A stretch of 64,000 nucleotides of DNA from contig JAFYUV010000017.1 in the NCBI GenBank assembly GCA_017549425.1, positions 6,384-70,383 on the forward strand. Direction: 5' to 3'. The notes beneath the pieces are model-generated. The model had not been told where the DNA came from and did no database searches. It worked only from the letters and a program-made list of their open reading frames with translations. A program made the position numbers and the translations under genes. Shown piece by piece: positions 1-64,000 of this stretch (position 1 is the stretch's first letter; the number at the start of each line of letters is the position of its first letter). This stretch comes from Clostridia bacterium (lineage in GTDB: Bacteria > Bacillota > Clostridia > TANB77 > CAG-465).

Positions 1-1
1 T

Positions 2-466
2 GAGAAGGTTGGAATTATGTTTGGTAACCCAGAAACAACTCCTGGTGGAAGGGCTTTAAAATTCTATGCTTCGGTTAGACTAGATGTAAGAAAACAAGAA
101 GCTATTAAAATAAATGGAGAAAATATGGGAAATAGGACAAAGGTTAAAGTTGTAAAAAACAAAGTAGCGCCTCCATTTAGAGAAGCTGAATTTGATATTG
201 TTTATGGAAAAGGAATATCTACTTCAGGGTGTATTCTTGATTTAGCTGTAAACTTGGATATTGTAAACAAAAGCGGTGCGTGGTTCTCTTATAACAGTGA
301 GAAAATAGGACAAGGAAGAGAAGCAGCAAAACTTTATCTTGAAACACACGCTGAAACAATGGCTGAGATAGAGAAAAAAGTAAGAGATAATTTTAATGAA
401 GCTTTTGAAAAAAGCTTGGTTGATCCAATAGATGATACTGATGATGAAGATGAAATTGAAGATTAA
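2..466 (+). CDS. recA: RecA recombinase, C-terminal portion (5' end lies outside window)
   Basis: Translation ...[24 protein letters not shown]...[26 protein letters not shown] is the conserved RecA C-terminal region; acidic tail; recX follows. Confidence 0.9.
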
Positions 467-479
467 GTGAGGATTTAAT

Positions 480-887
480 ATGGAGTTTGAAATGGCTAAG
501 CAAAAAGCGATTAGCTATATAGGTATTTCTAAAAAAACAGAAGCAGAAGTGTATAAGAAGCTAAAAAATCTTAAATTTGAGGAAGAAATTATTGATAAAG
601 TAATAATTTATTTGAAAGATTTAAAATATATAAATGATAATGAATATGTTAAAGCTTTTATTAGACAGGAAAAGAAAATGGAGAAATACTCTGTATTAGA
701 ACTCACACAAAAGTTGTTGATTAAGGGGATAAATAAAGACTTAGTTGAAAGAGAAATTGGATATCTAGCAGAGACAGACTACGAGGAACGCATTATAGCT
801 AGATTAAAAAAATCAAAATTATCCAATTTAGAACCTATAAAGGTAAAAAATTACTTGTATAGAAGAGGATTTAGAATAAATGAATGA
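480..887 (+). CDS. recX: regulatory protein RecX (short form)
   Basis: Immediately downstream of recA; helical repeat-like sequence (EEIIDKVIIYLKDLKYINDNEYVKAFI...) typical of RecX; 135 aa is short. Confidence 0.55.
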   Translation: MEFEMAKQKAISYIGISKKTEAEVYKKLKNLKFEEEIIDKVIIYLKDLKYINDNEYVKAFIRQEKKMEKYSVLELTQKLLIKGINKDLVEREIGYLAETDYEERIIARLKKSKLSNLEPIKVKNYLYRRGFRINE

Positions 888-1677
888 AGAAAAATTAGAA
901 GTTGTTGAAAATAAATATTCTGTGTCTATATCGAATTTTGAAGGACCGCTAGATTTGTTATGCTTTTTAATTAGTAAAAACAAGAAAGATATTTTTGAAA
1001 TTTCGCTTAGTGAGTTAACAGATAAGTATATTGAATATTTGGACAGCATGAGTCAAATGAATATGGAAATAGCGACAGAGTTTTTAGTAATGGCATCTAC
1101 TTTGCTATATATAAAATCAAAGAAATTGCTTCCGGTACTAGAACCTGAACAAAACGAAGAATTTGAAGAAATGACTGAAGAAGAGCTTTTGCAAAAAATT
1201 GCTATATACAAGATGTATAAAGAAAAACAGGAACAGTTATTACAAATGTATAGGGATAATTTTGGGGCTTTTGAAAAATTACCTGAAAAAATAAAGGCGA
1301 AAAATGAAACTTTTATTCCGGCAAATTTAAGTGTTCAAAATATTTTGCAAAGTTATTCGGATATTAAACAAAAAAATGATGACAAAATTAATAAAAAGGC
1401 AGAAGAAATAGAGAAAATTGCAATATATGAAAAAGTAACTGTTAAAAGCAAAGTGAAAATTATTTTAGATTATTTTAAAAAGAAAACCACTTTCATATTT
1501 GGCAAATTATTTAGTAAAACAAATAACAAAAAAATAGATATTGTAACTGCTTTTTTAAGTGTATTAGAATTATCTAGACTAAAACAAGTAAAAGTTAATC
1601 AAGAAGGCTTGTTTGGTGATATAGTTGTTGAACAAATTGGTAATGGTGATTTTGATATTTCTCTTCTAAAAGAATAA
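880..1677 (+). CDS. scpA: segregation and condensation protein A (ScpA)
   Basis: N-terminal FEGPLDLL...EFLVMASTLLYIKSKKLLP matches ScpA kleisin signature. Confidence 0.8.
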   Translation: MNEEKLEVVENKYSVSISNFEGPLDLLCFLISKNKKDIFEISLSELTDKYIEYLDSMSQMNMEIATEFLVMASTLLYIKSKKLLPVLEPEQNEEFEEMTEEELLQKIAIYKMYKEKQEQLLQMYRDNFGAFEKLPEKIKAKNETFIPANLSVQNILQSYSDIKQKNDDKINKKAEEIEKIAIYEKVTVKSKVKIILDYFKKKTTFIFGKLFSKTNNKKIDIVTAFLSVLELSRLKQVKVNQEGLFGDIVVEQIGNGDFDISLLKE

Positions 1678-1706
1678 ATTAGTAAAAATTGTAAATAATA
1701 TAACAG

Positions 1707-2228
1707 GTGAGTATTATGATTATTCTACTACCTGTTATTTTTTTATCTGTGCTTTTGTTAATTCCGGTTAGGATGCGTGTAAAACTTAGTTTTTTTTTAG
1801 AATATAATCAAAATAAGATTAACATTAAAGGATTAAACGAAAATTATATTTTATTAAAAATTTTATACTTCATTCCAGTATATAAAAAAGATATATTCTT
1901 ATCTAAAGATTCTAGAAAAAAGAAGAATAAAAAAACAGGAATAAAAAAATATTTGCATTTAATAAAAAAGTTTAAAGTTATTAACTTAAATTGTATACTG
2001 GGATTTAATTCTTATGATTATATAAGTAACGCAAAATTAATGGCGTTATTTAATGTGCTGTTTCCTAGCATAATAAATGTTTTTGGAGTTAATATACAAA
2101 ATATACAATATGAAACAGTAATTACAAATGAACCGTTTTTATTAGAAATTGATTCTGTTTTTTCTATATGCGTTGTAAAAGTTTTGATGGAATATTTAAA
2201 AAAGAAAAAGAAATTGAATAATTCTTAA
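1707..2228 (+). CDS. YtfI/DUF2953-like sporulation-associated membrane protein
   Basis: N-terminal TM, K-rich; located directly upstream of ytfJ as in Bacillus ytfI-ytfJ. Confidence 0.4.
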   Translation: MSIMIILLPVIFLSVLLLIPVRMRVKLSFFLEYNQNKINIKGLNENYILLKILYFIPVYKKDIFLSKDSRKKKNKKTGIKKYLHLIKKFKVINLNCILGFNSYDYISNAKLMALFNVLFPSIINVFGVNIQNIQYETVITNEPFLLEIDSVFSICVVKVLMEYLKKKKKLNNS

Positions 2229-2273
2229 ACTAAGGTAACATATTATTTGTGTAAAAGAAAAGGAGAAGAGTAT

Positions 2274-2693
2274 ATGTCAGAACATCCAATAGAAAATTTA
2301 ATGGTAACAGCTATGAGCTCTTTAAGAGATATGATAGATGTTAATACTATTTTGGGGGACACTATAGAGACTGTAGATGGCACAGTTATAATCCCAGTGT
2401 CAAAAGTATCTTTTGGCTTTGCGGCAGGAGGTAGTGAATTTAATACTAATAAACTTAATAAATTTTCAGAAAATGCAAAATTACCTTTTGGAGGTGGAAG
2501 TGGAGCAGGGGTAAAGATAAATCCTGTAGCCTTTTTAGTAGTGAAAGATAGCAATGTAAAATTATTAACTGTAGAGGCAGATAGACCGCTAGACAAATTA
2601 GTAGACATTGTTCCGGATTTGTTAGATAAAACAATGGAGCTAGTAAATAGTAAGCTTTGTAAAAATAAAAAGCCAATAAACATGGAAAATTAA
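2274..2693 (+). CDS. ytfJ: sporulation protein YtfJ (GerW family)
   Basis: MSEHPIENLM...GGGSGAGVKINPVAFLVV matches YtfJ/GerW; RBS AAAGGAGAAG precedes ATG at 2274 (ORF track start 2247 is upstream of RBS). Confidence 0.7.
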   Translation: MSEHPIENLMVTAMSSLRDMIDVNTILGDTIETVDGTVIIPVSKVSFGFAAGGSEFNTNKLNKFSENAKLPFGGGSGAGVKINPVAFLVVKDSNVKLLTVEADRPLDKLVDIVPDLLDKTMELVNSKLCKNKKPINMEN

Positions 2694-2736
2694 GTTCTTG
2701 CCATTTAAGGTTTAATTCTTAAATGGCTTTATTTAT

Positions 2737-4197
2737 ATGGAGGTGATTAAAATAGTAACAGTTACAAAGAGAATAAAAAAAGGTAAATCATCAAATCTGG
2801 TGCAAGAATTAAAGAAAAAGTTTAAGGAGTGTGCGGATTTAGTAGTAAGACCAATTACAGACAAAAAATCAGAAAACCTTGATATTTATATTTTTTATTT
2901 TAATAACTTAGTAAATATAGAAATTGTGGATATAGATATTTTAAGACCAATTTGTACAAATTTAAAAAACTTAAAAAACAAAAAGGATTTGCATGATTTT
3001 ATAATTTCAGGTAACGTATATCATGCAGAGATTTCTTCTTTAAGTAATATAAATGAAATATGTGATAAATTATATGATGGCAACTTTGTTATTGTATGTG
3101 AAGATGAAGCATATATTTTTGACGCCAAGAAATATGAAAAAAGGAGTATAGGAGATGCTTCTGTAGAGGCTTCTGTAAAAGGTGCAAAAGATTCTTTTAT
3201 TGAAATTGCTGCTACAAATTTATCTTTAGTAAGACGTAGAATTAGAAGTAATAAATTTAAAAGTGAACAATTTGAAGTGGGAAGTGAAGCTAAAGTTAAA
3301 ATTTACATGGTATATATGGAGGGTGTTGTTAATGACGAAGTTTTGAGTAATGTTAGAGAAAAAATTAATATAATTCAAGTAAACGCAATTACTTCTCCTT
3401 CTGCTTTTGAAGAAAATATTTGTGAAAGAAACAAGAGTATATTTCCGCAGTTGGAGTATACTGAAAGGCCAGATAAATTTTGCTCATGTATTATAGAAGG
3501 AAAAGTGGGGATTTTTGTTGATGGAATACCTATAGGCTATATTGCCCCAGGGTTGTTTAATATGCTTATGCAAGATCCAGAAGAATATTCAATCAGCCCG
3601 ACTATGGCAAATATAAAAAGACTATTAAGGTATATTGCATTATTTATTTCTTTACTACTTGCAGGATTTTACGTAGCCATAACAACGTTTCATCCAGAAA
3701 TGTTACCAACAAAACTAGTAATGTCTATAGTAAGAAGTAAACAGGATGTCCCTTTTCAAACATATACAGAAGTTATTATAATGTTAATTGCTTTTGAGAT
3801 GATTTTGGAGGCTGGCGCAAGACTCCCTAAAAATATAGGGCAGACTATATCAATTATAGGGGGATTAATTATAGGGGATGCTGCGGTAGTTGCAAAACTT
3901 GTATCTCCTGCGGTTGTAGTTGTTGTTGCCGCTGTTGGAGTAAGTGGTTTTATAATTCCTAATCAAGATTTAACAAATGCAATAAGAATTTGTAGATTTG
4001 GTTTGGTTATTCTAGCATCTATTGCTGGCTTTTTTGGTCTATCATTTGGGATAGCAATGGTGTTGCTTTACTTGGCTTCTTATGAATCGTTTGGGCATCC
4101 ATATATGAAACCGTTTGTGGCGGGGAACTATAATCAGATGACTAAGGATACGTTCATTAGAGGTAGTTTAAACAATAAGAAAAAAATATGGTGGTGA
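2737..4197 (+). CDS. spore germination protein, GerA/GerKA family A subunit
   Basis: 486 aa; soluble N-terminal domain plus C-terminal multi-TM region; conserved GerA-family blocks (IEGKVGIFVDGIP, TIGGLIIGDAAV). Confidence 0.8.
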   Translation: MEVIKIVTVTKRIKKGKSSNLVQELKKKFKECADLVVRPITDKKSENLDIYIFYFNNLVNIEIVDIDILRPICTNLKNLKNKKDLHDFIISGNVYHAEISSLSNINEICDKLYDGNFVIVCEDEAYIFDAKKYEKRSIGDASVEASVKGAKDSFIEIAATNLSLVRRRIRSNKFKSEQFEVGSEAKVKIYMVYMEGVVNDEVLSNVREKINIIQVNAITSPSAFEENICERNKSIFPQLEYTERPDKFCSCIIEGKVGIFVDGIPIGYIAPGLFNMLMQDPEEYSISPTMANIKRLLRYIALFISLLLAGFYVAITTFHPEMLPTKLVMSIVRSKQDVPFQTYTEVIIMLIAFEMILEAGARLPKNIGQTISIIGGLIIGDAAVVAKLVSPAVVVVVAAVGVSGFIIPNQDLTNAIRICRFGLVILASIAGFFGLSFGIAMVLLYLASYESFGHPYMKPFVAGNYNQMTKDTFIRGSLNNKKKIWW

Positions 4198-4201
4198 TTG
4201 G

Positions 4202-5416
4202 ATGAAAAAATATTACATAGTAATTCAATTTTGTTTGGCTCTAATTGTTTTTTCGTTAATTGGTGAGGATGTAATACCTACTAAAGTTGACGTTGAATAT
4301 TTGGAAGTAATACAGGTTCTTGGCTTTGATGAACTGGAAAATAAAGTTAGAGTAACTGCAATTTTAAAAGAGTCATCACAAGGGGATGGGGGGGCACAAT
4401 CTGGGGGTGCTGTAACTCCGGGAACCGGTAAAATATTAACTGTAGAAGGTGAAACTTATAGTCAAGCAATAGATATTTTAAGAAACATTACAGAAAAATA
4501 TATACCAATAAGTCATGTTGAATATTTTATAATTGGGGATGAAACGGCAAAGAAAAGCTTAAGAAATGTTGTTGATTTTATATCTAGAACTGATGAAACC
4601 AGGGTTACAGCAGGAGTTTTAGTATCACAGGAAATGACGGCGGAAAGTTTTTTAACAAAGGTAAATGAAGTTGGGACAGATATAGTAAGTGCAGTTGAGG
4701 GGGTTTCTAAGGACTCGATTGCTAAAAATTATACTTCAAATAAATCAGTAATAGATGTCGTAGACATGTTTTTGCAGGATAAAATAGTTGGAGTTATTCC
4801 TTATGTTGCAGTAAAAGATAAAGAAAATTTTAAGATGGTTGAAATGGCGGAAGAACCAAAAGAAACTCCTGTTTTTACCAAGAATTCTTTGGGGATAATT
4901 TCAGATATGAAAGTGGTGGATAGTCTGAGTTTCAAAGAAGCGGAAGCATACAATATTACAATAAATGAGGTAACAAGCATAATGCTAACTGTAAAGTTGG
5001 ATGAAAATACGTATGTACTTGCAGGTAATACTGAGAATTTTAAATTACGATTTAAAACAAATGATAATAGCATACAAAGCGTTGTATTATATTTGGAGTA
5101 CACATGTGATATAGACGAGGTACATTCTAAAAAACCAATATTTGATTTAGATACTTTTGGGGAAATTCAAACAGATGCAGAAAACCAAATAGAGGAAAAA
5201 GTAATAAATATCATAACAAAAAGTAAGGAAATGAACTTGGATTTTATGAATTTAAATAAGCCTTTTGAAATTCAGCATCCATATGTTTATAGAAAGATAA
5301 AAAGTGATTTTTTTGAATATTTAAAAAAGGCTGATATAGAAGTAAATGTAGAGTGCAGAATAAATAATACTTACGATGTTCTAGAATCTAATAGGTATCA
5401 AAAGGAGGGGCAATAA
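4202..5416 (+). CDS. Ger(x)C family germination receptor lipoprotein
   Basis: 404 aa, N-terminal hydrophobic signal, position between A and B subunits (A-C-B order typical of Clostridium). Confidence 0.65.
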   Translation: MKKYYIVIQFCLALIVFSLIGEDVIPTKVDVEYLEVIQVLGFDELENKVRVTAILKESSQGDGGAQSGGAVTPGTGKILTVEGETYSQAIDILRNITEKYIPISHVEYFIIGDETAKKSLRNVVDFISRTDETRVTAGVLVSQEMTAESFLTKVNEVGTDIVSAVEGVSKDSIAKNYTSNKSVIDVVDMFLQDKIVGVIPYVAVKDKENFKMVEMAEEPKETPVFTKNSLGIISDMKVVDSLSFKEAEAYNITINEVTSIMLTVKLDENTYVLAGNTENFKLRFKTNDNSIQSVVLYLEYTCDIDEVHSKKPIFDLDTFGEIQTDAENQIEEKVINIITKSKEMNLDFMNLNKPFEIQHPYVYRKIKSDFFEYLKKADIEVNVECRINNTYDVLESNRYQKEGQ

Positions 5417-5417
5417 A

Positions 5418-5621
5418 ATGACCATTTATTTATTGTTAATAACAACTTTTTGTTTAGATATGATAACTTTAATAAAATCTAAAAATCATAAAGATAAAAT
5501 TCCATACATAATAGCAATGGTGTGTGTTACAATAGTATGTTTTGTATACGAAATATATGGCAAAGATTTTGAATTAGCAAAAGGAGTTCTTGAAATTCTT
5601 AACATTAAAGGAGGTAAATAA
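5418..5621 (+). CDS. small 2-TM membrane protein inside ger operon
   Basis: 67-aa ORF, two hydrophobic helices, tightly packed between gerC and gerB. Confidence 0.35.
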   Translation: MTIYLLLITTFCLDMITLIKSKNHKDKIPYIIAMVCVTIVCFVYEIYGKDFELAKGVLEILNIKGGK

Positions 5622-6713
5622 ATGGACAATAGTGAAAGAATGAGTGGGAGACAAGCGACAAAGCTATTTTTAATTGCGGCTATTTCACCGTTAATAATTT
5701 TAATACCTAATTTTGTTGCTTCTCACGCTGGAAAAGCGGGGTGGATAAGTGCATTTATTGCACTGGGATTTTGTGTGGGTTTTGCTGTTATTGTTAACAA
5801 TTTATTTAATAATAAGAAGAAAAATATTATTAATTTAGAAAATGCTTTTGAACATGCTTTTGGCAAGGCAATTACAAAGGGATTGCTTGTGTTGCTACTT
5901 GTAATACAACTACTTTTAATAGCGGTTAGATTAAGGGTTTTTACAGAAAGACTTGAAACTTTACTTTTTGTAGATACAGTTCCAAGTTTGTTTATGATAG
6001 TATTGCTATCTGCTGTTTTTGTCGCTAGTAAATTAAAACTTAAATTTTTAGGACGATTCTCTGAATTAATGGAAATAGTGTTATTTATTGTATTTGCTAT
6101 AATTATAAGCATTTGTTTACAGAATTTTGATATAACTAATTTATATCCTGTAATTACTTATGATATACCAGACATTTTGTTTAGCACTGTGGCGTTTTTA
6201 GCTTTGTTTGCTAGCTATAGTTATATCTTTATATTAGGAGAGAGCATTACTGATAGACATCAAATATTGAAGAGCGGAATTACAAGTGCTGTTATAATTT
6301 GCGCTATTGGTTTGGGAGTAATTTGTATAACTATAGGCGCGTTTGGACCTAATGTAGTAACTGCTTTTTCACAACCTTTTTTTATGGCTTTAAAGAGTGC
6401 AGATATTCTTGGCGTTTTTGAAGGAATTGACAGTATGTTTGTTTCGTTTTGGATACTAACTGACTATGCAATGATAATATATCATACGGTAATAAGCGGA
6501 GCAATACTACAAAAACTTTTTAAATTACAATCAAGGTCTACAATGGTAGCTCCAATAATATTTATATCTTATATATTAGCGCTTGCTTTGGCTAAAAACT
6601 TTTTTGTAATAACAGAATTTACAAATAACATAGTAATATATTTAAACATATTTTTAGGAATGGTTTTACCAGTAATTGCTTTTATAGTTTTAAAAATAAA
6701 AAAGAAGGCATAA
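5622..6713 (+). CDS. spore germination protein B subunit (GerAB/APC permease-like)
   Basis: 363 aa polytopic membrane protein; N-terminus MDNSERMSGRQATKLF typical of Ger(x)B. Confidence 0.75.
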   Translation: MDNSERMSGRQATKLFLIAAISPLIILIPNFVASHAGKAGWISAFIALGFCVGFAVIVNNLFNNKKKNIINLENAFEHAFGKAITKGLLVLLLVIQLLLIAVRLRVFTERLETLLFVDTVPSLFMIVLLSAVFVASKLKLKFLGRFSELMEIVLFIVFAIIISICLQNFDITNLYPVITYDIPDILFSTVAFLALFASYSYIFILGESITDRHQILKSGITSAVIICAIGLGVICITIGAFGPNVVTAFSQPFFMALKSADILGVFEGIDSMFVSFWILTDYAMIIYHTVISGAILQKLFKLQSRSTMVAPIIFISYILALALAKNFFVITEFTNNIVIYLNIFLGMVLPVIAFIVLKIKKKA

Positions 6714-6796
6714 ATTGGTTAAAATATACGGGAAATATATAAAAAACCTTAAATATATGGTATAATATATAGTGTATGTTTAAAGGAGAAAATACA

Positions 6797-7705
6797 TTGA
6801 AAAGGAATTTTATAATATTAGGGATATGCTTTGTTTTAGTGTTAGGGTTAATTGTGGCTGGTAATATATTTAAAGGGCAAAAAAACAATAGTAGTAAAGA
6901 AAAAATAGTTACTTCTTTTTATCCTATGTATATAGCCACTTCAAATATAGTTGCTGGGATAGATAATATAGAATTAATAAATTTGACCAGTAATTCAGTA
7001 GGTTGCATTCATGATTATACTTTAACACCTCATGACATGATGAACTTATCTCAAGCTAAAGTTTTTATTATTAATGGTTCTGGTATGGAAAATTTTTTAC
7101 AAGATGTATTAAATAATTATTCAGAACTTAAAATTATAGATAGTTCAGAAGGAGTGCACATAATTAGAGGGCATCATGAAAACAATTCACATACTTTTGT
7201 TAGTATTAATAATTATATTGTCCAAGTAAAAAACATAGCTAGAGAATTATGCGAGTTGTATCCACAATATAAAGAGGAACTAAGACAAAACGCAAATAAT
7301 TATTTAAAGGAACTAGAAGGTCTTAAAGAGAATATAGCCAAAGAACTTTTGGATATTTCTAATAAAAAAGTTGTAGCTTTGCATGATTCTTTTGAATATT
7401 TTGCAAAGGACTTTGGAATAACTGTTTCGACTATTATAGAGGAAGAAGAGGGGGCAGCGGTATCAGCTACTGAGATAGCAGAAATTATTAAACTAATTAA
7501 GATGGAAGGAATCAAAGTTATAGTTGTTGAAAAAGATAGTTCAACAAACACAGCAGAAGCTATAGCTAAAGAAACTGGGACTGTTATTTGTGAATTTAAT
7601 GCTTCAATTTCGGGAGAATATTTAAGTGAGCAATATATTAATGACATGAAATTTAATGTTCAAAATCTAGTACAAGCTTTAAAAGGAGTGAATAATAATG
7701 AGTGA
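6797..7705 (+). CDS. metal (likely Zn) ABC transporter substrate-binding lipoprotein, ZnuA/TroA family
   Basis: TroA-family blocks (ALHDSFEYFAKDFG), His-rich loop HHENNSH, signal/lipobox; TTG start at 6797 after RBS AAAGGAGAA (track start 6776). Confidence 0.75.
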   Translation: MKRNFIILGICFVLVLGLIVAGNIFKGQKNNSSKEKIVTSFYPMYIATSNIVAGIDNIELINLTSNSVGCIHDYTLTPHDMMNLSQAKVFIINGSGMENFLQDVLNNYSELKIIDSSEGVHIIRGHHENNSHTFVSINNYIVQVKNIARELCELYPQYKEELRQNANNYLKELEGLKENIAKELLDISNKKVVALHDSFEYFAKDFGITVSTIIEEEEGAAVSATEIAEIIKLIKMEGIKVIVVEKDSSTNTAEAIAKETGTVICEFNASISGEYLSEQYINDMKFNVQNLVQALKGVNNNE

Positions 7706-8420
7706 GTGCAAATTTTGTTGTACTGAAATAAAAAACATAGGAGTTAAAACAGAGGATGCCACGATTTTAGAAGATGTTTCTTTTCATCTTCATTGTGGAG
7801 AACTCGCTGTTATTATTGGTAAGAATGGTGCAGGAAAATCTACACTTTTAAAATCTATTATTGGCGAAATAAGACATACAGGGAATATAACGTTTTCTAG
7901 TAAGCATAATAATTCAAAAAAGCTAACTATTGGATATGTTCCTCAAAAAATTGACTTAGAGCATTCACCAATTAGCGTATATGACTTAATAAGTAGCTTT
8001 TCTTCATCTAAACCGGTTTTTGCATTTAAAAGTAAAAGTGAATATAGCAAGATTATAGAACATTTAAAGTTTTTAGAAGCAGATGGGTTGATAGATAAAA
8101 AAGTTTCTTCTTTATCTGGTGGAGAGTTGCAAAAAGTATTAATTGCTATAGCAACGCTCCCTTTTCCTGAATTATTAATTTTGGACGAGCCTGTTTCAGG
8201 AATAGATGCTAAAGGAAAAGAAATATTTTATCAATTAATAGATAAAATAAAAAAATCTCAGGATATAGCAATATTAATGGTTTCACACGATTTTGATAAA
8301 GTGAAAGAATATGCTGATAAAGTAATTCTCTTAAATAAAAAGATGTTGCAAGAAGGAAACCCTAAAGAAGTTTTTTCTGGTGAGTTGTTTGCTAAAGAAT
8401 TTGGAATAGGAGGATATTAG
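7698..8420 (+). CDS. metal ABC transporter ATP-binding protein
   Basis: Walker A GKNGAGKST, ABC signature LSGGELQKV, Walker B LILDEP. Confidence 0.85.
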   Translation: MSECKFCCTEIKNIGVKTEDATILEDVSFHLHCGELAVIIGKNGAGKSTLLKSIIGEIRHTGNITFSSKHNNSKKLTIGYVPQKIDLEHSPISVYDLISSFSSSKPVFAFKSKSEYSKIIEHLKFLEADGLIDKKVSSLSGGELQKVLIAIATLPFPELLILDEPVSGIDAKGKEIFYQLIDKIKKSQDIAILMVSHDFDKVKEYADKVILLNKKMLQEGNPKEVFSGELFAKEFGIGGY

Positions 8421-8421
8421 A

Positions 8422-9255
8422 ATGGAAGTTATTTATAATATAATGGAATTTATTCTCCCCTTTGATTTTATGCAATATGATTTTATGAAAAACGCGTTTT
8501 TGGCTGTGATTTTTGTGTCTCCTTTGCTAGGATTATTGGGAACAATGGTTGTAAATAATAAAATGTCGTTTTTTTCAGATGCATTAGGACATTCTGCTTT
8601 AACAGGTGTAGCATTAGGTGCTGTTATTGGGATTTCTGACTACTCAATTTCAATGATAATTTTTGCAATAGCATTTGCACTTTTATTAAATTTTGTTAAG
8701 CGAAAAAGTAAAACAGAAGCGAACACTATTATAAGCGTGTTTTCTTCAACAGCTATAGCAATAGGTTTAGTAGTTTTATCTAAATATGGAGGAATAAATA
8801 AATATTCAGCTTATTTGGTGGGAGACATATTAAGCATAACCACCATAGAATTATTGGTGTTGCTGATTGCTTTAGTTATAATTACAATAATTTGGATAAT
8901 GATTTTTAATAAGTTATTAGCTATTAGTGTAAATTCTAGTTTAGCCAAAACAAAAGGGATCAATACCGCTTTAATAGAAAATATTTTTGTCGTTTTGATT
9001 GCTGTTATAGTAATGTTAACTATAAGATGGGTGGGAATATTATTAATAAATTCTTTATTAATATTGCCGGCAGCATCTAGTAGGAATATTTCTTCTAATG
9101 TGCGTCAGTATACTAGACTGACTATTGCGTTTTCGTTGCTTTGCGGTATATTAGGCTTATTTGTATCATTTGTTTTTGGATTAGCAACGGGACCCACAAT
9201 AGTAGTTTTGTCTGCTATTATATATTTTGTAAGTCTAATGTTAAAGAAAAATTAA
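8422..9255 (+). CDS. metal ABC transporter permease (ZnuB-like)
   Basis: 277 aa polytopic membrane protein downstream of ATPase, ABC-3 family features. Confidence 0.75.
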   Translation: MEVIYNIMEFILPFDFMQYDFMKNAFLAVIFVSPLLGLLGTMVVNNKMSFFSDALGHSALTGVALGAVIGISDYSISMIIFAIAFALLLNFVKRKSKTEANTIISVFSSTAIAIGLVVLSKYGGINKYSAYLVGDILSITTIELLVLLIALVIITIIWIMIFNKLLAISVNSSLAKTKGINTALIENIFVVLIAVIVMLTIRWVGILLINSLLILPAASSRNISSNVRQYTRLTIAFSLLCGILGLFVSFVFGLATGPTIVVLSAIIYFVSLMLKKN

Positions 9256-9257
9256 AG

Positions 9258-9286
9258 AAGGGTACCTATATATAGGCACCCTTTTT
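9258..9286 (+). terminator. rho-independent terminator after metal transporter operon
   Basis: AAGGGTACCTATATATAGGCACCCTTTTT hairpin plus T-run. Confidence 0.6.
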
Positions 9287-9452
9287 GGGGAGATACATGT
9301 ATTTAGATAAACAAAGTAACAATCTTTTTTCATCTAACTTGTAAAGTTTTGCTTTACATATTACATTATATTCTTTATAACGTTTTTTGTGATTGTATTA
9401 GCATAAAAAAAGTTATATTACATATATTGTAGTAAAAGTAGGAGGATAAACA

Positions 9453-10976
9453 ATGTCAGTTAGTTTAAATAAAGAGGAGTTAACTTTAAATAAATTTATA
9501 TCCAGAGATAAATTTTCTACATGGATAGAGCAGGATGTATTAGTTCCTGATATAAAACCGGATGTGATGAAAATTATTAGAGTTGAGGCTATACCGTTTA
9601 TAGAAAATAGTGAGATTACAGACGGAACTATAAAAGTAAGTGGAACTATTACTTATTATATTCTATATCGTTCTATGGATGGTGGTGCGATAACAGGAAT
9701 AACAATGGAATATCCATTTGTCCAAAATATTAATACATCATTAGCAAAATCTAATATGCAGTTCGACGTAGATGCTGTAGCAAAAAACACAATATATTCG
9801 ATACCTAATGAAAGGAAAATTTTATTAAAAACAGAGATTCTATTTAAGTTTTCCGTTATGGACACTGTTGTTGTCCCTATTGCAATAGGCTTTGATGTTG
9901 GAAAAGATATAGAATATAAGACCAAAGAAGAGTTGTTCAATAATGTAATTTCTACAAAAAAAGAAACCATAGCAGTAAATGAAGAAGTGATAATACCAGA
10001 TGATATAGGGCCAATTAATGATATAATAAAAGTGGGTACAACTATAAAAAATACGGATTACAAGGTGAGTTATAATAAGATACTTGTAAAGGGAGAATTA
10101 CAATTACAGATACTTTATCTTAAAGGAGAGCAAACTAACGCTGTTGGAACATATAATTTGACTATCCCTTTTGCAGGGATGATAGAATTTGATAATATAG
10201 CAGACAACTATAAGTTTGATATTAAGTATTCTCTTCAAAATTTACAAATAATATTAAATGGGGAGGAAAATGGGACTTTAACTGTTGATGGAGCTATATT
10301 AGCCAGAGGAGTAATGTACGAAGAAAGAAGTATAATACATATAGCAGATTTTTATAGTACCAATAAAGATTTGATTTATGATTATGCAGACATAGCTGTT
10401 ATAAAAAATAAAACAAAGTTAGATAAAGATATTACAATAAAAGAAAGAATTGGGCAATTAGAAGAAGGTAGTCAAATTTTACAATATCAAATAGATACAA
10501 ACTCGCTAATAACTATGGTTTCAGGCGGCAATTTATACATTAGTGGTAATGTGAAAATTCCAGTAGTATATCAAAATTCTATTACAGGAATGGTAGATTC
10601 TAAAACATTTGAAGTGCCGGTTGAGAATTCTTTTACAATAGGAAAAGACATAGGGGAGTCTAATGTAGTTGTTAGTTTAGAAGTTTTTAAAGATGATATT
10701 TATTTATCTTCTGGTAATGTCGAAGCAAATATTATTCTAAGGGCTAACATAGAAATCGAAAATGTAGGTAATATTACTACTATTCAAGAGGTTTCTGAAC
10801 AAGAAATAGATGTGAATAATTTTGAGAGTATGTATATATATATAGTAAAAAAAGGAGATACTTTATGGGATATCGCTAAAAAATATAAAACTACAGTATC
10901 AAAAATTGCTAATGTTAATAATATAAATGACGAAAGCAATATCCAGATAGGACAAAAGCTATTACTAATTAGGTAA
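9453..10976 (+). CDS. SpoVID/SipL-like sporulation protein (DUF3794-type repeats + C-terminal LysM)
   Basis: 507 aa; C-terminal [29 protein letters not shown]...[10 protein letters not shown] is a LysM domain; architecture matches clostridial SipL. Confidence 0.65.
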
Positions 10977-10980
10977 TATT

Positions 10981-11643
10981 ATGAGATATAAATTTTATAA
11001 AAGAATTTGGGGGCAAATGAGGCATAAAAGACTCATTGCCTTTTTGTTTGTTTTATTAACAATTACTATATATGCGACAATGTACATTAAAAATGGTATA
11101 ATGCCAACAATAAAAACAATTTGTGAAAGTAGAGCTCAAGCAATAGCGCTTACTATAAGTTCTGAGGTAATAGAAGCTCATATGAATGAATTCAATTATG
11201 ATACTTTAATGAATTTAAATTATAATGACAGTGGGAAATTAATGACTATTAGTGCTAATATTACAGAAATGAATAAGTTATCTAACCAGATAATAAAGGA
11301 GATTCAGGGGAAATTGCTAGTAATAGAAGAATCAATAGTACAAATTCCTTTAGGTAAGCTTCTTGGATGGTCTATTTTTTCAGGATATGGCCCAGAGATG
11401 AGTATTAAAATCATTCCTGCAGGCAACGTATCTGCAGATTTTAAAACTGAATTTGCAGCACAAGGCATAAATCAAACAAAACACACTGTTTATATAGAAA
11501 TTATTACAGGTATTACTGTTATAGCGCCATTTACAAGTGATGTTATAGAATCTAAGAATGTGCTCACCGTTGCAGAGACGGTAATAATAGGAGATATTCC
11601 AGATACATATTTAGAGTTACCTAATGTTTTAGTGGGAGAATAA
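10981..11643 (+). CDS. yunB: sporulation protein YunB
   Basis: N-terminal TM then blocks resembling B. subtilis YunB (IPAGNVSADFKTEFAAQGINQT..., VIAPFTS); possible start at MRHKRL. Confidence 0.6.
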   Translation: MRYKFYKRIWGQMRHKRLIAFLFVLLTITIYATMYIKNGIMPTIKTICESRAQAIALTISSEVIEAHMNEFNYDTLMNLNYNDSGKLMTISANITEMNKLSNQIIKEIQGKLLVIEESIVQIPLGKLLGWSIFSGYGPEMSIKIIPAGNVSADFKTEFAAQGINQTKHTVYIEIITGITVIAPFTSDVIESKNVLTVAETVIIGDIPDTYLELPNVLVGE

Positions 11644-11709
11644 TGGTTGACTTTACAAATGCCAGCAAAAATGATATAATATTAACCACTAAAAGTTTTG
11701 GAGGAGCAT

Positions 11710-12183
11710 ATGATTATATCTACTGAACGGTTAATTTTAAGACCTTTTTGTATAGAAGATTTGGATGATTTTTTTAATATACTTCAAGAGGATAAAATAG
11801 AAAAATATTTACCAGGAATTTATTCTAATAACAAGGAAGAAATTAGAGAAAATATAGAAATATATCAAAATGCGGATTTTTCGAATGATTTTTATTATGC
11901 GATTATAGATAAACAAACTAATAAAATTATTGGAGCTATTGTGTGCGTAAGAACTATAGGGAACACATATGATATGTCGTATTTTATTTCTAAATTTCAA
12001 AGAGATAAAGGGTATATGTTTGAAGCGCTAGAGGCCTTTTGTCGGAGTATTAAAAAGACAATTGTAAGGGCTATTGTTCACTTTTTCGTAAAAAAAGACA
12101 ATAAAGAATCAATAAGACTACTGGAAAAATTAAGAGCTAAGTTGGTATGCGTTCATAAAATGAGTTTAGAGTTTATTATTTAG
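11710..12183 (+). CDS. GNAT family N-acetyltransferase (RimL-like)
   Basis: TERLILRPFCIEDLDDF N-terminus typical of RimJ/RimL GNATs; ATG 11710 after GGAGGAG. Confidence 0.7.
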   Translation: MIISTERLILRPFCIEDLDDFFNILQEDKIEKYLPGIYSNNKEEIRENIEIYQNADFSNDFYYAIIDKQTNKIIGAIVCVRTIGNTYDMSYFISKFQRDKGYMFEALEAFCRSIKKTIVRAIVHFFVKKDNKESIRLLEKLRAKLVCVHKMSLEFII

Positions 12184-12192
12184 GAGGTAATT

Positions 12193-12678
12193 ATGATTAT
12201 TATATCTGAAAGAACTGTGCTCAGACCTTTTTCTTTGAATGATATGGATGCTCTTTATCGGATGTCAATGGAAGAGGATATTAAAAAGTACACAGATATT
12301 CTTGTAACAGACAAAAGAAGTTTGAAAAAAAAGATCAATGTATATAAGTCTTCTGACTTTGTTAATGAGTTCTGCTTTGTCATAGTTGAGAAAGCCTCTA
12401 AAGAGGTAATTGGCTGTTTCTGTGGAATTGCAATTGTTCCTAAAATAATAGAGGTTATTTGCTGCTTGACAAAAGATAAAAGAGGGCAAGGGTTTATGCA
12501 AGAGGCAATCATTGCGTTTTGCAAACAAGTAGATAGATGTTTTGTTTTGAAATTTACGGTTTCAAACAAGAATAAAAGTGCAGAAAGATTCGTTAAAAAA
12601 TTAGGTGCTAAATATGACTTTAGCATTGGTGAAAACAAAGTGTTTTTATTATACAATAATTTAAAAGAACTGGAGTAA
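12193..12678 (+). CDS. GNAT family N-acetyltransferase (second copy)
   Basis: SERTVLRPFSLNDMDALY...; paralogous to preceding gene. Confidence 0.6.
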   Translation: MIIISERTVLRPFSLNDMDALYRMSMEEDIKKYTDILVTDKRSLKKKINVYKSSDFVNEFCFVIVEKASKEVIGCFCGIAIVPKIIEVICCLTKDKRGQGFMQEAIIAFCKQVDRCFVLKFTVSNKNKSAERFVKKLGAKYDFSIGENKVFLLYNNLKELE

Positions 12679-12700
12679 TCCAGTTCTTTTAACATAATAG

Positions 12701-14032
12701 TTAATCATTAAAATCTTTATATATATGATTAAATTTGCCGCTTACCTTATTTGCTTGTGGTGGTTCGTTGGATAAATGTATTTCGATATCTGAGATGTTT
12801 TTACTTTTTAGAAAATCTAACAAATCTTCTTTTGCGTGTTCGAAAGCGGATTTTGTATTTTCAGAAATAAGTCTTAATTCTAATATATTATATGATTTTT
12901 GAATTAATTGAAATCTTGTAATTTCTTTTATTTCTTCTAAAATTTTATAAAAAGACATTGGTGCAATTAAAACATTATTTTCAAATTCTAATATATTATC
13001 TGTTCTACCTTCAATTTCAAGCCAAAGGGAATTTTTACCACATTTGCATTTATCGTTGTGAACGATGATGCGGTCGTTTAATTCATATCTTATAATTGGT
13101 TGAATATAGTTAGATAAATTAGTAATTAAAACTTTATCTGAAAGTTGTCCATAAGGAACGGGGTTGTTGTTTTTATCTACTGGTTCTACTATTACCCAAT
13201 CTTCGTTTATATGTAAGTGTTTCATTGGACATTCACAGGCTATTTCACCAGCTTCAGTACATGAATAATGTGTTTGTACGTAGCAATTAAATTTATCTGT
13301 TAATTTTTTCCTAATTTCATCTGTTAATAGTTCTCCGCCAGTAATTACTACATCTGGCTTTATAACTAATTCTTCAAAATTAGCTAAAAGGGCAAGGTTT
13401 GAAGGATATCCGCTTAGCATAGAAGGCTTGAAATTATTTAATTCTTGTATAATAAGCTCTTCTTTAGAATTAACGTCAATAGTTATTTTGTTTTTTTTAG
13501 TAGGCATTCTAAGCTGCAGGTATCTTGACATACCACAAGCAAGATAAAAACCGTAATTAGCAAACACTCCTGCGGTTCTTTTCCCATTATTCATAAATTT
13601 TTTAAAATCTTCTTTTCTGGCAAAAGTTCTAAAAGCAGCAACTGCTGATGCCACATCAATATTTTGCTTGTCATATAATATTATTGCTGGATTCCCTGTA
13701 GAACCAGAAGTTTTGAATATCAAATACTTTCCTTCTATCATACGGCCAACGTTATCTATATTACTTGTAAAATTCTCAATTTTTTGCATGTTAATATTTT
13801 TATCTGTAATCCATGTATCAAAATTTTTCATCATTTCTATTTTATTTGTTACTGGCAAATCTTGCAAAGAAAAATTATCTTTGATATTTGTATATAACTT
13901 GTTAAAATAAGGACTATTGCTTTTTGTAAATTTTACAAGCTTTTTTAGTCTTTTGTATTGTAATTTACTTAAGCTTTCTCTACTTATATTATTTGCTTCG
14001 TATGTTTTGAACATAGCACCAATTAAACTCAT
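12701..14032 (-). CDS. phenylacetate-CoA ligase (PaaK/CapK)-like adenylate-forming enzyme
   Basis: TSGSTGNP AMP-binding motif, 443 aa, overall PaaK-family layout. Confidence 0.65.
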   Translation of the reverse strand: MSLIGAMFKTYEANNISRESLSKLQYKRLKKLVKFTKSNSPYFNKLYTNIKDNFSLQDLPVTNKIEMMKNFDTWITDKNINMQKIENFTSNIDNVGRMIEGKYLIFKTSGSTGNPAIILYDKQNIDVASAVAAFRTFARKEDFKKFMNNGKRTAGVFANYGFYLACGMSRYLQLRMPTKKNKITIDVNSKEELIIQELNNFKPSMLSGYPSNLALLANFEELVIKPDVVITGGELLTDEIRKKLTDKFNCYVQTHYSCTEAGEIACECPMKHLHINEDWVIVEPVDKNNNPVPYGQLSDKVLITNLSNYIQPIIRYELNDRIIVHNDKCKCGKNSLWLEIEGRTDNILEFENNVLIAPMSFYKILEEIKEITRFQLIQKSYNILELRLISENTKSAFEHAKEDLLDFLKSKNISDIEIHLSNEPPQANKVSGKFNHIYKDFND

Positions 14033-14094
14033 TTAAAATCACCTTTTATTTTTATTTGTTTGATTGTAATTATATCACAATAATAATTTAAGTC

Positions 14095-14122
14095 AAAAAA
14101 AGAATCCGTATAAACGGATTCT
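14095..14122 (-). terminator. terminator of rplM-rpsI operon
   Basis: minus-strand hairpin GAATCCGT-TTAT-ACGGATTC followed by T-run. Confidence 0.7.
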
Positions 14123-14136
14123 TGTATGTATAAATA

Positions 14137-14550
14137 TTAACGTTTGCTGAATTGTGGCGCTTTTCTTGCCTTCTTAAGACCATATTTTCTTCTTTCTTTA
14201 ACACGTGAATCACGAGTAAGAAGACCAGCTCTTTTAACTAAAGTTTTAACATCGCCATCTGTAGTAGCTAAAGCTTTAGCAATACCGTGAGCTACAGCAC
14301 CAGCTTGGGCTGAAAATCCACCGCCATGAACAGTAGCTATTACGTCATATTTTTCTATTGTGTTAGCTACAGCAAAAGGTCTTGTAACAACAGCTTTTAA
14401 TGTTTCTAAAGAATAGAATTCATCAAGAGGTTTTTCGTTAATTGTTATTTTACCTGTTCCTGGAGTAATTCTTACTCTAGCTATAGCAGATTTTCTTTTA
14501 CCAGTTGCATATATAAATTTTTGTGAATTTGCAATTTCTTTTTTTGCCAT
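14137..14550 (-). CDS. rpsI: 30S ribosomal protein S9
   Basis: [20 protein letters not shown]... and C-terminal KKAPQFSKR are S9 hallmarks. Confidence 0.92.
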
Positions 14551-14566
14551 TTTACATTACCTCCTA

Positions 14567-15001
14567 TTAAAATTCCCATATTTCTGGCTTTTGAGCTTGT
14601 TGTTCATGCTCAGCACCAGTATATACTCTTAATTTAGTAAGCATTGCTCTACCTAGACTGTTTTTAGGTAGCATTCCTTTAACTGCTATAGTAACAGCTC
14701 TTGTAGAATGTTTGCTCATCATATCTTTGGCTTTAACTTCTTTTAATCCTCCAATATATCCAGAGAAAGAAGTATAAACTTTTTTATTTAATTTATCTCC
14801 TGTTAATATAACCTTATCTGAGTTAAGGATAATAACATGATCACCACAATCAATATGTGTTGAATAAGTTGGTTTGTGTTTTCCTTTTAATAGTTTTGCG
14901 GCTTCAGCGGCAACTCTTCCTAAAGGTTTACCAGCACCATCTATTATGTACCATTTTTTTTGTATTTCGCTTGCTTTTGCGCTATAAGTCTTATTATTCA
15001 T
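14567..15001 (-). CDS. rplM: 50S ribosomal protein L13
   Basis: KKWYIIDGAGKPLGRVAAEAAKLLKGKHKPTYSTHIDCGDHVIILN matches L13. Confidence 0.92.
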   Translation of the reverse strand: MNNKTYSAKASEIQKKWYIIDGAGKPLGRVAAEAAKLLKGKHKPTYSTHIDCGDHVIILNSDKVILTGDKLNKKVYTSFSGYIGGLKEVKAKDMMSKHSTRAVTIAVKGMLPKNSLGRAMLTKLRVYTGAEHEQQAQKPEIWEF

Positions 15002-15122
15002 TTTAGATGTCTCCTCCTAAAAATTAATTATATCTTGTATACTAATAAAAATTACCGAAAAATATTAATATGCAAAACATATGCTAATATATTTTACAAT
15101 ATTTTTGGAAATATGTCAACTA

Positions 15123-15148
15123 AAAATTATAAACATTAAAAAATTATT
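15123..15148. repeat. 26-bp direct repeat (left copy) AAAATTATAAACATTAAAAAATTATT, putative attL core
   Basis: Identical 26-mer recurs at 23122-23147; read directly from sequence. Confidence 0.85.
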
Positions 15149-15158
15149 TGTTGAGTTA

Positions 15159-15220
15159 CAATTGATGTGAAACAAGAAGTAATATTTTTAACTGTTAATA
15201 TTACTTTGTTTCGCATCATT
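15159..15220. promoter_or_regulatory. imperfect inverted repeats (CAATTGATGTGAAACAA / TTGTTTCGCATCATT) flanking a 9-bp-stem hairpin; candidate phage ori/packaging or operator region
   Basis: 15159-15175 and 15206-15220 are inverted copies; hairpin AGTAATATT-TTTAACTGTT-AATATTACT at 15178-15205; a third copy TTGTTTCACATCATTG is at 23096-23111. Confidence 0.5.
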
Positions 15221-15246
15221 TTTTATTTTTTTTAGGAGGAAATATT

Positions 15247-15543
15247 ATGGAAAAAGAAAAAAATGTTACTAAAGAAGAAGATTATAAAGATTTACCGTCT
15301 TTTAAAATGCGTAGACTAGATTGTTTAAAGCAGCAAACAAAAAACGGTGAAGAATATTATATGTTTAATGGTATAGTTCGTTTTGGAGATAAAGCACAGC
15401 TATTAACATTTTTTACTAAAGACGAAGATTTATATACCGAAGTTTTAGCTATTCCAGTAAATCATGATTTTAATTTATATTATGAATTATATCTTGATTA
15501 TCAAAACAATTGGAAAGTAAAACCTGTTGCCGTTTCACTTTAA
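15247..15543 (+). CDS. hypothetical phage protein (possible ssDNA-binding gV analogue)
   Basis: 98-aa ORF with RBS AGGAGGA, first gene inside the element; function unsupported. Confidence 0.35.
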   Translation: MEKEKNVTKEEDYKDLPSFKMRRLDCLKQQTKNGEEYYMFNGIVRFGDKAQLLTFFTKDEDLYTEVLAIPVNHDFNLYYELYLDYQNNWKVKPVAVSL

Positions 15544-15623
15544 AAAAATCTCGCCCAAGACTTAATAACATTGGGCGAGTGTCCCAAAAATGAGAATTTT
15601 ATATTTCAAAGAGGTTATAAAAA

Positions 15624-16674
15624 ATGATAGACACAGTTAAGATTTATACAAAGATTAGCGAGTGTTTATATAATGAAATAGACAAGCTGTCTGATACAGT
15701 TGCAAAGTATAACGTAGGACAAGACATTATTTATTATAAGTTGTCTAGTGGTTCTGTGAAAGGTTCATATGACAGTTCTCTACATTTTCGACCTTCTCAA
15801 GCAAAGTATGGTATGGGTTATTGGTTAGAGCTTGAACGGAAGTTATCATAAATTATGCTATGGTTATAACTCACATAATGGCTTTTATGATATAGAAAAT
15901 GTTTGTCAAGGTATGATAGATTTGTTCTCTAATGCATACAATTTGGAATTACCAAGTTTTGAAAATTGGTATGTACACAGAATAGATATATCTTTTGTAT
16001 ATGATTTAGAAAATCAAGAAAACGTTTCTAATTATATAAACAATTGTAGATATTTAGTTTACCCAAGAAGAAAAACTCAATATTTTTTAAATGAATGTGT
16101 TTATTTTGCTGGTAGTCGTTCTACCTTAAAAATATACAATAAGTTTCTAGAATTTAAAAAGCATGATTATAAAAAATTAAATAAATTTGATAATTTTGAT
16201 ATAGATAATTATTGTGAACAAATAAAAGGGTTTGTTAGATTTGAGTGTGAGTTACGAAAGAAAAAGTTATATGAAATTTTAGGAGAAGATAAAAACAAAG
16301 TTTTAGATATTGATATAGAAAAGTTAAATAATTATGTTGTTGGTGATTTTATGAAGTTGTTTAAAGTTAATGATAATAATATATGTATTGTAAGAAGTCA
16401 AAATGATGTTAAAAATTTATTATATAGTAGATATAAAGATTGTAAAGCTAGAAGATTATTCGGATTTTATTTATGTTGTATAAATGACGGTATTAATAAT
16501 GTAAAGGAACAATTTTCAAGTTCTTCATTTTATAGAAACATTTTAGAATTAAAAGAATGTGGTATAGATTTTACACAACAAGCTTTTATAGTTGAGGAAA
16601 AGATTGAAACAAATGTTAAATTTGTAGATTTTATGCCTTTTGTAAACAATTGTAAATATCGTGAGGTAGTTTAA
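15624..16674 (+). pseudogene. rolling-circle replication initiator, Phage_CRI / filamentous phage gene II family (apparent +1 frameshift near 15835-15850)
   Basis: N-term MIDTVKIYTKI... and RIDISFVYDL block resemble Ff gpII; two overlapping ORFs (15624-15851 frame 0, 15832-16674 frame 1) together give about 350 aa. Confidence 0.6.
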
Positions 16675-16814
16675 TGGAAGAAGGATTATCAGGAATAATT
16701 GTTATATTATTTTGTATTGCTATTTTATTAATTTTTATAATTGGACAAATTGATGTTGGTCGAGAAAATGGTTTGAAGATATATAAGGAAGTAATTTATG
16801 TATATACTGAGTAA
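16674..16814 (+). CDS. small single-TM phage protein (46 aa)
   Basis: ATG overlaps rep stop (TAATG); MEEGLSGIIVILFCIAILLIFIIGQ...; typical inovirus minor-coat-sized ORF, not in track (<60 aa). Confidence 0.4.
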   Translation: MEEGLSGIIVILFCIAILLIFIIGQIDVGRENGLKIYKEVIYVYTE

Positions 16815-16976
16815 AACAAATGAAATTAAAAGATATAGATATATATCAAATTCTATTTATCCATTAAGTATTTGGATTAAAGCAAGACATTCTTTGCTTA
16901 TTACTCCGTTATTTTTATTTGTTAGTGAATTTGGTATAAGAAAAATGAGAGAGATTTTATCTAAAGGAGATAAATT

Positions 16977-17177
16977 ATGTTTGTAGAGATATTTTTTTGT
17001 GTAGTATTAATTTTTGTAGCTATTTGGTGTAATGAAGAAACGAAAAATACAAAAAAGAGAAATGAGATTTTAGAATTAGCTAAACAAGAAAAAGAATTAA
17101 ATTTAAATAGAGTAAAAGAAAGACAAAAATATGTAAATGTAATATTAAATTTTGAAAAGGAAGATAAAAATGGTTAA
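16977..17177 (+). CDS. small TM + charged-tail phage protein (66 aa)
   Basis: MFVEIFFCVVLIFVAIWCNEE... hydrophobic helix then K/E-rich tail. Confidence 0.35.
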   Translation: MFVEIFFCVVLIFVAIWCNEETKNTKKRNEILELAKQEKELNLNRVKERQKYVNVILNFEKEDKNG

Positions 17178-17415
17178 TTTAATTGTTTTAAATGATATAG
17201 ATGTTATTTTTAATCGCGCAGGTTTTAATCGATTTATGACTGCCGAAGGTTTCTTTTATTTAGAAGCCTCAACAGATTTAGCTGTATTTTTTAATACAAG
17301 TAATAAAACAGTTTTAGTTTATGATTATGAGACAATGGAAGCAAAACAATTTAATTCAAAAATATTGGATTTAATAGATTTTGTAATTATAATGTTAGGT
17401 TGGAGAAATGAATGA
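17152..17415 (+). CDS. hypothetical phage protein (87 aa)
   Basis: ORF in phage module; possible start at MVNLIVL. Confidence 0.3.
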   Translation: MKRKIKMVNLIVLNDIDVIFNRAGFNRFMTAEGFFYLEASTDLAVFFNTSNKTVLVYDYETMEAKQFNSKILDLIDFVIIMLGWRNE

Positions 17416-17594
17416 TAATAATATATTTATATTGTTTAATCAAAATGCCATATGCAATATGGCAAATGATAAACGTAATAAAAGAATTCAAGAGGGAATA
17501 TGAGAAAAGGCCATATGATTGGTCTAGAGAAAAATAAGAATGCTGACCCCCCTATAAATAGATTTAACAAAAGATAAAAAGGAGTAATAAACAA

Positions 17595-19011
17595 ATGATA
17601 AAATTTATTAAAAATAATTCTGTAAAATTTATATCTAGTATGTTTATAATGCTAACTATATTAATGGTTAGCACTTCTGTGTTTGCTTTTTCTTCTTTTG
17701 AAGTGGATGAATCTGGAATTGAAGGCTTTACCAAAGAAGGTATTAAAGAGTTTTTAGTGTCTGAGGGCTATTCTCAATACGCAAATGGTAATTATATTTT
17801 ATTTTCTACTTGTAATCAATTTGGAGCTCAAAGTCATACAGCTGTTGTAGTTAGAGAAGATTATGCTGACAAAATTTCATATATTAAGGAAAATGATACG
17901 TCTTCTAATTGTATGGTTTTTTATGATTCAAATAATAGTTTTCTTAAGCCTTATAAGATATCGATTTATTATTCTGACGGAGTTTATTCTTCAGCTTTTG
18001 GCGAAGGTTCTTCAGCTAATTTTTATATAAGTGATTTAACTTATTTCCATTATTCAGATTATGATATTTATAATAAATCTGGTGAGATAGTATATGATAC
18101 AGTATCACAAAAAGCAAAGAAAATAATATATGAAATAAATTATGCTGAGGACAAAAAAACAGCTACATTACATGCAGAGATAAAGAACACATCAGAAGGT
18201 GATAAATTATATTATTCTACTTTAGGCTTTTCTTTGACTGGTAAATTAATAAATCCAATAGAATTAAATCAATCACAATTGAGTATTATTAATTTATATA
18301 AAAACGATATTATATATTTACAAGCTTTTGATTTTTATCGGAGATCTTATAGATACAGTAGTTGTAGATGTTACTGAGTTAGATGTTTTTGATTCAAGTA
18401 ATTTTGATATTGAAATTCGTAGTGATGCTAATGGTGAAACTCGTGTTTATGGAACTTTATATGGTAATTATTATTTGTATTATGATATAGATTGTAAAGT
18501 ATTGGTTGAGTCTGATGTTCATGACGACCCTGATTTAGATTATATTTCTGTTAAATATGAAAATAGTTCTGTTAATGAATTGAATTCTTATTTTAGTTAT
18601 GTTAGTGGTTCAAAAATTTATTTTAATACTACTTCTTCTAATTCTTATTTCATTGAAGTTTTTTTTAGAATAACTAATAAATCAACTGGACAGGTTGTTT
18701 ATATTAAGTCTATTGATTTTAATTTTGGTAATTTAGGTCATGGATATAATGAAGAGCACATATATGAAGATGATGAAGCTGTTGAAAACGGTGATTTTAT
18801 TGTTGATGATGGTTCTTCTGATATTGACTTTTCTGGCATTGAAAATTGGAAAATTGAAGATTATTATGATTTAGTATCAGCTGATAATTTTGTTTGGAAA
18901 TTTTTTAAAGCTGTGCTTTTTGAATTACCTTCATGGATTACAACTCCTTTATATATTCTTATTTTTGGTGTAGTTATAATTACTCTTTATCGTTTTATTC
19001 GTGGAGCGTGA
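17595..19011 (+). pseudogene. pIII-like secreted adsorption/minor coat protein with C-terminal membrane anchor (apparent frameshift between 18283 and 18377)
   Basis: Signal peptide MIKFIKNNSVKFISSMFIMLTILMVSTSVFA; second ORF (18328-19011, TTG start) ends in TM anchor LPSWITTPLYILIFGVVIITLYRFIRGA; the two ORFs overlap in different frames. Confidence 0.45.
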
Positions 19012-19016
19012 TTTTT

Positions 19017-19403
19017 ATGTATATTGAATATGTTTTTAATTGGTTATATAAAATCATGTTGTTACCATTTCCTTTAGTTTTATCTAATGAAGTTTTTTAT
19101 TTAGTTACTATTCTTGATTTATTTATGTTTTCTGTGTATGTTGCTATTTTTATCATTTTAATTCGTTATATTTTAACTGATACGATTTCTTTTGAAATTG
19201 GTGGATATTCAATTAATTATAGTTCTAGTGCTTATTTGCCTTCTCATATTCTATCTAACAGAAATAAAAAAAGGGAAATTAAAGAAAGAATAAAAAAGGA
19301 AAGAACAAGAAAATTTAAAAATGAAAAACAACAAAGAGATTTAAAAGAAGCTAAAGTAAAAAATTTAATAAAAAGGAGATTAAATGATTATGGTTCCAAG
19401 TGA
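19017..19403 (+). CDS. pVI-like multi-TM minor coat protein candidate
   Basis: MYIEYVFNWLYKIMLLPFPLVL...three hydrophobic segments then KR-rich tail; ATG 19017 right after pIII-like stop. Confidence 0.35.
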   Translation: MYIEYVFNWLYKIMLLPFPLVLSNEVFYLVTILDLFMFSVYVAIFIILIRYILTDTISFEIGGYSINYSSSAYLPSHILSNRNKKREIKERIKKERTRKFKNEKQQRDLKEAKVKNLIKRRLNDYGSK

Positions 19404-19497
19404 GTTATTAGAAATTTTTATATACGTTAGTATTATTTCATCTATATTATTAATCTTAAAGACTGCATTTCAATTTTTTAAATGGTTCTTTAATTAG
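19384..19497 (+). CDS. small single-TM phage protein (37 aa)
   Basis: MIMVPSELLEIFIYVSIISSILLILKTAFQFFKWFFN; overlaps end of previous gene in another frame. Confidence 0.3.
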   Translation: MIMVPSELLEIFIYVSIISSILLILKTAFQFFKWFFN

Positions 19498-19562
19498 TGA
19501 GGTGATTTAGTTTGGATGTTTCAATTTATACTGAACAACCTTTTTTAGATGTTGGACAAATT

Positions 19563-19685
19563 ATGAAACAGTGGTTTGGTTCAACTTCTAGCAATGTTCC
19601 AGTAGATATATGTATTATATTTAGTTATTTATTATTATTTGTATTTGGTCTTAGCATATTAGGTTTGTTATTTCGTAGACGTTAA
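19563..19685 (+). CDS. small coat-like protein with C-terminal RRR (40 aa; alternative TTG start 19512)
   Basis: MKQWFGSTSSNVPVDICIIFSYLLLFVFGLSILGLLFRRR: TM helix plus basic DNA-binding-type C-terminus. Confidence 0.4.
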   Translation: MKQWFGSTSSNVPVDICIIFSYLLLFVFGLSILGLLFRRR

Positions 19686-19765
19686 TTAGTTATAATCCAG
19701 CTTCTAGTTGGTTTATATAAATTTCATTCGGATTCTGTTCTTGAATCCAGTTAGGAGGTTTTATC

Positions 19766-19948
19766 ATGGAAGGTGCAGCAACTTTAGTAAGTTCAATAAC
19801 TGAAGGCGTAACAACTTTATCAACTGGAATTTTCAATGTAGTAACTTCTGCATTTGAAAATACTAACATGTTGACAATGATTGGTATCGCAATTGCTTTC
19901 GGTCTTGTTGGTTATGGTCTTTCACTTATACCTAAATTAAGAGGGTAA
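19766..19948 (+). CDS. major coat protein (pVIII-like) candidate
   Basis: 60 aa, amphipathic N-part, TM MIGIAIAFGLVGYGLSLI, basic end PKLRG; RBS AGGAGG; followed by GC-rich hairpins. Confidence 0.5.
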   Translation: MEGAATLVSSITEGVTTLSTGIFNVVTSAFENTNMLTMIGIAIAFGLVGYGLSLIPKLRG

Positions 19949-19952
19949 TGGT

Positions 19953-20001
19953 TAGCGTTAGCTAACGCACGGCGAGGAAAAGGAGCGCAAGCTCCCTCCT
20001 C
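19953..20001 (+). terminator. pair of GC-rich hairpins after coat gene
   Basis: GCGTTAGCTAACGC palindrome and GCGAGGA-AAAGGAGCGCAAGCTCCC-TCCTCGC nested stem with GCAA loop; unusually GC-rich for this genome; no clear T-run. Confidence 0.45.
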
Positions 20002-20024
20002 GCTTGTGCATATAAGGAGTAATT

Positions 20025-28123: not shown

Positions 28124-29188
28124 ATGATAGCTATAATAATTTTGTTATTATTAGTTATAGTCGCATTAGGAGTGGTTTTATTTATTGTTTTCCAGAAGAA
28201 CAAATATTATAAAGTTGCTCTAGGTAATATGTCTGCTATGGTAATAATGCAAAGAATGTTCGAAATAATGGCATCATCAATACCAGCAAAGAATAAGTTA
28301 GAAGAATTAAATAATGTTATTATAGAAGCATTTGATTCTAAGTATTCTACCTTAGTATTGTTTGATGGTAATGAATATGAAATAAGAGCTTCGAATGTTG
28401 AGGGAGTTTATTTAGATAGTGTTAAAGAATTGGCAGAATCTCAAGAGTTTAAAAATAATGCTCTACAAAATATATCTAAATATTTGGTTGCTACAGGAAC
28501 AAGAGTATTGGGATACAAAACAGCGATGGAGAGATTGATAAAATCAGCAATGTTTTCTCCTATATATTATAACGGTACTTTTAGGGGCTTTTGGCTTTTA
28601 GAGGATAAATTAGAAGGTGCTTATGATTCAATTTCCAAAGAGGAATTAGCAAGATTAAAAGATAATATAGGAGTGTTTATAGAAAGCATATCAAGTCAAG
28701 AGGCTATCGAAAATGCTCATAATACAGATAAGCAAACTGGCTTTTATAATAATCTGTATTTATACTCTAATTTAAGACAAAAGATAGCAACATATTCAAC
28801 ATCGGCTATAGTTTTAATTCAACTTAGTAACTTAACGGAAATAAATGATAAATATGGTAGAGAAGTTGGAAATGTATTACTAGAAAATTCAGCAAAACAA
28901 TTAAAAGAATTGTTAAGTTCGGATAATATTTTAGTAAGATATAGCGGCAGTAGATTCTGTATTGCTTGCCCAGGAACATCAGTAGAATTATTACATAAAA
29001 CAATGGAAAGGTTTATAAGCGCTTTAAAATCTCAACAGGAAATTATGGAAAATGGTGAAGAAGTTTCCTTAGCAGTGAATATTGTAATGCATGATGTTAA
29101 AAAGCAAAGTAATATAGAAAGAGAAATATTTAAAATGGTAGAATATGCAAAAAAATCAAGAGAAGCTAATACTATAAATATTATTTAA
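28124..29188 (+). CDS. membrane-anchored protein with degenerate GGDEF domain
   Basis: N-terminal TM; C-terminal GGDEF fold with RYSGSRF in place of RYGG(D/E)EF. Confidence 0.55.
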   Translation: MIAIIILLLLVIVALGVVLFIVFQKNKYYKVALGNMSAMVIMQRMFEIMASSIPAKNKLEELNNVIIEAFDSKYSTLVLFDGNEYEIRASNVEGVYLDSVKELAESQEFKNNALQNISKYLVATGTRVLGYKTAMERLIKSAMFSPIYYNGTFRGFWLLEDKLEGAYDSISKEELARLKDNIGVFIESISSQEAIENAHNTDKQTGFYNNLYLYSNLRQKIATYSTSAIVLIQLSNLTEINDKYGREVGNVLLENSAKQLKELLSSDNILVRYSGSRFCIACPGTSVELLHKTMERFISALKSQQEIMENGEEVSLAVNIVMHDVKKQSNIEREIFKMVEYAKKSREANTINII

Positions 29189-29216
29189 ATATAATAAAGT
29201 ATAAGGGAGGTATTTT

Positions 29217-29462
29217 ATGGACCAACATACAGCGGTATTTAGCCCTCAAAAAGAGGAATCAAAAAGAGTAAAAGAGATAATGGAGCAGGTTGTTGCTGCT
29301 TTAAAAGACAAAGGATATGAACCAATCAGTCAAATAATTGGGTATATATTATCAGGGGATCCAACATATATTACATCTCACAATAATGCTAGAGCTTTAA
29401 TTTGTAAAATTGAAAGAGATGAATTGTTAGAAGAAATGATTAAAAAATATTTGGATATATAG
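29217..29462 (+). CDS. ireB: IreB-family regulatory phosphoprotein (UPF0297)
   Basis: [41 protein letters not shown] matches UPF0297/IreB. Confidence 0.85.
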
Positions 29463-29468
29463 GTGCGT

Positions 29469-29882
29469 ATGGGAAGAATATTGGCAATAGATTATGGAAC
29501 AGCTAGAGTTGGGTTGGCTATTTCTGACGCTCTAAAGATAACAGCACAAAGTTTAGAAACTGTAAATATAAATAATGATGATGATTTGTTTATAAATGTA
29601 GTAGAGGACTTAGTGAAGAAATATAATGTAGATACTATAGTTATCGGTTATCCAAAACATATGAGTGGAGATTTGTCTGAAACTAGCAAAAAAATAGATA
29701 ATTTGATACCAAATCTTGAAAAGATATGTAGCAATATAGTAAAATGGGATGAGAGATTAACTACTGTAATGGCTCATAAAACAATGAAAGAATTAGGTAT
29801 TAAGCAAGTAAAGAAAAAGGAACATGCAGATAGGTTGGCAGCAATGTATATTTTGCAAGATTACTTAAGTTATATTTCATAA
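29469..29882 (+). CDS. ruvX: Holliday junction resolvase-like RuvX/YqgF
   Basis: MGRILAIDYGTARVGLAISD N-terminus. Confidence 0.85.
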   Translation: MGRILAIDYGTARVGLAISDALKITAQSLETVNINNDDDLFINVVEDLVKKYNVDTIVIGYPKHMSGDLSETSKKIDNLIPNLEKICSNIVKWDERLTTVMAHKTMKELGIKQVKKKEHADRLAAMYILQDYLSYIS

Positions 29883-29939
29883 ATAAGAATATTATGCACT
29901 TTTGTGCAAATAATATTATAAATTAAAGGAGGAATAAAA

Positions 29940-30284
29940 ATGGAAGAAGAAAAAGTAGGATGTGGACACTCTTGTGAAGGATGTCATGCTTGTGGACACG
30001 AAGAAATGGAAACAGAAGGCATACTTACATTTGTAGATGAGGAAGGAAATGACGTTAGATTTGAAATCCTAGATGTTGTATCTATGGACGAAAAAGAATA
30101 TTTAGTTGTTTTACCTTTAGATGAAGAACAAGATGAAGAAGAAGGAAACGTATTGATTCTTGAAATCAAACAAGAAGATGGAGAAGAAGTTTATGATACT
30201 GTAACAGACGATGAAGAAGCTGAAAAAATATTTGTAAAATTTCAAGAACAAAATGATTTAGTAGAAGATCAAGACGAAGAATAA
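29940..30284 (+). CDS. DUF1292 family protein with N-terminal Cys/His cluster
   Basis: conserved ireB-ruvX-DUF1292 synteny; GCGHSCEGCHACGH N-terminus; acidic. Confidence 0.65.
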   Translation: MEEEKVGCGHSCEGCHACGHEEMETEGILTFVDEEGNDVRFEILDVVSMDEKEYLVVLPLDEEQDEEEGNVLILEIKQEDGEEVYDTVTDDEEAEKIFVKFQEQNDLVEDQDEE

Positions 30285-30335
30285 TTAATAAGAGAATAGA
30301 TGAAAGTCTATTCTTTTTTGTATTGGGAGAGAAAA

Positions 30336-31262
30336 ATGGAAATAACATATACAGTTGATAAAGTGGATAAATTAGACAATATTTTACGAGAAAAGTTGAA
30401 AATGTCAAGAAGAGTAATAAAAGAATGTGAACAAGATATTTTAGTAAATGGAGTGCATCGACTTAGAAATCAGTTATTAAATATTGGAGATGTTATATTA
30501 GTTAGTTTAAAAGAAGTAATTCTTGAAGAGGAAAAGTTTATAAATAAATATGCTAAAGTAGAAGAAGAATTGGACATACTTTACGAAGATGAGTATTTGT
30601 TGGCTGTAAATAAGCCTTCGAATATGCCTGTTCATCCTTCATGTAATAATTATGATAATACTTTGTCTAATATTGTAGCACCTTATCTTGCTAAGCAAAA
30701 TGTTTTTGGAATCCATATAGTAACTCGTTTAGACAAAGATACAAGTGGGGTGTGTATTTTTGCTAAACATCCATATATACAGGAATTATTTAATTTAAAA
30801 AAGAAAGACTTAAATATAAAAAAAGAATATTTATGTGTTGTAAAAGGAATTATAAAAAATCAACATGAAATAATTGAACAGCCAATAAAAAGAAAAGAAA
30901 ACAGCATAATTTTAAGGGAAGTAAATAACGAAGGACAATATGCTAAAACCGAATATTTTGTAGAAAAATTAAACAAAAAGGATAATTTTTCAATTCTTAA
31001 GGTGCTGTTACATACTGGAAGAACACATCAAATAAGGGTGCATATGTCATATATAGGGCACCCATTACTTGGAGATGACTTGTATGAAAAAGAAACTGAA
31101 AAAGAGAATATTTTAAAACTTATACAAAGACAAGCCTTACACTGTAATAAAATAAAATTTACGCACCCTATTACAGGGAATAAGATATGCATAATTTCCA
31201 ATTTACCTCAAGATATAAAAACTTTGATAGAAGATAAAAACTGCATATTTGTTGCAAAATAG
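30336..31262 (+). CDS. RluA-family pseudouridine synthase
   Basis: HRLDKDTSG-type motif (VTRLDKDTSGVCIFAKH); ATG 30336 (track start 30300 is upstream). Confidence 0.8.
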   Translation: MEITYTVDKVDKLDNILREKLKMSRRVIKECEQDILVNGVHRLRNQLLNIGDVILVSLKEVILEEEKFINKYAKVEEELDILYEDEYLLAVNKPSNMPVHPSCNNYDNTLSNIVAPYLAKQNVFGIHIVTRLDKDTSGVCIFAKHPYIQELFNLKKKDLNIKKEYLCVVKGIIKNQHEIIEQPIKRKENSIILREVNNEGQYAKTEYFVEKLNKKDNFSILKVLLHTGRTHQIRVHMSYIGHPLLGDDLYEKETEKENILKLIQRQALHCNKIKFTHPITGNKICIISNLPQDIKTLIEDKNCIFVAK

Positions 31263-31329
31263 CCGTGTTTGTGATATAATGTACTTCCTTAAAAAATATA
31301 TTTCATTAATAATTTAAAGGAGAGACTTT

Positions 31330-31782
31330 ATGAATGATTTTATGAAAAGGGTAAAATATTTGTCGCGGAAACACAAGGTAATTGCCATAGCAATTGTCTT
31401 TGTTACAATCTATTTACTTAGTTGCTTTATAGTTAATTCCATAGTAGAACCTAGTGAAACAGAACTTTCTAACATTTGTGAAAAACATTTAAGAATTTCC
31501 AGAGAATTTTCCAATATCGAAAGATATGAAGGCGCAAGTTTTGAGTTGGTTCACAATTCTATTTCTAATACAGACGACACAATAGTTACTATACAGGAAA
31601 AAACATATAAGGTTGTTGCTAGATACACTTCAGAAAACGAATTACTCTCTTTTGATTTAGTGTACACAGTACCTTTTTATCCTTATATAAAATACTATGG
31701 TTCTGTATTATGCTCAATTATTTTGGGGATAGTATTAATTTGTATTCTTAAGAAAAAAGACTTTTTTAAAGAACTAGATTAA
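31330..31782 (+). CDS. small bitopic membrane protein, paralogue 1 of 3
   Basis: N-TM, soluble middle, C-TM; shares architecture/sequence with next two ORFs. Confidence 0.45.
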   Translation: MNDFMKRVKYLSRKHKVIAIAIVFVTIYLLSCFIVNSIVEPSETELSNICEKHLRISREFSNIERYEGASFELVHNSISNTDDTIVTIQEKTYKVVARYTSENELLSFDLVYTVPFYPYIKYYGSVLCSIILGIVLICILKKKDFFKELD

Positions 31783-31802
31783 CATATTGTGAGGTGCAAA
31801 TT

Positions 31803-32201
31803 ATGAGTAGAGAGAAATTTTTGGTTGTTATTTCTATAAGCGTTCTTATTCTTATGAATTTCTGGATTTCACTATTTATAATAGATGATTCACAAATTTG
31901 TAGTATGTACGAAAAACAAATAAAGCTAATTCAAGACCCAACATTAGAGGCTAATATTGGTAGTGCAAGGATCGCCAATTATACAGATGAAAAATACAAT
32001 AAAGAATTTTCTAAAATTGTTATAACTTGTGGTGTTGCTGATTTGACTTGCGTATATACAGAATCGGGTGATATTGTATCTATTGATTATAACTCAAGTA
32101 CTCCGTTTGTTATTTTTATGGCAATATTACTAACTATTTTATGTACAGTGATAATAGGTGCAGCATTATATCCTAATGAAAGTAAACCATCAAAAAAATA
32201 A
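31803..32201 (+). CDS. small bitopic membrane protein, paralogue 2 of 3
   Basis: MYEKQIKLIQD block aligns with RVYKKQIRTAQD of paralogue 3. Confidence 0.45.
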   Translation: MSREKFLVVISISVLILMNFWISLFIIDDSQICSMYEKQIKLIQDPTLEANIGSARIANYTDEKYNKEFSKIVITCGVADLTCVYTESGDIVSIDYNSSTPFVIFMAILLTILCTVIIGAALYPNESKPSKK

Positions 32202-32205
32202 AGGA

Positions 32206-32613
32206 GACAGTTTATATGCGCAAATTAGATAAAGTAGATATTGCAGCAATAGTATTTTTGTTATTTTGTTAAATTTATTATGGTATTTGTTTGTTCCTAC
32301 AAATGAAGATGTTATGCGGGTATATAAGAAGCAAATAAGAACGGCACAAGATACATCTTTTGCAGAATTATATAGTGATGTTTATATTTCAACATTTGTT
32401 AATGAGGAATCACAAAATGAATACACAAAGATAACTGCAAAAGGCAGAGCGGATTTTCTTAAGTTGAAGGTAACGTATAATTCTAATGATGAAATTGCAA
32501 AAATTAGTTTTTCTTGCCATGAGATATGGTCTAGAATGGTCGCCATTATACTGGCAATTGTTGCAAGTATGCTTTTTTATATTTTTGGTTATTTGTTTAC
32601 CGAGATCTTCTGA
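32206..32613 (+). pseudogene. small bitopic membrane protein, paralogue 3 of 3, N-terminal TM interrupted by 1-nt frameshift (about 32255-32268)
   Basis: MRKLDKVDIAAIVFLLFC stops at TAA; continuation LNLLWYLFVPTNEDVMRVYKKQ... in +1 frame (track ORF 32266-32613). Confidence 0.4.
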
Positions 32614-32657
32614 TAATAATAAAAAACTCTACATTAATTTGTAGAGTTTTTTATTAA

Positions 32658-35282
32658 CTATTTATTGTTTATTGCTGCTTGAGCTGCTGCAAGTCTTGCG
32701 ATAGGTACTCTAAATGGAGAGCAAGAAACATATGTTAGACCTACTTTATGACAGAACTCAATAGTAGAAGGATCTCCACCATGTTCGCCACAAATTCCAA
32801 GTTTTATATCTGGTCTTGTTTGTCTTCCTAAATCTGCTGCCATTTTAACAAGTTTACCAACACCGTTTTGGTCAATTCTTGCGAATGGATCTTGTTCATA
32901 AATTTTCTTGTCATAATAGTAATTTAAGAACTTACCTGCATCATCACGGCTAAATCCAAATGTCATTTGAGTTAAATCATTTGTACCAAATGAGAAGAAT
33001 TCAGCATCTTTTGCTATTTCATCAGCTGTAACGGCTGCTCTTGGTATTTCAATCATTGTACCAACTTTATATTTCATATTGCTTCCAGCGTTTGCTATTA
33101 TTTCATCAGCTGTTTTTGTAACAATAGATTTTACATATTGAAGTTCTTTTAATTCACCAACAAGTGGAATCATTATTTCAGGAACTATATTCCAGTCAGC
33201 ATGTCTTGCTTGAACATTTAATGCAGCTTCAATAACTGCTCTTGTTTGCATTTCAGCAATTTCTGGATAAGATACTGCTAAACGACATCCTCTGTGTCCC
33301 ATCATTGGGTTGAATTCGTGTAGACTTTCAATAACATGTTTTAATTTTTCAACTGTAATTCCAAGTTCTCCAGCTATTTCTATTATATCTTTTTCCTCAG
33401 TAGGTAAGAACTCATGTAGAGGAGGATCTAGATAACGAATAGTAACTGCTTTACCTTCCATAGCTTCATATAAACCTTCAAAATCGCCTCTTTGCATTGG
33501 TAGAAGTTTATCTAAAGCTTTTCTTCTTTGTTCTTCTGAGTCAGAAACAATCATTTCTCTCATAGCTTTAATTCTGTCCGCTTCAAAGAACATGTGCTCA
33601 GTACGGCATAGACCAATACCTTCTGCTCCAAATATTGCTGCTTGTCTAGCATCAGCTGGGGTATCTGCATTTGTTCTAACTTGAAGTTTTCTGAATTCAT
33701 CAGCCCATCCCATTATTGTTCCAAAGTCACCTGAAATGCTTGCAGGAACTGTAGGAATAGCTTCAGCATATATTTTACCAGTTGTTCCATCAAGAGAAAT
33801 ATAATCTCCTTCATGGATTTCATGTCCGCCTAGAGTAAATACTCTGTTCTTTTCATCTATTGTAATAGCGCCACAACCAGATACACAGCAAGTACCCATA
33901 CCACGAGCAACAACTGCTGCGTGAGAAGTCATTCCTCCGCGAACTGTTAGAATACCCTCAGAAGCATGCATTCCTTCTATATCTTCTGGAGAAGTTTCAA
34001 GTCTTACTAGAACTATTTTTTCTCCTTTTGCTTTCCATTCAATTGCATCAGCTGCTGTAAATACAACTTTACCACAAGCCGCTCCTGGAGATGCTGGAAG
34101 AGCTTCACCAATTGCAGTAGCTTTTTTAAGAGCATCTGCATCAAAGCAAGGGTGTAGAACTGTATCAAGACTTCTAGCGTCTATCATAGCAACTGCTTTT
34201 TCTTTTGAAATTTTACCTTCATTTACAAGGTCAACTGCAATTTTTAAAGCTGCTGCTGCTGTTCTTTTACCATTTCTTGTTTGAAGCATATATAATTTTG
34301 TGTTTTCAATAGTGAATTCCATATCTTGCATGTCTGCATAATGGTCTTCAAGTTTTTGACAGATTTCAACGAATTGATCGTAAGCTTCTGGCATAACTTC
34401 TTTTAATTGATCTATTGTTTGAGGAGTTCTAATACCTGCAACAACGTCTTCACCTTGTGCGTTCATTAAGAATTCTCCGTATAATTTTTTCTCACCTGTT
34501 GATGGGTTGCGAGTAAATGCAACACCAGTTCCAGATGTTTCTCCCATATTTCCAAATACCATCATTTGAACGTTTACTGCTGTTCCCCAAGAAGATGGAA
34601 TATCGTTCATGCGACGATAGTATATAGCTCTAGGGTTGTCCCAAGATCTGAAAACTGCTTTTACAGCTTCTAATAATTGCGTTTTTGGATCTGTTGGGAA
34701 TTCTTCGCCTTTAGCTTCTCTATAGCAAGCTTTAAACTTAGCAACTAATGCTTTCATATCGTCAGCATCAAGTTCTGTATCAAGTTTAACACCTTTTTCA
34801 GCCTTCATTTCATCAATGATTTCTTCGAAGTAGCTCTTTGGAACTTCCATAACTACATCTGCAAACATTTGAACAAAACGACGGTAAGAGTCATAAGCAA
34901 AACGTGGATTGTTAGTTAATTTTGCAAAACCTTCTACAACTTCATCATTAAGTCCAAGATTTAATATAGTATCCATCATACCAGGCATAGATGCTCTAGC
35001 TCCTGAACGAACAGATACAAGAAGTGGATTTTCAACACTTCCAAAAGTTTTGCCAGATATTTCTTCTAGCTTTTTCAAATTAGCAAATATCTCATCAACT
35101 ATTTCTGGAGCAATGTTCTTTCCATCATCATAGTAACGAGTACAAGCTTCTGTAGTAACAGTAAAACCTTGAGGAACAGGCATTCCTAAATTAGTCATTT
35201 CTGCTAAGTTAGCACCTTTACCACCAAGAAGTTCTCTTTGTTTACCATTACCTTCACTAAATTGATAAACGTATTTTGTCAT
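32658..35282 (-). CDS. ppdK: pyruvate, phosphate dikinase
   Basis: 874 aa; GGKGANLAEM, GGMTSHAAVVARGMG, PEP-utilizing motifs. Confidence 0.95.
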   Translation of the reverse strand: MTKYVYQFSEGNGKQRELLGGKGANLAEMTNLGMPVPQGFTVTTEACTRYYDDGKNIAPEIVDEIFANLKKLEEISGKTFGSVENPLLVSVRSGARASMPGMMDTILNLGLNDEVVEGFAKLTNNPRFAYDSYRRFVQMFADVVMEVPKSYFEEIIDEMKAEKGVKLDTELDADDMKALVAKFKACYREAKGEEFPTDPKTQLLEAVKAVFRSWDNPRAIYYRRMNDIPSSWGTAVNVQMMVFGNMGETSGTGVAFTRNPSTGEKKLYGEFLMNAQGEDVVAGIRTPQTIDQLKEVMPEAYDQFVEICQKLEDHYADMQDMEFTIENTKLYMLQTRNGKRTAAAALKIAVDLVNEGKISKEKAVAMIDARSLDTVLHPCFDADALKKATAIGEALPASPGAACGKVVFTAADAIEWKAKGEKIVLVRLETSPEDIEGMHASEGILTVRGGMTSHAAVVARGMGTCCVSGCGAITIDEKNRVFTLGGHEIHEGDYISLDGTTGKIYAEAIPTVPASISGDFGTIMGWADEFRKLQVRTNADTPADARQAAIFGAEGIGLCRTEHMFFEADRIKAMREMIVSDSEEQRRKALDKLLPMQRGDFEGLYEAMEGKAVTIRYLDPPLHEFLPTEEKDIIEIAGELGITVEKLKHVIESLHEFNPMMGHRGCRLAVSYPEIAEMQTRAVIEAALNVQARHADWNIVPEIMIPLVGELKELQYVKSIVTKTADEIIANAGSNMKYKVGTMIEIPRAAVTADEIAKDAEFFSFGTNDLTQMTFGFSRDDAGKFLNYYYDKKIYEQDPFARIDQNGVGKLVKMAADLGRQTRPDIKLGICGEHGGDPSTIEFCHKVGLTYVSCSPFRVPIARLAAAQAAINNK

Positions 35283-35447
35283 TTTTGACCTCCTAAGATA
35301 AATTTGTTACAATAAACAGCTTTATTATAACGGCATGCATATTATATCAAAGATGTGTTAAAATAGCTAGTGTTATAGGAAAAAAACACAAAAAAATATG
35401 TCAAAATAAACTGTCGAGGACATAACAGTTAGAATAAAATATAATGG

Positions 35448-35714
35448 GTGGTAAAAGTGACTTTAATAGTAGAAGTTTTGGTGTATATATTGGTAGTATT
35501 AGGTATTATGGTAATAACTATTACTGTTATAGATAAAAATAATATAAACACCCCTGAAAAATCAGGCGATGATGAAAGCAATGTGATTGTAGAAATAAAA
35601 GTTTGTGGAAAAAGTGAAAAACAAGTACAAAATATAGCATGGAGAATAGCAAAAGGCAAGTATACAGATATTTATGATATTGCTGATGAATTTAAAATTT
35701 ATATGAAAGAGTAA
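35448..35714 (+). CDS. small membrane protein (88 aa)
   Basis: N-terminal TM, charged C-part. Confidence 0.3.
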   Translation: MVKVTLIVEVLVYILVVLGIMVITITVIDKNNINTPEKSGDDESNVIVEIKVCGKSEKQVQNIAWRIAKGKYTDIYDIADEFKIYMKE

Positions 35715-35720
35715 TTATAT

Positions 35721-35750
35721 AAAAACCGCAGGGAGAAATACTCCCTGCGG
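35721..35750 (-). terminator. terminator hairpin (CCGCAGGGA...TCCCTGCGG) with T-run on minus strand
   Basis: read directly. Confidence 0.7.
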
Positions 35751-35754
35751 ATGA

Positions 35755-36252
35755 TTAGCTTTTAATACGAGAGGTATCTATATACACAATATATGAATAT
35801 TCAGAATAGTTGTCTTCAGAGAAAGATAAAAGCAGAATATTTCTAAGTATATTAGGAAAATCCCTTTTGTAGGTCTTTGCTGTTTGTAAAACTCTTCCGG
35901 TATTACTTGTTTCAATAACTTCTGTTGTTTTTATTGGCAATTTTTTTATCTCATTATCCTCACTTAAACAAATTACATGTTCAGAGTATATTTTAACAAT
36001 GTATTCACTTGAATCCGTTTGTTTTATAACAAATTCTGAAACAGAAGTATTAATTAAAGTGGAGGAATTGCATACAATAATAGTAACTACACTACAAATC
36101 ATAATTAGTAAGCAGATAACGAATTTAATGAGCCATTTCTTTATGTGTTTTCTTCCAAATGGCGATTTAGAACCATAGTCTATCCAATCATAAAGGTGAA
36201 CGGCAGATATTGTAAAAAGAACAAATGAAACCACAAAAGTTATAATAAGCAT
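35755..36252 (-). CDS. 2-TM membrane protein with extracytoplasmic domain
   Basis: hydrophobic N-terminus and second TM; translationally coupled to upstream gene. Confidence 0.4.
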   Translation of the reverse strand: MLIITFVVSFVLFTISAVHLYDWIDYGSKSPFGRKHIKKWLIKFVICLLIMICSVVTIIVCNSSTLINTSVSEFVIKQTDSSEYIVKIYSEHVICLSEDNEIKKLPIKTTEVIETSNTGRVLQTAKTYKRDFPNILRNILLLSFSEDNYSEYSYIVYIDTSRIKS

Positions 36253-36254
36253 AA

Positions 36255-36746
36255 TTAATCTCCCTCATTTCCTTTTAGTTTTTTTAACAGAGAACGAAGT
36301 ATTGCTTTTTGGTTTGTTTTTTCAAAAGTCTCTCTTCTTTCTTTCATTGAGGTGGCATTTAAGTTTTCATTGGCAAAATCCTTTAATTGTGGAATGTTTA
36401 AGCCGTTTTCGATTCCTAGACGAATTTGTTCCATTTGTTCAGCTGAAAAACGCGGATTACAATATAATTTGACTAAAGTTCGCCGCTCTTTTGCCGTGTG
36501 AGTAAGGCCGAGCCTAATTTGTTTCATTTGTTGCGCGTTATACCGCGAGTCAGCAAAATATTGAATTAAATTTTCGCCCATAGAAGATAGTAAAGCGATT
36601 TGCACTTGTTCAAGTTCTTCGGTTGTTGTAATGTTGTCTTCTAAAATGGTAATCATATTGGAAGATATTTTCTTTGTTTTTAAAAAGTTTTCCCAAAAAT
36701 AAAAATTTTGTTGAGCCATAAGCTCTATTAAATTTACTGAAGTCAT
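36255..36746 (-). CDS. hypothetical protein with internal about 35-aa repeat
   Basis: ADSRYNAQQMKQIRLGLTH / CNPRFSAEQMEQIRLGIEN repeat. Confidence 0.35.
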   Translation of the reverse strand: MTSVNLIELMAQQNFYFWENFLKTKKISSNMITILEDNITTTEELEQVQIALLSSMGENLIQYFADSRYNAQQMKQIRLGLTHTAKERRTLVKLYCNPRFSAEQMEQIRLGIENGLNIPQLKDFANENLNATSMKERRETFEKTNQKAILRSLLKKLKGNEGD

Positions 36747-36912
36747 ATTAATCCTCCTAAAAAATTATTTTTTGGATTTGTTAAATAATCCGTAAGATAT
36801 TTTATCACAAATTATGTAAAATGTAAATATAGATAAATTGGATATTAATCACTTTCTTGACAAATTGTAATTTAATTGATATATTTTATTTTATTGAGGA
36901 GAGGGTTAGATT

Positions 36913-37503
36913 ATGTTTGCATATTTTAATGGGAAAATAGTGAAAAAAGATAAGGAAAAAGTTGTTATAGATGTAGGAAATATAGGGTATGAAATATATA
37001 TGCCACAAGGAGATGTGGATAGATTAGAATTAGATAAAATTTGTAAAATACATACATATACAGATATTAAAGAAGGAAGTTTCCAAATTTTTGGATTTAT
37101 TGACGAAGAGGAACAGAGTGTGTTTGAAAAGCTAAAGAAGGTAAGCGGTATAGGAAGTAAAACAGCCCTTAATATATTGTCTTATATGTCACCGATGGAA
37201 GTTTGCGTGGCGATAGCAAATGAAGACACAGTTATTCTTTCTAAAATACCGGGGTTAGGAGCAAAAACTGCAGCTAGAATAGTTTTAGAATTGAAGGATA
37301 AAATATTAAAAGAGGCACCAGATATAGTTAAGAAACCGCAGGCATGTAAAATGAAAACAAATACAGCCGTAAATGAAGCAGTACTAGCATTAAAAGTCTT
37401 AGGATATTCTGGTTACCAAATAGAAGAAACTATAAGTAGAATAGATACAGAGAATAAATCTGTAGAGCAAATAATCAAATTGGTTCTAGCTAATATAAAA
37501 TAA
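36913..37503 (+). CDS. ruvA: Holliday junction branch migration protein RuvA
   Basis: N-terminal OB domain + HhH pairs (GIGSKTALNIL, IPGLGAKTAARIVLELKDK). Confidence 0.75.
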   Translation: MFAYFNGKIVKKDKEKVVIDVGNIGYEIYMPQGDVDRLELDKICKIHTYTDIKEGSFQIFGFIDEEEQSVFEKLKKVSGIGSKTALNILSYMSPMEVCVAIANEDTVILSKIPGLGAKTAARIVLELKDKILKEAPDIVKKPQACKMKTNTAVNEAVLALKVLGYSGYQIEETISRIDTENKSVEQIIKLVLANIK

Positions 37504-37592
37504 TCGCAAACAATTATGTATATGAATAAATTACCATTGATATTTAAAAATATATATGATATGATTTTTACATAGTATTAAGGAGAATAAAA

Positions 37593-38267
37593 ATGATTGA
37601 ATTTCAAAATGTTACTAAGAGATATGAACATGATGTTGTAGCTTTAAGTGATATTAATGTTAAAATAGAAAATGGTGAATTTGTTTTTTTGGTAGGCCCT
37701 TCAGGTTCAGGCAAATCAACATTTTTAAAACTTCTTTTAAAAGAAGAAATCCCTAGTGACGGAACTGTATATTTTGATGGAGTGAATTTAGCCGGAGTAA
37801 GGGAGAAAGATGTACCTTATGTAAGAAGAAAAATGGGATGTGTGTTCCAAGACTTTAGACTTTTATACGATAAGACAGTATATGAAAATATAGTTTTGGC
37901 CCTTAGAGTAATTGAAACTTCAGATAGAGAAATAAAGACACAAGTAGCAGCCGTTATAGATATGGTTGGACTTAAAGGAAAAGAAAATGCATATCCTAAC
38001 CAATTATCTGGTGGAGAGCAACAAAGAGTTGGACTTGCTAGAGCACTTGTTACAAGACCTCCTGTAGTTATAGCAGATGAACCAACAGGTAATTTAGATG
38101 ATGAAACGGCACAAGGAATAATGAACATTCTATATGAAGTAAATAACAGAGGAACTACGGTATTAATGGTTACTCATAGTAAGGACATTATATCAAGAAG
38201 TAATAAGAGAGTTATTACTTTGCAAAGTGGCAAAATAATTTCTGATACTAAAGGAGGTAACGCATAA
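37593..38267 (+). CDS. ftsE: cell division ATP-binding protein FtsE
   Basis: GPSGSGKST, LSGGEQQRVGLARAL, ADEPTGNLD. Confidence 0.9.
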   Translation: MIEFQNVTKRYEHDVVALSDINVKIENGEFVFLVGPSGSGKSTFLKLLLKEEIPSDGTVYFDGVNLAGVREKDVPYVRRKMGCVFQDFRLLYDKTVYENIVLALRVIETSDREIKTQVAAVIDMVGLKGKENAYPNQLSGGEQQRVGLARALVTRPPVVIADEPTGNLDDETAQGIMNILYEVNNRGTTVLMVTHSKDIISRSNKRVITLQSGKIISDTKGGNA

Positions 38268-47880: not shown

Positions 47881-49005
47881 ATGTATATAGCAAGTTTGAT
47901 TTTTGGTATAATAGCTATATGTACTAGCATTATACCTGTATTAGGGGTAGCTGTAGCTGTAATTTCGTTGATAATAACAATAATAGCTTTTTGTATTAAA
48001 AGGCCAACTGGGCGTGGACTAAGAATAGCAGGGCTTGTTCTAACTCTAATAGCTATTGTTGTATCAGCTCTTTTAACTTATTATACATTATTGGGCATAG
48101 CTGAAGCAAATGAAGAATTATCAGATCGTTTTACAAGTGCTGCAACTGCCGCCGATTTAGCAAATGCGCAAAATGCGCTTGTTTTAGCATATGTTAAAGG
48201 AGTAACAGTTGGTAACTCTAAAGGGTTTACAGATTCTTTGGCCTACACTGATGATGGTGAATTGATGATTGCAGAACATTACTATAAAGAATTGGTGAAG
48301 GCCGGTTACGGGGATAATATATTAGAGGTTAAGAAAAAGTTCACAATTACAGTATCTGTTCCTGGAAAAACTCCAAGTATTGAAATAAATAATAATGAGG
48401 ATTTGACTAATGCTGATATGGATAATAATAACGAACAATTGAGTAATACTGAGATAAACAATGATCCTGGAGTAAATAAAGATGCAAGTAATGATAATAA
48501 CGCTCAATTAAAAGAAGAAACTAAAATAACAGTAACTAAAGAAGAAATGTATGAATATTTAAAAATATTTGCTTCGTTAGGTAATAATTTCAAAATGGGC
48601 AATACAGAGGATTTAAAAACATTTATAGCTGTATATGTGGGGACTAGCGGTAAATACTCAGTAAAACAAAACGGTGGAACTTATTATGTTGAAATATCAA
48701 AGGATGAAGTAAGTAGAATTATAAACCAATACTTTGGAATAAAGAATTATACTTTAACAGATTATGAAGGCGATAAGTTTTATACAATAACGGTAAAAAA
48801 AGATACTGTGCTAATTGAATGGCCTGGAATAGGTACGGGTTGGACAGTATATGAAGAAGATGTAGATATCAAGTATTCTGAGGATAAAATAATAGTTACA
48901 GTAGATGTATTTTCTCCTCTTGAAGAAAAAATAGTAGGGAAAGTACAATTTACTTTAAAAGTAAAAGGAACGGATTACTACATAGAAAAAATAGAAAATT
49001 TATGA
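47881..49005 (+). CDS. membrane protein (2 TM N-terminus + extracytoplasmic domain), YybS-position gene
   Basis: 374 aa; between rpsR and gdpP as yybS in Bacillus. Confidence 0.4.
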   Translation: MYIASLIFGIIAICTSIIPVLGVAVAVISLIITIIAFCIKRPTGRGLRIAGLVLTLIAIVVSALLTYYTLLGIAEANEELSDRFTSAATAADLANAQNALVLAYVKGVTVGNSKGFTDSLAYTDDGELMIAEHYYKELVKAGYGDNILEVKKKFTITVSVPGKTPSIEINNNEDLTNADMDNNNEQLSNTEINNDPGVNKDASNDNNAQLKEETKITVTKEEMYEYLKIFASLGNNFKMGNTEDLKTFIAVYVGTSGKYSVKQNGGTYYVEISKDEVSRIINQYFGIKNYTLTDYEGDKFYTITVKKDTVLIEWPGIGTGWTVYEEDVDIKYSEDKIIVTVDVFSPLEEKIVGKVQFTLKVKGTDYYIEKIENL

Positions 49006-49137
49006 TAATTACATTTGGGGGATTTCCCCCATTTTTTGTGCACTTGTTATTGCTTTTTGATGCTTTAGAGCACTGTAAAAAACATTGACAATTTGGCTTA
49101 ATTATAGTAAAATATACTCGTATAAAAAGGGGATTTT

Positions 49138-51117
49138 ATGAGTAAACACATATCAAAAAAAGAAAGAAAAAATAATAATTTGATATTTAAAATAATTGCT
49201 AATTCAATAGTTTATTTAATATTGATTTTAATAACTGTATTTGCAAATACAACATCTAATAGTTCTTTGTTTACAGCTGTTATATTAAGTATATCAATTT
49301 TTTATACTGTATTTATAATCCTATATGATTTAAGAAGCAAGAATTTAAGGCTACAAGAGTATGAAATTGGATTTGATCGCTCTTTTGGGAAAAGCATGAA
49401 AAGATTAGAATTACCAGTTTTATTTATATCAAAACAAGGTAAGTTAATATGGGAAAACGCAAAAAGCGTTGAATTAAAACTGAAGGAATATTTACAAGAA
49501 ATATCTTATGAAGTTTTAAAAACCTCAAAAAAAGAATTGCCTTCAATTGCAATTGAAAACTCTAAATTTAATATTTATAGTACAGAAGTTGTATTAGAGA
49601 ATGATGTGGGCAGTTTAGTTATTTTAGTGGATAAAACTAAGGAAAAGTATTTAGCTAAAGAATTAGATGACACAAAAGCGGTGGTAGGCTGTATTGTTAT
49701 CGATAGCTTCGAAGAGATAATGCAAGGCTTAGAGGACTTAGATAAATTTAATACTACTTCGAAAATAGATAAAGAAATTGTTGAATGGATAGCTAAATAC
49801 AACGGTGTAGTAAGCAAGATAGAAAAAGACAGATACGTATATGTAATAGATAAAAAATACGTTAAGGACTTAGAAGATAATTCGTTCGAAATATTAGAAA
49901 AAATGAATATGATATCTGAAGATGTACTAAAAATTCCTGTTACAATAAGTATTGGTTTGTCTTTTGATGAAGATAACTTGTATGCTAGATATAAGTCAGC
50001 CTTAACAGCGCTAGATATAGCAATGGGAAGAGGTGGCAACCAAGCAGTTATTAAAAACAGCAAAAAATATGATATTTATGATGGTTCTTCATTGCAAATG
50101 GATAAAACAAACAAGGTAAGAGCAAGAACAATAGCACAAGCATTGAAGGATATAATTTTAAAAAGTGAAAACATATATATTATGGGGCACAAAAATACAG
50201 ACATAGATAGTATTGGAGCTTCAGTAGGGATATACAAAATAGCCAAAACACTCGGTAAGCAGGCAAAAATAATATCTGATACTAAGCATAATAGTACAAC
50301 AAAAAATGTGATAGACAGATTAAAAATAGAAAAAGAATATGAAGGAGTATTTTTAGGCAAAGAAGATTGTAAAAAATTAGATTTTGATAATTCTTTATTA
50401 ATAATAGTTGATACTCATAAAGAAAGTTATTTAGCGGTTCCAGACTTATTAGAACAATGCGATAAATGCGTTATAATAGACCATCATAGAAGAGGGCCTG
50501 AATTTATTCAGGACGCAATACTAACATATCACGAAGTATATGCGTCGTCTACAGCGGAGCTTGTAACAGAACTATTAATGTATTTGGATGAAGTGAAGTT
50601 AACACCAAAAGAGGCAGAAACTATTTTTTCTGGAATAGTAATTGATACTAAAAATTTTACATTTAAAACAGGAGTTAGAACTTTTGAAGTAGCTGCATAT
50701 TTGAAAAAAATGGGCTTAGATATGGCGGAAATAAAACATTTATTCCAAAATGATTTCGAAACATATATGGCTAGAGTAAATATTGTTAGAAACGCAGAAA
50801 TTATAGATGGACAAATTGCTATATCTTGTGCTCAAGAAAATATAAAAGACATCTCTGTTATTTCGGCTCAAGCTGCAGACGAATTATTATCTATAACTGG
50901 AATTCTTGCATCATTTGTGTTGTGTGAAATTGATGGAGTGGTAATGGTATCTGGAAGGTCATTAGGAGACATTAACGTTCAATTGATTTTAGAGAAAATG
51001 GGTGGCGGTGGTCATTTAACTTTTGCTGGAGCACAAATGGCAGGAGTAACTATTGAAGAGGCGCGCCAAAGATTGTTGGAAGAAATAAAAGAATACTTTA
51101 AGAAATTAGATAATTAA
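49138..51117 (+). CDS. gdpP: cyclic-di-AMP phosphodiesterase GdpP (TM-PAS-degenerate GGDEF-DHH/DHHA1)
   Basis: 2 N-terminal TMs; DHH motif region GHKNTDIDSIGASVG; GGGH in DHHA1; gdpP-rplI-dnaB synteny. Confidence 0.85.
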   Translation: MSKHISKKERKNNNLIFKIIANSIVYLILILITVFANTTSNSSLFTAVILSISIFYTVFIILYDLRSKNLRLQEYEIGFDRSFGKSMKRLELPVLFISKQGKLIWENAKSVELKLKEYLQEISYEVLKTSKKELPSIAIENSKFNIYSTEVVLENDVGSLVILVDKTKEKYLAKELDDTKAVVGCIVIDSFEEIMQGLEDLDKFNTTSKIDKEIVEWIAKYNGVVSKIEKDRYVYVIDKKYVKDLEDNSFEILEKMNMISEDVLKIPVTISIGLSFDEDNLYARYKSALTALDIAMGRGGNQAVIKNSKKYDIYDGSSLQMDKTNKVRARTIAQALKDIILKSENIYIMGHKNTDIDSIGASVGIYKIAKTLGKQAKIISDTKHNSTTKNVIDRLKIEKEYEGVFLGKEDCKKLDFDNSLLIIVDTHKESYLAVPDLLEQCDKCVIIDHHRRGPEFIQDAILTYHEVYASSTAELVTELLMYLDEVKLTPKEAETIFSGIVIDTKNFTFKTGVRTFEVAAYLKKMGLDMAEIKHLFQNDFETYMARVNIVRNAEIIDGQIAISCAQENIKDISVISAQAADELLSITGILASFVLCEIDGVVMVSGRSLGDINVQLILEKMGGGGHLTFAGAQMAGVTIEEARQRLLEEIKEYFKKLDN

Positions 51118-51130
51118 GGAGATGGATTTT

Positions 51131-51574
51131 ATGAAAGTTGTTTTGCTAGAAAATGTTAAAAAAGTTGGAAAAAAATTAGATATAGTAGAAGTAAGTGAAG
51201 GTTATGCCAAAAATTATTTGCTACCTAGGAAGCTTGCTAAAGAGGCTAATAATCAAGCAATATCTGAAGCAACTGGTCAAAAATCTGCTATAGCTTTTAA
51301 AAAACAAACAGCAAAGGAAGAAGCTTTAATGATTAAAGCTAAAGTGGAAAGTTTTAACTTAATTTTTAAGTTAAAAGCTCAAAACGGGAAATTTTTTGGA
51401 AGTGTTACTTCTAAAGAAATTGCAGAAGAAATAAATAAGTTATCTAAATTACAAATAGATAAAAAGAAAATTGAACTTGATGAAAATGTAAAAAGACCCG
51501 GTGTGTATAATGCAAAAATAAAATTGTACGAAGGAGTATTAGCAAACGTTAAGATAAATGTTCAAGAAGAATAA
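51131..51574 (+). CDS. rplI: 50S ribosomal protein L9
   Basis: MKVVLLENVKKVGKKLDIVEVSEGYAKNYLLPRKLA. Confidence 0.92.
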   Translation: MKVVLLENVKKVGKKLDIVEVSEGYAKNYLLPRKLAKEANNQAISEATGQKSAIAFKKQTAKEEALMIKAKVESFNLIFKLKAQNGKFFGSVTSKEIAEEINKLSKLQIDKKKIELDENVKRPGVYNAKIKLYEGVLANVKINVQEE

Positions 51575-51595
51575 ATTTAATTATAGGTGAGTTTT

Positions 51596-52933
51596 ATGGA
51601 AGAGGAAAAAGTATCTATATCTAAGATACCGCCAAATGATTTAGTAGCTGAACAAGCGGTTTTGGGTTCAATGTTAGTGGACACAGAGGCCGTAATTAAA
51701 GCTATAGAACTACTCCAACCAGAAGATTTTTATAGAGAAGACAATAAAGAGATTTATGCTGCAATGTTAGAATTATATGGTAGAGGAAAACCAATAGATT
51801 TTTTAACTGTAAAAGAGAATTTAAAATTAAGAGGAACATTAGAGAAGGTAGGAGCTGAAGCTTATTTATCTAATTTAATAGATATGGTGCCTACAACTTC
51901 TAATATTGAAGCTTATGCAAAAATTGTAGAAGAAAAATCTGTGTTACGTTCTTTAATAAAAGCAGCAAATGATGTATTGGCATATGGCTATGCACAAAGT
52001 GAAGAAGTAGACAAAATAGTAGAGATGACAGAGAAAAGAATATTTGATGTGTTACAAAAAAGAAATTCTAAAGGTTACCAAAGTATTAAGGATGTATTAG
52101 TAGATTCTTTTGAAGAAATAGAACAATTATATAAGAGTAAATCTAATGTTTCAGGAATGGAAAGTGGATTTAAGGATTTAGATATAAAAACTTCAGGAAT
52201 AAACAATTCAGATTTAATTTTGGTAGCTGCAAGACCAGCTATGGGAAAATCTGCATTTGCTTTGAATATGGCAACATATGTTGCTAAAACTCAAAAAGTT
52301 CCAGTTATGATATTCAGCCTTGAAATGTCCAAAAAGCAAATGGTAAATAGAATTTTGTGCTCTGAAGCTGGAGTAGACAGTATGAAGGTAAGAACGGGAA
52401 AGCTAGATAGTGAGGATTGGGTAAAACTAGGGAAAGCCAGCGGAATGCTATCAGAAGTTCCTATTTACATTGATGACACGCCTGGTTTATCTTCGGCGGA
52501 GCTTAGAGCAAAATGCAGAAAAGCAAAGCTTGAAAAAGGAATTGGAATGGTTGTTATAGACTATTTACAACTTATGGAGTCAAAAGGAAAAACTGATTCT
52601 AGACAACAAGAAATTTCTGAAATAAGCAGATCTTTAAAAATATTGGCAAAAGAGTTAAATATTCCGGTAATTGCTCTGTCACAATTAAGTCGTGCTCCTG
52701 AACAAAGAAACGATCACAGACCTATTTTAAGTGATTTAAGAGAATCAGGATCTATAGAGCAAGACGCAGATATAGTTATGTTTTTGTATAGGGATGATTA
52801 TTATAATCCTGATACAGATAAAAAGAATGTTGCTGAAGTTATAATAGCTAAGAACAGACAAGGTTCTACAGGAACAGTAGAATTAGCTTGGCTTGGACAA
52901 TATACAAGGTTTGCTAATTTATATTCAGGCTAA
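51596..52933 (+). CDS. dnaB: replicative DNA helicase DnaB
   Basis: DnaB N-domain (AEQAVLGSML), Walker A ARPAMGKSAF, RecA-like fold. Confidence 0.95.
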   Translation: MEEEKVSISKIPPNDLVAEQAVLGSMLVDTEAVIKAIELLQPEDFYREDNKEIYAAMLELYGRGKPIDFLTVKENLKLRGTLEKVGAEAYLSNLIDMVPTTSNIEAYAKIVEEKSVLRSLIKAANDVLAYGYAQSEEVDKIVEMTEKRIFDVLQKRNSKGYQSIKDVLVDSFEEIEQLYKSKSNVSGMESGFKDLDIKTSGINNSDLILVAARPAMGKSAFALNMATYVAKTQKVPVMIFSLEMSKKQMVNRILCSEAGVDSMKVRTGKLDSEDWVKLGKASGMLSEVPIYIDDTPGLSSAELRAKCRKAKLEKGIGMVVIDYLQLMESKGKTDSRQQEISEISRSLKILAKELNIPVIALSQLSRAPEQRNDHRPILSDLRESGSIEQDADIVMFLYRDDYYNPDTDKKNVAEVIIAKNRQGSTGTVELAWLGQYTRFANLYSG

Positions 52934-52949
52934 TAGGAAGGAAAAATAA

Positions 52950-53936
52950 ATGAAAGATATAATAAAACAAGTAAATGACAATATACAAAAATATAATTTA
53001 TTAAATGCTGGAGATAAAGTATTACTTGGTGTATCTGGGGGACCAGATTCAATTATGCTTCTTTTAGCTTTGAATGAATTAAAAGAAAAATTAAAAATAG
53101 ATATAGTTGTAGCTCACGTAAATCATATGATTCGTAAAGAGGCTATACAAGATGAAATATTAGTTAGAAAAACGTGTGACTTAATGAATATTGAATGCCA
53201 TGTTCTAAAGGCGGACGTTTTAAATGAGGCAAAAACACTTAAAATATCCACGGAGGAATGTGGAAGAAATATACGCTATGAATTTTTTGCTAAGATAGTC
53301 AAAGATTTTGGATTAAATAAAATAGCGGTAGCACATAATTTGGGAGATAATGCAGAAACTATATTAATGAATATGATTAGAGGGACTGGATTATCTGGAA
53401 TTTGTGGAATGGAATATTGTAATAACAATATTATACGCCCTCTACTTAACGTAGACAAAAGAGACATATTAGAATATTTAAATTCAAAACAAATAGAATA
53501 TGCTATAGATAGGACTAATATGGAAAATGATTATACTAGAAATAATATACGAAACAGAATAATTCCGTTATTAGAAGAAATAAATCCCAATTTCTTAAAT
53601 GGTATATATAGGATGGCAGAAGGCTTAAAACAGGACAAAAAAGTAATAGAAGATTTGGTTTGTAAAGAAACTGAGATGGTGACTTTAAAGAAGACTAACA
53701 TGGAAATAATCTTAGATATAAAAGCGTTTGAAACTAAACCAGCTGAAATAAAGCAAAGAATGATTAGATATTTATTAAACGAATTACTAGGCTCATTACA
53801 GGGAATTGAGAAAATTCATGTAGAAGACATATGTACATTAATAAGTAAAAAAATAACTGGAAAGAAATTTATATTAGGGAATAAATTTACTGTTGAAATA
53901 TTAAGAGGTAAAAAGGCGAAAATATGTAAAAACTAA
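52950..53936 (+). CDS. tilS: tRNA(Ile)-lysidine synthetase TilS
   Basis: PP-loop SGGPDS; conserved position before ftsH. Confidence 0.85.
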   Translation: MKDIIKQVNDNIQKYNLLNAGDKVLLGVSGGPDSIMLLLALNELKEKLKIDIVVAHVNHMIRKEAIQDEILVRKTCDLMNIECHVLKADVLNEAKTLKISTEECGRNIRYEFFAKIVKDFGLNKIAVAHNLGDNAETILMNMIRGTGLSGICGMEYCNNNIIRPLLNVDKRDILEYLNSKQIEYAIDRTNMENDYTRNNIRNRIIPLLEEINPNFLNGIYRMAEGLKQDKKVIEDLVCKETEMVTLKKTNMEIILDIKAFETKPAEIKQRMIRYLLNELLGSLQGIEKIHVEDICTLISKKITGKKFILGNKFTVEILRGKKAKICKN

Positions 53937-54001
53937 CATAATTATTGAGAAAATATAAAAAGTATGTTAAAGTATTTAAAATTGAGAGGAGACTAATGTT
54001 C

Positions 54002-55858
54002 ATGAGTAAAAAAGGACTATTAAGAAGTTTACTGGGTTATGTAATAATGATTGGAATAATAGTAATGCTGTTGTCATATTTACAAACAAGCGCAACAAAA
54101 GAAATTTCATATACTACATTAATGAGTAAAATAGAAGCAGGAGAAGTAAAGAGTGTTACTCTATCATATGATCAAAGAACTGCAAAAGTAATATACAAAG
54201 ATGATACTATAGTTAGAATAGTAGATATCCCGTCTAGTTCAGCTTTTGTAGAAGCTGTTGAAGAAAAAATCGCAAGCGAGCAGTTTGAACTTACTGTTGA
54301 AGATGAATCCGGGTGGGCTGTATTTTTTGAATTATTACCAACAATTTGTACGATAGTGTTGATGTTAATTATTTTATTTGTTTTAACACAGCAACTTGGT
54401 GGTGGTAACGGAAAAATCAATAACTTTGGCAAAAACAGAGCTAGACTTAATGATCCTTCTGCAAAAAACATAACTTTTGAAAATGTAGCTGGATTGAAGG
54501 AAGAAAAAGAAGAATTAGTTGAGGTAGTAGATTTTCTAAAAGAGCCTAAGAAATATAGAGAAATGGGAGCAAGAATCCCAAAAGGCATACTGCTTGTAGG
54601 GGGACCAGGATGCGGTAAAACTCTTCTTGCTAAAGCTGTCGCAGGTGAAGCAAAAGTGCCATTTTTCTCAATAAGTGGTTCGGATTTTGTTGAAATGTTT
54701 GTTGGTGTAGGTGCTTCTCGTGTAAGAGATTTATTTGAAGAAGCCAAAAAAGTTAATCCTTGTATTGTGTTTATCGATGAAATCGATGCTGTGGGACGTC
54801 AAAGAGGGGCCGGCTTAGGTGGCGGACATGACGAAAGAGAACAAACTTTAAACCAATTGTTAGTTGAGATGGATGGATTTGGTACAAATGAGAATATTAT
54901 TGTTATGGCTGCCACAAATAGACCAGATATTTTAGACCCAGCACTACTTAGACCAGGACGTTTCGATAGACAGGTTGTAGTTACTGAACCGGATGTAAAA
55001 GCAAGAGAAGAGATTATAAAATTACATGCAAAAGGTAAACCATTTACGGAAAACATAGACTTTAAAGTTATCGCTAAAAACACTGCTGGATTCTCAGGAG
55101 CTGATTTAGAAAACATGACAAATGAAGCTGCTTTACTTGCAGCAAGACATGGTAAAAAGACGATTGAAATGTCTGATGTAGAAGAAGCTTTGGTAAAAGT
55201 AATGATGGGACCAGAAAAACGTAGTAAAGTTATTAGTGAAAAAGATAAAAAACTTACAGCTTATCATGAGGCAGGCCATGCTATAGTTTCGAGATTCTTA
55301 GATAATCATGATAACGTTCACCAAATTTCTATAATACCACGTGGTATGGCAGGCGGATATACTATGTATAAACCAAATGAAGACAAGAGTTATGCATCAA
55401 AGTTGGAAATGAAAGAACACATAGTATCACTTCTAGGAGGTAGGGTTGCAGAGCAATTGGTGTTAAATGATATTAGTACTGGAGCGTCAAACGATATAGA
55501 AAGAGCAACTAAAATAGCTAGAAATATGGTTACAAAATATGGAATGTCTGAAAAACTAGGCCCTATAATGTACGGAACAAATCAAGAAGAAGTATTCTTA
55601 GGAAGAGACTTTAACTCTCAAAAGAATTATAGTGAAAAAGTGGCTTCCGAAATAGATGAAGAAGTTAAGAATATCATTCTTGAAGCTTATTCTAAAGCGG
55701 AAAATATATTGAAAGAAAATATGGACAAATTACATGAAACTGCTAAAATACTAATTGAAAAAGAAAAGATTAATAGTGATGAATTTGATGAAATATTTGG
55801 CTTGAAAAAAGTAGCTGCAGATAATAGCAAAGAAGTAGAACACGATAGTAAAAAATAA
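54002..55858 (+). CDS. ftsH: ATP-dependent zinc metalloprotease FtsH
   Basis: AAA Walker A GPPGCGKT, SRH, zinc motif HEAGHA; start ATG 54002 after RBS GAGAGGAGA. Confidence 0.95.
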
Positions 55859-55896
55859 AATAAAAGCACTCCACAAATTGTGAAGTGCTTTTTTAG

Positions 55897-56226
55897 TTAC
55901 AGCCATTGTATAACCTCTGATTTAAGAAGTTTTTCTTTAGTTTTATTACCACATTTAGGACAAATTTTGAACAAAACCAGTTGCTTCGCTATAAGTTCAT
56001 CATCATGGTAATAATCCTTGAAAGTGATAACTTCTTCTGAAAAAGAAAAATCAGTTGTTTTAGAGTATTTGTGACAGTGATAACAATAACCGTTGTCCTT
56101 TGTTAACGTGACGGCATAACTTTCTAGCCATTCGGGAATAGTTTCATTAACAAATTGAACTTGTTCTTCAAGGCTGAGTGAAGATAATGCGCCATTTAAC
56201 ATTAAGAAAAAATCGTTTTTGTTCAT
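55897..56226 (-). CDS. zinc-ribbon (CxxC...CxxC) small protein
   Basis: CYHCHK...CPKCGNK motifs. Confidence 0.4.
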   Translation of the reverse strand: MNKNDFFLMLNGALSSLSLEEQVQFVNETIPEWLESYAVTLTKDNGYCYHCHKYSKTTDFSFSEEVITFKDYYHDDELIAKQLVLFKICPKCGNKTKEKLLKSEVIQWL

Positions 56227-56435
56227 AATAGACCTCTCTTTCTAAGTTTGATTTTAAGTGAATGCGTTTTTTTATCTTACAAAAATTCTCCTTTCTAAAT
56301 TTAGTTAGGGCTTAATCTATTTTAATCAGATTATATCATTCAAAAATGATGAAATCAATATATGATAGAATTAAAATTAATTGATTTTTTCTTGCAGTTA
56401 TAATATAATCTGAATGTAATTTAGGGGTGAATTAT

Positions 56436-57677
56436 ATGGAACAACCATTGGCATATAGAATGAAGCCAAAAACGCTTGAAGATTTCTTTGGACAAAAACA
56501 TATAGTTGGAGAAAACAAGTTGTTATATAGATTAATTAAAGCAGACAGACTTACTTCTGCTATATTCTGGGGCCCTCCGGGATGTGGAAAAACATCACTA
56601 GCTAGAGTTATAGCTTCAACGACAAAGCATAAATTTGTGGAATTAAATGCAACTAATGCAGGGGTTTCAGATATAAAAAAAATAGCAGAAGAAGCTAGTA
56701 ATTTGTTTTTAAATCCTACTGGAAAAACTATTTGCTTTATCGACGAAATACATAGATTTAACAAACTTCAGCAAGATTCATTGCTACCTTTGGTAGAAAA
56801 AGGGATTATTATTTTAATAGGCGCAACTACTGAAAACCCATATTTCGAAGTAAACGCGGCGTTAGTATCTAGATCTACAGTTTTTAAATTGGAACCATTG
56901 GGAGATGAAGACATAGTTGAGGTTTTAAAACACGCTTTAGGAGATAAAGAAAATGGACTTGGAATGTATAATATAGATATTTCGGAAGATGTAATTAAAT
57001 ATATTGCGCAAATGAGTGACGGTGATGTTAGAACCGCATTAAATGCAATGGAAGTAGCAACAATAACAACTAAAATGGATCAGGACGGGAAAATAACAAT
57101 AACTGAAGATATAGTAAGAGATTCAATGCAGCAAAAGAAAATGCATTATGATAAAGATTCTAATGAACATTACGATACAATTTCTGCTTTTATTAAATCT
57201 ATGAGAGGAAGCGATGTGGATGCCACTTTGCTTTACTTAGCAAAAATGATTGCTGCTGGGGAGGATCCGAAGTTTATAGCAAGAAGAATTGTTATATGTG
57301 CGGCAGAAGATGTGGGGTTAGCAAATCCTAACGCTTTAGTTGTAGCTAATGCTGCAATGGAAGCGGTTGCAAAAATTGGTATGCCTGAGGGAAGAATAAT
57401 ACTTGCCGAGGCGGCTGTACTAGTTGCTAAATCTAGAAAATCTAATAGTGCATATTTAGGAATAAATAATGCTTTGGCAGAAGTAGAAAATGGAGATATA
57501 GGGCAAATTCCTATACATATTAGAAATGCTCCTATTAGTGATATGAAAAAACATGGCTATAACAACGGATATAAATATCCTCATGATTATGAAAACGGAA
57601 TGGTGGAACAACAATATTTACCAGACAAATTAAAAGATAAAAAATTCTATTTCCCTAAAGAATGGGAGGCGCTTTAA
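56436..57677 (+). CDS. rarA: replication-associated recombination protein A (RarA/MgsA)
   Basis: GPPGCGKTSLARVIA Walker A, AAA+ fold, MgsA C-domain. Confidence 0.9.
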   Translation: MEQPLAYRMKPKTLEDFFGQKHIVGENKLLYRLIKADRLTSAIFWGPPGCGKTSLARVIASTTKHKFVELNATNAGVSDIKKIAEEASNLFLNPTGKTICFIDEIHRFNKLQQDSLLPLVEKGIIILIGATTENPYFEVNAALVSRSTVFKLEPLGDEDIVEVLKHALGDKENGLGMYNIDISEDVIKYIAQMSDGDVRTALNAMEVATITTKMDQDGKITITEDIVRDSMQQKKMHYDKDSNEHYDTISAFIKSMRGSDVDATLLYLAKMIAAGEDPKFIARRIVICAAEDVGLANPNALVVANAAMEAVAKIGMPEGRIILAEAAVLVAKSRKSNSAYLGINNALAEVENGDIGQIPIHIRNAPISDMKKHGYNNGYKYPHDYENGMVEQQYLPDKLKDKKFYFPKEWEAL

Positions 57678-58900
57678 TGAGAAGAGAAAATAATATTATT
57701 AAATTGGATAAAGACGATGTAAAAAAAATACAAAGAAGACAGTATTTAGAAAAGAAACAGAAAGTCACTTTCAAAAATTATTTAAAAGGAATTAAACTAA
57801 CTAAAAATGGTATTTTAACTATAATTATAATAGCTTTAGGAGGACTATTCTATTATTTAATTAATAATTATCACAGAATCGGATTAGTAATTAATAGAAA
57901 TATAACGGCAGAAGATGCGGTTGTGATTGAAACTTTATATACGGATAATATTGTTACTGCATATAAAGACAAAGTTTTAGTTTTTGAAAAAGGTGTGCTT
58001 ACTGCATATGATACTAATGGCGTGCAGAACTGGTCTAAAAAACTTGAAGAAATATTTACACCAGATATAAATGTTGCTGGAAAATATATACAAATAGTAA
58101 ATAAAGATACAGGATATATATATGTTTTAGATAATCAATATGAAGTGTGTAGAATAAAAATACAAGGCAATATTTTATCTAGCTCTATAAATAAGGATGG
58201 TACAAGCGTTATAGAATATTCAACTAGTGGACTAAAAACTGTTTTAGGTGTTTACAATAAAAACGGAAAAGAGAAATATTCTTTGAAATTAGATAATAAT
58301 ACAGTATCTTCTTATTGTTTGTCAGATAATTCTAGATATCTAGCTTACGGTTATGCAGATATTTCAGGAATCAGTGTGGTTACTAAGATTGATGTAATAG
58401 ATATGAATAAATTGGGGCAAAAAGATTATAAATTTAATACAATTATAGAAAAAAATAACGAGTTAGTTCATAAAATTTATTGGGATAAAAATGAATTGAA
58501 TGCAATGCTTAATAATACAATTATAAAGTATAATGCAAATAGAGATAAAAAAGACTGGCTCGAAATAGGAGATTTAAATGCTATAAATCTTGATATCAAT
58601 GATGAGAAAATAGCATTTATTAGCGCTCAAGGAGATAAGGCAAATTATATTTTAAGTATAGCGAACTATAAAGGTAAAGTGAAAAGTAATAAAGTTATTG
58701 AAGAAGCTCCAAAATACTTTATGTATCAAGATGGATTAGTTTTTGTTTGTTATCAAAAGGCTATAAAGGTATTTAATACTTATGGAGTTAATGTTAAAAA
58801 TTATGAATCGAATACAACAATTACAAAACCAATAGTATTTAATGACGGCAAAAATGTTGCTTTTTCAGTTTCCAATAGGATAACTATTTTTGAAATTTAG
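57677..58900 (+). CDS. N-terminally anchored hypothetical protein (beta-rich, DUF5711-like)
   Basis: ATG overlaps rarA stop (TAATG); TM GILTIIIIALGGLFYYLI; repetitive beta-strand-like segments. Confidence 0.4.
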   Translation: MRRENNIIKLDKDDVKKIQRRQYLEKKQKVTFKNYLKGIKLTKNGILTIIIIALGGLFYYLINNYHRIGLVINRNITAEDAVVIETLYTDNIVTAYKDKVLVFEKGVLTAYDTNGVQNWSKKLEEIFTPDINVAGKYIQIVNKDTGYIYVLDNQYEVCRIKIQGNILSSSINKDGTSVIEYSTSGLKTVLGVYNKNGKEKYSLKLDNNTVSSYCLSDNSRYLAYGYADISGISVVTKIDVIDMNKLGQKDYKFNTIIEKNNELVHKIYWDKNELNAMLNNTIIKYNANRDKKDWLEIGDLNAINLDINDEKIAFISAQGDKANYILSIANYKGKVKSNKVIEEAPKYFMYQDGLVFVCYQKAIKVFNTYGVNVKNYESNTTITKPIVFNDGKNVAFSVSNRITIFEI

Positions 58901-58905
58901 GAGGG

Positions 58906-59580
58906 ATGGTATTGTTAGATATAATTGTACTAATTGTGGTATTAGTATCTGCTTTTATTGGGATGAAAAAAGGTCTAGTGTGCATTTTGACTAAATTAGT
59001 AGGATTTATTTTAGCTATAATTTTAGCATATACCTGCTATGAAACATTAGGAAATTATCTTTGTAATAATTATAAAGTAAATGAAAAAATTAATACTAGT
59101 ATTAAAAATGTTATTTCAGAAGAAGCTGGAAAAGAGGAAGAAGATGTTTATAAATTAAATGAAGTGTTGGGTAAATTTGGATTGCAAGATAAAATAAATT
59201 TAGATGAAGAATTAGAAAATGTTGAGTCAGGAAGCAATTTAACAGATGTTGTTTCAGAAAAAATAACGCAATATATAATAAACATATTATCTTTCCTTGC
59301 AATATTTTTAAGCGTCATAATATTATCTTCAATATTAAGTTTTATATTATCTGCAGTATTCTCGCTACCTGGTCTTAAATTTATAAATAAAACAGGTGGT
59401 TTTATAATTGAACTAGTTTTATCTCTATTTAAGTTGTGGATAGTTTTAAGAATAATAGAGATGTTGTCTCCAATGGGATTTATGCAGGGAGTTAATAATT
59501 TAATAGATACATCTATATTTGTTAAATTTATGTATCATAATAACTTATTAATGGGGTTACTAAGCAAAATAAGAATATAA
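58906..59580 (+). CDS. CvpA family membrane protein
   Basis: MVLLDIIVLIVVLVSAFIGMKKGLV N-terminus typical of CvpA. Confidence 0.55.
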   Translation: MVLLDIIVLIVVLVSAFIGMKKGLVCILTKLVGFILAIILAYTCYETLGNYLCNNYKVNEKINTSIKNVISEEAGKEEEDVYKLNEVLGKFGLQDKINLDEELENVESGSNLTDVVSEKITQYIINILSFLAIFLSVIILSSILSFILSAVFSLPGLKFINKTGGFIIELVLSLFKLWIVLRIIEMLSPMGFMQGVNNLIDTSIFVKFMYHNNLLMGLLSKIRI

Positions 59581-59643
59581 TAACAAAATTTAATTAATAA
59601 TTTTGTTGAAAAAAAACATATCCTGTGTTAAAATATTGTCAAT

Positions 59644-64000: not shown

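Follow-up and report, generated by a model that had tools for sequence, protein, structure and literature searches.

An inovirus-like prophage with the apparent anatomy of an IS481-like transposon in a Clostridia bacterium

The window, by which we mean the whole stretch of 64,000 nucleotides of Clostridia bacterium DNA that was analyzed, contains a 7,974-bp inovirus-like prophage that was very probably integrated by its own IS481-like transposase, with the long direct repeat at its two ends representing a target-site duplication of about 25 bp. A preliminary description of this DNA had suggested that the integration of the phage may rely on a host recombinase or on its Rep protein. We found instead that the element carries a DDE enzyme of its own and that the circle, as seen in a sibling phage, has no core sequence on which such a recombinase could act.

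Boundaries and gene content of the prophage

The 26-mer AAAATTATAAACATTAAAAAATTATT had been described as occurring only twice in the window, and this was borne out: the two exact copies lie at 15123-15148 and 23122-23147, and no third copy was found within the window when up to three mismatches were allowed. The 26-mer had 0 matches across 100 dinucleotide-preserving shuffles. Once the tips of the element are set as TGT...ACA, the duplicated host segment, AAATTATAAACATTAAAAAATTATT, is 25 bp long, with a left copy at 15124-15148 and a right copy at 23123-23147 that are identical at 25/25 positions, while the 26th base (23122) already belongs to the element, being its terminal A, which happens to match an A at 15123 in the left flank. 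The tips were taken from related elements, several stand-alone IS contigs starting exactly at TGT or ending exactly at ACA; because these tips are common to the prophage and the stand-alone ISs, the boundaries of the element in the window can be placed at 15149-23122.

At each end of the element lies an imperfect terminal inverted repeat of 27 bp. The left repeat, TGTTGAGTTACAATTGATGTGAAACAA (15149-15175, plus strand), holds a -10-like TACAAT at 15157-15162; its first 26 nt are shared with the stand-alone IS in L032-L041, where they form the left end, and sibling phages have a near-identical repeat. The right repeat, TTGTTTCACATCATTGACAAGTGCACA (23096-23122, plus strand), holds an outward-facing TTGACA at 23109-23114 and is conserved in sibling phages and ISs. 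By manual count on the printed sequences, the two repeats of the window are complementary at 20/27 positions. The imperfect inverted arms that had been noticed beside the direct repeats, CAATTGATGTGAAACAA (15159-15175) and TTGTTTCACATCATTG (23096-23111), are indeed present, and they are the inner parts of these 27-bp repeats and have the look of working element ends; a repeat search lists the arms as a 29-nt inverted pair with 76% complementarity.

To the left of the prophage, rplM-rpsI begins on the minus strand (14137-15001); to its right lies an HD-domain gene (23184-24848). The G+C content of the window is about 28%, and tRNA genes are absent. The cumulative GC skew shows no turn at the insertion site, indicating that this is not the position of a terminus or dif.

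The 8 kb between the repeats consist of nearly all plus-strand ORFs. The first phage ORF, of 98 aa (15247-15543, plus strand), is kept in sibling phages and has 37-48% identity in L005-L007 and L009 by tblastn, and it had no match in Pfam, PHROG or NCBIfam. It is followed by a split rolling-circle replication initiator of the G2P, or gene II, type (15624-16674, plus strand; PF05144, PF05155, phrog_702, TIGR01629) and by a block of small or membrane-type ORFs (16798-19948, plus strand), which are presumed from their position and size to encode coat and adsorption proteins. This block includes a 60-aa hydrophobic ORF at 19766-19948 and is partly conserved in sibling phages; searches of Pfam and PHROG with its small and hydrophobic ORFs gave no family match and no coat-protein family. 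Further downstream are a Zot/pI-type morphogenesis ATPase, which is a hallmark of inoviruses (20025-20804, plus strand; PF05707, E=9e-10; phrog_197, phrog_1675), a 90-aa membrane ORF on the minus strand (21361-21633), which precedes the transposase gene in sibling phages too, and, adjoining the right end, an IS481-like DDE (rve) transposase of 330 aa (21909-22901, plus strand; PF00665, E=6e-16; HTH_32, rve_3). No tyrosine or serine recombinase was detected in the element by Pfam and PHROG profile searches. Judged by its G2P-type Rep, Zot/pI and gene layout, the element is an inovirus-like filamentous prophage, and the earlier view that the repeats are the junctions of an integrated filamentous phage of the ssDNA type is supported by the presence of Rep and Zot/pI between them. 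This filamentous-phage identity is known here from the genes, and the circular form from sibling-phage assemblies only.

The left end also contains a long hairpin (about 15163-15218, plus strand; the DNA fold of 15149-15235 is -15.7 kcal/mol), the 5′ arm of which is the inner left repeat, while the 3′ arm repeats the GATGTGAAACAA motif for a third time, in inverted orientation. Since an equivalent hairpin sequence is present in sibling phages and none is found in the left ends of stand-alone ISs, the hairpin is more likely to be a signal of the ssDNA phase, in packaging or as a complementary-strand origin, than a second transposase-binding site.

The Rep gene is split by one extra nucleotide into a 75-aa ORF (15624-15851) and a 280-aa ORF (15832-16674), and related Rep proteins are fused proteins of 345-351 aa. 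The window copy could be replication-defective through this split, and it is conceivable, if rather unlikely in our judgement, that the whole element is a dead remnant, which once transposed but has been unable to replicate or move since Rep was frameshifted and for which the repeats are now a scar. It is consistent with such a fate that all contigs found for the window host carry the prophage and that no circle of the window's own phage was recovered. However, the same one-nucleotide split (GAA-C-GGA) is found in diverged relatives, L026-L028, that differ from the window phage by about 14-18% in DNA (82-86% identity) and occupy at least two other insertion sites, and in the window the two duplicated copies are still identical, while the transposase, Zot and both terminal repeats are intact. 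Since the split has been kept in diverged relatives at other sites, these comparisons argue that the split form of Rep is functional, either as two products or via frameshifting.

Transposase, flanking repeats and circular form

The preliminary description had reported that no phage integrase is present, which overlooked the intact rve-family transposase gene next to the right end, whose position is conserved in sibling phages. Its residues D157, D223 and E267 are invariant in an alignment of nine sequences, as is N274 at position E267+7. The best NCBIfam match is NF033577 (IS481; E=9e-52), at 176.3 bits and thus under the curated cut-off of 224. Membership of the IS30 family, an idea prompted by the long duplications of IS1630 and by SpV1, was rejected, as NCBIfam gave IS481, IS21, IS3 and IS630 models and no IS30 model.

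Three sibling phage lineages keep the order Zot, small reverse ORF, transposase and right end, and their transposases are 80% (L010/L011), 81% (L016-L025) and 89% (L026-L031) identical to that of the window. Both the transposase and the end motifs are missing from the sister lineages L005-L008 (Rep 77% identical) and L009 (Rep 69% identical). Ends and enzyme thus travel together, being jointly present in the siblings and jointly absent from L005-L009. A transposase scan of genome contigs gave four loci at 56-58% identity (L012-L015), one of which, L012, has a recognizable right end (...CACATTATTGACAAACGCACA) and a weak Zot homologue; a left end and a flanking repeat were looked for at L012, and none was found. 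The same termini also bound stand-alone ISs of 1.10-1.26 kb (1,102-1,257 bp), with TGTTGAGTTACAATTGATGTGAAACA at the left and ...TTTCACATCATTTACAAAYGTACA at the right, which have long flanking repeats too and whose transposases are 63-65% identical to that of the window. Throughout this clade the transposase is a single ORF of 320-334 aa.

The overwhelming majority of close homologues of the transposase belong to multi-copy ISs that stand alone, and this would be expected if the gene belonged to a hitch-hiking IS that had landed in a prophage integrated by other means, the outer repeats being unrelated to it; protein sequence alone cannot separate the two cases (Roux et al. 2019, PMC6813254). 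The arrangement of the element makes this explanation very improbable. In the ISs, about 100 bp separate the left repeat from the transposase gene downstream of it, whereas no such IS-type left repeat is present upstream of 21909, the sole left repeat being 6.7 kb away at the opposite end of the phage, and the transposase gene of the window is therefore not a self-contained IS. In addition, all three phage lineages have conserved the gene in its position along with the outer repeats, and in two of them the transposase protein is identical while the structural genes differ; within L016-L019, an identical transposase and a Rep of equal length (351 aa) are found with different structural modules. 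Furthermore, the duplication brackets the whole phage. An element of 2,391 bp, L141, which has the same repeats and a 25-bp duplication, carries an unrelated 388-aa ORF on the reverse strand between the left repeat and the transposase, and cargo is therefore tolerated exactly where the phage genome sits. Taken at the level of sequence, the phage appears to have taken over the ends and the transposase of an IS481-like element, such that the whole phage is built as a transposon.

The flanking repeats of the related elements point in the same direction. In 16 distinct complete elements at 16 sites (12 ISs of 1.10-1.26 kb, one element of 2.39 kb and three phages of 7.4-8.5 kb), the flanking repeats measure 24-26 bp, mostly 25, and no two of their sequences are alike; one further case, L027/L028, has a flanking repeat of 27 bp. 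The sibling prophage L011, for instance, occupies a different host site, between an unrelated 144-aa gene and murB, and its ends are nearly the same as those of the window element, while its flanking repeat, ATAAAATAGTTTTGAAGTGGTAAGGT, which is exact over 26 nt (25 bp once the TGT tip is assigned), is unrelated to that of the window. Related phages and ISs thus each have a different flanking repeat of 24-27 bp, which is not what is expected of an attL/attR core, and such differing junctions in related genomes are what the preliminary description had itself named as grounds for abandoning its reading.

The free form of a sibling phage, whose transposase is 81% identical to that of the window, was recovered from four samples as circular assemblies of a single 6,901-nt genome: L021 and L022, of 7,042 bp with a terminal overlap of 141 nt, and L023 and L024, of 6,956 bp with a terminal overlap of 55 nt. 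Such assemblies are indistinguishable from tandem arrays. The circle junction reads ...TTGACAAACGTTCA-T-TGTAGAGTTACAATTG..., and the same junction with G as the spacer is found in L018 and L020, joining two tandem prophage copies in L018. The pattern in the four circular assemblies and one tandem junction is accordingly ...ACGTTCA-(T or G)-TGTAGAG..., with a 1-nt spacer. The circle and the 6,900-bp copy integrated in L018 share 99.97% identity. The 25-mer that flanks integrated copies, TAACTTAAAATTTGCAGATTTTCGT, is absent from all circular contigs even with up to four mismatches allowed. The arm-core-arm layout that had been predicted for the circular form is therefore not the one observed: the ends are abutted, with 1 nt between them and no flanking repeat, and it follows that the flanking repeat comes from the host and that an att core is excluded. 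Since its sequence differs at each site and the free circle lacks it, the flanking repeat is a 25-bp target-site duplication of host DNA.

There is consequently hardly any room for the proposal of a 26-bp attL/attR core, common to phage attP and host attB, on which a host XerC/D-like recombinase or Rep would act, with the arms serving as recombinase-binding arms or as a hairpin attP of the single strand, since, for all that the repeat is exact and unique, that the two terminal repeats can pair as single strands (-13.2 kcal/mol), that the transposase-less sister phages are located at a conserved 20-bp sequence beside a xer-like gene and that CTXphi-type Xer integration is a known precedent, the sibling circle and tandem junctions have no core between the arms, the flanking repeats keep a length of about 25 bp but are unrelated in sequence from site to site, plain ISs are bounded by the same arms, the element carries its own DDE enzyme, and the GC skew does not turn at the site. 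A dif/Xer site was ruled out by the per-site differences of the repeat together with this lack of a turn. A host Xer-type route looks plausible for the transposase-less sister phages, but not for the window element.

Insertion at promoter-like sites

A scan of metagenomes with the left-repeat pattern gave at least 120 loci. Among the matches listed there were 123 left ends, of which 54 were followed by a transposase gene and 51 were within 500 nt of a contig end, while the remaining 18 were followed by neither a transposase nor a phage gene; no phage genes followed any of these 123 left ends.

The host DNA outside these ends shows a strong positional signal. In the 119 unique left flanks among the matches listed, GTCAA was found 27 times across 76 positions, and 14 of these occurrences were at just two positions, -35 and -34 from the tip. 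When whole promoter-like sites were scored, those with an outward -35 box starting 28-30 nt from the tip reached at least 9/12 in 36 of the 119 left flanks, compared to 0-5 flanks at any other offset, and when both ends were pooled the same was true of 47 of 143 flanks, compared to at most 4 elsewhere (again among the matches listed). Similarly, at least 5/6 of TTGACA was present at offsets 28-30 in 32 of the 142 unique outward flanks among the matches listed, compared to a mean of 1.19 per other offset, and 84% of those 32 flanks had at least 5/6 of TATAAT a further 16-18 nt on, compared to 9.7% at control positions. The presence of both hexamers at the right spacing indicates that the target is a promoter-like site and not a lone hexamer. 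Insertions of the IS481-like clade are thus concentrated at outward-facing promoter-like sites, 3-5 nt upstream of the -35 box.

The site in the window fits this pattern. A host promoter-like site, TTGACA-17-TAAAAT, faces rplM-rpsI on the minus strand (15091-15119; 11/12 consensus match), and its -35 box, TTGACA (15119-15114, minus strand), is separated from the duplicated segment by 4 nt. Since insertion leaves the duplicated 25 bp beside the -35 box, the region upstream of the rplM-rpsI promoter-like site is preserved. The right terminal repeat itself holds ATTGACAA, and this would fit a transposase that reads TTGACA as its cue, rather than one guided by a promoter-bound polymerase.

A second promoter-like site arises when the ends of the phage are joined. 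The -35 hexamer of the right end and the -10 hexamer of the left end form TTGACA-17-TACAAT at the junction (11/12 consensus match), and in the integrated copy of the window CATTAA stands at the place of this upstream hexamer. It is reasonable to infer from these sequences that a junction promoter directed into the 98-aa ORF and Rep is assembled only in the circle. Parallel junction promoters have been described for circle-forming ISs (bioRxiv 10.1101/2022.12.17.520857).

Proposed mechanism and comparison with known systems

The TGT...ACA tips, the 27-bp imperfect repeats, the DDE enzyme, the abutted circle ends and the 1-nt spacer that varies between samples together give the element the anatomy of a copy-out-paste-in transposon, and from this we infer both the route and catalysis by the window transposase. 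The donor would be the double-stranded circular replicative form, with its ends abutted, 1 nt apart, as in the circle of a copy-out-paste-in IS. The transposase would bind both terminal repeats, expose the 3′-OH CA ends and join them to target phosphates about 25 bp apart, and gap repair would then duplicate 25 bp of host DNA, generating a direct repeat that differs at each insertion. The target would be an outward-facing promoter-like site of the sigma-A type with its -35 box 3-5 nt beyond the duplication, which here lies upstream of rplM-rpsI. Circularization would bring TTGACA and TACAAT 17 nt apart to create a junction promoter into the replication genes, and integration would break it.

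For the window phage, the expected circle junction is ...GACAAGTGCACA-N-TGTTGAGTTACAATTG..., and the expected empty host site is GTCAACTAA-AAATTATAAACATTAAAAAATTATT-ATTATTTTTTT, with a single copy of the 25-mer. No empty site was found for the window locus, since all eight contigs with an identical L13 protein carry the prophage and represent essentially one strain, and an exact-protein look-up with the flanking HD protein gave only the same strain with the prophage present. The empty-site pattern for the sibling site of L026 was not found in the metagenome collection.

Duplications in IS481 relatives and the IS1202 group fall into classes of about 5, 15 and 25 bp, approximately one helical turn apart (PMC10045372; bioRxiv 10.1101/2022.12.17.520857), and since these length classes are documented, a duplication of about 25 bp is unusual but has precedent. 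The element is nearest to IS481 by sequence and, in its very long duplications, to the IS1202 subgroup by behaviour. It resembles the IS481 family in having an HTH and rve DDE transposase of about 320-330 aa, TGT...ACA tips, related ISs of 1.1-1.26 kb and its best HMM match. It differs from this family in the score of the window transposase (176 compared to a cut-off of 224 bits), in the length of the duplication, which is 24-27 bp here compared to 2-15 bp, mostly 6, in IS481 (PMC10045372), in having Asn at E+7 instead of the characteristic Lys/Arg (bioRxiv 10.1101/2022.12.17.520857), and in that the window element carries a whole phage.

The IS1202 subgroup is characterized by very long duplications, reported as 27-28 bp (Siguier et al., bioRxiv 10.1101/2022.12.17.520857) or 24-29 bp (PMC10045372), and the 24-27 bp found here overlap this range at its lower end; a further likeness lies in TGT-type repeats that have a conserved inner block. 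Members of the IS1202 family are found in Firmicutes and Tenericutes; for part of the family, circle intermediates carrying a junction promoter have been proposed, and one of its subgroups shows fixed-distance targeting of a defined site (bioRxiv 10.1101/2022.12.17.520857). On the other hand, IS1202 transposases are 400-500 aa long in ISs of 1.3-2 kb, compared to 320-334 aa and 1.10-1.26 kb here; the IS1202 subgroup has Gln at E+7 and an insertion of about 30 aa where the present clade has Asn at E+7; and the target here is promoter-like and not an Xer site.

The closest phage precedent is Vespertiliovirus (Spiroplasma SpV1-C74 and SkV1CR23x), which likewise comprises filamentous ssDNA phages with a DDE transposase and is thought to move by transposition, the packaged circle being a transposition intermediate (PMC8295915). 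The identity between Vespertiliovirus ORF3 and the window transposase is 34-36% and is confined to the catalytic core, 36-41% of the protein (E=2e-11 to 2e-9). Unlike these phages, which have the transposase without a gene-II-type Rep, the window element has both Rep and transposase, and its host belongs to the walled Clostridia. Neisseria Nf/MDA and Acinetobacter Af are also filamentous prophages that use their own transposase and not an integrase or Xer, but their enzymes are of the IS110-type DEDD class, and they have neither terminal inverted repeats nor a target duplication (PMC11209303). The CTXphi-type phages, whose Xer-dependent integration is cited in PMC11209303, share with the present group the lack of a tyrosine or serine integrase and the tandem prophage arrays seen in L018; here, however, there is no dif-like core, junction and host site have no sequence in common, and a DDE enzyme is encoded by the element itself. 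The likeness to copy-out-paste-in ISs includes the abutted circle ends with a 1-nt spacer of T or G, seen in the sibling phage only, and a -35 in the right end with a -10 in the left end (TTGACA-17-TACAAT), which is a sequence match only.

No DNA match to the element was found among deposited phages by megablast, and the best protein matches to deposited phages were 44% identity for the transposase and 28% for Rep. In IMG/VR, protein-guided scans gave one distant locus for Rep and none for Zot, and the left-repeat pattern gave none.

Surveys of inoviruses have found transposase genes and left undecided whether these are parasitic ISs or part of the integration machinery of the phage (PMC6813254). 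For the lineage in the window, this question is settled by anatomy, since it is the whole phage that the terminal repeats and the duplication enclose, and since the ends of the free circle abut. For the annotation of prophages, it follows that a long exact direct repeat at the ends is not, on its own, evidence of an att core. The findings also describe a clade of IS481-like elements whose transposase is short, whose duplications measure about 25 bp and whose insertions strongly favour the upstream edge of promoter-like sites; this positional preference is of interest for the selection of targets by transposases and possibly for tools of targeted insertion.

A broader reading, which we put forward tentatively and consider possible rather than probable, is that this clade and its filamentous phages home to positions just upstream of sigma-A promoters, with the -35 box fixed 3-5 nt beyond the duplication of about 25 bp, such that the promoter and its upstream region are spared, the cue being either promoter-bound RNA polymerase or recognition of TTGACA by the transposase. 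The early promoter of the phage would then exist only in the joined circle. If such homing and a circle-only early promoter are both true, integration would silence the phage and circularization would activate it, without the need for a dedicated repressor.

Target sites of the family and the host genes at the window insertion

Insertions of the family, which comprises both related phages and stand-alone insertion sequences, stack immediately upstream of outward-facing promoter-like sites of the TTGACA-17-TATAAT type, and the -35 box of these sites begins 28-30 nt from the element tip (142 flanks from loci L016-L167, among the matches listed). The promoter-like site at the window insertion (15091-15119) fits this family target pattern. 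At one host site shared by L027 and L029-L031, the right duplicated copy is 27 nt long in L027 (11173 onward) and 26 nt long in the three other samples (TAACTAAAT... versus AACTAAAT...); the difference in length reflects either separate insertion events there or a polymorphism of 1 nt.

Beside the window insertion, the minus strand carries rplM-rpsI and a gene of the AMP-binding type (12701-15001), and the GC skew there is locally negative; the remainder of the window is plus-strand with a positive GC skew. Ribosomal protein genes are not usually oriented in this way. Two adjacent paralogous ORFs of 161 aa each (11698-12678) lie upstream of the rplM block and are of the Acetyltransf_3 type according to the Pfam family listed for the same genes in L002.

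Variant elements, compound junctions and a distant relative

The 2,391-bp element at 727-3117 of the metagenome locus L141 has the same terminal repeats as the rest of the family and a 25-bp duplication, and an unrelated 388-aa ORF lies on the reverse strand between its left repeat and its transposase gene. Of the 123 left ends in L048-L167, among the matches listed, 18 have over 500 nt of sequence beyond them and yet no transposase gene and no phage gene following, and these may be non-autonomous derivatives or elements with other cargo. In L074 (61-111) the left-repeat motif occurs twice on one strand, 31 nt apart, a configuration that may represent a nested or abortive insertion.

At 9454-9506 of L018, a second prophage copy begins immediately after a complete one, separated from it by a single-nucleotide spacer (G), giving a tandem array similar in look to those of CTXphi. 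Two further contigs have mixed flanks: L027 joins the left flank of L026 to the right flank of L028, and L039 joins the left flank of L032 to the right flank of L040. Each of these contigs reflects either chimeric assembly across the repeated copies or real recombination between them.

L012, from a high-G+C Oscillospiraceae genome, carries a transposase that is 56% identical. It has a recognisable right end, GGTCTCACATTATTGACAAACGCACA (10948-10971), and a weak Zot homologue approximately 2 kb upstream; a left end and a flanking repeat were sought within 10 kb and neither was found.

Sister phages without a transposase

Two sister phages in different hosts have neither a transposase nor terminal repeats, and are bordered by the 20-bp sequence ATTTCGCAAAATAGATATTT (9544-9563 and 15710-15729 in L005; 9525-9544 and 15301-15320 in L009). 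Approximately 350 bp downstream of the right copy is a gene for an xer-like tyrosine recombinase (316-319 aa), within a conserved tig-clpP-clpX neighbourhood. The arrangement has the appearance of integration of the Xer/dif type, which the preliminary description had proposed as the mechanism for the window element.

The divided Rep gene

In the window Rep ORF, one additional nucleotide (GAA-C-GGA, 15824-15851) splits the gene, which in fused relatives encodes 345-351 aa. The identical split is present at 3102-3129 of L026. Its retention in a lineage that is ~14-18% divergent in DNA and occupies other insertion sites suggests that the split reflects +1 frameshifting or two functional products and not decay.
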